64,000 nt of DNA, from positions 388,994 through 452,993 of the forward strand of contig CAVUKB010000005.1 in the NCBI GenBank assembly GCA_963741955.1, in the 5' to 3' direction. Made by a program: the position numbers and the translations under genes. Source of the stretch: an uncultured Acidobacteriota bacterium (GTDB taxonomy: Bacteria; Acidobacteriota; Thermoanaerobaculia; Gp7-AA8). How positions within the stretch are numbered: the stretch's first letter is position 1; each line of letters starts with the position of its first letter. Below the pieces are notes generated by a model that saw nothing but the letters and a program-made list of their open reading frames with translations, did no database searches and was not told the DNA's origin. Positions 1-64,000 of the stretch are shown piece by piece.

Positions 1-144
1 GAACACCGGCATGGTGACGTAGTCCTCGACCGTCAGAGGGGCGGCGCCGAAGAGCGGCAGCGCGAGGAGGAGAAGCAGAGGCGAGAGACGAGAGGCGAGA
101 GACGAGAGGCGAGAGGGGAACCAGGTTCGGGTCGTGATGTTCAT
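1..144 (-). CDS. 5' fragment of a putative secreted protein; only the N-terminus is in the window and it continues past position 1
   Basis: The reverse complement of 1..144 starts with ATG (plus-strand cat at 142-144) and reads MNITTRTWFPSRLSSLASRLSPLLLLLLALPLFGAAPLTVEDYVTMPVF. It has a signal-peptide-like hydrophobic stretch. Part of it is coded by the simple repeats, so the call is weak. Confidence 0.3.
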   Translation of the reverse strand, partial: MNITTRTWFPSRLSSLASRLSPLLLLLALPLFGAAPLTVEDYVTMPVF

Positions 145-355
145 GCGCGGAAGTCTATCAAGAGAGGCGAGAGGCGAGAGGATTGTTCTCTCAGCAGGAT
201 CACGCCACTTGTCGGACCTGTCGGACCTGTCAGACCTGTCAGACCTGTCAGACCTGTCGGACGGTACGCCGAGTGCTCGCCTCTCGCCCCTCGCCTCTCG
301 CCCCTCGCCCCTCGCCTCTCGCCTCTCGCCCCTCGCCTCTCGCCCCTCGCCTCTC
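70..355. repeat. Composite simple-sequence repeat island: (GAGAGGC/GAGAGAC)n at 73-118, (GTCRGACCT)x6 at 210-262, and (CTCGCCYCTCGCC)n at 279-352
   Basis: Directly visible tandem hepta- and octamer repeats. The same two motif families recur at 18267-18435. Confidence 0.9.
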
Positions 356-863
356 ACAACACCCGGTGCACCACATCCATCATCGCCTTCACCATCCTTC
401 CGGTGAGGCCCCAGATCTCCAGATCTCCGTGCACGTAGAAATAGCTCGGGTATTTGCGGGCCTGGTATTCGACGTAGCGGATCTCCGGATTCGGAGGCGA
501 CAGGAGAACCGAGATCGGTACCTCGTACGTCTCGACGACTTCGCTCTCCTGCAGGACGTACTCGAGATCGGGTGGGATGATGCCGATGAAGGGCGCGACG
601 ATGAATCCCGTCCTTGCGTGGAGATCGTCCAGCCGCCCGATCAGACGGATCGCATCGCGAGGAATGCCGACCTCCTCTTCCGTCTCCCGCACCGCCGTCT
701 CTTCCAGCGTTTCGCCGGCCTCGGCGGCACCACCGGGAAATGCCACCTGCCCGCGGTGAAGAGCGAGCGACTCGGAGCGGCGCACGAAGAGAAGTGACCA
801 TCCGTCGCGCCGCGGGATCAGCGGAGCGACCACGCATGCGCGGCGGAGCTTTCCGACGCTCAT
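354..863 (-). CDS. NUDIX hydrolase (CoA pyrophosphatase-like)
   Basis: ORF 354..1376 (minus). The conserved part starts at an internal ATG (plus-strand cat 861-863) with MSVGKLRRACVVAPLIPRRDGW. It carries the Nudix box GGAAEAGETLEETAVRETEEEVGI. The upstream in-frame part overlaps the GT1 gene's 3' end and is not used. Confidence 0.7.
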   Translation of the reverse strand: MSVGKLRRACVVAPLIPRRDGWSLLFVRRSESLALHRGQVAFPGGAAEAGETLEETAVRETEEEVGIPRDAIRLIGRLDDLHARTGFIVAPFIGIIPPDLEYVLQESEVVETYEVPISVLLSPPNPEIRYVEYQARKYPSYFYVHGDLEIWGLTGRMVKAMMDVVHRVL

Positions 864-928
864 CTCGTCCGCGGGACGGGTTGCGAGGAGAGCCTCCAGA
901 CGCTCAGCGGTGTCGTCGTCGAAGCGGA

Positions 929-2467
929 TCACCGCGGGATCTCCAGTCGGGCGAATGGCGGGGCCGGCGCTGTCGGGATTCCTTCCAGCGCGTGCTCGAG
1001 CGTCAGCAGTTCGGCCTCGAGCGGGATCGAGAGCTCGAGCTCGGCAACCGAATCCGGCGCGAGGTCGCCCGGGAGGGCGATCCAACGGTCGAACAGCACG
1101 GTCTCTCCCGAAAGAGCCTTCAGAACCAATCTGTATCCCGGCTCTCCCCAGAGCGCGGAGCGCACCGACGCGTTCCCCTCGTTTCGCACCGAGATCCGCA
1201 CGACACGCCCGTCCAACCCCGCCACCGCTTCGATGAGATTCACTGCGATGTGCGGGAAGAGCGCCCAGCCACCGCCGGCCGGCCGGCTCCGTCCGACCGG
1301 ACCGTCCGTCGCGTCCCGGATGATCCGGGTGTAGTCGTCCACCGCCCGCTCGAGCGATGCGTTCAGTTCCACCCACTTCCGGCGTGCCGCCCGCGCCTCG
1401 TCCCGATCTTCATCGTCGAGCATGAACTCCACGAGCGACGGGATCTCTCCCTCACCGAAGGGAATCCTGCTCACCACGGCACGCGGGAGCTCACCGAACT
1501 GCGCGTAGTCGCTCACTGCCACCGGCTTGCCGGCAGCGAGAATCTTGATCAGAGGCCCCGACGTCTCTCCTGCGGTCGGATACCGGAGGTTCACGATCCG
1601 GTCGACCGCGGCGAGGCTCTCGACGAATTCGAGGTCGGACACGTAGCCGGTGACGTTCCACACGTCTGGTGCCAGGCCTGCAGAATGGGCGATCCTCTGG
1701 AGATCGATATTCGGCGAGGGCTCGCCGACGACCAGAAGCCGAAGGTTCGCGTCTTTCGCATGCGCCCGTGCGAACGCCTCGAATACCACCTCCGGCCGCT
1801 TGGCCGCAGTGACGAAGCCGAACATCCCGACCCACCGCTCGTCGTCGCGGGCCCCGAGGGCTCGCCGGACTTCCTCGCGACTCCTTCCCCCCTCCAGCGG
1901 GAGATGCGGGTGACCGATGACGTGAATCGGCGCTCGAACGCCGTACTCCTCGAGACGCTCCGCGGCCCAGCGATTGTGAACGATCACCGCCTGCGACGAC
2001 GCCGCGAGCTCGATCGACGAGGGGAAGAGGAAGTTCCCGAGCTCCTCGTGGATCCCCGCGACGCGCGACGCCGCCCACGCCCGTCCCGCCGCGCCGTGGT
2101 TCCGCTCGAGGATGTCCATGTACCCTTCCGCATCACCGCGTGCGAGAGTCATTTCGACGATCAGGTGCTGGAGCACGAAATCGTGGAGGACGACGATCGA
2201 TGGACGCGCGATCGCATACCGGTAGACGAATTCGTGGTACGGGTTGTTGCCCATCTGGCAGACGACCCGATCGAAGCCGCCGGGCTCGAACTCCTCGATC
2301 GGGATCACCCTCGCTGCGACCTCGTCGACCCTCGGCTGGTTCACCACGCAGGTCAGATCGAAGCGGGCTGCTAGCCCCGGCAGCAGCATCGCCGTGTAAT
2401 CGGCGATGCCGCTTCGCGCGGGAGGAAGCGGAGAGAGGAGCGCGAGGGAAAGCATCTGGAGATCCAT
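929..2467 (-). CDS. Glycosyltransferase family 1 (GT4-like)
   Basis: 512-aa ORF with a GT1 C-terminal domain (EPSPN...GYVSDLEFVESLAAVDRIVNLRYPTAGETSGPLIKILAAGKPVAVSD). Confidence 0.8.
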   Translation of the reverse strand: MDLQMLSLALLSPLPPARSGIADYTAMLLPGLAARFDLTCVVNQPRVDEVAARVIPIEEFEPGGFDRVVCQMGNNPYHEFVYRYAIARPSIVVLHDFVLQHLIVEMTLARGDAEGYMDILERNHGAAGRAWAASRVAGIHEELGNFLFPSSIELAASSQAVIVHNRWAAERLEEYGVRAPIHVIGHPHLPLEGGRSREEVRRALGARDDERWVGMFGFVTAAKRPEVVFEAFARAHAKDANLRLLVVGEPSPNIDLQRIAHSAGLAPDVWNVTGYVSDLEFVESLAAVDRIVNLRYPTAGETSGPLIKILAAGKPVAVSDYAQFGELPRAVVSRIPFGEGEIPSLVEFMLDDEDRDEARAARRKWVELNASLERAVDDYTRIIRDATDGPVGRSRPAGGGWALFPHIAVNLIEAVAGLDGRVVRISVRNEGNASVRSALWGEPGYRLVLKALSGETVLFDRWIALPGDLAPDSVAELELSIPLEAELLTLEHALEGIPTAPAPPFARLEIPR

Positions 2468-2540
2468 TATCTATGATCTGCCAAATCTGCTGTCCGGGAT
2501 CCGCGGTCCGGACCGCCCCCGTGGCATCAGAGACCAGAGC

Positions 2541-3651
2541 TCAGATGCCCTCCGCGCTTTTCTTCGCGTTGGTGGCGAGGTACGACTCGATCAGCGGATC
2601 GATGTCGCCGTCGAGGACGCGCTGGATGTCGCCGATCTCATAGCCGGTGCGGAGGTCCTTGACCATCTGGTACGGCTGGAGGACGTAGGACCGGATCTGG
2701 CTTCCGAACCCGATCTCCCGCTTCTCGCCTGCCAGCTTCGCGTGCTCGTCGTCACGCTTGTCGAGCTCGATCTGGTAGAGGCGCGCCTTGAGGATCTTCA
2801 TCGCCGTCTCGCGATTCCGTCCCTGACTCCGCTCGTTCTGGCAGGTGACCACGATGTTCGTTGGGAGATGGGTGATCCGTACCGCCGAATCGGTGACGTT
2901 GACGTGTTGGCCGCCGGCTCCCGATGAGCGGTAGGTATCGATCCGGAGATCCTTGTCCAGCACTTCGATCTCGATCTCCTCGTCGATGTCCGGATAGACG
3001 TAGACGGATGCGAAGGAGGTGTGTCTCCGCTTCGCCGCGTCGAACGGAGAGATCCGGACCAGCCGGTGCACTCCGTGCTCGGATTTCAGATACCCATACG
3101 CGTAGTCGCCGCGGACCATGAACGTCACGCTCTTGATCCCCGCTTCGTCGCCGGCCTGGTAGTCGACCATTTCGGTCGGGAAGCCGCGCCGTTCGCAGAA
3201 CCGGAGGTACATCCTGAGGAGCATGTCCGCCCAGTCCTGCGATTCCGTTCCCCCCGCGCCGGGGTGAATGGAGACGATCGCGTCCCGATCGTCGTGCGGA
3301 CCGGAAAGCTTCATGGTCATTTCGACCTGATCGACTTCCTGCTCCAGCTGGGAGACGAGGGATTCGATGTCGGCGGAAACGTCCTCCCCTTCCTTCTCCA
3401 GTTCGGCGAGAACGTCGACCTCTTCGGCTTTGGTCTCCAGCGACGTCGCCGTCTCCAGACGCTTTTCCACCAGGCGACGTTTGCGGTTCAGCTCCTGTGC
3501 ACGATTCTGGTCGTTCCAGAACCCTTCGCCCGACATTTCCTTCTCGATCTCGTCGATCGATCTCTGTGCGGCAACGGGGTCAAAGATAACCTCGAATCGC
3601 CTGGAGTCGCTCCCGAAGCTCTTCTACTTTCGCGGCTGTCTGTTCCTTCAT
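2541..3651 (-). CDS. prfB: Peptide chain release factor 2, translated with a programmed +1 ribosomal frameshift. Frame-0 codons run from 3651 down to 3583; reading resumes at 3581 and continues down to 2541; nucleotide 3582 is skipped.
   Basis: The frame-0 N-terminus is MKEQTAAKVEELRERLQAIRGYL and ends at an in-frame TGA inside the motif CTT TGA C. In the +1 frame it continues LDPVAAQRSIDEIEKEMSGEGFWNDQNRAQ... into the 331-aa ORF. That ORF has the RF2 signatures SPF (SPFDAAKRRHTSFASV) and GGQ (SSGAGGQHVN). Confidence 0.9.
3576..3600 (-). promoter_or_regulatory. RF2 autoregulatory +1 frameshift site: a Shine-Dalgarno-like GAGG, then UAU CUU UGA C
   Basis: Minus strand reads CGAGGTTATCTTTGACCCC, the same arrangement as the canonical E. 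coli prfB shift site (internal SD, CUU slippery codon, UGA followed by C). Confidence 0.85.
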
Positions 3652-5249
3652 CTGATGACCCTTCTCCGTACGACGGCCGCTGCAACAGCGAGGACGGCCG
3701 CGAGAATTGCAAACCAGTCGCCGAATCTGACGTAGGCGGTGAGACGGTGCCGCGGAGCGAAGGTTGCCATGATGGTTCCCTTCCTTCCGACCGGCAACTC
3801 CTGCACGATCTTTCCGGTCGGATCGACCACCGCCGAGATTCCGGACGTCGCCGCCCGCAGCAGGTAGCGGTTGTCTTCGATCGCGCGGAGTCGCGCGTTG
3901 TTCAGGTGCTGGCGCGGCGCCGCTGTCTCCCCAAACCACCCGTCGTTGGTGATGGTCACCAGGACGTCGGCACCGTTGCGGACCTGCTGCGCCGTGATCT
4001 GCGGGTAAACCACCTCGTAGCAGATCGCCGGACCATAGCTGAACTTCCCTTTGAGGGGACGGTCATTGCTTCCGAACTGGAAATTGCCGACCGCGTGAAC
4101 GAGCTTCCGTGCAAAGAAGAGCATCTTCCGGAGAGGCACGTACTCACCGAACGGCACCAGCCGGATCTTGTCGTAACGGCCCCTGGTCGTCCCCACCGTC
4201 ACGATGTAAGCCGAGTTCCAGAGCTTGTCCGGATCGCGCGGGTCTTCCGCGACCGACCCGAGGATCACATCGATTCCTTCCAGACGGGAGATCGATTCGA
4301 CGTAGTCCCGAAGCATCGGTGTGGTCATGTAGACCACCGGCACCGTGGACTCCGGCCAGATGATGACGTCGGGCTTCGGTTTCGCTTTCGCCGCGGCGTC
4401 CGTCATCTCGGTCATGGTCATGAAGATCGAGAGCGTCTGCCCCTCGTCCCACTTCATCGTCTCGGGAATGTTCGGCTGGAGCAGTGCCGCGGTGTAGGTC
4501 TTCTCGTCGAGAATGCGGAAGTTCTCCCGATCGATGAGAACGATACCGGTGGTCCACCAGAGAAGACCGAAGACGAGCAGTCCGCCGATCACCACGATCT
4601 TCTTACCACCAGGGGCGGAGACGAGAACTATCCAAGCCAGGAGCGTGGAGAAGAGAACGATCATCGCGCCGATGCCGTAGGGACCGAAGACCGGCGCGAC
4701 CTGGACGATCGGCCGGAGATCGACCGCGGCAGCGGCGATCAGATTCCACGGAAAACCGGTCAGAAGAAACGTCCGGCCGAACTCCACCGCCGCCCAGACG
4801 AACGGGATCACGAACCACCAGCGGATCGCTTCCCCGGGCCGGATCAGGTGCACGAAGAGTGTGAAAAGGCCGCCGTAGAGCCCCAGGACGATCGACATCG
4901 CAACGAACAGAGCCACTCCGGTCGGATACGGAAGGCCGCCGTACTTCGACATCACCGTGATCACCCAGGGAACGTTGATCAGCCAGGTGACGGTGTAGCC
5001 GGCGCTGCCGAGGAAAAAGGCCTCGAGCTTTCCACTCGCGGTCACCGCGGCGAGGATCAGCGGGACGAACGCGACGAAGATCAGCGGGGCGAGATTGTAG
5101 TCCGGAAAGCTGACCGCGATCAGCACGCCGCCGAGCATCGCCGAAAGAAACCGCACCCACCGTGCGGCGAGCCATCGGCGGACCATCGTGGTGGCCGGGC
5201 CGTCCGTGGAGAGCGAGGTCTGGGAATCGGTAGTCGTCAATGCCGTCAT
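3648..5249 (-). CDS. lnt: Apolipoprotein N-acyltransferase
   Basis: 533 aa with a polytopic N-terminal membrane domain and a C-terminal CN-hydrolase domain (PAICYEVVYPQ). Its stop overlaps the prfB ATG (ATGA). The start could instead be the internal MVRRW. Confidence 0.85.
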   Translation of the reverse strand: MTALTTTDSQTSLSTDGPATTMVRRWLAARWVRFLSAMLGGVLIAVSFPDYNLAPLIFVAFVPLILAAVTASGKLEAFFLGSAGYTVTWLINVPWVITVMSKYGGLPYPTGVALFVAMSIVLGLYGGLFTLFVHLIRPGEAIRWWFVIPFVWAAVEFGRTFLLTGFPWNLIAAAAVDLRPIVQVAPVFGPYGIGAMIVLFSTLLAWIVLVSAPGGKKIVVIGGLLVFGLLWWTTGIVLIDRENFRILDEKTYTAALLQPNIPETMKWDEGQTLSIFMTMTEMTDAAAKAKPKPDVIIWPESTVPVVYMTTPMLRDYVESISRLEGIDVILGSVAEDPRDPDKLWNSAYIVTVGTTRGRYDKIRLVPFGEYVPLRKMLFFARKLVHAVGNFQFGSNDRPLKGKFSYGPAICYEVVYPQITAQQVRNGADVLVTITNDGWFGETAAPRQHLNNARLRAIEDNRYLLRAATSGISAVVDPTGKIVQELPVGRKGTIMATFAPRHRLTAYVRFGDWFAILAAVLAVAAAVVRRRVIR

Positions 5250-5379
5250 AAACGCATCCGCGATCTGGAATCTCTCATCGTCGATCTCGGGAATCCGTCA
5301 CGGGGTGAGAAGTCCGGGGTGCGCAGTAGCAACTGAGAGGAACATACGTGGCGGCCGGAATGCGATCCGGCACAGCTGC

Positions 5380-5874
5380 TCACTTCTTGAAGAGATTTTC
5401 GAACGCTCTCCGTGCGTCGTCGGCGGAACGGATGTTTCCGCCATGGCCACCGTTGCCGCCGTTGCCGTTGGTTCCGGGCCCCTTGTCCGCGGTCAGATCA
5501 CGGATGATCTTCGGATCGAAGAGTCCGCACTGATTCGCTTTGTCCTTCGGTGCAACCCGGGCCGGGATGGTCGCCTTGCACTCCCACTGGGTGGAGGTGT
5601 CGAAAAACTTGCAGTTGGTGCAGGTGTGGAGGTCCGCGCCGCATTTGCACGCGAGGTCGGATTCGAGCTCTCCGGTCAGGATCTGCTTCTGGCCGCAACG
5701 ACTGCACTTGAAGACTTCCGGACCTGGCGCGCCGGCCGAACGCCCGCGTGGGGCACCTTCGATGCGCGTGCGAGGCGGCTCCGGACGGGGAGCCGAACCG
5801 CCGGACGAACCGCCCGCGGGCTTTTCGGTTCCGCTGTCCATGTATCCGCGGTGTCTGTATTTTCGATCGCTCAA
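5380..5874 (-). CDS. Hypothetical protein with Cys-rich zinc-ribbon-like motifs and Gly-rich tails
   Basis: 164 aa containing CSRCGQKQ...CKCG...CTNCKFF...QCG. Codon bias looks coding. No family assigned. Confidence 0.5.
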   Translation of the reverse strand: MSDRKYRHRGYMDSGTEKPAGGSSGGSAPRPEPPRTRIEGAPRGRSAGAPGPEVFKCSRCGQKQILTGELESDLACKCGADLHTCTNCKFFDTSTQWECKATIPARVAPKDKANQCGLFDPKIIRDLTADKGPGTNGNGGNGGHGGNIRSADDARRAFENLFKK

Positions 5875-5879
5875 GGGGT

Positions 5880-6020
5880 TACCTCAAATATGCAAAATAG
5901 AGCACGACTGCGATCACGACGATGACCAGCAGCGTGAAGAGCCTCAGCGCGAAACGCGCGACTCTGAAGGCGAACCATGCAAGGAAAATGATCAGAAAGA
6001 CCAGTACCAGCTTTTCCATC
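5880..6020 (-). CDS. Small (46 aa) hydrophobic membrane peptide
   Basis: It reads MEKLVLVFLIIFLAWFAFRVARFALRLFTLLVIVVIAVVLYFAYLR (two predicted TM helices). It is below the ORF-track length cutoff and sits upstream of the E2 gene. Confidence 0.3.
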
Positions 6021-6111
6021 AGGGACGCGCTTCAGTGTACCAGAGTCGGGGAGAAACGCCGGGAGAGCCGGTGGCGCATTTGCGGTCCCTCGCGTCTTCC
6101 GCACATGACCA

Positions 6112-7398
6112 TCAAAGCACGAGTCGTACCGGCTGTTCGAGATATTGCTTCAGAGTGCGCAAAAATTCCGCACCGGTCGCCCCGTCGATGACACGATGGT
6201 CGCACGACATCGTCATTTTCATCATCTCACGAACCACAACCCGCCGCTCGCGCACGACTGGCTTCGGTCCCGCCGCCCCCACGGCCAGGATGGCCGAATT
6301 CGGTGGATTGATGATCGCGGTGAACTCCTCGATCCCGAACATCCCCAGATTCGAGATGGTGAACGTGCTTCCCTGATATTCGTCCGGCCGCAACCTCCGG
6401 CTTCTCGCCCTTTCGGCCAGATCCCTCCCCACGGCGGAGATCTCCATCACGCTTTTCCCGTCCGTGTTGCGGATGACCGGCGTGATCAGCCCTTCCGGAG
6501 TCGCCACTGCGATCCCGACGTGGACGTCTCCGTGCTGATGGATCGCCTCCGGAGTAAAACTCGAATTCACCGCCGGATGCCGCAGCAGCGAGAGCGCAGC
6601 TGCCCGGACGACGTAATCGTTCACGCTGGTCTTCACCCCTTCGATCTCGTTGATCTGCGCCCGCAGCGACATCAGCTCCGTCACATCCGCCTCGACGGTC
6701 AGGAAGAAATGAGGAACGGGTCCGATCGATTCGACCAGACGCCGGGCGATCGTCCGGCGCATCGCGGAGAGGGGAATCTGCTTCTCTTCGAGCGAGGGTT
6801 GCGGCATCCGCTGCACCGGCGCTTTCGTCGCGGAAGGCGGTTGCGACTTCGACGCCGGGCCCGATTCGGCCGCACGGCTGACGTCCGACGCGACGACGCG
6901 CCCCGCCGGACCGCTTCCCTGGACCGAACCGATGTCGACACCGAGCTCGCGCGCCATCCGGCGAGCCAGCGGTGACGAGCGCACGAAGCCGCCCGGCGGC
7001 GGCTCCGGAATCACGGGAGGGGTCATTTCGGGCGGAGCACCCGCCTCTGCAGGCGCGGCCTGCGCCTCTCCCTTCGCGGCCGGTTCCCGCTCCGGGGCAA
7101 CGGGTTTCTGCGGCGCTTCCTTCGTGCTCCCCTTCGCCGCCTTCTTCTTCGGGGCTTCTTCCCCTGGTCGCTGCACTCGCGAGAGCACCGCGCCGACTTG
7201 AGCAGTCTCCCCTTCTGCCACTTCGATCTCGCCGAGAACGCCGTCGTCTTCGGCTTCGAGATCGAGGTTCACCTTGTCCGTCTCGATCTCCAGCAGGGGC
7301 TCGCCGCGTTTCACCGCGTCGCCCGGTTTCCTGTACCAACGGACGACCTTTCCTTCGGTCATCGCGTCGCCCATCTTCGGCATGATGATCTCGGACAT
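6112..7398 (-). CDS. Dihydrolipoamide acyltransferase (E2 of the pyruvate / 2-oxoacid dehydrogenase complex)
   Basis: 428 aa with an N-terminal lipoyl domain (IMPKMGDAMTEGKVVRWYRKPGD...EIETDKV), an Ala/Pro linker, a subunit-binding domain, and the catalytic signature DHRVIDGA. Confidence 0.9.
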   Translation of the reverse strand: MSEIIMPKMGDAMTEGKVVRWYRKPGDAVKRGEPLLEIETDKVNLDLEAEDDGVLGEIEVAEGETAQVGAVLSRVQRPGEEAPKKKAAKGSTKEAPQKPVAPEREPAAKGEAQAAPAEAGAPPEMTPPVIPEPPPGGFVRSSPLARRMARELGVDIGSVQGSGPAGRVVASDVSRAAESGPASKSQPPSATKAPVQRMPQPSLEEKQIPLSAMRRTIARRLVESIGPVPHFFLTVEADVTELMSLRAQINEIEGVKTSVNDYVVRAAALSLLRHPAVNSSFTPEAIHQHGDVHVGIAVATPEGLITPVIRNTDGKSVMEISAVGRDLAERARSRRLRPDEYQGSTFTISNLGMFGIEEFTAIINPPNSAILAVGAAGPKPVVRERRVVVREMMKMTMSCDHRVIDGATGAEFLRTLKQYLEQPVRLVL

Positions 7399-7441
7399 AG
7401 TTACTTCCCACCCTGCATCGATTCGACCGTTCCCGGTGCGT

Positions 7442-8428
7442 TCAGCCCCGGTACATCACGCCCCGCACAGCCCGGATCACGTCCTGCTCGTGCGGAACGG
7501 CGAGCAGCTCGAGGTTTCGCGCGTACGGCATCGGCACGTCCTCGCCGGTCACGCGGGCGACCGGCGCGTCGAGCTCGTCGAAGACCGTCTCGGATATGCT
7601 CGCGGCGATCTCCGCCGCCGCACCGAACGGCTTCCACTGCTCCTGGACCACCACTGCCCGATGCGTACGGCGTACCGACTGATAGACCGGGTCGAGGTCG
7701 AGCGGACGGAGCGTGCGGAGGTCGATCACCTCCGCTTCGATCCCATCTTCCGCCGCGAGCTTCTCCGCCGCTGCAAGCGAGAGCTGCAGCATTCTGCTGT
7801 ATGAGACGATCGTCACGTCGTCGCCCTCGCGCGCAATCCGCGATTTGCCGAACGGAACCAGAGCGTCGGGATCGTCCGGCACTTCGCCTTTGATTCCGTA
7901 CAGCGCCGCGTTCTCGAGGAAGATCACCGGATCCTTCCCCCGGATCGCGGTCTTGAGCATTCCCTTCACATCGGCCGGCGTTCCAGGCGCGACGACCTTC
8001 AGTCCCGGGAAGTGACCGTAGAACGACTCGAAGGACTGCGAGTGCTGCGCCGACAACTGAACACCTGCCCCCTGGGGGCCGCGGATCACGATCGGGACGT
8101 CGACCTGACCACCAGAGAAGTAGCGGATCTTCGCCGCGTGGTTCAGGATCTGGTCTGCGGCGACGATGGCGAAATTGAAGGTCATCATCTCCACGATCGG
8201 ATGAAGGCCCATCATCGCCATTCCGATCGCGGTTCCGACCATTCCGGCTTCTGCGATCGGAGTGTCGACCACGCGCCTGGGGCCGTACTTCTTCAGCAGA
8301 CCGGCGGTGATGCGGAACGTCCCTTCGTACACTCCGATGTCTTCGCCCAGGAGGAGCACCGAGCCGTCGCGGTCCATCTCCTCGACCAGCGCATCGTGAA
8401 TCGCGTCACGATAGGTGCGCTCAGCCAC
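7442..8428 (-). CDS. pdhB: Pyruvate dehydrogenase E1 component, beta subunit
   Basis: Transketolase-like beta subunit (AERTYRDAIHDALVEEMDRD...). A GTG start lies 8 nt after an AAGGAG Shine-Dalgarno and overlaps the pdhA stop (GTGGCTGA). The upstream in-frame extension of ORF 7442..8764 is rejected. Confidence 0.85.
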   Translation of the reverse strand: MAERTYRDAIHDALVEEMDRDGSVLLLGEDIGVYEGTFRITAGLLKKYGPRRVVDTPIAEAGMVGTAIGMAMMGLHPIVEMMTFNFAIVAADQILNHAAKIRYFSGGQVDVPIVIRGPQGAGVQLSAQHSQSFESFYGHFPGLKVVAPGTPADVKGMLKTAIRGKDPVIFLENAALYGIKGEVPDDPDALVPFGKSRIAREGDDVTIVSYSRMLQLSLAAAEKLAAEDGIEAEVIDLRTLRPLDLDPVYQSVRRTHRAVVVQEQWKPFGAAAEIAASISETVFDELDAPVARVTGEDVPMPYARNLELLAVPHEQDVIRAVRGVMYRG

Positions 8429-9473
8429 GCGGCATCTCCTTCCCCTCGTCGGAAGTGATGTCGGTGAAGAGCTCCGCGTCGTCGGGCTGAGGACTGTTCT
8501 CCGCGAACTCGAGAGCCTTCGCGGCATCCTCTCCCGCCCGTGCTTCCATGGCGGCGATGTCGTCGTCGGTGAGCCCGCAGATCTCCTTGAGGCGGTTCGA
8601 GAGGATGGTGATCGGATCGCGGTGGCGATGCTTCTCGACCTCTTCCTTCGTCCGGTACGGCTGGAGGATGTCCGCCGCTCCGTGACCCGAGAATCGATAG
8701 GTGATCGCTTCGATGCAGTAGGGCCGCCCCGTCTCGCGTACCTGCCGGACGACCCGGTCCGCAACTCCGCGGATGGCGAAAACGTCCTGCCCGTCCACCT
8801 TCTCCGAAGGGATCTCGTATGCGTTCATGCGAGCCGAGAGATCGGTCAGAGCGGAATGCCGTTCGATCGACGTACCCATCGCGTAGCCGTTGTTCTCGAT
8901 GATGTAGATCGCCGGGCACATCCCCTGTTTGCCCCAGAGGCCGGCCATGTTCAGCGCTTCGTGGAACGAGCCGATATTCATCGCACCATCGCCGAAGAAA
9001 CAGAGCGCGAGACGGTCGGTCTGCTGGTAGCGGAAGGCATAGGCCGCTCCGGTCGCAAGGGTCAGGTGTCCACCGACGATGCCGTAGCCGCCGTAAAACC
9101 CGTGCTCCGCGTCGAACAGGTGCATCGAGCCGCCCTTGCCGTGGGAGACGCCGGTCGCCTTGCCGAGCAGCTCGGCCATCACTGCGCCGGGGTCACTCCC
9201 GAGCATCAGGGCATGGGCGTGGTCGCGGTAGCCGGCGAAGACGGCGTCATCGGGGCGGATCGCGGTGAGGATCCCCGCTACGACCGCTTCCTGCCCGCTG
9301 TAGACGTGAAGATAGCCGCCGATCTTTCCCCGCCGGAATTGTCCCTCCGTCGTCTCTTCGAAGCGACGAATGAAGATCATTTTTCGCAGCAGCTCCGTCC
9401 ACTCCGGGGCGCACACTTCCTCCTCGACGGGTGTCTGCTTTTCCTTTTTTCGAGCCATCAGAGTTGTACTCAC
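8421..9473 (-). CDS. pdhA: Pyruvate dehydrogenase E1 component, alpha subunit (TPP-binding)
   Basis: 350 aa with a TPP-binding motif (GDGAMNIGSFHEALNMAG). The start may be at M6 (MARKKEKQ). Confidence 0.85.
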   Translation of the reverse strand: MSTTLMARKKEKQTPVEEEVCAPEWTELLRKMIFIRRFEETTEGQFRRGKIGGYLHVYSGQEAVVAGILTAIRPDDAVFAGYRDHAHALMLGSDPGAVMAELLGKATGVSHGKGGSMHLFDAEHGFYGGYGIVGGHLTLATGAAYAFRYQQTDRLALCFFGDGAMNIGSFHEALNMAGLWGKQGMCPAIYIIENNGYAMGTSIERHSALTDLSARMNAYEIPSEKVDGQDVFAIRGVADRVVRQVRETGRPYCIEAITYRFSGHGAADILQPYRTKEEVEKHRHRDPITILSNRLKEICGLTDDDIAAMEARAGEDAAKALEFAENSPQPDDAELFTDITSDEGKEMPRG

Positions 9474-9604
9474 TGCAATTCCTTCGCGCCTCCTCCTGCG
9501 AAGGCGGAACGCGAGATTCTAGTTGGAAACGCGAAAATATTACAGACCGGGGGCCTCCGTCTTCACACGCTTTGCAAAAACGTGACCCTTCGTTCCCCCA
9601 CTTC

Positions 9605-10918
9605 CTACAGTTCACGGATGCGATTCCGGCGCATCAGAAACAGCGCAGAGATCACACCGAGCGCCACCGCGTTCGCGCCCAGGGCCAGCGAAACCGAGGC
9701 ACGATCGGCGACCCATCCCGCGGTCAGGTTCCCCAGCGGCATGCCGCCGCGGAACGAGAGCATGAATATGGACATCACCCTCCCCCGCATCTCTTCGGTC
9801 GTCGCGAGCTGCACGAGTGAGCTCACGGTAGTGATGATCCCGAGCAGCGATGCGCCCGCGAAGAATACCGCGATCAGACTGATCCAGAGCGTTCCCGACG
9901 ACGCGAAGATCAGGAGAAAGACCGCGAAGCCGAGCTGATACACGAGAGCGCTCCGCCCGCGGCCGGTGCGGTGCGACCGTGCGGCGACGAACAGTGCTCC
10001 TGCGACCGATCCCGCTCCCGAGGCAGTCATCATCCAGCTGTATCCCGTCGCACCGAATCCGAACACCGATTTCGCCACCACCGGAAGCATGGTCACCAGA
10101 GGGATTCCGAAAAACGTGCTCACGAATGCGAGGAGTGTCAGCTGGCGTATTGCGGGGCGCTGCTGCAGAAACGAGAATCCGGCGCGGATGTCGCCGAAGA
10201 TGCTGCGCGTCTTCGCGACGACGGGTTGGAACGACGCACGGATCGCGAGGAGGCTGAGCATCACCGGAATGAACGAAACGCCGTTCAGTGCGAAGCACGC
10301 CGCCGGGCCGAGCGCCGCCAGTGCCAGTCCCGCGAGAACCGGACCGATCATCCGGGCCAGGTTGAACTGCATCGAGTTGAGTGCAATCGCGTTCGGCATG
10401 TCCTCGCGCGGTACGAGCAGCGGCAGGAGGGCCTGATAGGCAGGTCCGCCGAAAGCCTGGGCCGTTCCGGTGGCGAACGAGAGTGCGAAGATGTGCCAGA
10501 CCTCCACTTTCCCGCTGTAGATCAGCGCTGCGAGGATGAACGCAAGCGTCATCTGCGCCACCTGTGAGACGAGAAGGATCCGGCGGCGCTCCACCCGGTC
10601 GGCGACGACTCCTCCGAAAAGTGAGAAGAGAATCATCGGTGCGGTGGCGAGAAATGCATCGACGCCCAGCAGGAATGCCGACTTCGTCATGGAGAGGACG
10701 ACCCAGCTCTGGGCGACCGTCTGCATCCAGGTCCCGGTGGTGGAGGTGAACGCGCCGATCCAGAGGATGCGGAAGTCGCGCGAGCGGAACGCCTGAAATG
10801 CGCGGAGGGAGAGCTTCGCCCGAACCGATTCCGGCCCGTCGGCACCACGATCGCCTTCCGGGGAGCGCGAAGCGTCGTCGATGATCGACTCCTTGCATTC
10901 CACGCACTCCTGCAGCAC
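9605..10918 (-). CDS. MFS transporter (EntS/MFS_1-like, 12 TM)
   Basis: ORF 9605..11059. The MFS body starts around LRAFQAFRSRDFRILWIGAF. The start is uncertain (GTG candidates near 10918 or 10825) because the ATG at 11059 would overlap ruvC. Confidence 0.7.
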   Translation of the reverse strand: MLQECVECKESIIDDASRSPEGDRGADGPESVRAKLSLRAFQAFRSRDFRILWIGAFTSTTGTWMQTVAQSWVVLSMTKSAFLLGVDAFLATAPMILFSLFGGVVADRVERRRILLVSQVAQMTLAFILAALIYSGKVEVWHIFALSFATGTAQAFGGPAYQALLPLLVPREDMPNAIALNSMQFNLARMIGPVLAGLALAALGPAACFALNGVSFIPVMLSLLAIRASFQPVVAKTRSIFGDIRAGFSFLQQRPAIRQLTLLAFVSTFFGIPLVTMLPVVAKSVFGFGATGYSWMMTASGAGSVAGALFVAARSHRTGRGRSALVYQLGFAVFLLIFASSGTLWISLIAVFFAGASLLGIITTVSSLVQLATTEEMRGRVMSIFMLSFRGGMPLGNLTAGWVADRASVSLALGANAVALGVISALFLMRRNRIREL

Positions 10919-10991
10919 GTGGAGGTGTTCGTACGAGACGGGGCTCTTCTCCGGGAGGATCGTCCCACCCTCACCGGGGTGAAGATCCCGG

Positions 10992-11489
10992 TTACTGCAA
11001 ACGGATCCGGCCGGCGGGCCGCACGCTGTGGGCGTGACAGATCGCGACCGCCAGCGCATCGGCGGCGTCCACGGACATTTTCAGCTCGCGCGCTCCGCGG
11101 ACCAGGAGCTGAACCATGCTGCCAACCTGCGACTTCTCCGCCCCACCATATCCGACCACCGCACTCTTGACCGATCGCGGCGAATACTCGAAGACTTCGA
11201 GGCCTGCGTTGCACGCGGCGAGGAGAATCACTCCTCTGGCGTGCGCGAGCTGGATCAGGCTCTTCGGATTGAGTCCCGCGAACGGCGATTCCACGGCCAT
11301 CGCGTCCGGAGAAGTGCGCGCGATGACTCCCGTCAGTTCCTCGTAGATTCTCCGCAGGCGCTCGGGGAACTGCTCGCCCCGTCGCGTCCGGACCTCTCCC
11401 TGTTCGATGATCGACAGCTGACCCCGGCCGGAATCGATCACCCCATAGCCGGTGACGATGGAACCGGGATCGACGCCGAGAATCCTCAT
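10992..11489 (-). CDS. ruvC: Crossover junction endodeoxyribonuclease RuvC
   Basis: 165 aa, MRILGVDPGSIVTGYGVID..., RuvC fold. Confidence 0.9.
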   Translation of the reverse strand: MRILGVDPGSIVTGYGVIDSGRGQLSIIEQGEVRTRRGEQFPERLRRIYEELTGVIARTSPDAMAVESPFAGLNPKSLIQLAHARGVILLAACNAGLEVFEYSPRSVKSAVVGYGGAEKSQVGSMVQLLVRGARELKMSVDAADALAVAICHAHSVRPAGRIRLQ

Positions 11490-11493
11490 CGGA

Positions 11494-12237
11494 TCACTCG
11501 GCCATCAGCTCGTCAGGGATGTCGAAGTTCGTCCAGACGTTCTGCGTATCGTCGTGGTCGTCGAGCATCTCGATCAGCTTCATGGCCTGACGCCCCTTCG
11601 AGTCGTCGAGCTCGGTGTAGGTCGTGGGAATCTCGCCGATCTTCGCCTCCAGCGTCGGAATACCCGCCTTATCCACGGCTTCGCGAAGACTCTCGAAATT
11701 CGCCGGGTCGACGTAGATCTCGAACGCCTCCGGATCGTCGGTATTGAGGTCGTCCGCCCCCGCTTCGAGGGCGATCTCCATCAGCCGGTCCTCCGACGCC
11801 GCGCTCTTCTCGATTGCGATGTATCCCTTTCGCTCGAAAAGGTACTTCACCGATCCGGGCGTCCCCATGTTCCCGCCGTATTTCTCGAAGATGTGCCGGA
11901 TCTCGGGGGTGGTGCGGTTGGTGTTGTCGGTGAACGCCTCGACCAGGATGGCCACGCCTCCGGGGCCGTACCCCTCGTACGTCACCTCTTCGTAGGTGCT
12001 CCCTTCGATCTCTCCCGTTCCCCTCTTGATCGCCCGGTCGATGTTGTCTTTCGGCATGTTGCTGGCCTTGGCCTCGGCGACTGCCGCTCGAAGGCGGGGA
12101 TTCGCTTCCGGATCACCGCCGCCGAGACGTGCGGCAACGGTCATTTCCTTGATGATCCGGGTGAAGACCTTACCGCGCTTGGCGTCGGCCGCACCCTTCT
12201 TGTGCTTGATCGTGCTCCATTTGCTGTGACCCGACAT
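11494..12237 (-). CDS. yebC: YebC/PmpR family DNA-binding transcriptional regulator
   Basis: [31 protein letters not shown]... Start taken at the internal ATG (M17 of the ORF). Conserved yebC-ruvC arrangement. Confidence 0.9.
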
Positions 12238-12342
12238 ACAGAATCCGTTCTCCTTGAATCGCGTCCCGCTCGAAAGAGAGGACAAATCGGAAGGTCAACT
12301 ATAAATTGAAGAATAGCACCGTTCTTTTCAGCGGAGGAACCC

Positions 12343-12564
12343 GTGATTCAGTCCGTCATCACGATTCCGCAGTTTCCCATCGCCATCGTTTTCGAGGATG
12401 GAGACTGCCAGATCTACGACAGCCCCGACGACCTCCAGAACCGGCTCGACTGTATCGACACCACGCTCGCCGACAACCGGATCTGGATCCGCGACAACAT
12501 GGGACGAGCCGTCCTCCTCCGGATGATCGGCGGCGAAATCTATCATTTCGAAGCCGCCGAGTAA
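12343..12564 (+). CDS. Hypothetical small protein (73 aa)
   Basis: GTG start 6 nt after a GGAGG Shine-Dalgarno. Coding-like third-position GC. No recognisable domain. Confidence 0.45.
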   Translation: MIQSVITIPQFPIAIVFEDGDCQIYDSPDDLQNRLDCIDTTLADNRIWIRDNMGRAVLLRMIGGEIYHFEAAE

Positions 12565-12599
12565 AAGCCCCGGATCATGGACCGGACCTCGTGGATCTG

Positions 12600-12880
12600 A
12601 CGCCACGACCGTGCGTCTTCGGCGCCGGTCGGATCCTCGTTCATCTCAGATCATCGTCTCCGATCCCCGGTGCCTCTCAGATCCTCGTTCCTCGATCTCA
12701 GATCCTCGTTCCCCGGTGCCGCTCAGATCCTCGATCCTCGATCTCCGATCCCCGGTGCCTTTCAGATCCTCGATTCTCGATCCCCGATCCTCGATGCCTC
12801 TCAGATCCTCGATCCCCGATCCTCGATGCCTCTCAGATCCTCGATCCCAGATACTAGATCCTAGATGCCTCTCCGATGCC
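12600..12880. repeat. Degenerate tandem repeat with a ~32-bp period, built from CCTCGATC octamers (cagatcctcgatccccgatcctcgatgcctct)
   Basis: Seen directly. It lies between the convergent small ORF and the der 3' end. It is the reverse-complement family of the 18267-18435 repeat and the same orientation as 33077-33130. Confidence 0.85.
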
Positions 12881-12882
12881 TT

Positions 12883-14217
12883 TCAGTTGCCTTTCATTCC
12901 TTTCCGCCCGCGGATCACCAGATGGACCGGTGTTCCGACGAGAGAGAGTGCATCTCGAAACTGATTTTCGAGAAACCGCCGGTAGGAGAAGTGGAGCGGG
13001 TCTTCCATGTTGGAAAAGATGGCGATCGTCGGAGGTTGAGCCTTCAGCTGCGTCGCGTAGTAGAAGCGCCGCTGCCGGCCGCGCACCGCCGGGGGATGGT
13101 GCAGCGCCACCGCACGCTCCAGGATCTTGTTCAGGTCGGAGGTCCTGAACTTCGAGCGGTATGATTCGGCAATCTGGTCGATGGTCGGGAAGAGCTTCTC
13201 CACTCGCCGTCCGTACTTCGCAGAGATGAATTCCAGCGGAGCGTACGGGAGAAACTTCAGCTTCCGCCGCACCCGGTCTTCGTACTCCCGCGTCAGAGTC
13301 GGAGTCCGTTCGACCGCATCCCACTTGTTCACCAGGATCAGCGCGGCCTTTCCGGCCTCCTCGGCGTAGCCCGCCACCGTCGCATCCTGAGCCGCGATCT
13401 CCTCGGTTCCATCGACCACCAGCAGCGCGATGTCGCATCGCTGGATCGCCTTGCGCGCGGAGATCACCGAAAGCTTCTCCGCCTCATCGGTCGTCTTTCC
13501 TTTGCGACGGATTCCGGCGGTGTCGATGATCAGATATTCGCGGCCGTCGCGTTCGATCAGTTCGTCGATCGCATCACGCGTCGTCCCCGAGATCTCCGAA
13601 ACGACGGCGCGTTCTGCGTTGGTGAGGCGGTTGAGGAGGGAAGACTTCCCGACGTTCGGACGCCCGATGATCGCGAGCCGCAGAGGCTCGCTCTCGGCCG
13701 CTTCCGGTTCTTCTTCCACCGGAACGACTTCGCGAATCGCCTCGAGGAGATCCTCCGTGTTGATTCCATGCTCCGCGGAGACTGCGATCAGTCGCTCGAA
13801 ACCGAGACCGTAGAATTCCGACTGATTCTCCTGAGCCACTCGGGTGTCGATCTTGTTCACGACCACGATCACCCGTCGCGACCCGGAGCGAAGCTGCTCG
13901 GCAATGTCTTCGTCCTCGGGGAGAATGCCGGTCGTCCCGTCCACGACGAAGAGGATCAGGTCGCCGCTCTCGATCGCCTGCGCGGCCTGGATCCGGATCT
14001 CGTCGGCGAACGCGGACATCGGACTGTCGCCGTATTCGAGTCCGCCGGTATCGGTCAGCTCGAACCGCTCACCGGAATCGAGCTGCACCTCGTCGGAGAG
14101 CCGGTCGCGCGTCATTCCGGGAAGATTGTGGATCAGCGCACGCCGCCGCCCCGCAATTCGATTGAAGAGCGTGGACTTGCCGACATTCGGCCGGCCGACG
14201 ATGACGATTCTTTTCAT
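12883..14217 (-). CDS. der: Ribosome-biogenesis GTPase Der (EngA), tandem GTPase domains
   Basis: Two G domains (GRPNVGKST..., IIGRPNVGKSSLLN...) plus a KH-like C-terminus. Confidence 0.9.
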   Translation of the reverse strand: MKRIVIVGRPNVGKSTLFNRIAGRRRALIHNLPGMTRDRLSDEVQLDSGERFELTDTGGLEYGDSPMSAFADEIRIQAAQAIESGDLILFVVDGTTGILPEDEDIAEQLRSGSRRVIVVVNKIDTRVAQENQSEFYGLGFERLIAVSAEHGINTEDLLEAIREVVPVEEEPEAAESEPLRLAIIGRPNVGKSSLLNRLTNAERAVVSEISGTTRDAIDELIERDGREYLIIDTAGIRRKGKTTDEAEKLSVISARKAIQRCDIALLVVDGTEEIAAQDATVAGYAEEAGKAALILVNKWDAVERTPTLTREYEDRVRRKLKFLPYAPLEFISAKYGRRVEKLFPTIDQIAESYRSKFRTSDLNKILERAVALHHPPAVRGRQRRFYYATQLKAQPPTIAIFSNMEDPLHFSYRRFLENQFRDALSLVGTPVHLVIRGRKGMKGN

Positions 14218-14241
14218 CAGACACCGATTCCAATCGCAGAA

Positions 14242-15663
14242 CTACCGGAACGCCAGAACCAGCGCGATCGCGATCGCAGCGCCGATCGCGGTATTGAGGA
14301 AGTTGAGCGCGCCGTTGGGAACCGCGCGGCTGCGCTTCCGATTCCAGCTCCCGACCACGCTCTCGATCCACGATCCTGCGGCCGCGGAGATCACGACGAC
14401 GCCGACGACGCTCCAGAACGAGAGGCCGGCTGATTCCCCCGCCCGGGGTACGAACATCGCTCCCCTCCCGCCACCTCCCTCCACGAACCCGCCGAACGAG
14501 GCGGCGGCGACGGCGAAGACGGAGACGATCAGGGCGGCTGTCCATCCGGCAACGGTTCCTTCGAGAGAGATCGCCCCTTCCGTTCCCGGCGCCACCCGCC
14601 GGAAGCTCAGGGGAAGAAAGGCGTGCTCGCCGAGGAGCTGACCGATCTCCGAGCCGGCGGTGTCGGCGGCCGCGGTCGCGAGTGACGCGACCGCCGCGAT
14701 CCAGAGGAGATGCGGATCGAAAGAGGACGTCGTCATCAGGAGAGCGAGGATGGCTGCGACGCCGACGTTCGCGAACGCATGCGCGAATCCGCGGCGTCCC
14801 CCCTTCTCCTGAGCCAGACCCTTCTGCCCTTTCCGCTGGTATCCGAGCTTCGTCGCTCCGCTGCCGATGACGAAGAAAACGAGGAGCGCGACGTAGAGCG
14901 CCCATCCGCCGAAGACGATGATGATCGTCCCGAGAAGCCACCCTCCGATCATTCCGGAGAGGTCGACGCTCCGGAGGATCCAGCCGGTGAGCGCGAGAAG
15001 CGTGTTCACCCCGATCCAGAGGTAAAGGCCGCGGTCGAACGGCTGCATCGTGAGCGACTGGATGTGCGTGAGCCCCCACAGAACGAGAGCGCCGGTCAGC
15101 GGGACGGTGATGTTGTCGTTGACCTCGAGCGCGAGCGTCTCCACCAGAGCGCAGGCGAGGGTCGTCACCAGGATCACGATGGCCGGAGGAATGATGGAAG
15201 GCGGCGGACCGAGGAAGAGGTATATCGCCAGAGCCGAAGGAAAACCGACCTCGAAGAAGCCCAGAATGCCTCCCAGAGACTTCTCCCGATTCCAGGGGAG
15301 ACGGAAGATCGGGAGATTGCGACCGATGAGAGTCGCGGCGCCGTCTCCGAACGCGAGGATCACCCAGATGGCACCTGCCATTGCCGGATGACGCGCAAAA
15401 ACGAGGATCAGAGCGAGGACGGCGAGGGGGTAATAGAGAATGCCGGGATCATGGCCCCGCTCGTGGCGCGCGATTCGATCTCCGAGGAGCCGCGGGAGGA
15501 GCAGCCAGTTGAAGAAGAAGGCTGCGAGAGCGGCGGCCGCCGCTTCCCACACATTCAGCCACGCGAGCGTGACGGCGAAGAATCCGACGCCGATGTGGAT
15601 CAGCTTCCGAAGCGATTCCGACCGGGAATGAGGGGGGCTCGAAATCTCGCTGGTGCTCTCCAT
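14242..15663 (-). CDS. Polytopic membrane protein: CTP-dependent polyprenol (dolichol) kinase-like N-domain fused to a DUF92/TMEM19-like C-domain
   Basis: The N-domain has a DolK/CdsA-type motif ([15 protein letters not shown]...[13 protein letters not shown], resembling KTxEGxxxG). The C-domain contains [21 protein letters not shown], typical of DUF92. Start chosen at MESTSEISS to avoid overlapping the divergent gene; the ORF extends to 15807. Confidence 0.65.
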
Positions 15664-15754
15664 GTTCCGTCTTGCGTTTTCCTTTGTGGGACCGGGACTG
15701 ATTTTCACTAGAGTACAATACTGCCCGTCCCGTGACTCACTCACTTCTGATTCC

Positions 15755-17227
15755 ATGAGCCAGCCCATGAGCGAGACCCGACCTGAACCTCTGCTCAGTG
15801 TCGTCATTCCCTGTTACAACGAACGGGCGACCGTGCGTGAGCTTCTGCGTCGCGTACGCGCAGTTCCGATCCAGAAAGAGATCATCGTCGTCGACGACTG
15901 CTCGACCGACGGATCGCGCGACATCGTCGCCCGGATCGCCCTCGAGGCGCCGGAGATTCGCCACATCATCCAACCGGTGAACATGGGTAAGGGCGCAGCG
16001 CTCCGCAGGGGAATCGAGGAAGCCCGTGGCGAGATCGTGGTCATCCAGGATGCGGACCTGGAGTACGAGCCCGAAGAGTACCCACGACTGATCCAGCCGA
16101 TTCTCGACGGTGTGGCGGACGTGGTCTATGGGTCGCGCTTCGAAGGCTACCCGCGGCGGGTGATGATGTACTGGCACACGGTGGGGAACAAGTTTCTGAC
16201 CTTCCTCTCGAACGCCACCACGAACCTCAACCTGACCGACATGGAGACCTGCTACAAGGTCTTCCGGCGGGAGATCATTCAGTCGATCCCACTCCGCTCG
16301 AACCGCTTCGGGTTCGAACCGGAGATCACCGCGAAGGTTTCGCGCCGGGGATACCGGGTGTACGAAGTCCCGATCTCCTATCACGGGCGCGACTACTGGG
16401 AAGGAAAGAAGATCAACTGGAAGGACGGGGTCTCCGCGATCTGGACGATTCTCAAGTACGGCCTCTTCTCGTCCGACGGCCACGAAGACCGCGCGTACTC
16501 CACATTGCGGCGGATGTCGCTCCTCAGCCGATACAACCGCTGGATCTGGGACAGCATCCGCCCGTACATCGGTGAGCGCGTCCTCGAAGTCGGCGCGGGA
16601 ACCGGAAACATGACCCGCTTCCTCTACGGGAAGGAGATCGTGGTCGCGACCGACGCAGACGAGACGTATCTGTGGCTGCTCCGGAATCAGTTCCGCCGCC
16701 ATCCCGGAGTGATCGTCGAGAAGCTCGTGCTCGGGGACGACCTGTCGGGATTTGCCCACTACCACTTCGACACGGTGGTCTGCCTGAACGTTCTCGAGCA
16801 CGTCGAGAACGATGTCGAAGCTCTCCTTCGTCTGCGGGAGATCCTTCCGCCGGGCGGGCGGCTCGTCCTCTACGTTCCCGCGGGCCCGCAGATCTTCGGG
16901 AAGCTCGACGAGGCGGTCGGACATCACCGGCGTTACACCCGCGAGGAGTTGACGTCGAAAATCGAAGACGCAGGCTTCGAGGTCGAGAAGACGGTGTTCC
17001 GTAACCGGATCGGACGTATCGGCTGGTGGCTCAACGGACGAATACTCGGACGCGCCGAAGTTCCTTCCGTGCAGTCGAGGATCTTCGACCGGCTGGTCCC
17101 GCTTTTCCGCGCGATGGAAGGAGACGACCCGCCGGACGGACTCGGGCTGATCGCGGTCTGCCGGAATCCCGAGCCGAAGCCGGAGAGCGCGTCCCCTGCC
17201 GGCCGGCTGGCGGGGACGTCCGCATGA
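15755..17227 (+). CDS. Bifunctional GT2 glycosyltransferase (polyprenol-phosphate mannose synthase/Dpm1-like) fused to a class I SAM-dependent methyltransferase
   Basis: GT2 N-domain: [11 protein letters not shown]...[12 protein letters not shown]...GKGAALRRG...DADLEY. MTase C-domain: [15 protein letters not shown]...[12 protein letters not shown]...[10 protein letters not shown]. Start at the internal ATG (MSQPMSET). Confidence 0.8.
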
Positions 17228-18267
17228 CGCGGAGCGGGACGACAGTTCTGATTCTCGCCGGTGGCGCCGGCACCCGGCTGTGGCCTCTGAGCACGGACGA
17301 ACGCCCCAAGCAGTTTCTCCGGATCTTCGCAGGGCGATCGCTCCTCGAGCTGACCTGGTCGCGACTCGCCCCGCTCGCCGCATCACCGTCGCATCTGTTC
17401 GTCGCGACGAACGAACGATACCGTCCGCTGGTGCGCGAGCAGATCCCCGAGCTGCCGGAGGAGAACATCCTGGTCGAGCCGGCCCGGCGCAACACCGCTC
17501 CGGCCATCGCGGCATGCTGCCGGGTGATCGCGCGCCGCCACCCCGACGCGGTGGTGGCGATCTTCCCTTCCGACCACGCGATCGAGGATCGTGACGCGGA
17601 CGACGGATCGTTCGCAGCCGTCGCGTCGACGGCGATCGATTTCGCGGCGTCGCACGACGCGCTGGTCACCATCGGAATCCGTCCCACCGAGCCGAACACC
17701 GGCTTCGGGTACCTCGAGCTCGGAGAGGAGCTCGCGACCGGCGTCGTCGGTGTCCGCCGCTTCGTGGAGAAACCGGATCTCGTGACTGCGCAGCAGTACG
17801 TCGACTCGCAACGCTTTCTCTGGAACGGCGGGATGTTCGTCTGGCGTCTTTCCTCCTTCTTCGAGATTCTCGAAAAGGTCGCTCCGGAGATCGCACGCGG
17901 GAGTCTCCGCTTCGTGGAAGCGGATGATGAGCAGCGGCGATCTCTGTACGAGGCGATGCCGTCGATCTCGATCGACTATGCGGTGATGGAGAAGGCAGCA
18001 GGCGTCGCCACGGTGTCGGCGCGGTTCGAATGGTCGGACGTCGGCAGCTGGAAGGCGGTGGCGAGGTTCGCCGGGGCCTCGATTCCAGACAACGTATTCG
18101 TCGAAGACTCCTCCCGCCTCTTCGTCCGCTCCGATCGCACCCGCCCCGTCGGGGTCGTCGGTCTCGACAACGTCGCGGTGATCGAGACCGAGGAAGGACT
18201 CCTGGTGCTGAACCTCGAGAAGTCCGAGTTGCTCAGCGCTCTCGTGAAGCGGATGGGAGGCATCTAG
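17224..18267 (+). CDS. Mannose-1-phosphate guanylyltransferase (GDP-mannose pyrophosphorylase)
   Basis: [24 protein letters not shown]... nucleotidyltransferase fold. ATG overlaps the upstream stop (ATGA). Confidence 0.85.
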
Positions 18268-18435
18268 GATCGAGGATCGAGGATCGAGGATCGAGGATCG
18301 AGGATCGAGGATCGAGGATCGAGGATCGAGGATCGAGGCATCGAGGATCGAGGCATCGAGGCATCGAGGCATCGAGGATCGAAGATCGAGGCCAAACCCG
18401 TCGGACCTGTCGGCCCTGTCCGACAAGTCTGACGC
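18267..18435. repeat. Octamer tandem repeats: (GGATCGAG)x~13, then (GCATCGAG)x4, then GTCGGACCTGTCGGCCCTGTCCGAC
   Basis: Seen directly. Same motif families as 70-355. Confidence 0.9.
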
Positions 18436-18453
18436 CGAGCTTCGACGGCAGTC

Positions 18454-19287
18454 CTACCCGAAGAGCGCCGCTGCGTTCTCCCACAGGATCTTCTGCTCCA
18501 TCGCTTCGCCGAGCCCGAGCGACCGGAGCTCGTCCACGTTCGCCGACATCGAGGTCACGCCGGGCGATGGCCAGTCGGTGCCCCACAGGACCTTCTCCGC
18601 GACGTCGCCGATCCTCGGGAGATACCGAAGGAGCGCCCGAGGAGGGATACCGGAGACGTCGATCCTGACGTTGGGATGCCTCCGGGTGAGGAAGAACGCT
18701 GTCTCCCCGTAGAGAGGGCGCCCCGCGTGGGCGAGGATGATCGGCAACCGCGGGAAATCGACTGCGACGTCGTCCACCGGCATCGGGTCGGCGTAGACGT
18801 TGCGCGCTCCCGGAAAGACCGACGTCCCGGTGTGGAACATCACCGGAACCGAGCGTGCCTCGCACTCGCGATAGATCTCCGCGAGCGCTGGAAGCTCGTC
18901 ACGGTACGCGTTCGCCGCATACAGCTGGTGCGGCGGGTGGATCTTAATCATCCGCATCCCGCCGTCCAGGATCCGCCGGACTTCACCTCCGACGTCGGGC
19001 TGCAGGCGCGCGTGGACCGAGCCGACGGGGAGGAGCCGGTCGCGATGGCCGCGCGTGAAGTCGAGAATCCAGTCGTTCACTTCGGGGGTGAATCCCGTCA
19101 CTTCCGGCGAGACGTAGTTGATGCAGCAGATCCGCTCGATTCCGTTCGCGTCGAGGTGCCGGAGCATCGCGTCCGCGCTGGAGAGTGCCTCTTTCGCGTC
19201 GGCGTGTCCCGGATCGTCGATCATCGCGAGCACTTCCGGCCGCACCATCTGCCACGGCTGAACGTGAACGTGGACGTCGAAGATCAT
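18454..19287 (-). CDS. Amidohydrolase-2 family metal-dependent hydrolase (TIM barrel)
   Basis: MIFDVHVHVQPW... with HxH and conserved His/Asp positions. Confidence 0.7.
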   Translation of the reverse strand: MIFDVHVHVQPWQMVRPEVLAMIDDPGHADAKEALSSADAMLRHLDANGIERICCINYVSPEVTGFTPEVNDWILDFTRGHRDRLLPVGSVHARLQPDVGGEVRRILDGGMRMIKIHPPHQLYAANAYRDELPALAEIYRECEARSVPVMFHTGTSVFPGARNVYADPMPVDDVAVDFPRLPIILAHAGRPLYGETAFFLTRRHPNVRIDVSGIPPRALLRYLPRIGDVAEKVLWGTDWPSPGVTSMSANVDELRSLGLGEAMEQKILWENAAALFG

Positions 19288-19300
19288 CGCGGAAAGACGC

Positions 19301-19750
19301 TCAGCTCATCACCAGGCGCATGCAGGTGGCACTCTCCGGGCAGGCGCCCTGCAGCTGTGACGACGAGAGGAGCTGCGGATGGATCTGATCGCGGTCGATC
19401 ACCTTGAACCCGCGCTTCCGGAAGAACTCTTCGGCCCCTTCGGTGAGGAGATAGAACTCGCGCAGCCCGCGCGAGGAGAGCCGGTCGAGAAGCTCCCGCA
19501 CGATCCTTCGCCCGAGTCCCATCCCGCGGTACTCGGGATCGACCGCGATCGACCGCAGGAGTGCGGCGAACTGGTAGGCTTCGGCTCCTCCGCACGCCAC
19601 GGCCACCGCTCCGTCGCGCGCGATGACGAAGTTCCTAAGATGCGCCTCCACGTCGGAGGTCATCAGCTGGTTCCGCTCGAGGAGGGAGAGGACCTCCGGG
19701 AGGTCGTCGGGTAAGGCCGGAGTGATCCGGAGATCGGCAAGAGTCTTCAT
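19301..19750 (-). CDS. GNAT family N-acetyltransferase
   Basis: Acetyl-CoA-binding motif RGMGLGRRIVRELL. Confidence 0.75.
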   Translation of the reverse strand: MKTLADLRITPALPDDLPEVLSLLERNQLMTSDVEAHLRNFVIARDGAVAVACGGAEAYQFAALLRSIAVDPEYRGMGLGRRIVRELLDRLSSRGLREFYLLTEGAEEFFRKRGFKVIDRDQIHPQLLSSSQLQGACPESATCMRLVMS

Positions 19751-19903
19751 CTCCCCCCTCTGCTGAATCGGAATTCGTACGACGGATGAAGATATGTGAT
19801 GAGGCCGTATCGCGCAAGCGATCGGAAGGAACGGAGAGAAGAGCGACCCCGGATCCGCTCGCGGCTCGCTTTGCGGAGCGCTTCGCGCGGGCCGCTCGAT
19901 CCG

Positions 19904-20632
19904 TCAGCGCAGTTCGAACGTCACGTCGACATGGAACTCCATCTCCAGGGTTCCCTCCTCCACCGGTACGCTCGAAGCTGCAACTCGCGACTCCATCGCC
20001 ATGGCCATGGGTCGGGGAGGTGGCGGAGTCATTCCTTCTTCGGAGATCACGATCGCGCGTCCCAACGTCCTGCCGGCCGCTTCGGCGAGCGCCTGCGCGC
20101 TGCTCTTCGCATTCTCGTACGCCTGGCGCAGCCCCGTTCTTCGGGCAGCTTCGGGGTCGGCGATGCTCATGTTGAGCCCGGAGGCATTGTTTGCTCCCGC
20201 ATCGACGGCGGCCTGGAGCAGCTTCCCTGCGGTCGTGGCTTTCGACGTCGTCACCACCACCGAGTTGTTCACCTGGTAGCCGGTGAGTCGCGGCGCCTCT
20301 CCCTGCTGGTAGACCTGCTGCGGATAGACCGAAAAATTGGTGGTGCGAATCTGATCCGGAGTCGCCCCCGCCTTCTTCAGTGCGTCGACCACTCCGGAAA
20401 CGCGGGTGTTGTTCTGACGGACCGCGTCATCGACCGTCGGAGCCGTCGTCTGCACCCCGATGGTGAACGTCACCCGGTCGGGAGTGAGCGAGAGCCTCGC
20501 GTTTCCACGTACCGTGACGGTGTCCGCGAGAGTTCCCGCAGGTGCCATCTCCGCGGCGAGCAGACGCGCCGCAGGAAGAAGAAAAAGGAGCATCACAGCT
20601 CCGGTGATCTGAACCACAAAACGCTGTCGCAT
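19904..20632 (-). CDS. SIMPL/DUF541 periplasmic protein
   Basis: Signal peptide MRQRFVVQITGAVMLLFLLPAARLLAA. SIMPL-like body (TVTVRGNARLSLTPDRVTFTIGVQT...). Start at the internal ATG. Confidence 0.65.
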   Translation of the reverse strand: MRQRFVVQITGAVMLLFLLPAARLLAAEMAPAGTLADTVTVRGNARLSLTPDRVTFTIGVQTTAPTVDDAVRQNNTRVSGVVDALKKAGATPDQIRTTNFSVYPQQVYQQGEAPRLTGYQVNNSVVVTTSKATTAGKLLQAAVDAGANNASGLNMSIADPEAARRTGLRQAYENAKSSAQALAEAAGRTLGRAIVISEEGMTPPPPRPMAMAMESRVAASSVPVEEGTLEMEFHVDVTFELR

Positions 20633-20857
20633 AACACCTCCTCGAGTGAGCTGCATCACTTACGGATTCCCGGTGCAAGCTACCATGTCTTCGAACGTGA
20701 GGCCCGGCGTTCGAGGCCCTGGGCGGCTGATCCGAGAGCGAATATACGGGCGACGAGTCTGGTTGCGGTGGTCGGGACCGGAAGGCAAGTCCGATCTCAA
20801 TAGCGGCCATCGCCGGCAACCGGTCATGCGGCGGCCGGAATCCAGGAGAGGGAAGAA

Positions 20858-21091
20858 ATGGCAGATCCGAATGACAAAGTTCCCGGGCAGGATCCAGGTG
20901 CGTACTACGTCGACAGTCAGTGCATCGACTGCGACCTTTGCCGGGAGACTGCGCCCGACAACTTCACCCGCAACGACGAGGAAGGCTTCACGTACGTGTG
21001 CAAACAGCCCGCGGGCGCGGATGAAGAAAACCTGGTGAAGGACGCCATGGCGAACTGCCCCGTCGAGGCGATCGGCGCCGACGGCGTTTAG
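20858..21091 (+). CDS. Ferredoxin (small iron-sulfur protein, 77 aa)
   Basis: CIDCDLCRETAP...CP motifs. Shine-Dalgarno GGAGAGGG upstream. Confidence 0.75.
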   Translation: MADPNDKVPGQDPGAYYVDSQCIDCDLCRETAPDNFTRNDEEGFTYVCKQPAGADEENLVKDAMANCPVEAIGADGV

Positions 21092-21097
21092 TCTCTT

Positions 21098-21132
21098 CCG
21101 GAGGGGCCGGCGCCGTCCGGCGCCCCCCTCCG
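21098..21132. terminator. Bidirectional rho-independent terminator-like GC hairpin between convergent genes
   Basis: ccggaggggccggcgccgtccggcgcccccctccg is an imperfect palindrome immediately after the ferredoxin stop and the response-regulator stop. Confidence 0.5.
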
Positions 21133-21552
21133 TCAATGCATGATGCTGTCGGAGCTGACTTCCTCCGCCCAGTTGTCCGCCAGCAGCACCTCGATCAACT
21201 CCTGCAGCTCCTCCATGTGAAACGGCTTGGTCAGGGCAGCGGTCAGGTTGTTGCCTTTCGTGATGGTGAGGATGTCGCCCTTTCCGGACGCGACGATGAC
21301 CGGCACCCGCCGTCCCTGCTGGAGATACCAGCTGATCCATTCCTCCCCCGTCATTCCGGGCATGTTGAGATCGAGCAGAATCAACCGCGTATCGGGATTC
21401 CGCCGGAACATGCTCATCCCTTCTTCGGCACCCTTCGCGGAGAGGACATCGTAACCTTTCCGCTGCAGGAACGAGACGTACAACTGCAGTACGTCCGGAT
21501 CATCTTCGATCGCGAGAATCTTTTGTCCGTTCGTAGTATCAGCAGATTGCAT
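21133..21552 (-). CDS. Stand-alone response regulator receiver (CheY-like) protein
   Basis: KILAIEDDPDVLQLYVSFLQRKGYDV...LILLDLNMPGMTG...KP: phosphoacceptor Asp and the conserved Lys context. Confidence 0.75.
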   Translation of the reverse strand: MQSADTTNGQKILAIEDDPDVLQLYVSFLQRKGYDVLSAKGAEEGMSMFRRNPDTRLILLDLNMPGMTGEEWISWYLQQGRRVPVIVASGKGDILTITKGNNLTAALTKPFHMEELQELIEVLLADNWAEEVSSDSIMH

Positions 21553-21674
21553 GACGAAACGACAATTTGCGAACTGCATACCACTCCTCCGCGGAGCGCA
21601 TGTCGTTTATACAAAGAACTTTTCGACCCCCACCTTCATCTCCGGTTCGGCTACCGGTGGGATAATGAGCTCCC

Positions 21675-21932
21675 ATGGGAATCGCGACCTGGTGCATCGC
21701 CGGACTCCTCGCCTTCGCCATCGCGCGTGCCATTCCGTTGCAGCGCCGCCGGAACCGCGCCTCTGAGCTCTTCGCCGCCCTCGTGATGGCTCTTCTGGGC
21801 GGCGTCGCCGCCACGGTCATGGACTTCGGCGGATGGCGCGTCATCGACGTGCGTGCGGTCATCTTCGCTCTCGCCTGGTCTCTCGCGGCCATCGCCATCC
21901 TCCGGATCGTCAACGCTACAATGGCGCGGTGA
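21675..21932 (+). CDS. Small membrane protein, GlsB/YeaQ/YmgE (transglycosylase-associated) family-like
   Basis: MGIATWCIAGLLAFAIARAIP... 85 aa with 3 TM helices. Confidence 0.5.
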   Translation: MGIATWCIAGLLAFAIARAIPLQRRRNRASELFAALVMALLGGVAATVMDFGGWRVIDVRAVIFALAWSLAAIAILRIVNATMAR

Positions 21933-24055
21933 CGAAGATCCGGCGGTACAAGCTCGAGTCCCCCGCGCGAACCAGGAACTACCGCGTCCGCTACGAGGAT
22001 CAGCTCAACAGCGAACAGCTCGAGGTGGTGATGGCGGGAGACGGGCCGATGCTGGTCATCGCCGGCGCCGGCACCGGGAAGACCCGTACTCTCACCTACC
22101 GCGTCTCACGGCTGATCGAAGACGGAGTCGATCCTTCTTCCATTCTCCTCGTCACGTTCACCAACAAAGCAGCCCGCGAGATGCTCGGCCGCGTCGAGGA
22201 GCTCGTCGCAATCGATACCCGCAGTATCTCCGGCGGAACGTTCCACTCGGTCGGAAACCGCCTCCTCCGCCAACACGCCGAGCGACTCGGTTACCGCTCG
22301 AATTTCTCCATCCTCGACTCCGAGGATTCGAAGGAGATGATGGAGACGGCGATCACCGCCGCCGGGATTCCGACGCTCGAGAAACGATTCCCGAAAGGGG
22401 ACGTCCTCCTCGAGATCCATTCGTTCGTCGCCAACACCGCGACCCCGCTCGAGGCACATCTCGAAGAGAACTACCCGCACTTCGCTACCTGGCTCTCGGA
22501 GATCCGGAGCGTCTTCGCGCAGTATGCGCATCGCAAGCTCGAGGCGAACGTGATGGACTTCGACGATCTCCTCCTCAACTGGAAGCGTCTCCTCGACGAG
22601 CATCCGGAGGCCGCGGAAGTACTCCGGATCCGCTACCGCCATCTTCTGGTCGACGAGTATCAGGACACGAACCGGCTCCAGGCGGAGATCATCGACTCCA
22701 TGGCTGCGCACCACCGCAACGTGATGGTCGTCGGGGATGATGCACAGTCGATCTACTCGTTCCGTGGTGCATCGTTCGAGAACATCATCACGTTTCCGCA
22801 GCGCTTTCCCGACGCGCGCGTGTTCAAGCTGGAGACGAACTACCGCTCGTCGCCCCAGATCCTCTCCCTCGCCAACGCCGCGATCGCACACAACCGCTTC
22901 CAGTTTCCGAAGCAGCTTCACGCCGTCCGCGGCTCCGGACCCGATCCGGCGATGGTCGGCGTCGACGACGTCTACGAGCAGGCGTCCTTCGTCGCTCAGC
23001 GCATCCTCGAGCTCCGCGACGAAGGAGAATCGCTCGACGAGATCGCCATCCTCTACCGCTCCCACTACCAGTCTCTGGAACTGCAGATGGAGCTCTCCCG
23101 ACGGATGATCCCCTACGAGATCCGCTCCGGCGTCCGCTTCTTCGAACAGGCCCACATCAAAGACGTCCTCGGGTACCTGAAGATCATCACCAATCCGACC
23201 GATGAGCTCTCCTGGAAACGAACGCTGAAGCTCTATCCGAAGATCGGCACCCGCACTGCGTCCGAGATCTGGAGCGAGCTCTCCCGATCCCGCGACCCTC
23301 TCGGCACTTTCCTCGCCGGAAGGATCCAGATCCGCAGCCGCGGAGCGGGAGAGAGCGTTCGGAGTCTCCGACACACCCTCGAGACTCTCAGCCGTGATGC
23401 GATGAAGCGCAGCCCGTCCGAAGCGATCCGGCTCATCCTGACGGAAGGGTACGGTGATTACGTCCGGGCGAAGTTTCCGAACTCCGACGCGCGTCTCGAC
23501 GACCTCGAGCAGCTGTCGAATTACGCACTTAGGTACGACGACGTCGACGCGTTTCTGAACGAGCTCGCCCTGTCGAACCCTCTCAGCGGCGAGGACGTCG
23601 CCGCTCTCGCATCCGAAGACGAGAGAGTGATCCTCTCGTCGGTGCACCAGGCGAAAGGGCTGGAGTGGAGGACCGTGTTCGTCATCTGGCTCGCCGACGG
23701 ACGCTTCCCCTCGGTGCGGGCGATGCGCGGAACGGGCGCCATCATCCGGATCAGGAAAAACGCGCCGCCGATCCCCGAAGTGCCGGTGGAGAAGCTCCTC
23801 ACCGGAAATGCGGAAGGTGGAGATGAGCCGGTGTACGCGACGGTCGATCGCGGCGAGGAGATCGAACTCTCCATTCCCGGTGAAGAGGAGGAACGGCGGC
23901 TGTTCTACGTCGCGCTCACCCGAGCGATGAACGAGGTCTACCTCGTCTACCCGGTGATGGCCCGCGACCGGATGCAGATGGACGTGCTGATGGAGCCGTC
24001 CCGATTCGTGCGCGAGCTCCCCGGCGATCTGTACGAGAAGTGGGTGATCGGCTAA
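21929..24055 (+). CDS. UvrD/PcrA/Rep family ATP-dependent DNA helicase
   Basis: Q-motif and Walker A (LNSEQLEVV...GPMLVIAGAGTGKTRTLTYR), plus helicase motifs (VDEYQDTN, SVHQAKGLEW). GTG start chosen so it overlaps only the upstream stop; the ORF ATG at 21833 would overlap the previous gene by 100 nt. Confidence 0.8.
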   Translation: MTKIRRYKLESPARTRNYRVRYEDQLNSEQLEVVMAGDGPMLVIAGAGTGKTRTLTYRVSRLIEDGVDPSSILLVTFTNKAAREMLGRVEELVAIDTRSISGGTFHSVGNRLLRQHAERLGYRSNFSILDSEDSKEMMETAITAAGIPTLEKRFPKGDVLLEIHSFVANTATPLEAHLEENYPHFATWLSEIRSVFAQYAHRKLEANVMDFDDLLLNWKRLLDEHPEAAEVLRIRYRHLLVDEYQDTNRLQAEIIDSMAAHHRNVMVVGDDAQSIYSFRGASFENIITFPQRFPDARVFKLETNYRSSPQILSLANAAIAHNRFQFPKQLHAVRGSGPDPAMVGVDDVYEQASFVAQRILELRDEGESLDEIAILYRSHYQSLELQMELSRRMIPYEIRSGVRFFEQAHIKDVLGYLKIITNPTDELSWKRTLKLYPKIGTRTASEIWSELSRSRDPLGTFLAGRIQIRSRGAGESVRSLRHTLETLSRDAMKRSPSEAIRLILTEGYGDYVRAKFPNSDARLDDLEQLSNYALRYDDVDAFLNELALSNPLSGEDVAALASEDERVILSSVHQAKGLEWRTVFVIWLADGRFPSVRAMRGTGAIIRIRKNAPPIPEVPVEKLLTGNAEGGDEPVYATVDRGEEIELSIPGEEEERRLFYVALTRAMNEVYLVYPVMARDRMQMDVLMEPSRFVRELPGDLYEKWVIG

Positions 24056-24146
24056 CCCGCATTATTCACGGGACTTCTACTGCGAAAACGGATCAGCGGT
24101 CGCGATCCGACCGCCATCTCCGCCGGCTCGTGACGCGCGTCCCGCG

Positions 24147-26636
24147 TCAGAACTGCACCAGCAGCCTCGCTGCGCGCAGCACGTCCTCCTCACTCGGAAG
24201 GAACGCCTCCTCCAGCGGCGGTGAGTACGGCACCGGAGTATCGACCGAGCCGACGATCCGCACCGGTGCGTCGAGATATTCGAACGCCTCTTCCTGGATG
24301 ATCGCAGCGAGGCTCTCACCGATTCCACCGGTGCGCGTGTCCTCGTGCACGATCAGCACGCGGTTGCAGTGCCGCGCGAGGGCCAGGAGTGCAGTTCGGT
24401 CGAGTGGGGCGAGAGATCGGAGATCGAGAACCGCGGCCTCCACCCCCTCTGCCGACAACGTCCCCGCCACGCGCATCGCCACGTGGACGTACGCGCCGTA
24501 GGAGACGATGGCGAGATCGGACCCTTCCCGCCGCAAGGCGGCTCTCCCGATCGGAAGTGCCGGAGCGCTCTCTTCGCCGAGGATCTGCCGGATCCGCGGA
24601 TCTCGATAGAGCGCGATGTGTTCGTAGTAGAGGACCGGATCGGGATCCGCCACTGCGCTCGCCATCAGGGAGCGCGCGTCTTCCGGCGTCGAGGGACAGA
24701 CGATCTTCAGACCGGGCGTCCGGTAGAACCAGGCTTCGGTGTTCTGGCTGTGGTACGGACCCGCGTGACGCAGTCCGCCCCACGGCATCCGCACCACCAT
24801 CGGCACTTCGCCGCCCCAGCGGTACCGGATCTTCGCCGCGTTGTTCACCAATTGATTGAATCCGGTCGCCACGAAGTCGTTGAACTGGATCTCGCCGATC
24901 GGCCGCCGTCCCGCGAGAGCGGCGCCGACGCACACCCCGAGCACTCCCCCTTCGGCCAACGGAGAATTCACGATCCGGTCACCGAACTCCTGCAGCAGCG
25001 GACGGAGCAGGAGAAACGCGTTCCCGTATTTTCCGCCCACGTCCTCCCCGTAGATGAAGACCCGGTCGTCGGTACGCAGCGCGTCGCCGACTCCCATCAT
25101 CACCGCTTCGAGGAACGTCTTCCCTTTCGGGTCGAACGGCCGTCCGGCATCGAGCTCCGGCATCTGCAGGTCTGACCCCGCCTGCCTCCGCTCTTCTTCG
25201 AGGACCTCCACCTTCACCCTGGGCTTTTCGCCGCCGAACACTCCTCGACCTGCGAGCGAAGGCTCCGGCCATGGTGCATCGATCACGGCACGCGCTTCCC
25301 GTTCCACGATCCCGGTCGCCTCGCGCTTCCACTCGTCCACTTCGTCCGCCGTGACCACCCCCTCCCGTTCGAGACGTGCAGTGTACGTGCGGATCGGATC
25401 GCGAACGGACCAGAAATCCCATAGCTCCTTCTCGACATACCCTCCCTCCGAGGGCGCCGGATACTCCCAGCCGCCGGCGGGGTCTTTCCCCAGATAGAGC
25501 ATGTCGTCGTGATGAGCGTGGCCGCACATCCGCATCGCCACCAGCTCGATCAGGGTCGGTCCCTCGCCCGCTCTTGCGCGCTCCACGGCCCAGGCGAACG
25601 CCGCCGCCACCGCGTCTGCGTCCGTTCCGTCGATGGTGACGCCCGGGACGCCGTACCCCGCCGCCTTCTCCGCGAAGACGCGTGCTGCCGACTGGTCGGA
25701 GACGGGGGTCGAGAGCGCGGTCTGGTTGTTCTGCAGACAGAAGATAGCCGGCAGCTTCCGAGCCGCAGAGAGATTGATCGCCTCGTGCCATTCGCCGAGA
25801 GACGATCCCCCCTCGCCTATGAACGAGAGCGCCACCCGGCCGGAGCCCTCGAGATGGAACGCCATCGCGAGCCCCGCCACGGTCAACGTGGGGATCGCGA
25901 GCGGTGCCGATGCCGGAAGCACTCCCCAACCGAAATCGCCGACGTGGAGGTCCTTCCCGTTCATCGGTGGGCCCGCTTTCCCCATCTGCGCGCTCAGGAC
26001 CATCCGGACCGCTTCCGGGTCGTTGCGCATCGAGAGGACCACCCCGAGGTCCCGGATCACCGGCGCCACGACATCGCCGCGCCACGTCTCACCTTCCCGG
26101 AAATCCCGGCCGCGGCGCAGTCGGATTCCGGCGGCGTAGATCGCCTCCTGTCCGAGAGAGCGGAATCCCTTCCCCTGGAATGAAGCGCTTCCCCAACGGA
26201 CTTCGCCGCCGGTGAAAAAGCTTTTCAGTCGATTGTCGACCGCTCGGGTGAGAATCATCCCCCGGAGTATTTCCCGTCGCTCGTCCGCTGCGAGTGATGC
26301 GGCGATCGCCTCGCGCACCAGAAATCCATCGCATCCTTTGATCAGTTCTTGCGTCGCCTGATCCAGCCGATCACTCCCCGAGACGCCGGGCGTGGTCTCG
26401 TCGAGCTGTCCCGGTGGCCGGAACGAGAGTGAATGGCGGAGCGCCCGGTGAAGCGGTTCGCGCAGATCCTGGATGGCCACCGGATCTCGATCCGGCTCGC
26501 GTCCCCCGCGCGCCGCTTCGAATGCTTCCAGAGCTGCGCGCAGCGCGAAGGGATACTGCTCAGCGACGAATGCTCCGAACCGAGAGCCGAGGCTCTGCGT
26601 CCGCGAATCCGCGACGACCGACTCGATTTCTGCCAT
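24147..26636 (-). CDS. Fused E1 alpha/beta 2-oxoacid dehydrogenase (TPP-dependent, transketolase-like), single 829-aa polypeptide
   Basis: An N-terminal E1 alpha-like TPP domain and a C-terminal E1 beta-like transketolase domain, both in one ORF. Confidence 0.8.
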   Translation of the reverse strand: MAEIESVVADSRTQSLGSRFGAFVAEQYPFALRAALEAFEAARGGREPDRDPVAIQDLREPLHRALRHSLSFRPPGQLDETTPGVSGSDRLDQATQELIKGCDGFLVREAIAASLAADERREILRGMILTRAVDNRLKSFFTGGEVRWGSASFQGKGFRSLGQEAIYAAGIRLRRGRDFREGETWRGDVVAPVIRDLGVVLSMRNDPEAVRMVLSAQMGKAGPPMNGKDLHVGDFGWGVLPASAPLAIPTLTVAGLAMAFHLEGSGRVALSFIGEGGSSLGEWHEAINLSAARKLPAIFCLQNNQTALSTPVSDQSAARVFAEKAAGYGVPGVTIDGTDADAVAAAFAWAVERARAGEGPTLIELVAMRMCGHAHHDDMLYLGKDPAGGWEYPAPSEGGYVEKELWDFWSVRDPIRTYTARLEREGVVTADEVDEWKREATGIVEREARAVIDAPWPEPSLAGRGVFGGEKPRVKVEVLEEERRQAGSDLQMPELDAGRPFDPKGKTFLEAVMMGVGDALRTDDRVFIYGEDVGGKYGNAFLLLRPLLQEFGDRIVNSPLAEGGVLGVCVGAALAGRRPIGEIQFNDFVATGFNQLVNNAAKIRYRWGGEVPMVVRMPWGGLRHAGPYHSQNTEAWFYRTPGLKIVCPSTPEDARSLMASAVADPDPVLYYEHIALYRDPRIRQILGEESAPALPIGRAALRREGSDLAIVSYGAYVHVAMRVAGTLSAEGVEAAVLDLRSLAPLDRTALLALARHCNRVLIVHEDTRTGGIGESLAAIIQEEAFEYLDAPVRIVGSVDTPVPYSPPLEEAFLPSEEDVLRAARLLVQF

Positions 26637-26732
26637 GGAACGAATCGTACGACAGCGAGCGCGATCGCGGAAGTGGAGAACGCCGAAGACGAACCGTGGT
26701 GCAGCGTTTCATGTGGCCTTACCCCACATTTC

Positions 26733-27617
26733 TCACACCGCCTCCCTGAGTGGAATTCTCTCTCTCAACCCGCCGAAACCGAGCTCGCCTGTGACCCGTG
26801 CCACTTCGTCCGGATTTCCTCCTCGGTACTCGAGATCGTTCAGCTTCACCGCAATCGGCGCGTCGGTAGAAACCGTCGCGAGCCGCTGCGAAAGAAACGC
26901 GATCTCGCGGCACGATTCGAGCTTCTTTCGGATCGAACCCGCACCCCGCACCGGCAGCTCCGCGACCTCGTCCACTCTCTCGTAGATCGCATCGAGGGTC
27001 CCGAAGGCCTCGAGCAGGAGCGTCGCCGTCTTCCCTCCGATTCCTTTCACTCCCGGAATGTTGTCCACCGCGTCACCGGCGAGCGCGAGATAGTCGACGA
27101 TCTGCTCGGGACGCACTCCGAACTTCTTCACTACCAGCTCCGGTGTGTAACGGATCGACTTCCCGAAGTCGTACCCGACCACGTCGTCCGACACGAGTTG
27201 CAGCAGATCTTTGTCCGTGGTGACGATGACGAACGAGTGTCCTCCCCCGCGCAGCTGGTGCATGACAGTCGCGATCAGGTCGTCCGCTTCGTAGCGGTCG
27301 TCGATGAAACAACGGCCTCCCATCGCCGCGGCGATCCGTTCGCACGCGCCGAGTTGCGCTTCGAGCTCGGGCGGCGGAAGGACCCGCTGCTGCTTGTACT
27401 CCGGGTACAGCTCGTTCCGGAAGCTGCTGTTCAGACTCCGGTCGAACGTGATGCCGAGGTGGGTCGGCTTCTCGTCCGCGATGAGCTTGAGGAGGAATGA
27501 GGCGAAGCCGTACACCGCTTGCGCCGGATTGCCGCGGGGATCACGGATCGAGTCGGGAAGCGCGAAGTAGGCGCGGAAGATGTAGGGGCTCGCGTCGATC
27601 AGATGGATCGTGCTCAT
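26733..27617 (-). CDS. 5'-3' exonuclease / flap endonuclease (Pol I N-terminal-domain-like, stand-alone)
   Basis: MSTIHLIDASPYIFRAYFALP...GVKGIGGKTA: the FEN/H3TH motifs. Confidence 0.8.
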   Translation of the reverse strand: MSTIHLIDASPYIFRAYFALPDSIRDPRGNPAQAVYGFASFLLKLIADEKPTHLGITFDRSLNSSFRNELYPEYKQQRVLPPPELEAQLGACERIAAAMGGRCFIDDRYEADDLIATVMHQLRGGGHSFVIVTTDKDLLQLVSDDVVGYDFGKSIRYTPELVVKKFGVRPEQIVDYLALAGDAVDNIPGVKGIGGKTATLLLEAFGTLDAIYERVDEVAELPVRGAGSIRKKLESCREIAFLSQRLATVSTDAPIAVKLNDLEYRGGNPDEVARVTGELGFGGLRERIPLREAV

Positions 27618-27655
27618 CAGGAGATAGTATTCCGAATTCGAAAATCCGCACCCCC

Positions 27656-28051
27656 GGTGACGCGTCCTCTAGCCCGCATTTCTCACACCGTCTCGTCGCG
27701 AGGAGGCGGAGAGCGGCTTGGATGCAAGGCGCGCGCAGCTTCGGCGACGAAGGCATAGTCGTAACTACGTCGAGGAGCCGAAGCTGCGCGCAACGCAGCA
27801 GACAGGCTGCTATCCGTCTCCGCAGCAGAGACGGTGTGAGAAATGCGGGTTAGGGGTGCGGATCCTCTGATCCGCCTCGAGAATCGTGTTGCTCGCGATG
27901 AAGAGTGAGGCTGTGGCTGGATGCGGAGCATCGGTCACGCGACCGTCAGGCCGACGAAGCTCCGCCTCTGCCGCAGCGATCGTTTCGATCCGCTCTGAAT
28001 ACGATTGCCTCCGCGGATCGGAAGATCCGCTCCCCACGGTGACGCGTCCTC
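27656..28051. repeat. MITE-like structured intergenic island bounded by direct repeats (ggtgacgcgtcctc at 27656-27669 and 28038-28051). It carries inverted copies of a conserved 35-bp repeat.
   Basis: The 35-bp unit cgcagcagagacgRtgtgagaaatgcgggYtagg occurs at 27822-27855 and, inverted, at 27669-27694. A nested hairpin gcgcgcagcttcggc/gccgaagctgcgcgc and a palindrome gcggatcctctgatccgc lie between them. Related copies are at 26723-26745 and 50695-50728. Confidence 0.6.
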
Positions 28052-28111
28052 CCGGAGGATTCGCCCTGGGAGCGACTCAGCTGGCCGGGCGGTTGCAGCA
28101 CGACCCGAGCC

Positions 28112-28843
28112 GTGGACCTCTACTTCCACGTTCTCCTTCTCGCGGCCATTCCGGCGGGAGCCAACTTCCTCGGCGGGGTGCTCGCCGAGATCCGTCCCGT
28201 CTCCCAAAAGACGCTGAACCTCACGCTTCACGGCGCCGCGGGCGTGGTCCTGGCGGTCGTGTCGATCGAGCTGATTCCGGATGCGCTGGAGGCGGAGCGC
28301 GCGTGGGTCTCCCTCATCGCTCTGCTGGTCGGCACCCTCGCGTTCGTCGGACTCGATCACTCGCTCCACATCGTGCAGTCGCGAGTCTCCGGAAGGAGCG
28401 TCTCGCGCGGCGCCTGGATGATCTTTCTCGCCGTGGCGATCGACCTCTTCAGCGACGGAATCATGATCGGAACCGGTTCCACCCTCTCCACCACTCTCGC
28501 GTTTCTCCTCGCTCTCGCGCAGGCGCCGGCCGATCTCCCGGAGGGATTCGCCACCATCGCCCGGTTCCGGAGTGAGGGGATGTCCCGCCGCAACCGTCTT
28601 CTTCTCAGCGCCGGATTCGCGCTTCCAATTTTTCTCGGGGCGACGATCGGATACTTCGGACTCCGCGGTGCGCCGCTCGTGGCCAGGCTCGCAGTCCTCG
28701 CCTTCACCGCTGGAATTCTGATGACTCTCGTGGTGGAGGAGATCATCCCGGTGGCCCACGACGAGAACGAGAGTCACTTCGCAGCGGTGATCTTCATGGC
28801 CGGCTTCGTCCTCTTCACCGCTCTCTCGCTGTACGTCGACTAG
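28112..28843 (+). CDS. ZIP family metal (zinc) transporter, ZupT-like
   Basis: GTG start. 8 TM helices with His/Asp/Glu metal-site residues in TM4-5 (LDHSLH, HDENESH). Confidence 0.8.
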   Translation: MDLYFHVLLLAAIPAGANFLGGVLAEIRPVSQKTLNLTLHGAAGVVLAVVSIELIPDALEAERAWVSLIALLVGTLAFVGLDHSLHIVQSRVSGRSVSRGAWMIFLAVAIDLFSDGIMIGTGSTLSTTLAFLLALAQAPADLPEGFATIARFRSEGMSRRNRLLLSAGFALPIFLGATIGYFGLRGAPLVARLAVLAFTAGILMTLVVEEIIPVAHDENESHFAAVIFMAGFVLFTALSLYVD

Positions 28844-28898
28844 CGATAGAGACGGGTGCAAAGCCGAGGGTAGCCGGAGTCATGCGATTCGGGAGAGA

Positions 28899-29843
28899 AT
28901 GCCTGAACGGCGCGATGTCACGTTGAACGGATCTGCGTCGCGGAGCTCACACCCAGTGCATTTCCTCTTTCTCCTCAATCCTCGCTCCGGACGCAACCGG
29001 AACCTCGAAGGACTCGAGAGGTCGGTCAGAACGGCACTCGAACGCGGCTCGGATGCCGATCTGGAGACCTGTCCCCCCCTCGATGAACTGGATCGACGCA
29101 TCGCCCACGCAGATCGAGCGGGCGTCGACGTGGTCGTGGCGATCGGAGGCGACGGGACGGTGAACGAGATCGGCCGGCGTCTGATCGGCAGCCGGATGGC
29201 CCTCGGCGTCATTCCCACCGGCTCCGGGAACGGCTTCGCGCGGCATCTCGGGATTCCACTCGATCCCGCCGCCGCCCTTCTCGCCCTCGCTCGCGGGCGC
29301 GTCGAATCGATCGACACGGCGGCCGCGAACGGCCGCCCGTTCCTGATGATCGCCGGGGTCGGATTCGACGCGCTGGTCGCCCATCGCTTCGCGGCACGAG
29401 GCTCGAGAGGTCTCCAGACCTATCTGAGGGAAGGGCTGACAAGCTATTTCACGTACAGGCCGGAGGAGTACCGGATCACCATCGACGGCCGAACCCGGGT
29501 CGAAGAGGCTTTCGTGGTCGCCATCGCGAACTCCAGCCAGTACGGAAACCAGGCCCGCATCGCCCCCCTCGCCTCTCTCCAGGATGGACTCCTCGACATC
29601 GCCCTGGTCCGTCACATCCCGCTGCTCTCCATGCCGTCGTTCTTATGGGACCTCTTCAACGGGTCGCTCCGCCCATCCGCGCATCTCGAGCTCCTGCACG
29701 GGAAAGAGATCGTCGTGGAGCGAGCCGCCGAAGGGGCGGCCCACCTGGATGGAGAGGCAGTGAGCCTTCCGGCACGGGTGACCTTCTCGCTCCGTCCCGG
29801 CTCCCTCCGCGCCGTCGTTCCCGCCTCCACCGACCGGATCTGA
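28899..29843 (+). CDS. Lipid kinase of the diacylglycerol-kinase catalytic domain family (YegS/BmrU-like)
   Basis: FLLNPRSG...GGDGTVNEI...PTGSGNGFAR: the DAGK_cat motifs. Confidence 0.75.
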   Translation: MPERRDVTLNGSASRSSHPVHFLFLLNPRSGRNRNLEGLERSVRTALERGSDADLETCPPLDELDRRIAHADRAGVDVVVAIGGDGTVNEIGRRLIGSRMALGVIPTGSGNGFARHLGIPLDPAAALLALARGRVESIDTAAANGRPFLMIAGVGFDALVAHRFAARGSRGLQTYLREGLTSYFTYRPEEYRITIDGRTRVEEAFVVAIANSSQYGNQARIAPLASLQDGLLDIALVRHIPLLSMPSFLWDLFNGSLRPSAHLELLHGKEIVVERAAEGAAHLDGEAVSLPARVTFSLRPGSLRAVVPASTDRI

Positions 29844-29902
29844 GCCGCTCAGTATTTTTGCGCGGTCGCGATCGACCCACGCAGTGTGAGGGTCAGATCC
29901 CG

Positions 29903-30151
29903 ATGACCAGATTCCGTCCCTACCTCAGAAGGCGCATCGATTCAGAGTCCAGCGGGAGCTTCGCCGAATATGAAGAACTTCAGGCGCTCGCCTCCGATCT
30001 CCTGGCAGACACCGACTGGGACTGGATCGAGGCAGACGTGGTCGAGCAGGAGCGCGCCCGGTTCGAGCGTTCGCTCTCACGCGTCGTTGCCGCCGTCGAA
30101 GAGAGCGACGACGAATACGAGACACTCGTCGCCGCCGGCTCCCGGCACTGA
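29903..30151 (+). CDS. Small acidic hypothetical protein (82 aa)
   Basis: MTRFRPYLRRRIDSESSG...DWDWIEADVVEQERARFERSL... No recognisable domain. Confidence 0.4.
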   Translation: MTRFRPYLRRRIDSESSGSFAEYEELQALASDLLADTDWDWIEADVVEQERARFERSLSRVVAAVEESDDEYETLVAAGSRH

Positions 30152-30180
30152 CCTTCTCGGGCCTCTCCCGCTCGCATCAG

Positions 30181-31131
30181 TTGCGTTCCCGGTTTACGAT
30201 GCCCCGTGCCTGCGCGCTTGCCGCTTCAGGCGGAGGAGGTCCGTTGATCCGCCTGCTCGCACTGGTGGGTGTTCTCGGGATTTCGTTTTCGGCCATCTTC
30301 GTCCGTCTCTCGGGGACCAGCCCTTCGACTGCCGCGGTGTATCGGATGGTGTACGCGATCCCCCCACTCATCGCTCTCTGGTGGCCGGTTCGCCACCGGG
30401 ACGACCGCTCACGTCGCGAACGGATGATGGGGGTGGTGGCGGGGTTTGCACTCGCAGTCGATCTCGCCCTCTGGCATCGCGCGATCCTCTACATCGGCGC
30501 CGGGCTGGCGACGGTGCTCGCCAATACGCAGGTCGTCTTCGTGGCACTCCTCGCGTGGCTTCTGCACCGTGAGCGACCGAGCGGCACCGCTCTGACCATG
30601 ATCCCGGTGGTATTCGGCGGGGTGGCTCTGATCTCGGGGCTGGGCCGCTCCGGCGCGTACGGCTCCGATCCGCTTCTCGGCGTCCTGTTCGGAACTGCGG
30701 CCGGGCTCTCTTACACGTCGTTCCTTCTCGTCTTTCGCGCTTCGAACCGGCGGCTCGCTCCGGCGGTCGCACCGCTCCTCGACGCGTCGATCGGTGCGCT
30801 CGTCGGCTCGCTGATCCTCGCAGTCTTCGATCCTCATTTCACTCTCGTCTGGTCGTGGCCGGCACATGGATGGCTGATCGCTCTGGCACTCGTCGCACAG
30901 GTTTTCGGATGGATTCTCATCTCCTCGGCGCTTCCGCGGTTGCCCGCACTCGACACGTCGGTGATGCTCCTGCTCCAGCCGATGGCAACCGTGATCTGGG
31001 GCCTTCTGATTTTCGGGGAGAGTCTTTCAGGATGGCAGTGGAGCGGTGTCGGGTTGGTCCTGGCAGGAGTCGCGGTGATCTCTCTTCGCGGCACCATGCA
31101 CCAGCCTGATTCGCAAGTGACGACCGGGTGA
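30181..31131 (+). CDS. DMT superfamily (EamA-like) transporter, 10 TM
   Basis: Two EamA-like halves. The start may be MPRACALA at 30199. Confidence 0.75.
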   Translation: MRSRFTMPRACALAASGGGGPLIRLLALVGVLGISFSAIFVRLSGTSPSTAAVYRMVYAIPPLIALWWPVRHRDDRSRRERMMGVVAGFALAVDLALWHRAILYIGAGLATVLANTQVVFVALLAWLLHRERPSGTALTMIPVVFGGVALISGLGRSGAYGSDPLLGVLFGTAAGLSYTSFLLVFRASNRRLAPAVAPLLDASIGALVGSLILAVFDPHFTLVWSWPAHGWLIALALVAQVFGWILISSALPRLPALDTSVMLLLQPMATVIWGLLIFGESLSGWQWSGVGLVLAGVAVISLRGTMHQPDSQVTTG

Positions 31132-31261
31132 CCGCGAGTCCGGGAGGCGCCTGCGGATTGAAACAGAACTGTTCGCTCTCCTCTCCTGCCGGATACGTCC
31201 GCAACGCCTGAATCGCGAAATCCCGAGTTTCACCGGCGCCGTCACTCGCTATACTCTTCTG

Positions 31262-32875
31262 ATGGCGGATCGGGCGGCGGAAACGGAAGAACGACTCAGC
31301 GAGATCCTCAATCTCTTCTCGCGAAAAATCGGATCGACAAAAGGTGCGCTCTACGCCACACCTGGCGGAAAGGATCCCTACGAGCTGGTGACCTGGTACG
31401 GCTTCGCGTCGACTCCGCGGCGCCAGGTCAGCCGGAGCGACCTGATCGTCAACCGCCTCAACACACGACGGTCCGCTTTCTGGGTCAACGGCGCTTCGAG
31501 CGATCCACGCCTGTACGAGCTGCTGTTTCACAGCGGGACCGACTCCATTCTCGTGGTTCCGATCTATCTCCAGAACCAGCTCGTCGGCTTCTTCGATCTC
31601 CGCGACAAAGCGGGAGGAGAACCGTTCGGGAATTCCGATCTCCCCCACGCGCGGGAGATCATCGAACAGATTCTTCCTCTTCTCTCACGCGGGGTTGTGA
31701 CTTCCTCATCCGGCAACGACAGGACCGCTTTGGCTGCAGCGCCCCCGGTGGATGAGGTGGCCGCACGCGAAGACGTGCTCCGCAGGACGATCCAGAAAGC
31801 GCATACGATCGCAGACCGCGATCTCGCGCCGCACCGGGCTACGACCCGCACTCTCTCCGAAGCCGAGATCATGTCCATCGTTCCGGCACTCTCGCCTCTC
31901 CTTCAGCTCTCCGGCGTCTCGATGGCCGTATTCACCGCGTTCGGACATCTCGGCAATATTCAGCAGATCATCTCCCGGGCGTCGATCACCGACGAGGCGA
32001 TGCGCGGATTCGAGCAGAAACTGAAGAACTGGATCCGGAAGCACTGGAACCTGAAGATCTCCGACACCACCCGATCGACGGTGACTCTCCCGTTCGGCGA
32101 ATCCGGGCCGAAGGTCCAGCCTGCGCACATCGGCACGGTGCTCAGCGCCGCCGTCGAGGTGAATGGAATTCCTGGTCTGGTCCTCAGCGTCGGATTCGAG
32201 ACTGCGCCCAGCCGCCAGACCAAAGCTGCTCTCGCGCTCAACCTCGAGCTCGTGCAGCAGATGCTCCACTACTCACTTTCCCATCTGCGGATGCGCACTG
32301 CGAATCAGAAGATCGCGGAGCGCCTCCTGGAGCCGGACTTCCGCCGCTATCCCCGTCTGGCGGATCACTCCATGCGGGTGGCGATGCTCGCCGAACAGTT
32401 CGCGCAGTATCTCGACCTCTCGGCCGCCGAGATGGAGAACATCCGGCTCGCGGCATATCTCCACGACGCCGGAATGCGCCTTCTCGACTACGACCGGCTC
32501 TACGAGAAGCCCTCTTTCAACGATGACGACCGCCGTCTCGTGCGAGAGCACCCGGTACTCGGCGCGGCGTTGATCGCCGAATCAGCCCTCGGAGAAGAAA
32601 TCGCGCGGGTCGTCCTCCACCACCACGAACAGCCGGACGGAAAAGGGTATCCTCACGGACTGACCGGAGAGCAGATTCCTCTCGGATCACGCATTCTCCG
32701 GATTTGCGAAACGTTCGACGCGATGACCTCTCACCACTCGTACCACGAGCCGGTTCCCGAGAGCGCCGCGCTCGCCAGCATCGTCCGGCTTGCCGGAGCG
32801 GAGTTCGAGCTCGACCTCGCCCACAAGTTCAACGAGATGCTCGTCAGGGCGTCTACCTTCGGAATGAACACCTGA
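31262..32875 (+). CDS. HD-GYP domain c-di-GMP phosphodiesterase with N-terminal GAF-like sensor domains
   Basis: The C-terminus has HD...HHHEQPDGKGYPHGL, the HD-GYP signature. Confidence 0.8.
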   Translation: MADRAAETEERLSEILNLFSRKIGSTKGALYATPGGKDPYELVTWYGFASTPRRQVSRSDLIVNRLNTRRSAFWVNGASSDPRLYELLFHSGTDSILVVPIYLQNQLVGFFDLRDKAGGEPFGNSDLPHAREIIEQILPLLSRGVVTSSSGNDRTALAAAPPVDEVAAREDVLRRTIQKAHTIADRDLAPHRATTRTLSEAEIMSIVPALSPLLQLSGVSMAVFTAFGHLGNIQQIISRASITDEAMRGFEQKLKNWIRKHWNLKISDTTRSTVTLPFGESGPKVQPAHIGTVLSAAVEVNGIPGLVLSVGFETAPSRQTKAALALNLELVQQMLHYSLSHLRMRTANQKIAERLLEPDFRRYPRLADHSMRVAMLAEQFAQYLDLSAAEMENIRLAAYLHDAGMRLLDYDRLYEKPSFNDDDRRLVREHPVLGAALIAESALGEEIARVVLHHHEQPDGKGYPHGLTGEQIPLGSRILRICETFDAMTSHHSYHEPVPESAALASIVRLAGAEFELDLAHKFNEMLVRASTFGMNT

Positions 32876-33076
32876 ATAAATCCCAGGACTGCGTCCTGGG
32901 CTATTGTCAATCGCCCCTACGGGGCTCCCGGAGAATCGTCTTTCGCCCTTGAATCCCAGGACTGCGTCCTGGGCTACTGTCAAACGCCCCGACGGGGCTC
33001 TCGGATCGTGTTCTTCCTCCAATCAGTCCCAGGACTGCGTCCTGGGCTACTATCAAACGCCCCTACGGGGCTCCCC
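32876..33076. repeat. Three tandem copies of a 73-bp unit (unit starts 32882, 32955, 33028), each with two perfect hairpins: cccagga-ctgcg-tcctggg and gcccc-tac-ggggc
   Basis: Seen directly, between the convergent HD-GYP gene and the GGDEF-EAL gene. REP-like or stacked bidirectional terminators. The spacers are too short for CRISPR. Confidence 0.85.
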
Positions 33077-33127
33077 GATCCTCGATCCCCGATCCTCGAT
33101 CTCAGATCTTAGATCTTAGATGCCTCT

Positions 33128-35917
33128 CTAACCTGCCTTCAGCTGTTCTTCGAAGATCTCGCCCGGCGCGGGTCGCGCGAAAAGAAATCCCTGACCGTAC
33201 TCGCACTTCATCATCTTCAGCATGGCCAGCTGTTGTTCGGTCTCGATTCCTTCGGCGATGACCTCGAGGTTCATGGCGTGTGCAAGGGCGATCACGGTCC
33301 GGACGATCTCCGCACTCTCGGGGTTCGCGATCATGCTGCCGACGAAGGAGCGATCGATCTTCAGTCCGTCCACACGGAACCGATGCAGGTAGCTGAGCGA
33401 TGAATAGCCGGTGCCGAAGTCGTCGATGGTGATCTTCAACCCGAGGTCGCGAAGACTGACCAGCACGCGCGCTGCGCCATCGGGATCGCGCATGATCGCG
33501 CTCTCGGTGATCTCGAGGTGAAGCGAGCCGGGATCGACGTCGCATTGCCCGAGCTGCTCGCCGAGCTCCGCGGCCAGGTCAGGAGCGGTGAGCTGCATCG
33601 CGGAGAGATTGAGGCTCATGGTCAAGGGAGGATCGGGGTGGAATCGATGCTCCCATTCGTGCAGCGTGCGGCACGCTTCCCGGAAGACCCACCGGCCGAT
33701 CCTGGCGATCAGACCCGTCTCTTCGGCGAGAGGAATGAACTCGTCCGGCATCACGATGCCCCGGGTCGGATGCACCCAGCGGATCAGCGCCTCGAAACCG
33801 ACGATGTGTGAGGTGGCGAGATCGACGATCGGCTGGTAGTTCAGGCGAAACTCGTCCCGGTCGACCGCCCGTCGCAGCTCCGTCTCGAGCTCGAGCAGCT
33901 GTACCGCGCTGGCGTGCATGGTCTTTTCGAAGACCACCGACCGCGCTTTGCCGAGCGACTTGGCGCGGTACATCGCGGTGTCCGCATCGCGAATGACGTC
34001 CTCGGGCTTTTCGTATTCCGGTCCTCCGGGGGCGATCCCGATACTCGCAGTGATCGAGTACTGTCGGTCTTCGTCGTGGAATGGCATCCGCAGGACTTCC
34101 TGGACTCTTTCCGCGATCTGCAGGGCTTCGGTCTGGCTGTGAAGATCTTCGAGAAGGATCGTGAATTCGTCTCCCCCGAAGCGCGCCAGCGTATCGCCTT
34201 CCCGCACCAGCGACGCCACTCGTTGAGAGACCTGCTTGAGAAGCCGGTCGCCGGTGTCGTGTCCCAGACTGTCGTTGATCACCTTGAAGCGATCGAGATC
34301 GAGGAACAGAACCGCAAACCCGATCTTGTGTCGTCGTGCACGAGTGATCGCCACCGCCAGGCGGTCCAGAAAGAGGGGGCGGTTCGGCAGAGTGGTCAGC
34401 GGGTCGTGATACACCTCGTGCATCAGTTGATCTTCGGCGACCTTCGCTTCGGTGATGTCGGTCTGAGAGCCGGCCATCCGGACCGGGATGCCTCTTTCGT
34501 TCAGGACGGCGAGGCCGCGGCAGAGCATGAAGCGATAGCCGCCCTCTTTCTGCCGCAGCCGGTACTCGCTCTCGAAGTGGGGCGACTCCGACTGCAGGTG
34601 CGCCGAGATGCGCGCCTGCACCCGCTGAACGTCTTCGGGGTGAATCCGCTCGAACCAGACCTCGGGAGTCGAGCCGAGCTCCTCGTCGGAGTAGCCGATC
34701 ATCGCTTTCCATCGCGGCGAGAAGTACAACTCCCCCGTCACCAGGTTCCAGTCCCAGAGGCCGTCGTTGGCGCCGGCGGCAGCGAGAGCGTATCGCTGCT
34801 CGCTCTCCTTCAGCGCGGTCTCCGCTTCGATTCGCTGCATCACCTCGTGCTGCAGATCGCTCACCACGCGCTGGAGATCCGCGGTTCGGTCGGCGACCCT
34901 CTTTTCGAGATCGTCTTTCATCCCTTCGAGCTCGGCACGCGCACGACTGAGCTGCTCATTCAGAACGAACAGTTCTTCGTTGCCCGCCTGGAGCTCGTCG
35001 AGCTTGTCCAGAAATGCGCTCTCGATCTGCGCCCGGTTGAGAAGCGCGAGCTTCGCTCCGTCCAGAAGATGATCGGGAAGAAGCCGTATGATCGCAGGGA
35101 ATCCGTCGAGATTCACGTACGAGCTCGCGAGCGCGTCGTAGCTGGCTTCGAACGTGCGGTCCGCGAGCTCTTCACCGGTCAGATGCGCGAGCCGCGTGTG
35201 CAGGGCCGCCGAGAGGTCGGCCAGAAGCATGGTCCAGCCACGGGGAGTCCCCGGAATCGCGCGGTCCGGCAGCAACTCGCACGGAACACTCACCTCCGGG
35301 ATCGAGGAGACCCATTGGGAAAGTCCCTCCAGAGCGCCGCCCCTGCTGCCGAGCAGATCCGCGGCTCTCTCGAGGACATTCACGAGGAACCGACGGGCCA
35401 GATCCAGCTCCTGCGCCGGCCGATCCTGAAAGATGATCCCGAAACGAGGGATTTCCAGGAGATCGGGAAAACGTGAGGCCACGAGCTCGCGCAGCTGCGC
35501 CTGGTCGAATCGATGGGACGGATCCGCCTGCACCAGGTACTGCTCGAGAAGGAGGTAGAGCGAAGGAAGCTCTTCACGCCGCCGCGAGATGGGAAGCCGG
35601 CGGAACGCAGCCACGCGCAATCGGGCGACCTCGGCGCTTCTGGGCGAAGTCATCTGACCGACGAGAAAGTCGACCAGATCCTTCACGTCGCGGTCGTCGT
35701 CCGTCCCCGTCGTCGCCGCGACTCGCGACCGCCAGAACCGCAAACTCTGCATCAACCCCATACCACGTCCACCCCGATCGATCCGCGCGAGCGATTGCAG
35801 GTTCCGTCCGGACCACCCGGGAGTCGCTCGCGACGTACATCCTGCCCACAGGTTAACTCCGATACGCAGCGAAAAGGAGCGGTTTCTTCCCACGGTTCGG
35901 CGAAGCCCGACGGTCAC
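33128..35917 (-). CDS. Multidomain c-di-GMP turnover protein: N-terminal sensor region, coiled coil, PAS, GGDEF and EAL
   Basis: RFGGDEFTILLEDL (GGDEF) and FEALIRWVHP plus downstream EAL motifs. A PAS region (DGLWDWNLVTGELYFSPRW). The start may be the internal MGLMQSL at about 35761. Confidence 0.85.
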   Translation of the reverse strand: MTVGLRRTVGRNRSFSLRIGVNLWAGCTSRATPGWSGRNLQSLARIDRGGRGMGLMQSLRFWRSRVAATTGTDDDRDVKDLVDFLVGQMTSPRSAEVARLRVAAFRRLPISRRREELPSLYLLLEQYLVQADPSHRFDQAQLRELVASRFPDLLEIPRFGIIFQDRPAQELDLARRFLVNVLERAADLLGSRGGALEGLSQWVSSIPEVSVPCELLPDRAIPGTPRGWTMLLADLSAALHTRLAHLTGEELADRTFEASYDALASSYVNLDGFPAIIRLLPDHLLDGAKLALLNRAQIESAFLDKLDELQAGNEELFVLNEQLSRARAELEGMKDDLEKRVADRTADLQRVVSDLQHEVMQRIEAETALKESEQRYALAAAGANDGLWDWNLVTGELYFSPRWKAMIGYSDEELGSTPEVWFERIHPEDVQRVQARISAHLQSESPHFESEYRLRQKEGGYRFMLCRGLAVLNERGIPVRMAGSQTDITEAKVAEDQLMHEVYHDPLTTLPNRPLFLDRLAVAITRARRHKIGFAVLFLDLDRFKVINDSLGHDTGDRLLKQVSQRVASLVREGDTLARFGGDEFTILLEDLHSQTEALQIAERVQEVLRMPFHDEDRQYSITASIGIAPGGPEYEKPEDVIRDADTAMYRAKSLGKARSVVFEKTMHASAVQLLELETELRRAVDRDEFRLNYQPIVDLATSHIVGFEALIRWVHPTRGIVMPDEFIPLAEETGLIARIGRWVFREACRTLHEWEHRFHPDPPLTMSLNLSAMQLTAPDLAAELGEQLGQCDVDPGSLHLEITESAIMRDPDGAARVLVSLRDLGLKITIDDFGTGYSSLSYLHRFRVDGLKIDRSFVGSMIANPESAEIVRTVIALAHAMNLEVIAEGIETEQQLAMLKMMKCEYGQGFLFARPAPGEIFEEQLKAG

Positions 35918-36090
35918 GCCGTTCGTCGACGGCTACCATCCTCCACCGCCACCGCCGCCGGTCGAACCACCGCCTCCGCCCATGGGGGTCCCCGCTGGTG
36001 CGGGTTCTTCTCTCGTGTACCGCGGATGATAGACCAGGCGTATAATTCCCGTTCAACAATCGTCCAAAACCTCGAATACGGGAGCTCGAT

Positions 36091-37908
36091 ATGCGTCATC
36101 ACGATCGCACCAGGGGCCTCTATCTCTATCTGTTTCTCTTTCTGGCATCGTTCGTCGCGATGGCTGCCCTCGCAGCCGACCGCGCCGAGTCTCGCTTCTG
36201 GGCCGATCCGATCGGGGATCAGCCGGTCGGGATCGCGCCTCACATGGCGTCCCGGGCCGTAGTACCGATGGCGACCGGCCTGGACAGCGCCATCGCCGGC
36301 GCCGTCGATTCGATCCGCGCCATGCAGACGTGGAATGACGAGGGGAGACTTCCGCTCCGCAACGGCTTCTCCCGGCCGCTTCCTTCACCGGTCGAGTTCC
36401 GTCTCGGCGAAGTGGCCGCGGCGTCGACCGGGCACCAGATGGCCGGAGGTCTCGTCACCCGCGCGTCGAATGGAGATCTCATCTGGTCGACGAGCATTCA
36501 CGTCGAAGATGCCTGGCGGCTCCGTCTCCACCTGAGTCACGTCGCGCTCCCACCCGGAACCGTGATGTGGGTGTACGGCAGCGGCGCTCAGGCGATCCGG
36601 TTCGACACCGGGATCCAGCAGGGCGACACCCTCTGGACTCCGATGGTCGACGGCGACACGATCTGGTTCGAAGCCCGGCTTCCCGTGACGGCACAGAACT
36701 GCGCGTTCGACATCGATCGCGTCATGCAGCTCTTCACCGGCGACATGATCCGCTCGAACGTCCGCACCGCCGCGGGGCTGCATACAAAAGCCGAAGAATG
36801 CGTGCAGGACGCGACGTGCACCACCTCGTCCACCCTGAAAGGGATCAGCGCGTACCGCGCCGCGGTCGGCCAGATGCAGTTCACCGTGAACGGTGACGGC
36901 TACGTCTGCACCGGTGCGCTCCTCACTGATAAGGCAGGGTCACGTACGCCGTACTTCCTCACCGCGAACCACTGCATCTCCAGTGCGGCCTCCGCGTCTT
37001 CGCTCCAGGTGACCTGGGATTACAAGAGCAACACCTGCGGAGTCTGGAGCACCGCGACGGCCAATCCTTCAACGAGCGTCGGCGCTTCACTTCTGGTCAC
37101 GAACCCGCGAAGCGACGTCACTCTCCTTCGTCTGAACAGCGTCCCCTCCAACCGCACGTTCCTCGGGTGGGACTCCACCCCGCTCTCGAACTCCACGAAG
37201 CTCTACCGGATCTCTCACCCGTACTCCGCGGTCTACGAAGACGTCTATCCGCAGGCCTGGTCGGAATCGAACGTCAGCACGTCGGTCCCCACCTGCCAGG
37301 GGAAATCGCGCCCTGATTATCTCTACGCAGTGAATACCAAAGGGGGGACGTTCGGCGGCAGCTCCGGCTCGCCGGTGATCGTGACCGATCAGAACGGCGA
37401 TGGCCTCTACGTCGTCGGGCAGCTCAACGGCGGTTGCCCGAGCGTCACGGGACATGACCCCGGCGATGGTTGCGACTACACGAACCACGACCTCGACGGA
37501 GCGTTCTCCACCAGCTATCAGGATCTCAAGTCGTTCCTCAATTCTTCCGCTCCGGTGGTCTGCAATCCCGATTCGACCACCCTCTGCCTCAACAACGGCC
37601 GCTTCAGAGTGAGGGTGAGCTGGACGGATTTCAACAACAACACCGGAAACGGCCAGGCGATCAAGTACACGCCCGACTCCGGACTGATGTGGTTCTTCGA
37701 TTCCACGAACATCGAGTTCCTGGTCAAGATCCTCAACGGCTGCGGCTTGAACAACCATTACTGGGTCTTCGCCGCCGCGACCACGAACGTCCAGTACACC
37801 ATGACCGTGACCGACTCGCAGAACGGGACGACGAAGACTTACTCCAATCCTCTCGGAACGTCGGCACCGGCGATTACCGATACCGGCGCGTTCGCCACCT
37901 GTCCCTGA
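36091..37908 (+). CDS. Secreted trypsin-like serine protease (peptidase S1 family) with an N-terminal pro-region and a Cys-containing C-terminal beta domain
   Basis: Signal peptide LYLYLFLFLASFVAMAALAA. Catalytic His (LTANHCI) and Ser (GDSGGP-like GGSSGSPV). Confidence 0.8.
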   Translation: MRHHDRTRGLYLYLFLFLASFVAMAALAADRAESRFWADPIGDQPVGIAPHMASRAVVPMATGLDSAIAGAVDSIRAMQTWNDEGRLPLRNGFSRPLPSPVEFRLGEVAAASTGHQMAGGLVTRASNGDLIWSTSIHVEDAWRLRLHLSHVALPPGTVMWVYGSGAQAIRFDTGIQQGDTLWTPMVDGDTIWFEARLPVTAQNCAFDIDRVMQLFTGDMIRSNVRTAAGLHTKAEECVQDATCTTSSTLKGISAYRAAVGQMQFTVNGDGYVCTGALLTDKAGSRTPYFLTANHCISSAASASSLQVTWDYKSNTCGVWSTATANPSTSVGASLLVTNPRSDVTLLRLNSVPSNRTFLGWDSTPLSNSTKLYRISHPYSAVYEDVYPQAWSESNVSTSVPTCQGKSRPDYLYAVNTKGGTFGGSSGSPVIVTDQNGDGLYVVGQLNGGCPSVTGHDPGDGCDYTNHDLDGAFSTSYQDLKSFLNSSAPVVCNPDSTTLCLNNGRFRVRVSWTDFNNNTGNGQAIKYTPDSGLMWFFDSTNIEFLVKILNGCGLNNHYWVFAAATTNVQYTMTVTDSQNGTTKTYSNPLGTSAPAITDTGAFATCP

Positions 37909-38018
37909 CCGTCGGAGCAGCGGATCGACACGAGGACGGACTCCGGTCCGTCCTCTTTTCGTTTGCAGGCGCGCAGGCGCGGCGGTCAGCCGGCGGCGTG
38001 TGGCCCTATGATGACTCC

Positions 38019-38585
38019 ATGCGCCGCACCTTCAGTCACGTGGTCGGGATCGACGACTTTCCTTTCGAGCGATCCCACCGGGGAGACGTGCGGATCGTGG
38101 GAACAGTCTTCGCCGGATCGCAGCTCCACGGAGTCGTCTCGTCGAGAGTGCGACGGGACGGCGCCAACGCGACCACCCGCATCGCCGCGATGGTGTACGG
38201 ATCGAAGTTCCGGGAGCATCTGCAGCTGGTGATGCTGCAGGGAATCGCCGTCGCCGGATTCAACGTGGTCGATCTCGCACGACTGGAGCGCGAGACCGGA
38301 CTCCCGGTGCTCGTGGTCGCCCGCCGCAATCCCGATCTCGACGCGATCCGCGACGCGCTTCTCACGCGCGTCCCCGGCGGCAAGAGGAAGTGGGCGCTGA
38401 TCCAGGCCGCCGGTCCGATGCGACGCGCCGGCGAGGTATGGGTTCAGAGTGCGGGGCTGTCAGCGGAGGAGACTTCCACGATCCTCGAGCGCTTCGCGAT
38501 CAACGGCGTGATCCCCGAGCCCCTCCGCGTCGCGCATCTGATCGCCGGCGGCATCGCGACGGGAGAGAGCACCGGCCGTGTGTAG
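38019..38585 (+). CDS. Conserved hypothetical protein (188 aa); weak resemblance to the DUF99/UPF0215 endonuclease-V-like family, unverified
   Basis: MRRTFSHVVGIDDFPFER... The N-terminal extension in ORF 37470..38585 overlaps the protease gene and is rejected. Confidence 0.45.
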   Translation: MRRTFSHVVGIDDFPFERSHRGDVRIVGTVFAGSQLHGVVSSRVRRDGANATTRIAAMVYGSKFREHLQLVMLQGIAVAGFNVVDLARLERETGLPVLVVARRNPDLDAIRDALLTRVPGGKRKWALIQAAGPMRRAGEVWVQSAGLSAEETSTILERFAINGVIPEPLRVAHLIAGGIATGESTGRV

Positions 38586-38621
38586 TGGGCGTGCCCGGTG
38601 AGGGTCGTTCCTCCCGCCGTC

Positions 38622-39194
38622 CTACGCCCGCAGCGCAGCCATCCGTTTCTTCGACTCTTCCAGCACGCTCTGGTGAAGGCTGTTCCCGTGCGAATCCATG
38701 GTCACGATGGCCATGAAGTCCTCCACCCAGAGGTGCCAGATGGCTTCGGGACTCCCCAGGTCCATCCAGTCGACGCCGTCGACTCGCTTGATCGCCGAGG
38801 CACAGACCTGCGCCGCGCCGCCGATGGCGTGGAGGTAGACCGCGCCGTACTCTTTGCAGCCGGCCAGAGTCTTGGGCCCCATGCCGCCTTTTCCGATCAC
38901 CCCTCGGATTCCGTAGTCGCGCATCACTTCCCACTGGTACGGCTCTTCGCGCGAGCTGGTGGTCGGGCCGGCAGCCTTGCAGACCCACTTGTCGCCTTCC
39001 TTCACCATCACCGGACCGCAGTGGTAGATGATCTGTCCCGCGAGGTCGACTGGAGGCTTGACCCCCTGATGAATGCGATGATGGACGGCGTCCCGTCCCG
39101 TGTAGAGGCGTCCGCTGATGGAGACGTTGTCGCCGACCTTCAGTCCGCGAATCGTCTCTTCGTCGATCGGTGTGGTCAATTTGATCGTAGCCAT
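38622..39194 (-). CDS. Class I fumarate hydratase / Fe-S hydro-lyase, beta (C-terminal) subunit
   Basis: MATIKLTTPIDEETIRGLKVGDNVSISGRLYTGRDAVHHR... typical FumB-C/TtdB. Confidence 0.85.
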   Translation of the reverse strand: MATIKLTTPIDEETIRGLKVGDNVSISGRLYTGRDAVHHRIHQGVKPPVDLAGQIIYHCGPVMVKEGDKWVCKAAGPTTSSREEPYQWEVMRDYGIRGVIGKGGMGPKTLAGCKEYGAVYLHAIGGAAQVCASAIKRVDGVDWMDLGSPEAIWHLWVEDFMAIVTMDSHGNSLHQSVLEESKKRMAALRA

Positions 39195-39220
39195 GATCTC
39201 TTCTTCCCGTTCTCGTGCAC

Positions 39221-40156
39221 TCAGTAGAGCCACTTCTGGACGTCGGCGGTGGTCATCGAAAGCTCGCAGCCGCGGCGGCGGAACGCCCAGCACATGTAGG
39301 CGATGCTGACGAAGTAGCTGGCCGGCAACCGGTTGCGTTTCCCGATCTTGCAGCCGAGGAGCGTGGTATTCCCGCCGAAGCCCATCGGACCGATGCCGAG
39401 CTGGTTGGCTTTTTCCACCACCCGCTTTTCGAGATCGGACAGCACCGGGTCCGGATTCGAGTCGTCGAGCGTCCGCAGGAGCTGTTCCTTCGCGAACGCG
39501 TATCCCGTCCCACGGTCGCCGCCGATGCAGACGCCGAGGATTCCCGGTCCGCATCCCTGTCCCTGGGCCTGGATGACCGAGTCGAGGATCGCGTTCTCCA
39601 CCCCTTCGAGCGTGCGGCCGCCGAGCTCCGGGTGCGGGAGGCTGTACTGCGCGTTCATGTTCTCGCAGCCGCCACCTTTGAGCATCACCTTCACTTCGAC
39701 GTGGTCCTTCCGCCACTGGTGGAAGTGGAAGACCGGCGAACCGGGGCCGGTATTGTCACCGCTGTTCTTTCCGGTCACGCTGTCGACGCTGTTCTGCCGG
39801 AGATAACCGACTCTCGTCGCCTCGCGCACCGCTTCCGTTGCCACCTCTTCGAACGTCAGCTGGTCGTAGCCGACCGGCACGTGGACGTAGAAAAGAATGG
39901 TTCCGGTGTCCTGACAGATCGGAAGCGAGTGCTCGACCGCCAGGCCGATGTTGCAGCCGATCACGTCGAGCGCGACGTCGGCGTTGGATCCCGGGGCTTC
40001 GGCTTTCCGGGCATCCCGGACCGACCGGGCGACGTCGTCCGGAAGGACGGTGCTGGTGCGGCGGATCAGCTCGAGGAGGTTGGTGAAAAGAGTCTGCTCC
40101 AGGGCCGACTTGAACGAGGACCCCGGACGGGATGTTTCGGGTGCAGTTGCTGTCAT
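39221..40156 (-). CDS. Class I fumarate hydratase / Fe-S hydro-lyase, alpha (N-terminal) subunit
   Basis: Conserved Cys ligands (CQDTGT, GGGCENMN, CGPGILGVCIGG) typical of FumA-N/TtdA. Start at the internal MTATAPETS. Confidence 0.85.
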   Translation of the reverse strand: MTATAPETSRPGSSFKSALEQTLFTNLLELIRRTSTVLPDDVARSVRDARKAEAPGSNADVALDVIGCNIGLAVEHSLPICQDTGTILFYVHVPVGYDQLTFEEVATEAVREATRVGYLRQNSVDSVTGKNSGDNTGPGSPVFHFHQWRKDHVEVKVMLKGGGCENMNAQYSLPHPELGGRTLEGVENAILDSVIQAQGQGCGPGILGVCIGGDRGTGYAFAKEQLLRTLDDSNPDPVLSDLEKRVVEKANQLGIGPMGFGGNTTLLGCKIGKRNRLPASYFVSIAYMCWAFRRRGCELSMTTADVQKWLY

Positions 40157-40316
40157 TTCCGTAGTCTCCGGCGGGAAGTCTATAGCCCGTATGCACGGCC
40201 GGCAAGGACGCACGTCACAGGCTCGGGGCTCGGGGCTCGGGGCTCGGGGCTCGAGCATCTGTGATCGCGGGTTCACAATTGCGTGCGGTCCGCCTCCGGT
40301 TAGAATCCGGAGCACC

Positions 40317-41624
40317 GTGACTTCCATTCCGCGGAATCCGCGTTCCCTCACCTGGCCGTGGATCCTCGCCGCGTTTCTCCTCCACGTTCTCCCGTTCGCC
40401 ATGCGCCCTGCGCTTCTCGGCGGAGACGAGCCGCACTACGCTCTGATGGCGCATTCGATCGCCGTCGATCACGATCTCGATCTGCGGAACGATTACGCGG
40501 CCGTCGACGCAGGGTCGAATGCAGCGGGACGGAAATTCGCCGGACGGACGCTCGACCCGCACCTGCGCCACTATGGCGACCGGATCGTCTTCTCCCACCC
40601 CCTCGGACTCCCCGCACTCGTCTCTCCGGCGGTCTGGCTTCTCGACCGACTTGCACCCGGCGCGGCTCCCGATCTCCTCCTGGGCGGAATCACCCTCGCC
40701 CTCACCTTCGCCGCATTCCTCGGCGGGTGGTGGCTTCTTCTTCAGGTTCTCGACGATCGGCGCGCAGCGACCCTGGTCGCGTTCGCCATCTACTTCTCGA
40801 CCCCGCTCTGGTTCTACAGCCGCACGTTCTTCACCGAGCCGTACACCTGGGCCTTCGCGGTCCTCGCCGTCGTGGCGCTCGCACGCGATCGCTGGATCAC
40901 TGCTTCAATTCTTCTTGCGCTCGTCTTTCTGGTGAAAGAGACGGGAATCCTCATCGTTCTCCCGATCCTCGTCTTCACTGCGTACCATCGGGGAGTGCGG
41001 CGCGCGGCAGAGCTCTCGATCGGACCGGCCGTCGCCGTTGCGATCTTCGCCACCAAAAACCTCCTCGTCTACGGATCTCCCCTCGTCACGTTTCAACCGT
41101 TCGAGCCCGGCAACCCTCTGCGAGGCCTTCTCGGCGAGACGTTCGACCTGCGTCATGGAATTCTCCCTTTCGCGCCGCTTCTGCTCATCGCAGCGGCCGG
41201 CTGGTTCATGAACGGTCGCCGCGAGGAGATCTCCCGCTATCTACCGTTCGCGGCGTCAGTCGCTCTCTCGTACTTCGTGCTGATCTCGATCTGGACCGAC
41301 TGGGGTGGTGGGTCGTGCTACGGACCCCGTCTCTTCGTTCCGGCGATACCCGCGTTCTCGATCTCGCTCGCGTGCGTCGAGCGTCCGGGACGGCGGCGTA
41401 CGGTCGCGCGACTCCTCCTCGACGCGGCGATCGTCGCCGGCTTCGCAATCCAGTGCGCCGCCGCGACGAATCCCTTTGCCGCGTTCTGGTCGGCTTCAGT
41501 GATCGAGATCGTGTACGGAAACCCGGCCGGGGCGATCGCGGGAGCCGTCGTTGCAGCGGCCGGACTCCACTTGCTCGAGCGGCGGGAGCCGGCACCGCCC
41601 CGGATCGTTCCGGAGAGCGACTGA
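40317..41624 (+). CDS. GT-C fold membrane glycosyltransferase (GT39/GT83-like, ArnT/PMT-type), ~11 TM
   Basis: GTG start. First-loop DE motif (LLGGDEPHYALMAH). Polytopic hydrophobic profile. Confidence 0.6.
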   Translation: MTSIPRNPRSLTWPWILAAFLLHVLPFAMRPALLGGDEPHYALMAHSIAVDHDLDLRNDYAAVDAGSNAAGRKFAGRTLDPHLRHYGDRIVFSHPLGLPALVSPAVWLLDRLAPGAAPDLLLGGITLALTFAAFLGGWWLLLQVLDDRRAATLVAFAIYFSTPLWFYSRTFFTEPYTWAFAVLAVVALARDRWITASILLALVFLVKETGILIVLPILVFTAYHRGVRRAAELSIGPAVAVAIFATKNLLVYGSPLVTFQPFEPGNPLRGLLGETFDLRHGILPFAPLLLIAAAGWFMNGRREEISRYLPFAASVALSYFVLISIWTDWGGGSCYGPRLFVPAIPAFSISLACVERPGRRRTVARLLLDAAIVAGFAIQCAAATNPFAAFWSASVIEIVYGNPAGAIAGAVVAAAGLHLLERREPAPPRIVPESD

Positions 41625-41757
41625 CGCCCGCTTCGCTGTTCGCGAAAGAGGCTCCACCGGTTCTCCCCGACCTCGGCTCCGATCCGTCTCTCCGCGTTTC
41701 AATCCGCACCGCCGGCACCCGGCGCTTCTGGCCCGAACCTTGCCCTTCCGCACCCCG

Positions 41758-42198
41758 ATGACTGGCTCGCTGTTCTGGTTCGCAAGCCTCGGCGCGGCGT
41801 ACCTCCTCTTCTCCGGTCACGCCACCGTCGCGCAGGGAATCGCCGCCGCGATTGTCGGGGCTGCGGGTTCCGCTGTGGCCGCATGGCTCCGTCGTACTGG
41901 CGGACTCGAGTTCGCGGCGCCCGGCGGAGCGACCCTTGCGCGACTGGCCGCGATCCCCGCGAAGATTCCGTTGCAGGCCGCCCGGCTGGCGGGACTTCTC
42001 CTGCATCGGATGCTGATCCGCAAACAACTGCAGGGAGCACACGATCGCGTGCCCCTTCACAGCCAGGGCGACGCCGGACAGCGTGCGACGGAACGGGCGG
42101 TGATGATGCTCGAGCTTTCCGCCACTCCCGAGACGTTCGTCGTCGGAACGGAACGGGATGCGTTGCTCATTCACCGTCTCGACGGAGGCTCATCGTGA
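41758..42198 (+). CDS. mrpE: Mrp/Mnh antiporter subunit E
   Basis: 146 aa, ...LELSATPETFVVG..., the MnhE signature. Confidence 0.7.
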   Translation: MTGSLFWFASLGAAYLLFSGHATVAQGIAAAIVGAAGSAVAAWLRRTGGLEFAAPGGATLARLAAIPAKIPLQAARLAGLLLHRMLIRKQLQGAHDRVPLHSQGDAGQRATERAVMMLELSATPETFVVGTERDALLIHRLDGGSS

Positions 42199-42458
42199 CC
42201 GGCTCTTCACTCTGGCTGATTCCCGCGAGCCTTCTCCTCCTCGCCTATCTCCCTGCACTCCGCGCAGTGACGAAAGGCGACACGAACATGCGTATCGTCG
42301 GACTCCTCTTCGCCACCGGCGTCACCACCACCGAGCTCTTTCTCCTGGTCGGCGCGCTCGGCCGCCTCACGTTCTCGGACATGATGATCGCTGCGGCACT
42401 GACCAGCTTCGCCGGCTCGATCTTCCTCATCCGGATGTACGCGAGGTGGATGTCGTGA
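42195..42458 (+). CDS. mrpF: Mrp/Mnh antiporter subunit F
   Basis: 87 aa, 3 TM. GTG start overlaps the mrpE stop. Confidence 0.65.
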   Translation: MTGSSLWLIPASLLLLAYLPALRAVTKGDTNMRIVGLLFATGVTTTELFLLVGALGRLTFSDMMIAAALTSFAGSIFLIRMYARWMS

Positions 42459-42745
42459 CGTCCACGATCATCACCGCCGTCCTCCTCGCGACGGCCGTCC
42501 TCCTGGAACTGGTCGGCGCCATCGGCCTTCTCTGGCTCCGCACCACCAAGGCAAAGCTCCACTACGCGAGCGGAACGACGTCGGCCGGAGTGATCCTCGT
42601 GGCGATCGCCCTCCTCGTCGCCAACGGTCTCTCCCCCGGCGGAGGAAAGGCGCTCCTGGCGGCGGTTCTCGTCGGGATTCTCGGTGGCGCAGTCACTCAC
42701 ACCATCGGTGCGGAAATCCATCGTGCCGGGAAGGAGCGCCGGTGA
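42455..42745 (+). CDS. mrpG: Mrp/Mnh antiporter subunit G
   Basis: 96 aa, 3 TM. GTG start overlaps the mrpF stop. Confidence 0.65.
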   Translation: MTSTIITAVLLATAVLLELVGAIGLLWLRTTKAKLHYASGTTSAGVILVAIALLVANGLSPGGGKALLAAVLVGILGGAVTHTIGAEIHRAGKERR

Positions 42746-42987
42746 TCTCCATCTTTCACGCGACCATCCTCGTTCTGATCGCCATCACCGGAACTGCGAC
42801 GGTGCTGGAGCATGATCCGAAGAAGCAGGTCCTGATCGCCAGCATCTTCGGACTGCAGCTCACGCTCTACTTCTTTTCCGTCAGCGCACCCGACGTCGCG
42901 CTCTCCGAGCTGGTGGTGGGGATGATCGCCCTCCCCGCCGTGACGCTGATCGCGATCGCGCGAATCGAAAGGGACCGGCAGAAGTGA
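42742..42987 (+). CDS. Small MnhB-related membrane protein (DUF4040/MbhD-like)
   Basis: 81 aa, 3 TM. Its position matches the Mbh/Mbx-type gene order. Confidence 0.55.
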   Translation: MISIFHATILVLIAITGTATVLEHDPKKQVLIASIFGLQLTLYFFSVSAPDVALSELVVGMIALPAVTLIAIARIERDRQK

Positions 42988-43808
42988 ACCGCACCCAGCG
43001 CACGATCATGTTTCTCTGCGGCGCAGCCGTGATGACCGTGCTGCTGGTCCTGGCGGTGCTGAGATTGCCGCCCGTGGGAGCGCGTCCGGACGAGCCCACC
43101 ACCAACCCGCCGCGCGACGAGATCCATCGTTCCGCAGAAACGACCCACCGGCGGACCTCGCCTCCGCTTCCCCATCATGGCTACGGCGACACTCTCACCC
43201 GTCTCGCGCTCGCCCGTCGCCACGTCACCAACGCCACGACCGCCGTCATCTTCGATTTCCGCGGCATCGACACTCTGGGCGAGGAGTTCGTTCTCTTCAC
43301 CGCCACCGCCGGCGTCGTCCTCCTCCTCCGCCGTGGTGAGAAGAGTCGCAGGAAGAGCCATGTCGCCGGACCCGTCGGAGCCGACGTCCGCCTCGGCGCG
43401 TATGGCGCGATCCCTCTCACCCTCGTCTTCGGCATCTATCTCGCGCTCAACGGTCACCTCGGGATGGGAGGCGGTTTTCAGGGAGGTGTGGTGCTCTTCG
43501 ACTGCTGGATGATCTATTACGTCGTGGCCGGCTCCGAGGCCTACCACCGCGCCGCGCGGGACGACGTCGCCGATCTCCTGGAAGGTGCCGCTGCAGCGGG
43601 ATTCGCTCTGGTCGGTCTCTCCGCGGTGGCCACCGGAGCCGCATTCCTCACCAACGTCCTTCCGTTCGGCAGGCTCGGCGATCTTCTCTCCGGAGGCACC
43701 ATTCCGGTGATCGACTCGCTCGTTGCGATCGAAGTCGCGGCGGCGCTGATCGTGATTTTCACTCAGTTCGTTCAGCAGCTCGAGCGACCGCAGAGGAGTG
43801 AGCGGTGA
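42984..43808 (+). CDS. mrpB: Mrp/Mnh antiporter subunit B
   Basis: MnhB domain motif NATTAVIFDFRGIDTLGEEFVLF. Confidence 0.7.
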   Translation: MNRTQRTIMFLCGAAVMTVLLVLAVLRLPPVGARPDEPTTNPPRDEIHRSAETTHRRTSPPLPHHGYGDTLTRLALARRHVTNATTAVIFDFRGIDTLGEEFVLFTATAGVVLLLRRGEKSRRKSHVAGPVGADVRLGAYGAIPLTLVFGIYLALNGHLGMGGGFQGGVVLFDCWMIYYVVAGSEAYHRAARDDVADLLEGAAAAGFALVGLSAVATGAAFLTNVLPFGRLGDLLSGGTIPVIDSLVAIEVAAALIVIFTQFVQQLERPQRSER

Positions 43809-44152
43809 TGTCGCTCCTGCCGTATCTCGTCACTCTATGGCTGCTGATGGCGGGTCTCTACGGCGTGATCCGCAGCCGAAACCTGGTGCAGATGACCATC
43901 TGCCTATGGGTGCTTCAGGCTTCGACGTACGTCCTCCTCCTTTCCATCGGATACGTCGCCGGAGCCGGCCCTCCGATTTTCGACCCGAGGCACATCGCAC
44001 TCCCTTCGGTCGATCCGGTGGTACAGGCGATGACACTGACCGACATCGTCATCGGCGCGACGCTCACCGCCCTTCTTCTCGCCATGGCGGTCGAGCTGGA
44101 GATCCAGGCGGGGAAGACGAGCTCCGAGAACTCTCGCCCCCTGAGGAGATAG
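43805..44152 (+). CDS. mrpC: Mrp/Mnh antiporter subunit C (NuoK-like)
   Basis: 115 aa, 3 TM, NuoK/MnhC-like. Confidence 0.7.
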   Translation: MMSLLPYLVTLWLLMAGLYGVIRSRNLVQMTICLWVLQASTYVLLLSIGYVAGAGPPIFDPRHIALPSVDPVVQAMTLTDIVIGATLTALLLAMAVELEIQAGKTSSENSRPLRR

Positions 44153-46180
44153 ATGGAGCACCTCGCCGCCTTCGCCTTCGCCGTTCCTCTCGTCGTGGCC
44201 GGCCTCCTCGTGGCCGGATCGAGCCGGATCCCGCGCGTGGTGGTCGATCTCGCGACCCTCGGGACTGCGATCTTTTCGACGACGTGCTGCATCATTCTCT
44301 TCGTCGCGTCGAGAGGTGCGCCGCTCGTCTACTGGTTCGGCGAATGGACTCCGCGAGGTCGCGCCGCGATCGGAATCGACTTCGTGGTCGACTCGCTCGG
44401 AGCCGGCGTCGCCTCGGTTGCCGGACTCCTGGTCGTCTTCGCACTGATCTACTCGATCCGTTACTTCGACGAGGTGAAGGCGCTCTTCCACGCGCTGATG
44501 CTGATCTTCCTCGCGTCGATGACCGCGTTCTCCTTCGCGGGCGATCTCTTCAACATCTTCGTCTTCTTCGAGCTTATGAGCATCTCCGCCTTCGCTCTCA
44601 CCGGCTACAAGATCGAAGAGGACTCGCTGGAGGGAGCATTCAACTTCGGGATCACCAACAGCATCGCGGGCTTTCTCCTCCTCACCTCGATCGGCTATCT
44701 CTATGCCCGGACCGGAAGTCTGAATCTCGCCGGGATGGGCGATCGCCTCTCGCTATCCCCTCACGATCCCCTCGTCGCGATGGCGTTCGTGTTCGGCATC
44801 ACCGCGCTCTTCATCAAGGGAGGCATCGTCCCGTTCCACTTCTGGGTCGCCGACGCTCACGCCGTCGCACCGATTCCGGTCTGCGTCGTTCTTTCCGGAA
44901 TCCTCGACCCTCTCTGGATCTACGGAGCGACGCAGTTCTACTGGACGCTCTTCAGTGGCCCTCTCGAGCCGTTGCAGCATCGCCTCCGAATCCTCTTCCT
45001 GATCCTCGGGCTTCTCACCGCCGTCGTCGGCGCTCTGATGTGCTCCACCCAACGTCATCTCAAACGGATGCTTGCATTCTCGTCGGTGAGTCACATGGGA
45101 ACCGTGCTGGCAGGATTCGCGTTCTTCGGCCCCGCCGCTCTCGCCGGCGCCTTGCTCTATCTCGCCGGACACGCGTTCATCAAAGGGAGCCTCTTCTTCG
45201 GAACCGGGAACCTGATGAACCGCTTCGGCTCGGTGGACGAGATCGACCTCTACGGGCGGGGAAAGGAGATGCGGGGGACAGGTCTTCTCTTTGCGATCGG
45301 CGGCCTCGCTCTGGGCGGACTTCCGCCGTTCGGAATCTGGTTCGCGGACACCATCGTCGATCACGAGATGACGCTACACGGCTTCTGGTGGAGTGGCGTC
45401 GTTCTCGTCGCGGCAACGGCGCTCACCGGGGCGACCGTTCTCCGCGCCGGGGGTCACGTCTTTCTCGGGGCAGGAACCATCGAAGATCTGCAGAAAAAGG
45501 CACCGACCGCCGACGAGAGAAAGGAGACGTCGGGATCGAGCGGGAGAACGCCCCTGGTGATGATCCTCCCGGTGCTCCTGACTCTTCTCGCCGCACTTCT
45601 TCCGGCCACCATCCGGCCGGTACCGGCCGCGTTCCGTGAAGCCGCAGAGCACTTCGTCGATCGTTCCGAGTATGCGGCACTGGTCCTGGACGGACGAGTC
45701 CCCCCTCCTGCCGTCGAAGCGCAGCCACGAGGCGCAACGCAGATCGGCGATGCGGCGCTGCGCGGCCTTCTGGCGACAGGGCTGATGCTCGTGATGGCGA
45801 CCTGGATGCTCCTCCGCGCTCCGGCCGTTCGCCGGCCGCGCTCGCGCAATACCGCGGGCATCATCGTCCGGCCTCTGCGCAAATCGCTCGAGCTCCTCGG
45901 CCGTCTTCACAGCGGAAAGGTCGCCGACTACGTCGCCTGGATCGTGGTCGGAGTCGCGGTTCTCGGTCTCGTCCTGATCTTCCCGCCATGCGCCGCGTCC
46001 AGCCCGCGAGGTCCGAGAGGTTCAGACCTCGAAGGGCCGAGCGTGTCGTGCGTAGCGCCGGTATCGAGGCCCGGTCTTTCAATTCGCGCAAATGAAATCC
46101 TGATCACCCGCAGTACGTCCGTCCATCCGATATCGTCGCGACGGAGACACCCGCCCGTCCACAGCAAATCGCGCAAATGA
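44153..46180 (+). CDS. mrpD: Mrp antiporter subunit D/A-like (NuoL/NuoN/MrpD family proton-pumping subunit)
   Basis: Conserved NuoN/MrpD core (GGIVPFHFWVADAH, FSSVSHMG). The last ~40 codons run into the 267-bp repeat array. Confidence 0.75.
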   Translation: MEHLAAFAFAVPLVVAGLLVAGSSRIPRVVVDLATLGTAIFSTTCCIILFVASRGAPLVYWFGEWTPRGRAAIGIDFVVDSLGAGVASVAGLLVVFALIYSIRYFDEVKALFHALMLIFLASMTAFSFAGDLFNIFVFFELMSISAFALTGYKIEEDSLEGAFNFGITNSIAGFLLLTSIGYLYARTGSLNLAGMGDRLSLSPHDPLVAMAFVFGITALFIKGGIVPFHFWVADAHAVAPIPVCVVLSGILDPLWIYGATQFYWTLFSGPLEPLQHRLRILFLILGLLTAVVGALMCSTQRHLKRMLAFSSVSHMGTVLAGFAFFGPAALAGALLYLAGHAFIKGSLFFGTGNLMNRFGSVDEIDLYGRGKEMRGTGLLFAIGGLALGGLPPFGIWFADTIVDHEMTLHGFWWSGVVLVAATALTGATVLRAGGHVFLGAGTIEDLQKKAPTADERKETSGSSGRTPLVMILPVLLTLLAALLPATIRPVPAAFREAAEHFVDRSEYAALVLDGRVPPPAVEAQPRGATQIGDAALRGLLATGLMLVMATWMLLRAPAVRRPRSRNTAGIIVRPLRKSLELLGRLHSGKVADYVAWIVVGVAVLGLVLIFPPCAASSPRGPRGSDLEGPSVSCVAPVSRPGLSIRANEILITRSTSVHPISSRRRHPPVHSKSRK

Positions 46181-47078
46181 AATCGCGTTCGCGCGCGGTC
46201 CGTCTCTCCACCACGAATCGTCCGCCGCGCAGGCTCTCGTCCATCCATGGCAAATCCGTCCCCCGCGCCTGACGGCGGGGCCTAACGAGATGAGGCCCTT
46301 CGCACTGTCCCGCCCCATGATCCCGAGAGCCGGTACTCCCGGTCTTTCAATTCGCGCAAATGAAATCCTGATCACGCGCAGTACGTCCGTCCATCCGATA
46401 TCGCCGCGACGGAGACACCCGCCCGTCCACAGCAATTCGCGCAAATGAAATCGCGTTCGCGTCGGGCCATCTCTCCACCACGAATCGTCCGCCGCGCAGG
46501 CTCTCGTCCATCCATGGCAAATCCGTCCCCCGCGCCTGACGGCGGGGCCTAACGAGATGAGGCCCTTCGCACTGTCCCGCCCCATGATCCCGAGAGCCCG
46601 TACTCCCGGTCTTTCAAATCGCGCAAATGAAATCCTGATCACCCGCAGTACGTCCGTCCATCCGATATCGCCGCGACGGAGACACCCGCCCGTCCTCAGC
46701 AATTCGCGCAAATGAAATCGCGTTCGCGCGCGGTCCGTCTCTCCACCACGAATCGTCCGCCGCGCAGACTCTCGTCCATCCATGGCAAATCGGTCCCCCG
46801 CGCCTGACGGCGGGGCCTAACGAGATGAGGCCCTTCGCACTGTCCCGCCCCATGATCCCGAGAGCCCGTACTCCCGGTCTTTCAAATCGCGCAAATGCAA
46901 TCCTGATCACGCGCAGTAAGTCCGTCCATCCGATATCGCCGCGACGGAGACACCCTCCCGTCCACAGCAATTCGCGCAAATGAAATCGCGTTCGCGCGCG
47001 GTCCATCTCTCCACCACGAATCGTCCGCCGCGCAGGCTCTCGTCCATCCATGGCAAATCCGTCCCCCCGCGCCTGACG
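46055..47078. repeat. About 3.8 tandem copies of a ~267-bp unit (unit starts 46071, 46339, 46606, 46874). Each unit has two copies of the AT-rich 16-mer tcgcgcaaatgaaatc.
   Basis: Seen directly. Copies are over 95% identical. Intergenic between mrpD and the DUF4388 gene. Confidence 0.9.
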
Positions 47079-47173
47079 GAACGATCGCTCATTCGGGTGA
47101 CGACAAAACGGCCCATCGGGTTCATAGTGGAAAGATCGAATCTGCGGCAACGCACGACTCTCGAGGTGATCTC

Positions 47174-47704
47174 ATGCCCATACGTGGAGATCTGAAGAGC
47201 ATGCACGTAGGCGAACTGCTCGTGTGGATCGGACAGTTTCACAAGAGCGGCATGCTCGAGCTCCGCACCGCTGAGGGAGTGCACTCACTGGCCTTCGAAC
47301 AGGGAAACCTGATCTTCTCCGCCTCGCCAACCGAGGAAGGAACTCTCGGCCGGCTCCTGATCGAGCGGGGCGCGGTGAGCGAAGAGGAATACCAGAACGC
47401 GAGGGACGAGAGAGAGAGGCGATCCGTCGCCGTCGCGAAGATCCTTCGCGATCTCCAGCTCCTTTCGGAGGAAGATGCGATTCGATTCCTGAGGAAGAAG
47501 GCAGAGAAGGAGCTCTTCACTCTGCTCCAATGCACCGACGGCGAGTTCTGCTTCGACGAGTCGATCATGCCGCAGCTCGATCTGCTTCCTCTCAGGCTGG
47601 ACCTCGACGGCGTGCTTCTCCGGGTCACGCAACACATCGATGAAAAAGGTGAGTATGATTTCGACTCGTCCGGGATCCACGTACGGCTCCCGAAAGAGAG
47701 GTAA
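47174..47704 (+). CDS. DUF4388 domain protein
   Basis: MPIRGDLKSMHVGELLVWIGQFHKSGMLELRTAEGVHSLAFEQGNLIFS... matches the DUF4388 N-terminal pattern. Confidence 0.6.
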   Translation: MPIRGDLKSMHVGELLVWIGQFHKSGMLELRTAEGVHSLAFEQGNLIFSASPTEEGTLGRLLIERGAVSEEEYQNARDERERRSVAVAKILRDLQLLSEEDAIRFLRKKAEKELFTLLQCTDGEFCFDESIMPQLDLLPLRLDLDGVLLRVTQHIDEKGEYDFDSSGIHVRLPKER

Positions 47705-47709
47705 GCGTC

Positions 47710-48261
47710 ATGCACGGTCAGGACACGGTCCGCTCACTCAGCCACCGGTTCGTACGGTCGTGGAAAGGCCGAAGCGCGCTGTTCATCGCCGTGATCGGCG
47801 GTCTCTTGCTGACCTCGTGCGCCTCGACCGGCCGCCCCGGCACCGGCGACCTCTCGTTCCGGATCACGTGGACCGGCCGCGCCGATGTCGACCTCTACGT
47901 CGAGAGCCCTCTCCGCGAGCCGGTGAACTACGTCCAGAACCGCGCCGCCTCCGGCGGATGGCTGGACATCGACTGCAACGTCCACGGCGTCAGCATGTGC
48001 GGAACACCGATGGAGAACGTCTTCTGGCCGCGCGGCCGCGCACCGAAGGGGACATATCGATTCTGGGTTCAGCTTTCGAATCCTGAAGGACTGACCCCCG
48101 ACGATCGTTACACTCTCGAAGTCCGGCGGGGAGAGCGGGTGGTCTGGTCGACTCAGGGCCAGGTTGTGGATCTCCCGGCCCACGTGCCGAATTTCGAAGT
48201 GGAGTTCCCCTCCTTCACCGTCCAGCCAATCGAACCCGAACGTTCCTATCAGACGAACTGA
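47710..48261 (+). CDS. Hypothetical lipoprotein
   Basis: Signal peptide with a lipobox (LLLTSCAS). 5-nt gap from the DUF4388 gene. Confidence 0.55.
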   Translation: MHGQDTVRSLSHRFVRSWKGRSALFIAVIGGLLLTSCASTGRPGTGDLSFRITWTGRADVDLYVESPLREPVNYVQNRAASGGWLDIDCNVHGVSMCGTPMENVFWPRGRAPKGTYRFWVQLSNPEGLTPDDRYTLEVRRGERVVWSTQGQVVDLPAHVPNFEVEFPSFTVQPIEPERSYQTN

Positions 48262-48344
48262 AGCCGCTGCTCCGAAAATCTATCTTCACGGTCGAACGCC
48301 CTCGAACGCGGTATCTCCACGACTCGCGCCGGCCTGAAGAACGC

Positions 48345-48818
48345 TCAATGACAGTGTTGTGCGGAGAGGTGGCCGGATGCGGTTTCTCCCGAACCGCTGC
48401 GGCACGTGAACGCGACGTCGGCGTGCAGATCGTGGATCTCGTTGACCTCCCAACCTGTCCGGCCGAGCGACACCGCGAGCTCGGAACAGTCTGACGCGGT
48501 GAATACGACTCCAGGTTCTTCCGGCCGTCCCGCATCGAAAAGTCGCAGACGTGCCGCTCCCGATGGATCGAGAATGAACCGCGCAATCGTACCGTCCGCG
48601 TCGCCGAAATCGGCGCCGTAGAAAAACTCGTACTCTCCCGAGCGGCAGCTCACCGGCGCGAATTCCCGATCCCCCAGAGCCTTACCGTGCAGCGTCGCAG
48701 TGCCACTCACTTCCGGGTGCATGACGGCCGTCAATCCTCCCGTTCTGCATCCTCCGCCGAGGAGTGCGAGCGTGACCGCCAGCAGCAGAGCATTCGACCA
48801 TTGCGATCTCATCGTCAT
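48345..48818 (-). CDS. Hypothetical lipoprotein
   Basis: Lipobox LLGGGCRTGG. Four further Cys residues. Confidence 0.5.
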   Translation of the reverse strand: MTMRSQWSNALLLAVTLALLGGGCRTGGLTAVMHPEVSGTATLHGKALGDREFAPVSCRSGEYEFFYGADFGDADGTIARFILDPSGAARLRLFDAGRPEEPGVVFTASDCSELAVSLGRTGWEVNEIHDLHADVAFTCRSGSGETASGHLSAQHCH

Positions 48819-48902
48819 CGGACCGATTCACCCGAAATCCGGAAGATCTGCCGGATCAAGACGAGGAGCGCCGCACGGCAGGCGGCGTTCCTCACTCCAG
48901 GT

Positions 48903-50522
48903 TCACTTCTTCGCTCCGGCCTTCGTCAGCAGCTTCACGTTCTCGGTGCAGTTCATCGCTCCGGCCATCATCAGCGCCGACGCACCGCCTGCGGACTTCG
49001 CATTCGGGTTCGCGCCCGCGTCCAGAAGCGCTTTGACCAGATCCGTCATCCCACATCTCTGGGATGCCCAGATCAGAGGGGTCGATCCGTTCTCGTCCTT
49101 CGCATTCACGTCTGCGCCCGCCTTGATCAGGAAGACCCCGAGCGCGGGATCCGAGAGCGTCGACGCCGCAAGCAGAGGCGTCGTCGCGTGATCGATCGAG
49201 CTCTTCGAGTTCACGCTCAGGCCGTAGTCCAGAAACGCCTGCGCCGCTTCGAAGTTTCCCTCGTGCGCACTCGCCACGAACTGATCCTCGGTGAGCTCCC
49301 GGTATCCGAGCTCGTCGAGCTTCGCGGCCGCGGCTTCCTTCTGTTCGGCCGAGACCACTCGCTGCGCCGCAGCCTTCTTCACCGGAGCGGCCTTCCCACC
49401 GAGGAGCGCAGCGACATCCGGATGATCGGACGACCATTTCGCGGCGGTCCGTCCCACCCGGTCCTTGATCTTCGGATCGGCGCCGGCTGCGAGAAGTCTC
49501 TGGACGACGTCGGCGTAACCAGCCTTCGCAGCCTGCATGAGAGGCGTATAGCCATCGGGCTTCGAGCGGACATTCACGTCCGCCTTTGCCGCGATCAGCT
49601 TCGCGACCGCGCCGTCGTGTCCTTCTTCGGCCGCCGCGAGAAGCGCCGTCTTCCCGTCATACGTGGTGCGGGCGTTGACGTCGGAGCCCGAAGCCAGGAG
49701 CGCTTCGACCGCTGCGGTGATCGCGGACTCCTCGACGTGGAACGACTCCATCCTGCTCCGCGGGATCCCGGCCATCGCAATCAGTGCCGTCCGTCCGGTA
49801 TTCGACTCCTTTGCCTTCACGTCGGCTCCGGCTTCGAGGAGGAGTCGCACCGATTCCGTCTCTCCCCCGTCCGCCGCGGCGATCAGAGGAGTGGTACCGT
49901 CGGCGTTCGGCGTATTCAGGTTCGCTTTGGCCGCGATCAGTACCGGTGTGGTGCTGCGTCCATACGAAGCGGAAAGAAACAGCGGCGTCTCGCCCTTCCC
50001 ATTCGGCGCGTCGACCCTGGCGCCGGCGTCGAGGAGGACCTTCAGCCGTGCCGGCTGATCCGCGATCACCGCTTCGTGCACGATCGTATTGCCGTCTTCG
50101 TACACCGTTTCGAGGCTGGCTCCGGCGGCGACGAGCAGCGGCGTGGCGTTGGCTCCGATCTGCCCGCTGTGGATGTCCGCGAACAGCGGGGTCTTGCCGT
50201 CCTGGTCCGCCAGGTTGACGCTGGCCTTCGCCTTCAGAAGCATCGCGACGAGTTTCGCATTGTCATCGTCCGCGGCCTCGAGCAGCGGCGTCCGTCCGGA
50301 CGAGTCGCGCGAGTCGGGGTCCATCCCGGCTTTCAGAAAGAGCTCGACCGCTTTTGCGTCACCACTGTCCGCGACGCTGACCATCTCCGCGGGAGTGAAG
50401 TCGTGTCCCATCTTCTGCAGTTTCTTGCGGGCGGATGCAGCCTCGTCGGCCAGCACCGCCGGGGCTCCGACGATGAATAGAGCGAGAACGAGCGCGCAAA
50501 CGCGGGACGTACGTGACGTCAT
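48903..50522 (-). CDS. Secreted ankyrin-repeat protein (about 13 ANK repeats)
   Basis: Signal peptide MTSRTSRVCALVLALFIVGAPAVLA. Repeated G-TPL--A---G----V--LL--GA motifs. Start at an internal ATG. Confidence 0.75.
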   Translation of the reverse strand: MTSRTSRVCALVLALFIVGAPAVLADEAASARKKLQKMGHDFTPAEMVSVADSGDAKAVELFLKAGMDPDSRDSSGRTPLLEAADDDNAKLVAMLLKAKASVNLADQDGKTPLFADIHSGQIGANATPLLVAAGASLETVYEDGNTIVHEAVIADQPARLKVLLDAGARVDAPNGKGETPLFLSASYGRSTTPVLIAAKANLNTPNADGTTPLIAAADGGETESVRLLLEAGADVKAKESNTGRTALIAMAGIPRSRMESFHVEESAITAAVEALLASGSDVNARTTYDGKTALLAAAEEGHDGAVAKLIAAKADVNVRSKPDGYTPLMQAAKAGYADVVQRLLAAGADPKIKDRVGRTAAKWSSDHPDVAALLGGKAAPVKKAAAQRVVSAEQKEAAAAKLDELGYRELTEDQFVASAHEGNFEAAQAFLDYGLSVNSKSSIDHATTPLLAASTLSDPALGVFLIKAGADVNAKDENGSTPLIWASQRCGMTDLVKALLDAGANPNAKSAGGASALMMAGAMNCTENVKLLTKAGAKK

Positions 50523-50694
50523 CCGGCACCTCCAGTTCGATTCCAGGGAATGCGAGAGCGTAAACCTGCGCCCGGCGTAAATCAATCGAAATTCACGAGC
50601 TGACCCCCACCACTCCCGAATTTCCGATGTTTCCGCTTCTCCAGCGCCGTACCACCCGGAGCGGGTGAGCCGGCGATCGGCCGCATTCCGCATC

Positions 50695-50728
50695 CGCAGC
50701 AGAGACGATGTGAGAAATGCGGGCTAGG
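50695..50728. repeat. Copy of the 35-bp MITE-like repeat (cagcagagacgatgtgagaaatgcgggctagg)
   Basis: Differs by 2 mismatches from the copy at 27822-27855. Confidence 0.8.
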
Positions 50729-51071
50729 AGTCTGCGCGATAGGAACGTCCGTCGCGAGAAAGCGAAGCAGCGAGGCCAAATTCGATCGGATTTGAGGTGC
50801 GTAGCGGTGGCTACTCGCCGAAAATCCGGACGAATTTGGACCGCTGATCCGCTTTCGCAGCAGGACAGTTTCTACCGCGCAGACTCCCAGGGAAGAACGG
50901 GCGAAGAGCCGCCGGGCGCAGGACCGCTATAATCGTCGCTGCCCGTCGCGGCGACACCCTTCGAACGAAACGGACTTCGTCGAACGATCGTGCCTGCCGC
51001 GGTCCACCAACCAATGGGAACGCGGGGCCGGCCCCGGGCCGTCCGTGGCGCTCCCGGGAGAACGAAACGAA

Positions 51072-52739
51072 ATGAGACTTGCCGTCCGCCTCTTCTTCAT
51101 CCTGTTCCTCTTGAGCCTTCCCTCCTTCGCACAACAGACCAAGCCGACGCGCCAGCGGGTCGAGAAAACTCCGCAGACGACCCGGTCGAAGCAACCCGCC
51201 GAGCAGTCTCCGCAAACCCGGCACTCGGAGCAAACCCCCGCACCGGAGTCGCACGTCTCCGCGATGCCGAATGCCGGGGGCCGCGATTTCCACTTCGACA
51301 TGACCGAACAGCCCCCGGTCGTGACGCATCACACCGCGACTGTCGGAGGAAAGACGATCCACTACACGGCCACCGCCGGCCGGCTCCCGATCAAGGATGC
51401 CGAGGGAAAGATCGAGGCGGAGATGTTTTTCGTCGCCTACACCCACGATGGAGCGGAGGCCGCCAGCCGGCCTCTCACGTTCGCCTTCAACGGGGGTCCC
51501 GGATCCGCATCGCTCTGGTTACACATGGGTGCGCTCGGCCCGCGCAAGGTCGCGCTGGAACCGGAGGGGTGGCTTCCACCTGCGCCATATCACCTGACGG
51601 ACAATCCGTACACGCCTCTCGACGTCACGGACCTCGTGGTGGTCGACGCGATCGGCACCGGATACAGCCGCCCCGCGGATGCCGCAGCCGGAAAGAAGTT
51701 CTGGAATCTTCCCGGAGACATCGAGTCGTTCGGGGAATTCATCCGCCTCTACATCAGCCGCTACGAGCGCTGGTCATCCCCTCTCTACCTCCTGGGCGAG
51801 AGCTACGGGACGACGCGTGCCGCGGGTATCTCGGGATACCTCACCGATCGCGGGATCAACTTCACCGGGATCATTCTCCTTTCCGAAGTGCTGAACTTCC
51901 AGACCCTGGAGTTCGCGAAGACGAACGACGTTCCGTACCCGCTGATCGTCCCGAGCTACACCATGATCGCGGCGTATCACGGAAAGCTCGCACCGGATCT
52001 GATGCAGGACCTCGCGAAGACGCGCGACGAAGTGACGCAGTGGGCGCTCGGACCGTATTGGGAAGCACTGAACAAAGGCGACGCGTTGACCCCGCAGGAG
52101 CGTGACGCCATCGCGACGCAGCTCGCGCGCTACACCGGTCTTACGAAGCAGATCGCCGATCTCGCGAACCTCCGCGTCGACGTCGGCACATTCACTCACT
52201 GGCTCCTCGCCGATCAGAAGCTGCGCGTCGGACGACTCGATGCGCGCTTCACCGGTCCGGATCCGAACGGCTGGATGGATACTCCGTTCTATGATCCGAG
52301 CGGCGGCGAGACCACCGCGCCGTTCACTTCGACGTTCTACGATTACGTCCGCCGCGACCTCGGCTACAAGGTCGACACGCCGTACTACACGTCCGCACGG
52401 CAGTCGGGGATGTTCAACTGGAGCTGGAACGCCCCGGCCGAAGGTCCGCGACGTCGCGGCGACGAGTCGGGCTATCCCGACACAGCATCGGCGCTCCGCG
52501 CCGCGATGGTGAAGAACCATTGGCTGAAGGTCCTGGTGATGGAGGGCTACTACGATCTCGCCACGCCGTTCGCTGCCGCGAACTACACCATGAACCACCT
52601 CGATCTTCCTGCGGAGTACCGGAAGAACATCTCATATGCGACGTACGAGGCGGGACACATGGTGTATCTCCGGATGAAGTCTCTCGAGAAGTTCCACAGC
52701 GACGTCGCGAACTTCATCCACGCGACCAGCGGACAATAG
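51072..52739 (+). CDS. Secreted serine carboxypeptidase, peptidase S10 family
   Basis: Signal peptide MRLAVRLFFILFLLSLPSFA. Catalytic Ser motif LLGESYGTTRA. His near the C-terminus (YEAGHMVY). Confidence 0.75.
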   Translation: MRLAVRLFFILFLLSLPSFAQQTKPTRQRVEKTPQTTRSKQPAEQSPQTRHSEQTPAPESHVSAMPNAGGRDFHFDMTEQPPVVTHHTATVGGKTIHYTATAGRLPIKDAEGKIEAEMFFVAYTHDGAEAASRPLTFAFNGGPGSASLWLHMGALGPRKVALEPEGWLPPAPYHLTDNPYTPLDVTDLVVVDAIGTGYSRPADAAAGKKFWNLPGDIESFGEFIRLYISRYERWSSPLYLLGESYGTTRAAGISGYLTDRGINFTGIILLSEVLNFQTLEFAKTNDVPYPLIVPSYTMIAAYHGKLAPDLMQDLAKTRDEVTQWALGPYWEALNKGDALTPQERDAIATQLARYTGLTKQIADLANLRVDVGTFTHWLLADQKLRVGRLDARFTGPDPNGWMDTPFYDPSGGETTAPFTSTFYDYVRRDLGYKVDTPYYTSARQSGMFNWSWNAPAEGPRRRGDESGYPDTASALRAAMVKNHWLKVLVMEGYYDLATPFAAANYTMNHLDLPAEYRKNISYATYEAGHMVYLRMKSLEKFHSDVANFIHATSGQ

Positions 52740-52740
52740 T

Positions 52741-53458
52741 TCCGCGAAGCGGGTCGCGCGTTCCGCGGGTCGCGCGTCCTGTGGGTCGCGCGTCTCGCGC
52801 GAGGCTCCCCGGCATCCTGCCGGGGAGCGATGGCGGCAACGCCACGCAAAACGCGCATCTCGCGCCGCAGTCCGTTCGTCTCTCGACTCTCGGGACGATC
52901 CTCGTATCTCGCACCAGGCAGGGCGGCGCGGGACGCCGCCCTGCATCGGGCGAGGACGCCCAACCCACGACTGTGGGTCGCGCGTCTCGCGCGAGGCTCC
53001 CCGGCATCCTGCCGGGGAGCGATGGCGGCAACCAAACGCGGATCGCTCCTCTCGCGCCGCAGTCCGTTCGTCTCTCGACTCTCGGGACGATCCTTGTATC
53101 TCGCACCAGGCAGGGCGGCGCGGGACGCCGCCCTGCATCGGGCGAGGACGCCCAACCCACGACTGTGGGTCGCGCGTCTCGCGCGAGGCTCCCCGGCATC
53201 CTGCCGGGGAGCGATGGCGGCAACCAAACGCGGATCGCTCCTCTCGCGCCGCAGTCCGTTCGTCTCTCGACTCTCGGGACGATCCTCGTATCTCGCACCA
53301 GGCAGGGCGGCGCGGGACGCCGCCCTGCATCGGGCGAGGACGCCCAACCCACTGGGCATCGGGCGAGGACGCCCAACCCACTGGGCATCGGACGGGACGT
53401 CCAACCCACGACTGTGGGTCGCGCGTCTCGCGCGAGGCTCCCCGGCATCCTGCCGGGG
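52741..53458. repeat. About 3.5 tandem copies of a ~190-bp unit ending in the hairpin ccccggcatcctgccgggg (hairpins at 52807, 53000, 53191, 53440)
   Basis: Seen directly. The array continues at 55263-55545 beyond the IS insertion. Confidence 0.9.
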
Positions 53459-53492
53459 ACTGGAGTTTGGCGTTTCTCGAGCAAGGCGCGAG

Positions 53493-54905
53493 CTACGAAG
53501 TGGCGTACTGGACAGCCATTTCGGGGGTGACAGCGGATTTCGAGCGCTTCAGGTGTCGTGCGACGGGGGTCTGGAAGTCGGTGAAATTGGGGGGTTCGAA
53601 GTTGCGGATGTGGCGAATGCAGGCGGATCGCATCGCGCGAAGGTACTGGCCGGTGGGTATTCGCCACTGATCGGGGATATCGTTGTCTCTCCACTTGGGC
53701 ATCAGTTCGGGGGGCGCAGTGGAGCCGAGGCCGAAGCAATCGGCGGCAGCGAGGAGCATCATCGAGTAGACGGCTACGGCGAAAGCGGGCAGCGAGTCGA
53801 CCGATCGCCGGTTGCGCACCTGCGCCTGGCCGACACCGAAGATCTGCTTTTCGTCGCGGTGATTGACCTCGATATCCCAGCGGCGGAAGTAGGCTTGGAC
53901 GAGCTCGACGAGCGAGAGTTTCAGGTCGGTACAGATCAGGAACGCCGGTTTGCGATACAGCAGGCGTGATTTCTTGCGGAGCCGATAGCCCAGTGGCCGG
54001 ATCACGACGAGCCGCAGAGGCAGTTCATAACCCGAAGTTTTCCAAAGCACGGGACCGATGGTCTTGATCGAACAGGCGTGTTCACGACCCGAGGCCCAGA
54101 CTTGGACCTGTTGCCAGTCGATGGATTGGTCCACGCGGAGTTGATCGGGTGTTGGGGCCTGATCGCCATACCAGCGCTTGCGTCCGCGAAGCGGTTGAGA
54201 GTTTGGAGGAAAGAACAGCTTCGCGTCGCCTCGGATGCGACCGATCAGGATCGTTCGTTCCGGCAAGTTCCGCAGAACCGTACGGTTGGTGTAACCGCCG
54301 TCAACCACCGGCATCAGCACGCGCTCGCTCGCTCCGAGCTGGTCAAAGTCCTTGCGAGTTTGGATCAGCAGACGCGTTGCACCGATGGAAAGATTCTGCT
54401 CTTTCTGCTGGCGACGATACTCGGCACGTTCCTGCTCGGTTGCTCCGGCCCCCGGGCGAACCGCCGGAGGCTGGTGATTGAACCGGATCGGGAAGCTGCG
54501 CGCCGGACCGGCAGACTGGCCAGTTAAAGGAACACTGATCGCAGCCTGAATGAACCGTTGGGCGCGGATCAAGTTCGTGTGGAAAGGCGGCGACATCGGA
54601 TCGCGCTGATAACTCACGCCTGGGATCTTCATGCCCGTCTTGCGCAACTTCGTGTCATCCAGCGGCAGCACCAGCGGTGCGTCGAGCGGCAAGTACGCGA
54701 GCAGGTGTCGTTCGATGACTCTGAACATCTCGCTCACATCGAACCGACCCTCCGAGAAAACGCGATAGTCTGCCGACCAGTCCTGCTGCGGATCGCGGCC
54801 TGCTTCAATCATTCCGCTTACCGTGTGTCGCCCGGTGCAGTTGAGCAGGCCGATGGCCAACCCACGAACCCGCTGAAGCACCCGAGCATCACAGGATCCA
54901 TTCAA
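53493..54905 (-). CDS. DDE transposase, IS4-like (YREK signature)
   Basis: 470 aa with VDGGY and YFRRWDIEVNHRDEKQ (Y-x2-R-x3-E-x6-K). Confidence 0.8.
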   Translation of the reverse strand: MNGSCDARVLQRVRGLAIGLLNCTGRHTVSGMIEAGRDPQQDWSADYRVFSEGRFDVSEMFRVIERHLLAYLPLDAPLVLPLDDTKLRKTGMKIPGVSYQRDPMSPPFHTNLIRAQRFIQAAISVPLTGQSAGPARSFPIRFNHQPPAVRPGAGATEQERAEYRRQQKEQNLSIGATRLLIQTRKDFDQLGASERVLMPVVDGGYTNRTVLRNLPERTILIGRIRGDAKLFFPPNSQPLRGRKRWYGDQAPTPDQLRVDQSIDWQQVQVWASGREHACSIKTIGPVLWKTSGYELPLRLVVIRPLGYRLRKKSRLLYRKPAFLICTDLKLSLVELVQAYFRRWDIEVNHRDEKQIFGVGQAQVRNRRSVDSLPAFAVAVYSMMLLAAADCFGLGSTAPPELMPKWRDNDIPDQWRIPTGQYLRAMRSACIRHIRNFEPPNFTDFQTPVARHLKRSKSAVTPEMAVQYATS

Positions 54906-54945
54906 TTCGTCGAAGATCGCGTTGAATGAGCGAAGAAGATTTCGA

Positions 54946-55155
54946 TCAGCGTTTTTTTTTGACCCGCTTCGCTTCGACGGTTCCGGTCGGATCCTTTGCC
55001 CGCTTGAGGATCAGCGTTCGCTTGTCCTCGATGACCCATTCGACGATCTCACCGCGAATGAATTCACAAGCTTGGGCCACGGCCGCGGGAAGGTTCACGT
55101 ACCACTGCCTGCTCTTTGCACGAGCGATCAGCTGCACTTTGGTTGGAAATCCCAT
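54946..55155 (-). CDS. AbrB/MazE-fold small DNA-binding protein (69 aa) carried inside the IS
   Basis: [54 protein letters not shown], a looped-hinge-helix-like pattern. The upstream in-frame extension of ORF 54946..55296 runs into the repeat and is rejected. Confidence 0.5.
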
Positions 55156-55262
55156 GGTGACCTCCTTCTGGTCTAGTGATATAACTAGATACCACGGGAC
55201 GAAAAAAAAGTCCAGAATTCCTGGACTTCCGCCCAACGACTCCGAGTTCCGCCAAACTCCAG

Positions 55263-55545
55263 TCCCCGGCATCCTGCCGGGGAGCGATGGCAGCAATCAA
55301 ACGCAGATCCCGCCTCTCGCGCCGCGGTCCGTTCGTCTCTCGACTCTCGGGACGATCCTTGTATCTCGCACCAGGCAGGGCGGCGCGGGACGCCGCCCTG
55401 CATCGGGCGAGGACGCCCAACCCACTGGGCACCGGACGGGATGTCCAACCCACTCGAGCATCGGACGGGACCTTCAGTCATCGAACAGGACGTCCAACCC
55501 GCTTGCCCGGGCTCGGGTTGAGCCCGGACCCACTCTCGCGAGATA
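55263..55545. repeat. Continuation (about 1.3 units) of the 190-bp repeat on the right flank of the IS. It ends in the hairpin ccgggctcgggttgagcccgg.
   Basis: The sequence matches the units at 52741-53458. Confidence 0.85.
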
Positions 55546-55567
55546 CTCCGCACCCGGAGGTCCTTCA

Positions 55568-56872
55568 ATGCGTTCTCATCTCGCCCTCTTCACCATTCTC
55601 CTCGCCGCGTCGCTGCTCGTTCCGCAGGCTGCATCCGCAGCCGATGCCGCGCCCACGAACGTCCTCCTCCGCCCGGAGCGCGTCTTCGACGCCGTCAGCA
55701 CCACGCCGCACGACGGCTGGGTCGTCCTGGTCACCGGGGACCGCATCGCTGCAGTCGGACCGGCCGCCGAGGTGAAGGCACCCGCAGGGGCGCAGGTGAT
55801 CGACCTCCCGGGCATGACGCTTCTCCCGGGACTGATCGACGCGCACTCCCACATCTTCCTCCACCCCTACAACGAGACGCTCTGGAACGATCAAGTGCTG
55901 AAGGAAGCGCTCGCGTACCGGACCATCCTCGCGGTGAACCACTCGCGGGACACGCTGATGGCGGGATTCACTACGCTCCGCGATCTCGGAACCGAGGGGG
56001 CGGGTTACGCGGATCTCTCGGTGAAGCAGGCCATTGAAGAGGGACGCATCCCCGGACCGCGGCTTTTCGTTGCGACGCGCGCCATCGTGGCGACGGGAAG
56101 CTATGGCCCCGGACCACGTGGCTTCGCTCCGGAGTTCGTTCCGCCGAAAGGGGCGGAAGAAGTGAGCGGCACGGCGGAGATTCTCAAAGCCGTGCGCGAG
56201 CAGGTCGGACACGGCGCCGACTGGGTGAAGGTGTACGCCGACTACCGCCGCGGCCCCGGCGGGACGGCTGCGCCGACCTTCTCGCTCGACGAGTTGAAGA
56301 CGCTCGTCGATGAAGCACACAGCGCGGGACGCGAAGTCTCCGCACACGCGACCACAGCCGAAGGGATGCGACGCGCGGTGATGGCCGGCGTCGACACGAT
56401 CGAGCACGGCTACGGCGGGACGGACGACGTATTCAAACTGATGGCGGAGAAGGGCGTCGCGTTCTTCCCCACTCTCACTGCTGAAGAAGCGTACGGCGAA
56501 TACTTCGAGGGGTACAAGCGCGGCACGAAACCGCTCACGCCCGGGATGCAGCAGGCGCTGCACGCGTTTCAGCTGGCGATGAAGGACGGCGTGACCATCG
56601 GATGCGGCAGCGACGTCGGCGTTTTCACGCACGGCGAGAACTACCGCGAAGTCGAGTGGATGGTGAAAGGCGGCATGACTCCGGTCCAGGCGCTCATGGC
56701 CGCCACCGCGGTCGACGCAAAAGTCCTCGGGCAGCAGGACCGCTTCGGCCGCGTGGAGAAAGGCCTTCTCGCCGATCTCATCGCCGTCCCCGGCGACCCG
56801 ACGAAGGACATCACCGCGATCGAGACCGTCCCGTTCGTGATGAAAGGCGGAGTGATCTACAAGCGGCCCTGA
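55568..56872 (+). CDS. Secreted amidohydrolase family protein (imidazolonepropionase / Xaa-Pro dipeptidase-like metal hydrolase)
   Basis: Signal peptide [24 protein letters not shown]. Metal-ligand motifs HSH...H...H...D (LIDAHSHIF). The 648-aa ORF's N-terminal extension is repeat-derived and rejected. Confidence 0.75.
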
Positions 56873-56934
56873 TCCGGCTCTCCAACGACCTCGGCAGTCG
56901 CCCCGGCGAAGATGCGCTATCATCATGGCTTCCC

Positions 56935-58467
56935 ATGATCGATACGCCGCTCTCCCGTCGCGACGCGCTCCGGGTACTGGGCCTCACCATGGCCTCGCTC
57001 CCGTTCATGCGAGGTCTCCGAGCAGAGGACGTCCCGACGCCGAACGTCATCTTCATCATGACCGACGATCAGCGGAAGGACGCGATGAGCGCGTACGGCA
57101 ATACCATCCTGAAAACGCCGAACATGGACCGGATCGCGAACGGCGGGGTCAGGTTCGAGGAAGCGTTCGTCACCAATTCTCTCTGCGCGCCGAGCCGCGC
57201 TTCGTTCCTCACCGGCCTCTACTCGCACTCCCACGGGGTCATCACCAACGGCGATGGACCACAGTTCTACAACGGTCCCGGTCTTCCGAAGGACCAGCCG
57301 ACCTGGCCACAGCTTCTCCATGAAGCCGGCTACCACACCGGACTGGTCGGGAAGTGGCACCTCAAGTCGCAACCGACCGGATTCGACGACTGGGTCATCT
57401 TCCCGTGGCAGGGGGAGTACCACGATCCGGAGATGCTGGCGAAGGGAGTCCCGCTCCGTATGCGCGGTCATGCTGACGACGTGGTCGGCGATCAGGCGCT
57501 CGAGTTCCTCCGCAAGCGACCGCGGGATCGTCCGTTCTGCCTCCTCTACCAGTTCAAATCCCCGCATCGCACCTGGGGTCCCGCGAAGCGTTTCGCCCAC
57601 ACGTTCGACGACATCGAGATCCCCGTTCCCCGCACCTTCGAAGACCGCCTGGTTGGAAGACCCGAAGCGGTCCGTGCCGCGGAGATGGAACTGGAGAACA
57701 TGCCCGATTACCGCGATCGCGTTCCTCTCTCCCTTCCTCCCGAAGAGCGGAAACGGAGAAACCTGCAGATCATGGTGAAGGACTACTATCGCGTGCTCCT
57801 GAGCGTCGACGAGAATGTCGGCCGCGTTCTGGACTTTCTCGACGAGCAGAAGCTCACCACCGACACGATCGTCATCTACACCTCAGACAACGGATTCTTC
57901 CTCGGCGAGCACGGCCTGTTCGACAAGCGGCTGATGTACGAGCCGTCGATCCGCATCCCGTTCGCGGTTCGCTATCCGCGGCGCGTTCCGGAAGGAGTGG
58001 TCGACCGGTCGCACATGATCCTCAACGTCGACGTGATGCCGACCGTCCTCCAGTTCGCGGGTGTTCCCGTCCCGCCGCGGCTGCAGGGCCGGAGCATGGT
58101 GCCGATCCTCGAGGGAGCCGACGTGCCGTGGCGCGACGCCTTCCTCTACGAGTACTACGAATATCCGGCCGGACACTGCGTGCGGAAGAACCGCGGCGTG
58201 CGAACCGGACGATGGAAGCTGATTCACTTCTTCGAACAGCCGGAAGAGTGGGAGCTTTACGATCTGAAGAATGATCCCGACGAGACGAAGAACCTGGCGT
58301 CCGATCCGAAATACGCGAGTGTCAGGACGTCGCTGATCGCGAGAATGGCCGAGCTGCGGAAAGAGCTCGGCGACAGCGATCCGCCCGGGCCTCCGCCGCG
58401 CGCGCAGGGCTGCCACGAGGGACATGCGTTGGGGTGGAGCGACTCCCCCACCGCGGTGCCGAAGTAG
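56935..58467 (+). CDS. Tat-secreted sulfatase (formylglycine-dependent arylsulfatase family)
   Basis: Twin-arginine signal (SRRDALRVLGL). Sulfatase signature SLCAPSRASFLTG (C-x-P-x-R). Confidence 0.8.
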   Translation: MIDTPLSRRDALRVLGLTMASLPFMRGLRAEDVPTPNVIFIMTDDQRKDAMSAYGNTILKTPNMDRIANGGVRFEEAFVTNSLCAPSRASFLTGLYSHSHGVITNGDGPQFYNGPGLPKDQPTWPQLLHEAGYHTGLVGKWHLKSQPTGFDDWVIFPWQGEYHDPEMLAKGVPLRMRGHADDVVGDQALEFLRKRPRDRPFCLLYQFKSPHRTWGPAKRFAHTFDDIEIPVPRTFEDRLVGRPEAVRAAEMELENMPDYRDRVPLSLPPEERKRRNLQIMVKDYYRVLLSVDENVGRVLDFLDEQKLTTDTIVIYTSDNGFFLGEHGLFDKRLMYEPSIRIPFAVRYPRRVPEGVVDRSHMILNVDVMPTVLQFAGVPVPPRLQGRSMVPILEGADVPWRDAFLYEYYEYPAGHCVRKNRGVRTGRWKLIHFFEQPEEWELYDLKNDPDETKNLASDPKYASVRTSLIARMAELRKELGDSDPPGPPPRAQGCHEGHALGWSDSPTAVPK

Positions 58468-58636
58468 TCGAGAAACTCCGCGAGCGACCATCTCGCGCTC
58501 CGCGAACCCGCTCCCGCCCCGTCCGAAGCGAGCTCTCGGGCTTTTCCATTTTTCCTGCCGAATTCACCGGATTCGAATGGTAATCGTGCGCGAGATCACG
58601 TCCGTCGCTCGATCCTGTCTTACAATAGTTCTCTAA

Positions 58637-59623
58637 ATGGTCCCATCCTTGTTCGGACTTCTGGATTCATTTCCAGCGGTAGAGGTGGTGCGTTTTCTGG
58701 TCGCCCGCGCGATGTCGGGGACGCTCTCCATTGCCTCCGGCGGCGGATTCGAGATCGTGTTCCGTCGCGGCCGCATCGTCGCTGCGTCCTGCCGCGGAGA
58801 GAACGCGGCCTCGGCTGCCGCGGAGATCGCGATTCGCGCGATGCTTCAGTGGACCGGAACGTTCTCGTTCGCAGATTCGATCGGCGATCCCGCCGGCTCC
58901 GTCGATCTCGATCCCGCCCAGTTGATCGCCACGGTGGAGGAACGCATCGATCAGAGCGTCCACTACCCGGCCGGCTCCGTCTTCCTTCTCGCCCGCGACA
59001 TCGAAACGGACGAACGATTCACGGCCGGAGAAGTCCGGGTTCTGCGGGAGCTCGACGGGACGCGTCCGATCGAGGAGGTGATCCGGGAGAGCGGTCTCGC
59101 GAGCGACGAGGCGGCCGCAATCGTTGCATCGATGGTCCGCAGAGGATGGCTGATCTCCCGGCAGGGCTCGAAGATGAAGCTTCCCGCCGCACGACCTTCG
59201 GATTCCCCCGCTCCTGATCGGGCGGGCGTTCCACGTCCCCCCACCGAGGAGATGCCGGCACCTGCGGGATCGGCCGGGCCCGCCGAACCGAGCTCACGGG
59301 CGCCATTTCTCGCCTGTTTCACGCTCGACAATACCGCGAGCACGTCGTTCCCTCTCTTCGACGAGAGCTGCACGATCGGACGGAGCTCCAGGAATACGAT
59401 CCAGCTCGATGACCCGAGCGTCTCCTCTTCGCATGCCCGCATCACGGCCACCGCCGATGGGCATCTCCTCGAGGACCTCGGGTCGAGCAACGGGACGTTC
59501 GTCAACGGCCGGAAGATCAGGACGGCGTCGCTGCGCGACAAGGACCGCATCCGGATGGGCGCGGTCTACATGGTCTACATGATTCCCGAAGTCCATCGAC
59601 CCGAGAGCGAGCCTCGCCCATGA
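58637..59623 (+). CDS. DUF4388 domain plus C-terminal FHA domain protein
   Basis: N-terminus LLDSFPAVEVVRFLVARAMSGTLSIASGGGFEIVFRRGRIVAAS (DUF4388-like). C-terminus CTIGRSSRNTIQLDDPSVSSSHARI...GSSNGTFVNGRKI (FHA). Confidence 0.65.
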   Translation: MVPSLFGLLDSFPAVEVVRFLVARAMSGTLSIASGGGFEIVFRRGRIVAASCRGENAASAAAEIAIRAMLQWTGTFSFADSIGDPAGSVDLDPAQLIATVEERIDQSVHYPAGSVFLLARDIETDERFTAGEVRVLRELDGTRPIEEVIRESGLASDEAAAIVASMVRRGWLISRQGSKMKLPAARPSDSPAPDRAGVPRPPTEEMPAPAGSAGPAEPSSRAPFLACFTLDNTASTSFPLFDESCTIGRSSRNTIQLDDPSVSSSHARITATADGHLLEDLGSSNGTFVNGRKIRTASLRDKDRIRMGAVYMVYMIPEVHRPESEPRP

Positions 59624-62022
59624 CGGAGCTCGATCTCATCATCGTCGGCTCCGGACCCGCAGGATTGAGCGCTGCGTCTCACGCCGCGAGCAACGCTCTT
59701 CGCTACGTGGTCCTCGAGCGAGCTCCACACATCGCCGACACCATCCAGTGCTATCAGGCGCGCAAGTACGTGATGGCCGAGCCGATGGTCATCCCCGGGC
59801 GCGGCGATCTCCCGTTCGAGGCGGGCTCGCGCGAGTCGATCCTCGACGCATGGAGTGTCCACTGTCGCGATCGCACGCTCCACATCGAGTTCGGAAAGGA
59901 AGTTCAGTCGATCGAGCGCGGCTCGTCCGGATTCACGGTCCGCACGAAGGACGGCGGAAGCTGGGCGGCCCCGAACGTGATCCTCGGCGTCGGCACGCAG
60001 GGATCTCTGCGGAAGCCGAACGTCCCGGGCGAAGATCTCCCCCACGTTTTCTATCGACTGGCCGACCCGTCCGATTACAGCGATCAGGATCTCGTCGTGG
60101 TCGGTGCAGGCGATTCCGCGCTCGAGATCGCACTCGCGCTCGCCGACGAGAACCGCGTCAGCCTGGTCGTCCGCTCGTCCGAGATCGTCCGGGCGAAGGA
60201 GAGCCTCACCCGCGAGGCACTGAGTCGCGAAGCGAGCGGACGGATGACGATCTACTTCAGCGCGACTCTGCACAACATCGAGCCGGGATTCACCGATCTC
60301 GACGTTCGCGGAGAGATCGTCCGTGTTCCCGCACAGGCTCTCTTTCTCAAGCTCGGAGCGGTCGCACCACGGAAGTTTTTCGAGTCGTGTGGCATCGAGT
60401 ACAGCGGGAAAGATCGCGACGCCATCCCTCTCCTCTCGGAGCACTACGAGACGAGCGTTCCGGGCCTCTATCTGATCGGCGCGGCAAGCGGACGCGATCT
60501 GATCAAACTCGGGATGAATCAGGGATGGGAAGTCGTCGAGCACATCCTCGGGCACGAGGTCGAACCCGCCGACGAAGCGGTGCTGCGGGAGAGAGTTCCC
60601 TTTCTGGAAGGAACCGTCCACCAGAGGATCGGACAGCTCAGAGAAAAGATTCCGCTATTCGCGGCCGCCGAGGTCGAGCAGATCCGCGAGATGCTGCTCG
60701 CGACGGAGTTGCGGGAGTTCACGAACGGGCAGACCGTCATCCGGCAGAACGATTACACGAACGAGTTCCTGGTGATCGCGAGCGGCCGGGTCGAGGTCCT
60801 GGTCCGGAGCGAGGAAGGCGTGGAGAGCCGGGTCGCCGAGCTGACCGCGGGGAACTTCTTCGGCGAGATGAGTCTCATCTCGGGACGTCGCCGGAGTGCG
60901 ACGGTGAATGTGGTCGGCCCGGCGAAGATCTTCGCCATTCCGCGAAAAGCCATGCTGAAGCTGATCCGCACTTCGCCCGCAGTGCGCGATCTGGTCGATC
61001 GCGCATTCCTGATCCGGGCGATTCAGGGCTACCTCTTCCCGAATGTCTCCACCGCACGGCTGGGAGAACTGGTCGGACGTGCCGAGCTCCTCTCGCTCCC
61101 GAAGGGTCACGCGGTGTTCTACGAGGGCGCCGAAGGAGACGCGTTCTACCTCATCCGGAATGGAATGGTGAAGATCGCCCGCAAGTCGGGTGATCGGGAG
61201 CTCGTTCTCTCCTATCTCGTCGCAGGCAACTTCTTCGGAGAAACGGCACTCCTTTCGAACCAGCCGCGGACTGCGACCGTCACCACGATCTTTCCCTCCG
61301 ACCTGATTCGCCTCAGCCGCGACGATTTCCAGTCGTTCCTCGCGGCCAATCCTCAGTTCCGCGCCGACCCGATGAAGAAGCTCGAGGAGCGACGGATCGG
61401 CGCTCTCGTCGCCGATGCGACACCGGGAGCGGGGAACGTTCTGAGCGATCTGATTCGCGAAGAAGTGGTGATGGGGACGGACACCCTGATCATCGACGAG
61501 CATCTCTGCATCCGCTGCAGCAACTGCGTCCGCGCGTGCGAGGGCGTTCACGATGACGGTCAATCGCGGCTCTCGCTCACCGGCATTCGTCTGTACAACG
61601 TCCTCGCACCGAACTCCTGCTGGCAGTGCGAGAACCCTCTCTGCATGCTCGACTGCCCGCCGGATGCGATCGCGCGCGACCCGCGAGGAGAGGTCTACAT
61701 CCGGAGCAACTGCATCGGATGCGGAAACTGCGAGTCGAATTGTCCCTACGGCAACATCTTCATGATTCACCCCAAACCGAAGTGGGATCCATTCGGCTGG
61801 GTCAAGTCACTCTTCGCCCGCGCTGCGGGAAGATCGGCCGACGGCAACGGCGGCGAGCACGGCATCGAGCGGACTCTCGCCGTGAAGTGCGATCTCTGTC
61901 GCGACCTCGGCAGCGGACCGGCATGCGTGCGGAGCTGTCCCACCGGTGCCGCGCTGCGTCTCACGCCGCAGGAGTATCGCAGCACGCTGGAGGAGATCGT
62001 GATCACCAGAGGAGATCGCTGA
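59620..62022 (+). CDS. Multidomain redox/sensor protein: thioredoxin-reductase-like FAD/NAD(P) oxidoreductase, then two cNMP-binding (CAP effector) domains, then a 4x[4Fe-4S] ferredoxin module
   Basis: IIVGSGPAGLSAA and VVVGAGDSALE (dinucleotide folds). Two GNFFGE(M/T)(S/A)L cNMP-pocket motifs. Four Cys clusters: CIRCSNCVRAC, CWQCENPLCMLDCP, CIGCGNCESNCP, CDLCRD...CVRSCP. ATG overlaps the upstream stop. Confidence 0.75.
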   Translation: MTELDLIIVGSGPAGLSAASHAASNALRYVVLERAPHIADTIQCYQARKYVMAEPMVIPGRGDLPFEAGSRESILDAWSVHCRDRTLHIEFGKEVQSIERGSSGFTVRTKDGGSWAAPNVILGVGTQGSLRKPNVPGEDLPHVFYRLADPSDYSDQDLVVVGAGDSALEIALALADENRVSLVVRSSEIVRAKESLTREALSREASGRMTIYFSATLHNIEPGFTDLDVRGEIVRVPAQALFLKLGAVAPRKFFESCGIEYSGKDRDAIPLLSEHYETSVPGLYLIGAASGRDLIKLGMNQGWEVVEHILGHEVEPADEAVLRERVPFLEGTVHQRIGQLREKIPLFAAAEVEQIREMLLATELREFTNGQTVIRQNDYTNEFLVIASGRVEVLVRSEEGVESRVAELTAGNFFGEMSLISGRRRSATVNVVGPAKIFAIPRKAMLKLIRTSPAVRDLVDRAFLIRAIQGYLFPNVSTARLGELVGRAELLSLPKGHAVFYEGAEGDAFYLIRNGMVKIARKSGDRELVLSYLVAGNFFGETALLSNQPRTATVTTIFPSDLIRLSRDDFQSFLAANPQFRADPMKKLEERRIGALVADATPGAGNVLSDLIREEVVMGTDTLIIDEHLCIRCSNCVRACEGVHDDGQSRLSLTGIRLYNVLAPNSCWQCENPLCMLDCPPDAIARDPRGEVYIRSNCIGCGNCESNCPYGNIFMIHPKPKWDPFGWVKSLFARAAGRSADGNGGEHGIERTLAVKCDLCRDLGSGPACVRSCPTGAALRLTPQEYRSTLEEIVITRGDR

Positions 62023-62023
62023 G

Positions 62024-62863
62024 GTGCCGGTCCGGAGACATGCAGGCCGCTGGCAGCTGATCTCGGCGCTTCTTCTCGCCGCACTGCTCGGCTCATACGT
62101 CTGGTACGAGCAGCGCGAGCCGTTCACCCATGGCGGATCGACGATGGGTCTGATCTACGGAATCGTGGCGCTCGCGCTGATGGGCCTCCTTCTCTGGTTC
62201 GGCATCCGGAAGCGCTCCTACCGAAGCCGCTTCGGCACGCTCGAGGAGTGGCTGCAGTCGCACATCTATCTCGGCCTCTTCACGTTTGCGGTGGTGATCG
62301 CGCACACCGGATTCCAGTTCCGCGATCGGATGGCGATCGCGCTCCTGATCGTGGTCACTCTGGTGATCGCCAGCGGAATCCTCGGCGCGATTCTCTACAA
62401 GACGGTGCCGCGTCTGCTCACCGAGGTCGACTCGAATCTTCCTGCGGACGCGATGTCGGAAGAGATGAACCAGCTGACGCGATCGATGTCGCGGGCCGCA
62501 TCGGGCAAGTCGGCCCCGTTCCAGCGCATTTACAAACGGCTGGTGCAGGAAGCAATCCCTCCTCCTCTCGCGGGATGGCGTCTCCTGCTCCGTTCTTCGA
62601 ACCGACGGAATCCCACCACTCGTCCGGACGACTGGTCGTCATTCCTGGGGATGGTTCCGGAAGACGAACAGGCGGAGCTGCGACAGCTTCTGGTGCTCTC
62701 ACGGCAGCAGAAGGAACTGCAACTGCGCCTGGTTGCACAGCAGAAGTACCGTAACCTGCTCGATTTCTGGCTCTACATGCACCTCCCTCTTTCCATCGCC
62801 ATGATCCTCCTGATCATCGCGCATCTGTGGGGCGTGTTCTATTACGGCAAAATCCAGTTCTGA
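62024..62863 (+). CDS. Hypothetical polytopic membrane protein (about 5 TM)
   Basis: GTG start 1 nt after the upstream stop. Hydrophobic segments. No recognisable family. Confidence 0.5.
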   Translation: MPVRRHAGRWQLISALLLAALLGSYVWYEQREPFTHGGSTMGLIYGIVALALMGLLLWFGIRKRSYRSRFGTLEEWLQSHIYLGLFTFAVVIAHTGFQFRDRMAIALLIVVTLVIASGILGAILYKTVPRLLTEVDSNLPADAMSEEMNQLTRSMSRAASGKSAPFQRIYKRLVQEAIPPPLAGWRLLLRSSNRRNPTTRPDDWSSFLGMVPEDEQAELRQLLVLSRQQKELQLRLVAQQKYRNLLDFWLYMHLPLSIAMILLIIAHLWGVFYYGKIQF

Positions 62864-62872
62864 GGAATCGGC

Positions 62873-64000
62873 GTGTCCTTTCTGCTTCAGAAGATCGACC
62901 GGCCCAGAGTCACTCTGGTCGAGGTGAAGTCGCCCCGATTGACGATCGGGCGAGGCACGGGTGCGGACCTTCGATCCGAAAACGCCGCGGTGGCGCTCGA
63001 GCACGCGGTCGTCGAACTGAGGAAGGATGCCGGATACGAGATCTTCGACCGGGGGAGCATCACCGGGACGTACGTGAACGGGCGTCCCATCGAGAGCCGG
63101 CTCCTCGCGGCAGGCGATCGGATCGAGATCGGCGACCTGGTGATGGACGTCCAGGTTGCGGCGGCGGATCGTCCCCTCTTCCTCCGCGTCGAGAAAACGC
63201 GGGAAGAGAACGAAGCTCCGCTTCAGACCGGCGCGGCGGACGAGCGTCCCGTCTTCCTCACCGGAGCGCGGGTCGGAGCGCCTCGGATTGACTTCTCCCG
63301 CGCCTACGCACTGCGCCAGGGCTTTCTGTCGAAAGGTGGAATGGTCTTCTCCCTGATGGCCCTCACGGCGATTCTCGTTGCGGCGGCGATCATCGGTGCG
63401 AAGGGCCTCGCCTACCAGCCCGGGCCGATCTCCGTCGCGCACGCGACGGCGACCCGACCCGATGGCGAGCGCGTCATCGGCGAACACGAGTGCAACGCGT
63501 GTCACGTTCCCTTCGGAGGAGCGAGCAACCACAAGTGCGGCGAGTGCCACGAGCAGTCGTTCCACCAGGCGAGAGAAGCGAAGGTCGGCCCGTGCATCGA
63601 CTGTCACGCAGAGCATCGCGACGTCCCGAATCTCGCGATGGTCCAGGCACAGCAGTGCGTTCGATGTCATCGGAATCTCGAGGGGAGCTCCATCACCGCG
63701 AAACGAACCATCACCGCGTTCGAGACCGACCATCCCGAATTCACGATCCGGCTGGCGAGCGGAAAGAACGAGGCGGTCAACACCGCGACGGCTCGTACCG
63801 CGGATGCGATTCCACTGAAGTTCAACCACCAGTGCCACCTTCAGGGAAAGTGCAATCTCACTCCGCCCACTGCGAGCGACCCGAGACGGGAGAAGGTCGA
63901 GCTTCACTGTGTCTCCTGCCACACTTTCGATCCGCAGACCGGAGCGGCCCAGCCGGTCCGGTACGAGACCGCATGCTCGAAATGTCATCCGCTCACGTTC
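62873..64000 (+). CDS. FHA domain, single TM helix, then a multihaem c-type cytochrome (at least 6 CxxCH); 3' end lies beyond the window
   Basis: GTG start. Open through the window end, so it is absent from the ORF track. FHA: LTIGRGTGADLRSENAAVALEHAVVEL...GSITGTYVNGRPI. TM: MVFSLMALTAILVAAAIIGA. Haem motifs: CNACH, CGECH, CIDCH, CVRCH, CVSCH, CSKCH. Confidence 0.7.
   Translation, partial: MSFLLQKIDRPRVTLVEVKSPRLTIGRGTGADLRSENAAVALEHAVVELRKDAGYEIFDRGSITGTYVNGRPIESRLLAAGDRIEIGDLVMDVQVAAADRPLFLRVEKTREENEAPLQTGAADERPVFLTGARVGAPRIDFSRAYALRQGFLSKGGMVFSLMALTAILVAAAIIGAKGLAYQPGPISVAHATATRPDGERVIGEHECNACHVPFGGASNHKCGECHEQSFHQAREAKVGPCIDCHAEHRDVPNLAMVQAQQCVRCHRNLEGSSITAKRTITAFETDHPEFTIRLASGKNEAVNTATARTADAIPLKFNHQCHLQGKCNLTPPTASDPRREKVELHCVSCHTFDPQTGAAQPVRYETACSKCHPLTF

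What the first reader, a model, noticed from the sequence alone, without database searches (positions are those of the whole stretch)
59620..62022. 800-aa fusion: TrxR-like flavoprotein, two CAP-type cNMP-binding domains and a tetra-[4Fe-4S] ferredoxin module
An NAD(P)H/FAD oxidoreductase is coupled in cis to two cyclic-nucleotide sensor domains and four Fe-S clusters. This suggests that electron delivery is controlled by cyclic nucleotides. It is probably the electron donor for the downstream cytochrome. The two cNMP pockets both retain the GNFFGE motif and the R/S/A phosphate-binding positions.
Basis: partly seen in the sequence, partly recalled or inferred. Interest (0 to 1): 0.6.

Follow-up and report, generated by a model that had tools for sequence, protein, structure and literature searches.

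The report
Cyclic-nucleotide-gated flavin/iron-sulfur electron-input protein
This 800-residue protein joins an NAD(P)H-type flavoenzyme, two cyclic-nucleotide sensor domains and a four-cluster iron-sulfur wire. It is always encoded next to a putative two-haem membrane protein and a ten-haem cytochrome, so it most likely feeds cytoplasmic electrons across the membrane under second-messenger control, a widespread module that nobody has tested.

Summary
ORF 59620-62022 (+) encodes 800 aa with four parts:
- a YpdA/TrxR-fold flavoprotein without redox cysteines
- two PKA-R-like cNMP-binding domains with canonical phosphate-binding cassettes
- a HydN/HycB-like module with 16 invariant Cys, enough for four [4Fe-4S] clusters

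The window comes from a Thermoanaerobaculia MAG (Acidobacteriota). Thousands of full-length homologues exist there and in Nitrospirota, Gallionellaceae, Magnetococcales and Gammaproteobacteria. All are annotated only generically.

The cytochrome is not the direct neighbour. A 279-aa, five-helix membrane protein lies between them. It has four His that are invariant across phyla, in two pairs 13 residues apart. An FHA-TM-decahaem cytochrome c follows. This trio is syntenic in 70/70 and 56/57 related loci with room. In Magnetococcales the first two proteins are fused into one.

My best reading is a gated, NOX-like route: NAD(P)H, then FAD, 4×[4Fe-4S], haems b and multihaem c. cNMP and phosphothreonine-binding (FHA) domains would control it. 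Cofactor content and partnership are well supported. Direction and gating are inferred.

Related clusters appear in three papers without a function: ptd, the Ferrigenium nonahaem cytochrome (NHC), and a Gallionellaceae pangenome cytochrome table. I rate it a new variant of a known kind, of moderately high interest.

The parts
58637..59623 (+). Upstream gene: 328-aa PATAN (DUF4388/PatA_N) + FHA protein. Its stop overlaps the target's start by 4 bases.
   Evidence: Pfam gives FHA E 5.5e-21 and DUF4388 E 1.4e-9. It is named PatA_N. An FHA-containing gene lies within 1.5 kb upstream in 53/71 related loci with room.
59620..62022 (+). Target ORF, 800 aa: flavoprotein, then CNB-A, CNB-B and a 4×[4Fe-4S] module.
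   Evidence: The exact protein is P0001 from a Thermoanaerobaculia MAG.
59632..60495 (+). FAD/NAD(P)H two-Rossmann flavoprotein domain (aa 5-292). It carries GSGPAG (FAD) and GAGDSA (NAD(P)H) motifs and has no conserved Cys.
   Evidence: Pyr_redox_3 E 6.8e-35. Foldseek best matches are Bdr/YpdA 7a7b/7apr, target-normalised TM-score 0.73-0.75, followed by TrxR-type FNRs 3ab1 and 8c3m. The glycine motifs are conserved in about 40/46 divergent homologues. Cys44/82/257 are not conserved.
60712..60972 (+). cNMP-binding domain A (Pfam core aa 365-451). Phosphate-binding cassette GNFFGEMSLISGRRRSAT at aa 411-428 (nt 60850-60903).
   Evidence: cNMP_binding E 2e-43 over two stretches. The cassette is invariant in 48 close homologues. 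R425 is kept in 28/46 divergent homologues.
61030..61392 (+). cNMP-binding domain B (aa ~471-591). Phosphate-binding cassette GNFFGETALLSNQPRTAT at aa 536-553 (nt 61225-61278).
   Evidence: CRP-like hit over aa 480-587. The tandem pair aligns with the PKA-R/PKG tandem CNB domains. R550 is kept in 33/46 divergent homologues.
61483..61977 (+). Four-[4Fe-4S] ferredoxin-like module (aa 622-786), with 16 Cys in four motifs.
   Evidence: Fer4_7/9/10/11 hits. HydN and AegA-N-terminus hits. HycB3 7qv7_A and HycB 7z0s_B. All 16 Cys are present in 46/46 sequences.
62024..62863 (+). 279-aa membrane protein with five predicted TM helices and a roughly 120-aa cytoplasmic helical insert. His pairs H80/H94 and H253/H267 mark it as a putative dihaem cytochrome b.
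   Evidence: The four His are invariant across Acidobacteriota, Nitrospirota, Gallionella and Magnetococcales. Below-cutoff Pfam hits: Ferric_reduct in 32/45 members, Ni_hydr_CYTB in 26/45, DUF4405 in 11/45. The AF2 model has pLDDT 81. Downstream synteny is 70/70. It is fused to the target-like protein in P0131.
62873..64000 (+). 5' part of an 811-aa gene: N-terminal FHA, TM helix, periplasmic 10-haem cytochrome c, second TM helix, Pro/Ser/Thr-rich linker, C-terminal FHA. The window cuts it off.
   Evidence: The translation shows FHA, a TM helix and CxxCH motifs. The full gene is in the same genome, L081 7499-9934, with 10 CxxCH and two FHA domains. Synteny is 56/57.

Best explanation
The 800-aa protein is the cytoplasmic electron-input and control subunit of a conserved three-part transmembrane electron-transfer module.

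Proposed electron path:
1. NAD(P)H reduces the FAD of the N-terminal domain. This domain has the YpdA/TrxR fold but no thiols.
2. Electrons pass down the C-terminal chain of four [4Fe-4S] clusters.
3. They move to two b-type haems stacked across the membrane in the adjacent five-helix protein, ligated by H80/H253 and H94/H267.
4. They reach the periplasmic ten-haem domain of the FHA-anchored cytochrome c.
5. In this lineage they probably continue to further secreted multihaem and outer-membrane proteins encoded downstream.

Proposed control:
- The two PKA-R-like cNMP-binding domains sit between the flavin and the iron-sulfur wire. cAMP or cGMP binding would reposition the wire relative to the flavin or the membrane partner, switching electron flow on or off.
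- FHA domains on the upstream PATAN protein and at both ends of the cytochrome would add phosphothreonine-dependent control.

What is shown and what is inferred:
- Shown: the domain and ligand content, their conservation, and the obligate genomic partnership, including gene fusions.
- Inferred: haem b binding, the outward direction, cNMP gating and the final acceptor.
For: Conservation of cofactor ligands:
- The 16 Cys are invariant in 46/46 divergent sequences and the dinucleotide motifs are conserved.
- Both phosphate-binding cassettes are canonical and invariant in the window's clade.

Gene organisation:
- The genes are translationally coupled: a 4-base overlap at 59620-59623, a 1-base gap at 62023 and a 9-base gap at 62864-62872.
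- No + strand terminator-like site lies inside the cluster.
- Synteny is 70/70 for the membrane protein and 56/57 for the FHA-multihaem cytochrome.
- The same trio occurs in Nitrospirota L078, Gallionella L083, Magnetococcales L084 and gammaproteobacterial L085.

Fusions linking the parts:
- P0131, P0406 and P0407 join the target-like protein to the membrane protein.
- P0136, P0134 and P0222 join FHA domains to the target-like protein.

Membrane protein: four His are invariant across phyla, in two pairs 13 residues apart on TM3 and TM5. Members repeatedly give below-cutoff hits to Ferric_reduct, Ni_hydr_CYTB and DUF4405.

Direction (my reasoning from bioenergetics, not a tool result): moving electrons from the inside to the outside is helped by the membrane potential and is downhill from NAD(P)H. 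The reverse is uphill on both counts. An unregulated short-circuit of this kind would waste reductant and depolarise the cell, which would explain the heavy regulation, as in eukaryotic NOX.
Against: - There is no experimental evidence for any member of the family.
- Haem b binding rests on a His pattern and on Pfam hits below their cutoffs. Foldseek and a PDB profile search of the membrane protein found nothing.
- The AF2 model of the target is poor over the Fe-S module (pLDDT about 30, pTM 0.52). Flavin-to-cluster distances and domain packing therefore could not be assessed.
- The phosphate-binding cassette arginines are lost in many divergent lineages: 18/46 for CNB-A and 13/46 for CNB-B. 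cNMP control is therefore not universal in the family.
- No nucleotide cyclase or Ser/Thr kinase is conserved nearby, and none lies in the window.
- Many homologues are in Fe(II)-oxidising Gallionellaceae. Authors working on that group have proposed inward electron flow for the cytochrome (10.64898/2026.01.22.701106).
Confidence: 0.55

Rival explanations
1. Redox-sensing or signalling device rather than a bulk electron pathway. The periplasmic multihaem domain would report external redox state. The flavin/Fe-S protein and FHA domains would convert that report, together with cNMP levels, into a phosphorylation-dependent cellular response.
For: The load of signalling domains is unusual: two CNB domains, three FHA domains and a PATAN domain across three proteins. 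The proteobacterial loci sit among PAS/GGDEF/histidine-kinase or chemotaxis genes. The Ferrigenium cluster was expressed in all tested conditions (10.64898/2026.01.22.701106).
Against: A sensor does not need a four-cluster wire plus two membrane haems plus ten c-haems, and all of these ligands are invariant. No output domain such as a kinase, a DNA-binding domain or a cyclase is fused or conserved nearby.
Confidence: 0.15
2. Reverse operation. Electrons taken up in the periplasm (for example from Fe(II) via the cytochrome) would be delivered inward to reduce NAD(P)+ or another cytoplasmic acceptor.
For: The family is abundant in Fe(II)-oxidising Gallionella, Sideroxydans and other Gallionellaceae. 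The Ferrigenium preprint proposes the nonahaem cytochrome as an inward wire.
Against: Inward electron movement works against the membrane potential, and Fe(II) to NAD(P)+ is strongly uphill. No pmf-coupling or bifurcating component is evident among the conserved genes (reasoning from established bioenergetics). The window's clade is Thermoanaerobaculia, which I do not know to be an Fe(II)-oxidising lineage (my knowledge, not tested here).
Confidence: 0.1
3. NAD(P)H:quinone oxidoreductase. The dihaem membrane protein would reduce or oxidise quinone, as FdnI or HyaC do, and the cytochrome would be a separate NapC/CymA-like quinol dehydrogenase that merely shares the operon.
For: Below-cutoff Ni_hydr_CYTB hits in 26/45 members. 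The pairing of a four-cluster Fe-S subunit with a dihaem b subunit recalls formate dehydrogenase-N and hydrogenase (established knowledge). The Ferrigenium authors note NapC/NirT-like architecture.
Against: No quinone-site motif was identified. The cytochrome's haems are all outside the membrane and its anchor is a single helix preceded by an FHA domain. Strict three-way synteny and fusions across phyla point to one complex.
Confidence: 0.1
4. A soluble, self-contained cNMP-regulated enzyme, such as a ferredoxin-type NAD(P)H oxidoreductase or a disulfide reductase. The neighbours would be functionally unrelated.
For: The best sequence and fold matches of the N-terminus are Bdr/YpdA and TrxR-type FNRs. 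The protein has no TM segment.
Against: The redox cysteines are absent. Ala replaces YpdA Cys14, there is no CxxC, and the N-terminal Cys are not conserved. Synteny with the membrane protein is 70/70 and the two are fused in Magnetococcales.
Confidence: 0.05

Closest known systems
ptdABCDEFG cluster (PtdC FAD/NAD(P) oxidoreductase, PtdE cNMP-binding + 4Fe-4S protein, PtdF ferric-reductase-like membrane protein, PtdG decahaem), bioRxiv 10.1101/2023.11.21.568154
   Same: It contains the same set of parts: an NAD(P)-flavoprotein, a cNMP-binding Fe-S protein, a ferric-reductase-like TM protein and a decahaem cytochrome. Porin and extra multihaem genes lie nearby. Its function is unknown too.
   Different: Here PtdC-like and PtdE-like parts are one polypeptide. 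Split forms of about 470 aa and about 330 aa exist elsewhere in the family. The preprint does not report FHA domains. It describes PtdE as having two 4Fe-4S clusters, whereas four are encoded here. I could not test sequence homology to the Ptd proteins.
Nonahaem cytochrome (NHC) cluster of Ferrigenium straubiae (bioRxiv 10.64898/2026.01.22.701106) and 'forkhead-associated' 10-haem cytochrome cluster 403 of Gallionellaceae (PMC10734462)
   Same: It is a trio of a [4Fe-4S] protein, a five-TM protein and a cytochrome with a cytosolic FHA domain. Gallionella locus L083 has exactly this trio, including a 795-aa full-length homologue of the target and a 9-CxxCH cytochrome.
   Different: Those authors found no redox motif in the TM protein and proposed inward flow to quinone. 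They did not discuss the flavin and cNMP domains of the Fe-S protein. The Thermoanaerobaculia cytochrome has a tenth haem, a second TM helix and a second FHA domain.
NADPH oxidase / ferric-reductase-domain superfamily (NOX, SpNOX; PMC11031084)
   Same: The logic is the same: a cytoplasmic NAD(P)H flavoenzyme feeds two His-ligated haems stacked across the membrane, under tight regulation. The His pairs are 13 residues apart on two helices. Ferric_reduct hits occur in 32/45 members.
   Different: The dehydrogenase has a TrxR fold, not an FNR fold. A four-cluster Fe-S wire is interposed. The membrane protein has 5 predicted TM helices rather than 6. The acceptor is a multihaem cytochrome, not O2. 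The Pfam score is below cutoff (20.4 against 28).
Four-cluster ferredoxin-like subunits paired with dihaem cytochrome b (FdnH/FdnI, HybA, HycB/HydN)
   Same: The 16-Cys, four-[4Fe-4S] module is the same (HycB3 7qv7_A E 6e-15; HydN), and it is coupled to a dihaem membrane subunit.
   Different: The module here is cytoplasmic and fused to a flavoprotein and sensor domains. It has no molybdopterin or hydrogenase partner. NCBIfam scores are far below the equivalog cutoffs.
AegA/YgfT-type proteins (HydN-like four-cluster domain fused to an NADPH flavoprotein)
   Same: The Fe-S wire and a pyridine-nucleotide flavoprotein are in one chain. The AegA N-terminus hits aa 624-786 at 66.9 bits.
   Different: The domain order is opposite, the flavoprotein family is different (GltD-like), there are no CNB domains, and the score of 66.9 is far below the cutoff of 1003.
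PKA regulatory subunit / PKG tandem CNB-A/CNB-B
   Same: A tandem pair of CNB domains with canonical Gly-Glu ... Arg-Ser/Thr-Ala cassettes. These are the best PDB matches for aa 340-575.
   Different: The pair is inserted into a redox enzyme instead of regulating a kinase. Ligand specificity is unknown.
Bdr/YpdA bacillithiol-disulfide reductase and TrxR-type ferredoxin-NADP+ reductases
   Same: The fold and both dinucleotide-binding motifs match (target-normalised TM-score 0.73-0.75 to 7a7b/7apr).
   Different: YpdA Cys14 is replaced by an invariant Ala14. The TrxR CxxC is absent. The YpdA HMM scores 128 against a cutoff of 339.9.

Membership tests
Thioredoxin-disulfide reductase (TIGR01292) | Two-Rossmann FAD/NADPH fold | tested here: met
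   Pyr_redox_2/3 hits. Foldseek hits to TrxR-like proteins.
Thioredoxin-disulfide reductase (TIGR01292) | Redox-active CxxC in the NADPH domain, and HMM score at or above the cutoff | tested here: not met
   The only Cys in aa 1-600 are C44, C82 and C257. None forms a CxxC and none is conserved. The score is 69.4 against a cutoff of 343.45.
YpdA/Bdr bacillithiol-disulfide reductase (TIGR04018) | Conserved active-site Cys in the N-terminal GGGPCG motif (Cys14; recalled from the literature), and HMM score at or above the cutoff | tested here: not met
   The motif here is GSGPAG, with an invariant Ala14. The score is 128 against a cutoff of 339.9. The fold is nevertheless the closest match.
TrxR-type ferredoxin/flavodoxin-NADP+ reductase | TrxR fold lacking the CxxC, passing electrons to an Fe-S or flavin protein | tested here: inconclusive
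   The fold is similar to 3ab1, 2zbw and 8c3m and the CxxC is absent. The C-terminal FAD-stacking subdomain and dimer interface were not assessed.
CAP/PKA-type cyclic-nucleotide-binding domain (PF00027) | Score above the gathering cutoff, and a phosphate-binding cassette with Gly-Glu and Arg-Ser/Thr-Ala, in both copies | tested here: met
   146.7 bits against a cutoff of 27.5, in two stretches. The cassettes are GEMSLISGRRRSAT and GETALLSNQPRTAT and are invariant in the clade. Ligand binding itself cannot be tested here.
HydN/HycB-type four-[4Fe-4S] ferredoxin module | Sixteen Cys in four CxxCxxC...CP-type motifs | tested here: met
   Spacing read from the sequence. Cys are present in 46/46 sequences. 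PDB matches are HycB3 and HycB. Equivalog cutoffs are not reached (HydN 55.4 against 260), so this is a module match, not orthology.
Ferric-reductase-domain / dihaem cytochrome b superfamily (for the neighbouring 279-aa protein) | Two His pairs on two TM helices able to ligate two stacked haems | tested here: met
   H80/H94 and H253/H267, 13 residues apart in each pair, are invariant across four phylum-level lineages.
Ferric-reductase-domain / dihaem cytochrome b superfamily (for the neighbouring 279-aa protein) | Pfam gathering score, six-TM topology, or fold match to a solved member | tested here: not met
   Ferric_reduct scores 20.4 against 28 and Ni_hydr_CYTB 25.9 against 30.1. Even so, 32/45 and 26/45 members give below-cutoff hits. 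Five helices are predicted. Foldseek and PDB-profile searches found nothing.
ptd / NHC-type gene cluster | Co-encoded cNMP-binding Fe-S protein, FRD-like TM protein and nona/decahaem cytochrome | tested here: met
   compared with the descriptions read.
ptd / NHC-type gene cluster | Sequence homology to the published Ptd/NHC proteins | not testable with these tools
Homology to Gallionella proteins was shown, but not to the Ferrigenium or UBA11136 entries themselves.
Porin-cytochrome extracellular electron conduits (Mtr/Pcc type) | Outer-membrane beta-barrel plus periplasmic and extracellular multihaem cytochromes | tested here: inconclusive
   Downstream in the same genome lie a 684-aa signal-peptide protein ending in ...TVKF, with no Pfam or PDB hit, and a cytochrome of at least 1228 aa with at least 10 CxxCH. 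The L001 homologue hits MtrC/MtrF_II-IV at 26.7 bits, below the cutoff of 30. These genes are conserved in 45-51 Thermoanaerobaculia loci but are absent in the proteobacterial loci.

The most novel reading that the evidence does not exclude
The trio is a quinone-independent, second-messenger-gated route that exports electrons from cytoplasmic NAD(P)H straight to periplasmic multihaem cytochromes. In Thermoanaerobaculia it would continue to an outer-membrane/extracellular conduit. It would be a prokaryotic counterpart of NADPH oxidase that reduces a cytochrome wire instead of O2, switched by cAMP/cGMP and phosphothreonine. To my knowledge, all characterised Gram-negative extracellular electron-transfer pathways start from quinol dehydrogenases, so this would be a new entry point and the first cNMP-gated electron-transfer chain.
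Probability: 0.4. Interest if true: 0.8.

Novelty: new variant of a known kind. Interest (0 to 1): 0.62.

Why it matters
- If the reading is right, many soil and sediment bacteria have a regulated way to pass reducing power across the inner membrane without the quinone pool. These include Thermoanaerobaculia, Nitrospirota, the iron-oxidising Gallionellaceae and Magnetococcales.
- That would change how electron budgets, metal cycling and redox balancing are modelled in these largely uncultured groups.
- It would give a function to a 'nonahaem/decahaem FHA cytochrome' that recent papers list as unexplained.
- It would provide the first example of cyclic nucleotides acting directly on an electron-transfer chain.
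- The module has only three genes and exists in cultured Sideroxydans and Gallionella relatives, so the hypothesis can be tested directly.

Tried and rejected
- **Fold and sequence searches for the membrane protein.** Foldseek against PDB gave a best E of 0.34 to an unrelated helical sensor. A profile against PDB sequences found nothing. Membership of the FRD superfamily therefore stays unproven.
- **Full-length AF2 model.** The CNB domains are good and the flavoprotein moderate, but the Fe-S module is essentially unmodelled (pLDDT about 30, pTM 0.52). I drew no conclusions on inter-cofactor distances or on how the CNB pair contacts the other domains.
- **Search for a cognate cyclase or Ser/Thr kinase.** None lies in the 64-kb window (Pfam scans). 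None is among the ORFs conserved within ±10 kb of 80 related loci. A Guanylate_cyc gene 8 kb away in Gallionella L083 is not conserved, and I treat it as coincidence.
- **Upstream genes.** The sulfatase, amidohydrolase and DDE transposase upstream are not syntenic with the cluster.
- **Promoter and terminator scan.** It was uninformative: no promoters, and terminator-like sites at the chance level and on the opposite strand.
- **Literature.** Six full-text searches found no functional study of this architecture.
- **Rejected readings.** A disulfide-reductase function, because no conserved Cys is present. A transcription-factor (CRP) reading of the CNB domains, because no DNA-binding domain is present.

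Full report
**1. The observation**

The ORF is real and sits exactly where stated: 59620-62022 on the + strand, with an ATG start and 800 codons. Its third-position GC of 0.79 is typical of the window's genes.

Pfam and NCBIfam give four modules:
- A complete Pyr_redox_3/Pyr_redox_2 flavoprotein at aa 5-292 (E 6.8e-35). The best NCBIfam model is YpdA.
- Two cNMP_binding domains (E 2e-43 over two stretches).
- A C-terminal region (aa 622-786) that matches HydN and the N-terminus of AegA.

PDB sequence searches and a Foldseek search of an AF2 model agree. The N-terminus is closest to bacillithiol-disulfide reductase Bdr/YpdA, with a target-normalised TM-score of 0.73-0.75, and then to TrxR-type ferredoxin-NADP+ reductases. 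Residues 340-575 align with the tandem CNB-A/CNB-B of PKA regulatory subunits and PKG. The C-terminus matches the four-cluster subunits HycB3 and HycB. No solved chain covers the whole architecture.

- GNFFGE occurs at aa 411 and at aa 536. The cassettes are GEMSLISGRRRSAT and GETALLSNQPRTAT.
- Sixteen cysteines form four CxxCx(2-8)Cx3C(P) motifs.

**2. What it is not**

The flavoprotein has the fold of thioredoxin reductase and YpdA but not their chemistry. The only cysteines before residue 630 are C44, C82 and C257. None forms a CxxC and none is conserved. The position of the YpdA active-site cysteine is an invariant alanine (GSGPAG). HMM scores are far below the curated cutoffs: 128 against 340 for YpdA and 69 against 343 for TrxR. 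It is best seen as a thiol-free NAD(P)H:FAD module that hands single electrons to iron-sulfur clusters, as TrxR-type FNRs do. The GAGDSA motif followed by conserved R185 and R191 suggests NADPH. This is inference only.

**3. How common it is**

The exact protein is in public data from a Thermoanaerobaculia MAG (GCA_049580305.1) under the name 'cyclic nucleotide-binding domain-containing protein'.
- More than 2,600 homologues scored E ≤ 1e-10. The top 120 are all about 790 aa with full coverage at 64-78% identity.
- 336 of the 185,579 species-representative genomes encode a relative.
- An exhaustive search of 1.8 billion cluster representatives found 929 with E ≤ 1e-30. About 45 of these are full-length representatives at 30-56% identity.
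- Named members come from Nitrospira, Pseudomonadales, Gallionella, Sideroxydans, Rhodocyclaceae, Gammaproteobacteria and Magnetococcales.
- Split versions also exist: CNB×2 + Fe-S of about 470 aa, and the flavoprotein alone at about 330 aa.

Across the divergent full-length set all 16 Cys are invariant and the dinucleotide glycines are kept in about 40/46. The cassette arginines are kept in only 28/46 (CNB-A) and 33/46 (CNB-B). In the window's own clade both cassettes are invariant.

**4. The neighbourhood changes the picture**

The gene belongs to a tightly packed, same-strand cluster:
- The upstream 328-aa PATAN(DUF4388)+FHA gene overlaps the target's start by four bases.
- One base after the target's stop, a 279-aa membrane protein begins (62024-62863).
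- Nine bases later the cytochrome gene starts (62873) and runs off the window.

The same genome's contig (L081) supplies the rest. The cytochrome is 811 aa and consists of an N-terminal FHA, a TM helix, a periplasmic domain with 10 CxxCH, a second TM helix, a Pro/Ser/Thr-rich linker and a C-terminal FHA. Three more genes follow:
- a double HbpS-like protein
- a 684-aa signal-peptide protein ending in ...TVKF, with no Pfam or PDB match
- a secreted protein of at least 1228 aa with at least 10 CxxCH

Among 80 related loci the membrane gene follows the target in 70/70 with room, the FHA-cytochrome in 56/57, and an FHA gene precedes it in 53/71. The three further genes are conserved in 45-51 loci. 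The sulfatase, amidohydrolase and transposase upstream are not conserved.

The core trio recurs in distant lineages:
- Nitrospirota (L078)
- Gallionella (L083)
- a gammaproteobacterial MAG (L085)
- Magnetococcales (L084)

In the proteobacterial loci the cytochrome has nine haems and one FHA domain.

Gene fusions tie the parts together. In Magnetococcales the target-like protein and the membrane protein are one chain of 1110-1136 aa (P0131, P0406, P0407). Other lineages fuse one to three FHA domains to the target-like protein (P0136, P0134, P0222).

**5. The membrane protein**

It is annotated as hypothetical almost everywhere. AF2 gives a confident helical model with pLDDT 81. It has five hydrophobic helices and a helical cytoplasmic insert of about 120 residues between helices 4 and 5.

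Four histidines are invariant across Acidobacteriota, Nitrospirota, Gallionella and Magnetococcales at about 25-35% identity. These are H80 and H94 on helix 3 and H253 and H267 on helix 5, 13 residues apart in each pair. That is the geometry needed to hold one haem near each membrane face, as in the ferric-reductase/NOX and cytochrome b561 families.

Members repeatedly give below-cutoff hits to Ferric_reduct (32/45), Ni_hydr_CYTB (26/45) and DUF4405 (11/45). From memory, these Pfam families belong to the same two-haem cytochrome clan. Foldseek and PDB-profile searches found nothing. I therefore call it a putative, divergent dihaem cytochrome b and do not claim family membership.

**6. Proposed mechanism**

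The parts line up as a wire:
1. NAD(P)H
2. FAD
3. four [4Fe-4S] clusters (roughly 40 Å of reach in HycB-type proteins; established knowledge)
4. the cytoplasmic-side haem b
5. the periplasmic-side haem b
6. the ten c-haems
7. in this lineage, probably further secreted cytochromes

I favour the outward direction on bioenergetic grounds. Electron movement from inside to outside is assisted by the membrane potential and is downhill from NAD(P)H. Inward flow to NAD(P)+ from periplasmic donors such as Fe(II) would be uphill in both redox and electrical terms, and no energy-coupling component is conserved.

Such a route bypasses the quinone pool, wastes reductant and depolarises the cell. That offers a reason for the exceptional regulatory load. 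The PKA-R-like tandem CNB pair is inserted exactly between the flavin and the Fe-S wire. In PKA, cNMP-driven movement of the CNB helices changes what the regulatory subunit contacts. Three FHA domains suggest additional control by Ser/Thr phosphorylation.

None of this is shown. It is the reading that best fits the anatomy, the conservation and the fusions.

**7. Weak points**

- No biochemical data exist for any member of the family.
- The AF2 model is unusable for the Fe-S module and for domain packing.
- The cNMP pockets have decayed in many lineages.
- No cyclase or kinase is linked to the cluster.
- The abundance of the trio in Fe(II) oxidisers keeps an inward-flow or sensing role alive.

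**8. Comparison with the literature**

Three papers touch related clusters without assigning a function:
- The ptd operon of marine Alphaproteobacteria lists PtdC (FAD/NAD(P) oxidoreductase), PtdE (cNMP-binding, 4Fe-4S), PtdF (ferric-reductase-like TM protein) and PtdG (decahaem) (10.1101/2023.11.21.568154).
- The Ferrigenium straubiae study describes a nonahaem cytochrome with a cytosolic FHA domain next to a five-TM protein and a '[4Fe-4S] protein'. It found no redox motif in the TM protein and states that FHA-multihaem combinations had not been reported (10.64898/2026.01.22.701106).
- The Gallionellaceae pangenome lists a 10-haem 'forkhead-associated protein' under 'other' (PMC10734462).

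No paper I found discusses the following points:
- the fused 800-aa architecture
- the invariant His pairs
- the fusions with the membrane protein
- the regulatory logic

**9. Verdict**

The protein is an ordinary member of a large, uncharacterised family. The system it belongs to combines known modules (NOX-like dihaem membrane transfer, a HycB-type wire, a PKA-type switch, FHA domains, a multihaem cytochrome) in a way that no characterised system does. I rate it a new variant of a known kind, interest 0.62.

Noticed in passing
L081 10051-16648 (same genome, just beyond the window's end); homologues at L001 15600-22380: Three more conserved same-strand genes follow the cytochrome: a double HbpS-like protein (573 aa), a 684-aa signal-peptide protein ending in ...TVKF with no Pfam or PDB match (possibly an outer-membrane barrel), and a secreted protein of at least 1228 aa with at least 10 CxxCH and a faint LVIVD hit. 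They are conserved in 45-51 of 80 Thermoanaerobaculia loci but absent from the proteobacterial loci.
   Followed up: partly
L081 9200-9500 (aa ~615-715 of the 811-aa cytochrome): A linker of about 100 residues, rich in Pro, Ser and Thr (TPSPAAPSPPLSSPSTPSPAASSPAAPSPAAPSPATSSP...), joins the second TM helix to the C-terminal FHA domain. It is a plausible multi-site Ser/Thr phosphorylation target for the cluster's own FHA domains.
   Followed up: no
P0408 (1458 aa): A relative in which the flavoprotein + CNB×2 unit is duplicated in tandem ahead of a single Fe-S module.
   Followed up: no
window 53493-54905 (-): A 470-aa DDE_5 transposase ORF (E 1.4e-16) lies 3.7 kb upstream of the cluster. The genes between it and the cluster (amidohydrolase, sulfatase) are not syntenic in related genomes, so the region upstream of 58637 looks locally rearranged.
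   Followed up: partly
window 47174-47704 (+): A second, stand-alone PATAN/DUF4388 protein (176 aa, E 5.6e-19) is followed by a 183-aa ORF with no Pfam hit. It has the same domain as the N-terminus of the cluster's upstream FHA protein.
   Followed up: no
window 33128-35917 (-) and 31262-32875 (+): A PAS-GGDEF-EAL protein (929 aa) and an HD_5 (HD-GYP-like) protein, both c-di-GMP signalling genes. No cAMP or cGMP cyclase was found anywhere in the window.
   Followed up: no
window 48903-50693 (-): A 596-aa protein with strong ankyrin-repeat hits (Ank_2 E 2e-57), unusual for a bacterium.
   Followed up: no
window 62024-62863, residue H36: A fifth histidine, in the HGG motif of the first periplasmic loop, is invariant within the close Thermoanaerobaculia homologues aligned. 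It is replaced in other lineages, while the GG is universal. It may be a lineage-specific contact with the cytochrome.
   Followed up: partly

Follow-up and report, generated by a model that had tools for sequence, protein, structure and literature searches.

A membrane-anchored decahaem cytochrome with two FHA domains in a putative electron-transfer operon of Thermoanaerobaculia

The gene that runs into the end of the 64,000-nucleotide stretch of acidobacterial DNA analysed here (the window) encodes a single polypeptide joining an N-terminal FHA domain, a transmembrane (TM) helix and a multihaem cytochrome c domain, and in its complete form it carries ten CxxCH motifs, a second TM helix and a second FHA domain. 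We propose, with about even confidence for and against, that this decahaem protein is the periplasmic subunit of a transmembrane electron-transfer module encoded by its own operon, with the FHA domains serving as handles for control or docking on the cytoplasmic side. A more far-reaching version can be offered only tentatively. The operon would be a quinone-independent conduit across the envelope, with a logic resembling that of NADPH oxidases wired through the tethered decahaem to outer cytochromes, its export gated by cyclic nucleotides and by both phosphate-independent and phosphothreonine-reading FHA domains, and it would be widespread in Acidobacteriota, Nitrospirota and Proteobacteria, iron oxidisers included.

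The routes by which bacteria export or import electrons underlie metal cycling, corrosion and bioelectrochemistry. To our knowledge, the known entry points at the inner membrane (CymA, ImcH, CbcL and similar proteins) all work through the quinone pool, and we know of none that is switched by protein phosphorylation. A module of the proposed kind, if real, would be a direct wire from NAD(P)H to the periplasm with control by second messengers and phospho-signals built in. The family is large, at about 2,450 cluster representatives; it is dominant in soil and groundwater Thermoanaerobaculia and present in iron oxidisers.

The gene and its complete product

The gene and the parts of its product that fall within the window are the following.

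62873..64000, + strand: 5' 1128 nt of the FHA1-TM1-decahaem-TM2-FHA2 gene (aa 1-375 of 811), from the open reading frame and a near-identical contig
62942..63133, + strand: FHA1, aa 24-87, cytoplasmic, from Pfam; Gly-Arg, His and the structural Asn kept, Ala41 and Thr64 substituted
63284..63319, + strand: juxtamembrane motif RIDFSRAYALRQ, aa 138-149, from conservation; D140, A144 and L147 invariant in the close set
63341..63400, + strand: signal-anchor helix TM1, MVFSLMALTAILVAAAIIGA, aa 157-176, N-in, from the hydrophobic segment and comparison with homologues
63422..64000, + strand: first part of the periplasmic haem domain, with six of ten CxxCH motifs and six of ten conserved distal His, from motifs and alignment

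The reading frame starts with a GTG at 62873, with a GAGGA 8 nt upstream and the stop codon of the preceding gene at 62861-62863, and it stays open for 375 codons up to the window end; homologues begin with the same residue (MSFL...). An antisense open reading frame at 62699-63988 had no Pfam match, and long antisense frames are common in GC-rich DNA.

The remainder of the gene was located on a contig from a public Thermoanaerobaculia MAG (L083, GCA_049580305.1), which agrees with the final 7.5 kb of the window at 99.99% identity and was reached through P0121, an identical copy of the 279-aa protein encoded upstream of the decahaem gene. The gene is complete there, the part beyond the window being L083:8627-9934, and its product has 811 aa in the order FHA1, linker, TM1, ten CxxCH motifs, TM2, Pro/Ser-rich linker and FHA2. 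The part missing from the window therefore contributes four further CxxCH motifs (the last at C529), TM2 at about aa 577-607, a Pro/Ser/Ala-rich linker of some 120 residues, and FHA2 at aa 738-800. A Pfam search with the full-length protein matched both FHA domains (E 6.6e-31) as well as Cytochrome_C7. A sequence-only reading of the window had described an FHA domain, a TM helix and six CxxCH motifs within one polypeptide at 62873-64000 that continues past the window end; Pfam, residue shuffles and the conservation of the fusion bear out the first part of this description and the 811-aa protein the second.

Because c-type haem is attached outside the cytoplasm and an RRDRR stretch follows TM2, we infer that the protein forms a hairpin in the inner membrane, with both FHA ends in the cytoplasm and the haem domain looping into the periplasm. 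The extracytoplasmic placement of the haem domain in the sequence-only reading agrees with this site of haem attachment. The cytoplasmic N-terminus before TM1 is 156 aa long. An AF2 model of the homologue P0006 has a mean pLDDT of 86.7, with FHA1 at 93-97 and the linker of about 35 residues between FHA1 and the membrane below 50. The RIDFSRAYALRQ motif comes after a low-confidence linker in the model of a homologue, and relatives without FHA domains keep a similar 'DY..RR' motif.

The haem domain

The six motifs in the window are CNACH (207), CGECH (222), CIDCH (241), CVRCH (262), CVSCH (346) and CSKCH (368). When the residues of the haem-bearing part were shuffled 20,000 times, CxxCH motifs arose at a mean of 0.07 and a maximum of 2, against the six observed. 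In an alignment of 180 members all ten motifs are 99-100% conserved, and so, at 92-100%, are ten additional histidines, of which H190, H231, H248, H287, H319 and H322 lie in the window and H385, H475, H478 and H536 beyond it. With repeated CxxCH motifs, matching distal His and a preceding TM helix, the protein belongs with the multihaem c-type cytochromes. From these aligned residues all ten predicted haems appear to be bis-His ligated, and the presence of one distal His per haem speaks for an electron-transfer wire and not for a catalytic haem. Foldseek searches of the decahaem model against the PDB gave FHA matches only among the best 50, with no structural relative of the haem domain.

Distribution of the family

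A word-index search with the window fragment retrieved about 100 database proteins in which the FHA, TM and multihaem parts follow one another in the same way, almost all of them with exactly ten CxxCH motifs; this set lacked the identical protein and all double-FHA forms, which were recovered through the neighbouring gene and by an exhaustive profile search. A scan of one genome per species with the alignment of closer relatives returned 80 loci, almost all from Thermoanaerobaculia or other Acidobacteriota (58% identity at best), plus one from Nitrospirae and one from Syntrophobacteraceae. The exhaustive profile search covered 1.84 billion representatives and found 2,448 proteins with E<=1e-30. 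All of the top 150 have E <1e-114 and align with the FHA-TM-decahaem profile over almost its whole length, most of them from its first positions and hence with FHA1.

An equivalent of FHA2 is present in 64 loci. It is fused to the cytochrome in 57 of them, in proteins of 715-816 aa, and in the other seven it is encoded by a separate TM-FHA gene directly downstream, so that the two arrangements form a fusion/fission pair. Deeper branches (Nitrospirae, Syntrophobacteraceae and the proteobacterial-type loci L085 and L086) have FHA1 only, and one further clade has no FHA domain at all while retaining the TM anchor and the ten haem motifs. Longer members of 700-800 aa, in which the N-terminal part is shifted, have longer FHA-TM linkers and no added domains, except for one C-terminal DUF4384. 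The gene context of P0119 (locus L090) proved to be unrelated, and P0119 probably belongs to a different cytochrome family. NCBIfam holds no family that covers either the cytochrome or the five-TM protein encoded next to it.

These results bear on the possibility of an artefact, in which a frameshift or an assembly error would have fused an FHA gene to a cytochrome gene or the CxxCH motifs would be there by compositional chance. Nothing was found in its favour. The same continuous frame occurs in the independent near-identical contig and in 80 genomes, and the same order of parts recurs in the roughly 100 proteins and the best 150 of the 2,448 representatives, while the conserved motifs far exceed the shuffle expectation. 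Both escape routes that the sequence-only reading had left for itself are closed by these data, and we regard an artefact as practically negligible.

The operon

Three genes precede the cytochrome gene.

58637..59623, + strand: PatA_N (DUF4388)-FHA protein with a canonical FHA domain, from Pfam; with its stop overlapping the oxidoreductase start
59620..62022, + strand: 800-aa cytoplasmic oxidoreductase combining a thioredoxin-reductase-like FAD/NAD(P)H domain with two cyclic-nucleotide (cNMP)-binding domains and four Cys-rich ferredoxin (4Fe-4S) motifs
62024..62863, + strand: 279-aa five-TM protein, putative di-haem b transmembrane cytochrome, with invariant H80/H94 on TM3 and H253/H267 on TM5, both pairs Hx13H

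Together with the cytochrome gene these abut or overlap from 58637 to 64000, and a scan of 58000-64000 gave no informative promoter or terminator on the + strand. In Thermoanaerobaculia the PatA_N-FHA gene is conserved as a member of the operon. The succession of oxidoreductase, membrane protein of about 280 aa and decahaem on one strand was found in every locus with enough flank, and the same core order extends to the proteobacterial-type loci L085, L086 and L089, at 27-28% identity. Downstream of the decahaem gene come genes for an HbpS-like protein, a protein of 671-684 aa, a protein of about 1,200 aa with ten CxxCH motifs and LVIVD repeats, and a c554-like tetrahaem protein. These downstream proteins have signal peptides, and the two cytochromes among them carry 10 and 4 CxxCH motifs. 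The 671-684-aa protein ends in an outer-membrane-protein-like C-terminus (...TVKF or ...LTF) behind its signal peptide, and this makes it a candidate outer-membrane barrel.

The gene in the input position varies. Three FHA-less loci have NuoE/NuoF-like proteins and a Fer-cNMP-Fer4 protein instead of the Pyr_redox flavoprotein, and in two other loci a cNMP-Fer4 protein of 850-866 aa occupies this place. The cytoplasmic input module can thus be swapped, but it is NAD(P)H/Fe-S-like in every case. What stays constant throughout is an Fe-S protein carrying cNMP domains, along with the four-His membrane protein and the decahaem.

The five-helix membrane protein

Five histidines stand out when the 279-aa protein is compared with 75 relatives, and H80, H94, H253 and H267 are invariant also in seven sequences at 26-28% identity, FHA-less systems included. 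An AF2 model (pLDDT 83) places the two Hx13H pairs on TM3 and TM5 of a five-helix membrane domain, and one His of each pair therefore lies near each membrane face. The protein has no sequence match in the PDB. Its own Pfam scores stay under the cut-offs (25.9 against 30.1, and 20.4 against 28), and among 58 members of the family the below-cut-off matches were to Ferric_reduct in 43, to Ni_hydr_CYTB in 27 and to DUF4405 in 14, three families that belong to one clan of two-haem cytochromes. This pattern of residues, modelled helices and weak matches is suggestive, and the protein is probably a di-haem b cytochrome. T133 of the same protein was considered as a target of an FHA domain and dropped, since it is equally invariant in systems that have no FHA domain.

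Proposed electron path

With these parts a path across the membrane can be proposed. Electrons would pass from NAD(P)H to FAD and on to four [4Fe-4S] clusters within the 800-aa flavoprotein with its two cyclic-nucleotide-binding domains, from these clusters to the two putative b haems of the five-TM protein, and from the b haems to the ten c haems of the decahaem. The decahaem could then hand them to the secreted cytochromes encoded downstream (the ten-CxxCH LVIVD protein and the c554-like tetrahaem) and to the candidate outer-membrane barrel. The direction would be outward, which should be thermodynamically easy when starting from NAD(P)H, and the flow would be controlled from the cytoplasm by cyclic nucleotides and by contacts made through the FHA domains. 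Such a path would also give a concrete role to the conserved five-TM protein.

A different use of the same parts would be as a redox sensor, with the periplasmic haems registering the redox state outside and the two FHA domains relaying it to cytoplasmic signalling proteins, with no bulk flow of electrons. The signalling load of the operon fits this idea, since it comprises three FHA domains, PatA_N, two cNMP domains and sometimes a kinase, and so does the HbpS-like gene directly downstream. HbpS of Streptomyces is an accessory protein in haem-dependent sensing of redox stress. Ten bis-His haems, however, are far above the number in known haem sensors, and the decahaem is in the constant company of the NAD(P)H/Fe-S module, the four-His membrane protein and two more multihaem cytochromes, all of which are retained in the FHA-less relatives. 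A sensor in place of the proposed electron-transfer module is, on balance, an unlikely reading.

The HbpS-like neighbour taken by itself hints at sensing and not at respiration, and sits less comfortably with an electron module.

FHA domains of the operon

FHA1 scored 46.6 bits with the Pfam FHA profile (PF00498), for which the cut-off is 20.7, at E 4.8e-12, and the best Foldseek matches of the domain in the P0006 model were the FHA domains of GarA and OdhI (E 4e-8). Both the profile and the beta-sandwich fold thus identify it as an FHA domain, and FHA2 is matched by the profile as well. The pocket residues were read by alignment to GarA, the best solved match. Among 163 relatives FHA1 has kept the Gly-Arg in 162 and the His in all 163. 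The Ser of SxxH, by contrast, is Ala in 136 (83%), as in the window protein (Ala41), and Ser in 13; the positions two and one before the His, basic in canonical domains, are Leu in 146 and Glu or Asp in 148, so that the beta4-beta5 loop reads V-A-L-E-H in place of S-K/R-R-H. The Asn of the beta6-beta7 loop is Thr in 140, again including the window protein (Thr64), and Asn in none. The other FHA domains of the same operon served as controls, and a canonical pocket was found in 62 of 62 FHA2 domains and in 50 of 54 PatA_N-FHA proteins. The set of residues that defines a canonical phosphothreonine reader (Gly-Arg, Ser-x-x-His and the loop Asn) is therefore incomplete in FHA1 and complete in FHA2 and PatA_N-FHA.

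The sequence-only reading had suggested that the N-terminal FHA domain docks partners in the cytoplasm, for instance the PatA_N-FHA protein or a kinase that is itself phosphorylated, onto the periplasmic wire by binding their phosphothreonines. Several observations are in line with such docking: the fold, the invariant Gly-Arg, the His and the structural Asn are retained, two canonical FHA domains are encoded in the same operon, and some relatives (L001, L014, L016, L030 and L082) have a gene for a Hanks-type kinase immediately upstream of the operon. The phosphate-holding residues, however, are lost in most of the 163 relatives, from the contact Ser and its adjacent basic residues to the loop Asn, and no Hanks-type kinase was found in the window by a motif scan and Pfam on 26 of the larger open reading frames, which was a non-exhaustive search. 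Phospho-dependent docking through FHA1 is accordingly doubtful and we give it a low probability; if docking of this kind occurs, the residues of the canonical FHA2 would make it a better candidate than FHA1. As to the partners that had been named, the PatA_N (DUF4388)-FHA protein proved to be conserved in the operon, whereas the kinase is confined to that handful of loci.

No kinase that would write marks for FHA2 turned up in the window, and most loci likewise lack one, an observation that counts against the electron-module reading.

The best-conserved part of FHA1 is its non-canonical loops, and this surface must therefore be under selection for some ligand, probably one other than phosphate. 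From this pattern the ligand is most likely a partner protein bound without phosphate, and the Pyr_redox-type flavoprotein would be the best candidate, as FHA1 co-occurs only with this type of partner. The association reflects few independent evolutionary events, and the link between FHA1 and the flavoprotein may be taken as a lead. Within the proposed module, then, FHA1 would tether or position a partner independently of phosphate, while FHA2, which has canonical residues and sits on a long Pro/Ser/Thr-rich linker, could read phosphothreonine marks together with PatA_N-FHA.

Comparison with known systems

The sequence-only reading had called the architecture unusual, and the literature agrees, since the combination of FHA and multihaem domains is almost absent from it. 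In the literature searched it has been noted previously only twice. A pangenome table for Gallionellaceae has the entry 'Forkhead-associated protein, 10 CXXCH' for 27 genomes (PMC10734462, 2023), and a 2026 preprint describes in Ferrigenium straubiae a nonahaem cytochrome c, 'NHC', with a cytosolic FHA domain, encoded next to a five-TM protein and a [4Fe-4S] protein (bioRxiv 10.64898/2026.01.22.701106). The preprint states that the FHA-multihaem combination had not been reported before, and regards the five-TM protein as being without a redox motif. Compared by description, the window protein fits this NHC family in architecture and neighbourhood: it has the N-terminal cytosolic FHA domain, one TM helix leading into a periplasmic multihaem domain and the same neighbours, and L085, L086 and L089 show the same trio of genes. 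It differs from the published description in having a second TM helix and a second, canonical FHA domain, and ten instead of nine haem motifs. The five-TM partner differs as well, with two invariant Hx13H pairs here against no redox motif in the preprint; the proposed electron path, if true, would make a redox carrier of a protein termed non-redox there. Searches on LVIVD with multiheme, and on Thermoanaerobaculia with multiheme cytochromes, found no relevant literature.

In the same preprint the cytochrome is proposed to be a quinol dehydrogenase of the NapC/NrfH/CymA type, which would exchange electrons with the quinone pool and leave its neighbours in accessory roles (bioRxiv 10.64898/2026.01.22.701106). 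The NapC/NirT/NrfH/CymA proteins indeed share the general layout, in which a TM anchor at the N-terminus is followed by a periplasmic multihaem c domain feeding periplasmic partners, and weak profile matches were obtained, with E 1e-4 for NrfH and E 3.6e-6 for a NapC-type tetrahaem entry. Matches this weak are, however, typical of any CxxCH-rich sequence; the one to NrfH has no single stretch passing, and no NapC/NirT match is listed in NCBIfam or Pfam for the decahaem protein. Those proteins have four haems and no cytoplasmic domain, whereas the window protein has ten bis-His haems, a conserved His serving as the sixth ligand on all of them, the 156-aa N-terminus and two FHA domains. We consequently place it outside the NapC/NirT/NrfH family. 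A quinol dehydrogenase would moreover leave the invariant four-His and Fe-S/NAD(P)H partners without an explanation, and we consider it improbable as an account of this operon, in which the electron-transfer module remains our preferred reading.

On the other side, a multihaem protein with a single TM helix could draw on quinol as NrfH and CymA do, with no need of neighbours.

Two other systems come closer to the layout proposed here. In the Hmc and Tmc complexes of sulfate reducers, a haem-b subunit in the membrane connects a periplasmic multihaem cytochrome c with an Fe-S protein in the cytoplasm. The same layout would hold for the present operon, and positions 186-337 of the family profile, which cover the N-terminal haem domain, match HmcA with E 1.4e-10. 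The subunits nevertheless differ in family and number, and the operon has an anchored cytochrome, an NAD(P)H flavoprotein with cNMP domains, and FHA domains. In the NOX/FRE path electrons pass from NAD(P)H to flavin and reach an outside acceptor by way of two stacked b haems, whose His ligands form pairs spaced by about 13 residues on TM3 and TM5. The logic proposed for the operon is the same; here, though, the steps are divided between separate proteins, an Fe-S relay is inserted, the acceptor is a tethered ten-haem cytochrome, and Ferric_reduct is matched only below its cut-off.

The building blocks of the decahaem system are thus all of known kinds. What appears to be new is the double-FHA hairpin, the degenerate pocket of FHA1 and the four-His signature of the membrane partner.

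The cytoplasmic FHA domain joined through a TM helix to a machine in or beyond the membrane recalls the scaffolds YscD/PrgH, Rv1747, FhaB/FipA and GltG. None of these has a cytochrome, and the present operon contains no secretion or transport genes; its conserved neighbours are redox and FHA proteins, with no secretion-system family among them. YscD and PrgH of type III secretion systems have FHA folds that lack the phosphothreonine-binding residues, but FHA1 does not fall in their family (PF16697, Yop-YscD_cpl), scoring 32.7 against a cut-off of 33.2. If the proposed electron path is right, the decahaem protein would be a natural case of two FHA domains with differing pockets in one membrane protein. 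In Rv1747, an ABC transporter of M. tuberculosis, two FHA domains are paired through a phosphorylatable linker, and the FHA domains of Rv1747 were among the PDB matches.

Genes accompanying the decahaem cytochrome

In the FHA-less loci L087, L088 and L092, the decahaem cytochrome and the four-His membrane protein are accompanied by NuoE/NuoF-like NADH-binding proteins, which take the place of the Pyr_redox flavoprotein, and therefore the cytoplasmic input module is interchangeable.

Downstream of the cytochrome, a conserved protein of 671-684 amino acids is encoded in L083, the contig with the complete decahaem gene, and in the related locus L001:

L083:11762-13816, 671-684-aa downstream protein
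L001:13807-15822, 671-684-aa downstream protein

This protein matched no Pfam family. It has a signal peptide and an outer-membrane-barrel-like C-terminus (...TVKF or ...LTF), and its gene sits between those for an HbpS-like protein and a ten-CxxCH LVIVD protein of about 1,200 amino acids. The three proteins together could form a porin-cytochrome-like exit.

The identical 811-aa protein and every double-FHA form were absent among the matches listed by the word-index protein search, likely because generic FHA proteins took up the candidate list. Conclusions on protein length based solely on that list would be wrong.

In the split arrangement found in some genomes, a single codon position separates the cytochrome ORF from the TM-FHA2 ORF (L001:11581-11585 and L013:5510-5514), as read off stop-to-stop ORF coordinates. 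This gap could mean that one gene has recently split in two, that the sequence contains an error or that the stop is read through.

Upstream of the PatA_N-FHA gene

In several related genomes a Hanks kinase gene lies just upstream of PatA_N-FHA; in the window this position is occupied by amidohydrolase and sulfatase genes. Together with the transposase gene that precedes them, these span 53493-58467, which may be a local rearrangement.

53493-54905 (-), DDE_5 transposase gene

Other features of the window

The Acido-Lenti-1 RNA motif (Rfam RF01687) occurs three times in tandem between two genes, with scores of 41-47 bits that all exceed the gathering score:

31262-32875, GAF-HD gene, immediately before the array
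32882-33072 (+), Acido-Lenti-1 array
33128-35917 (-), PAS-GGDEF-EAL gene, opposite-facing neighbour of the array

Proteins made largely of ankyrin repeats are uncommon in bacteria, and one of 596 amino acids, consisting mostly of such repeats (Ank_2, E 2e-57), is encoded at 48903-50693 (-).
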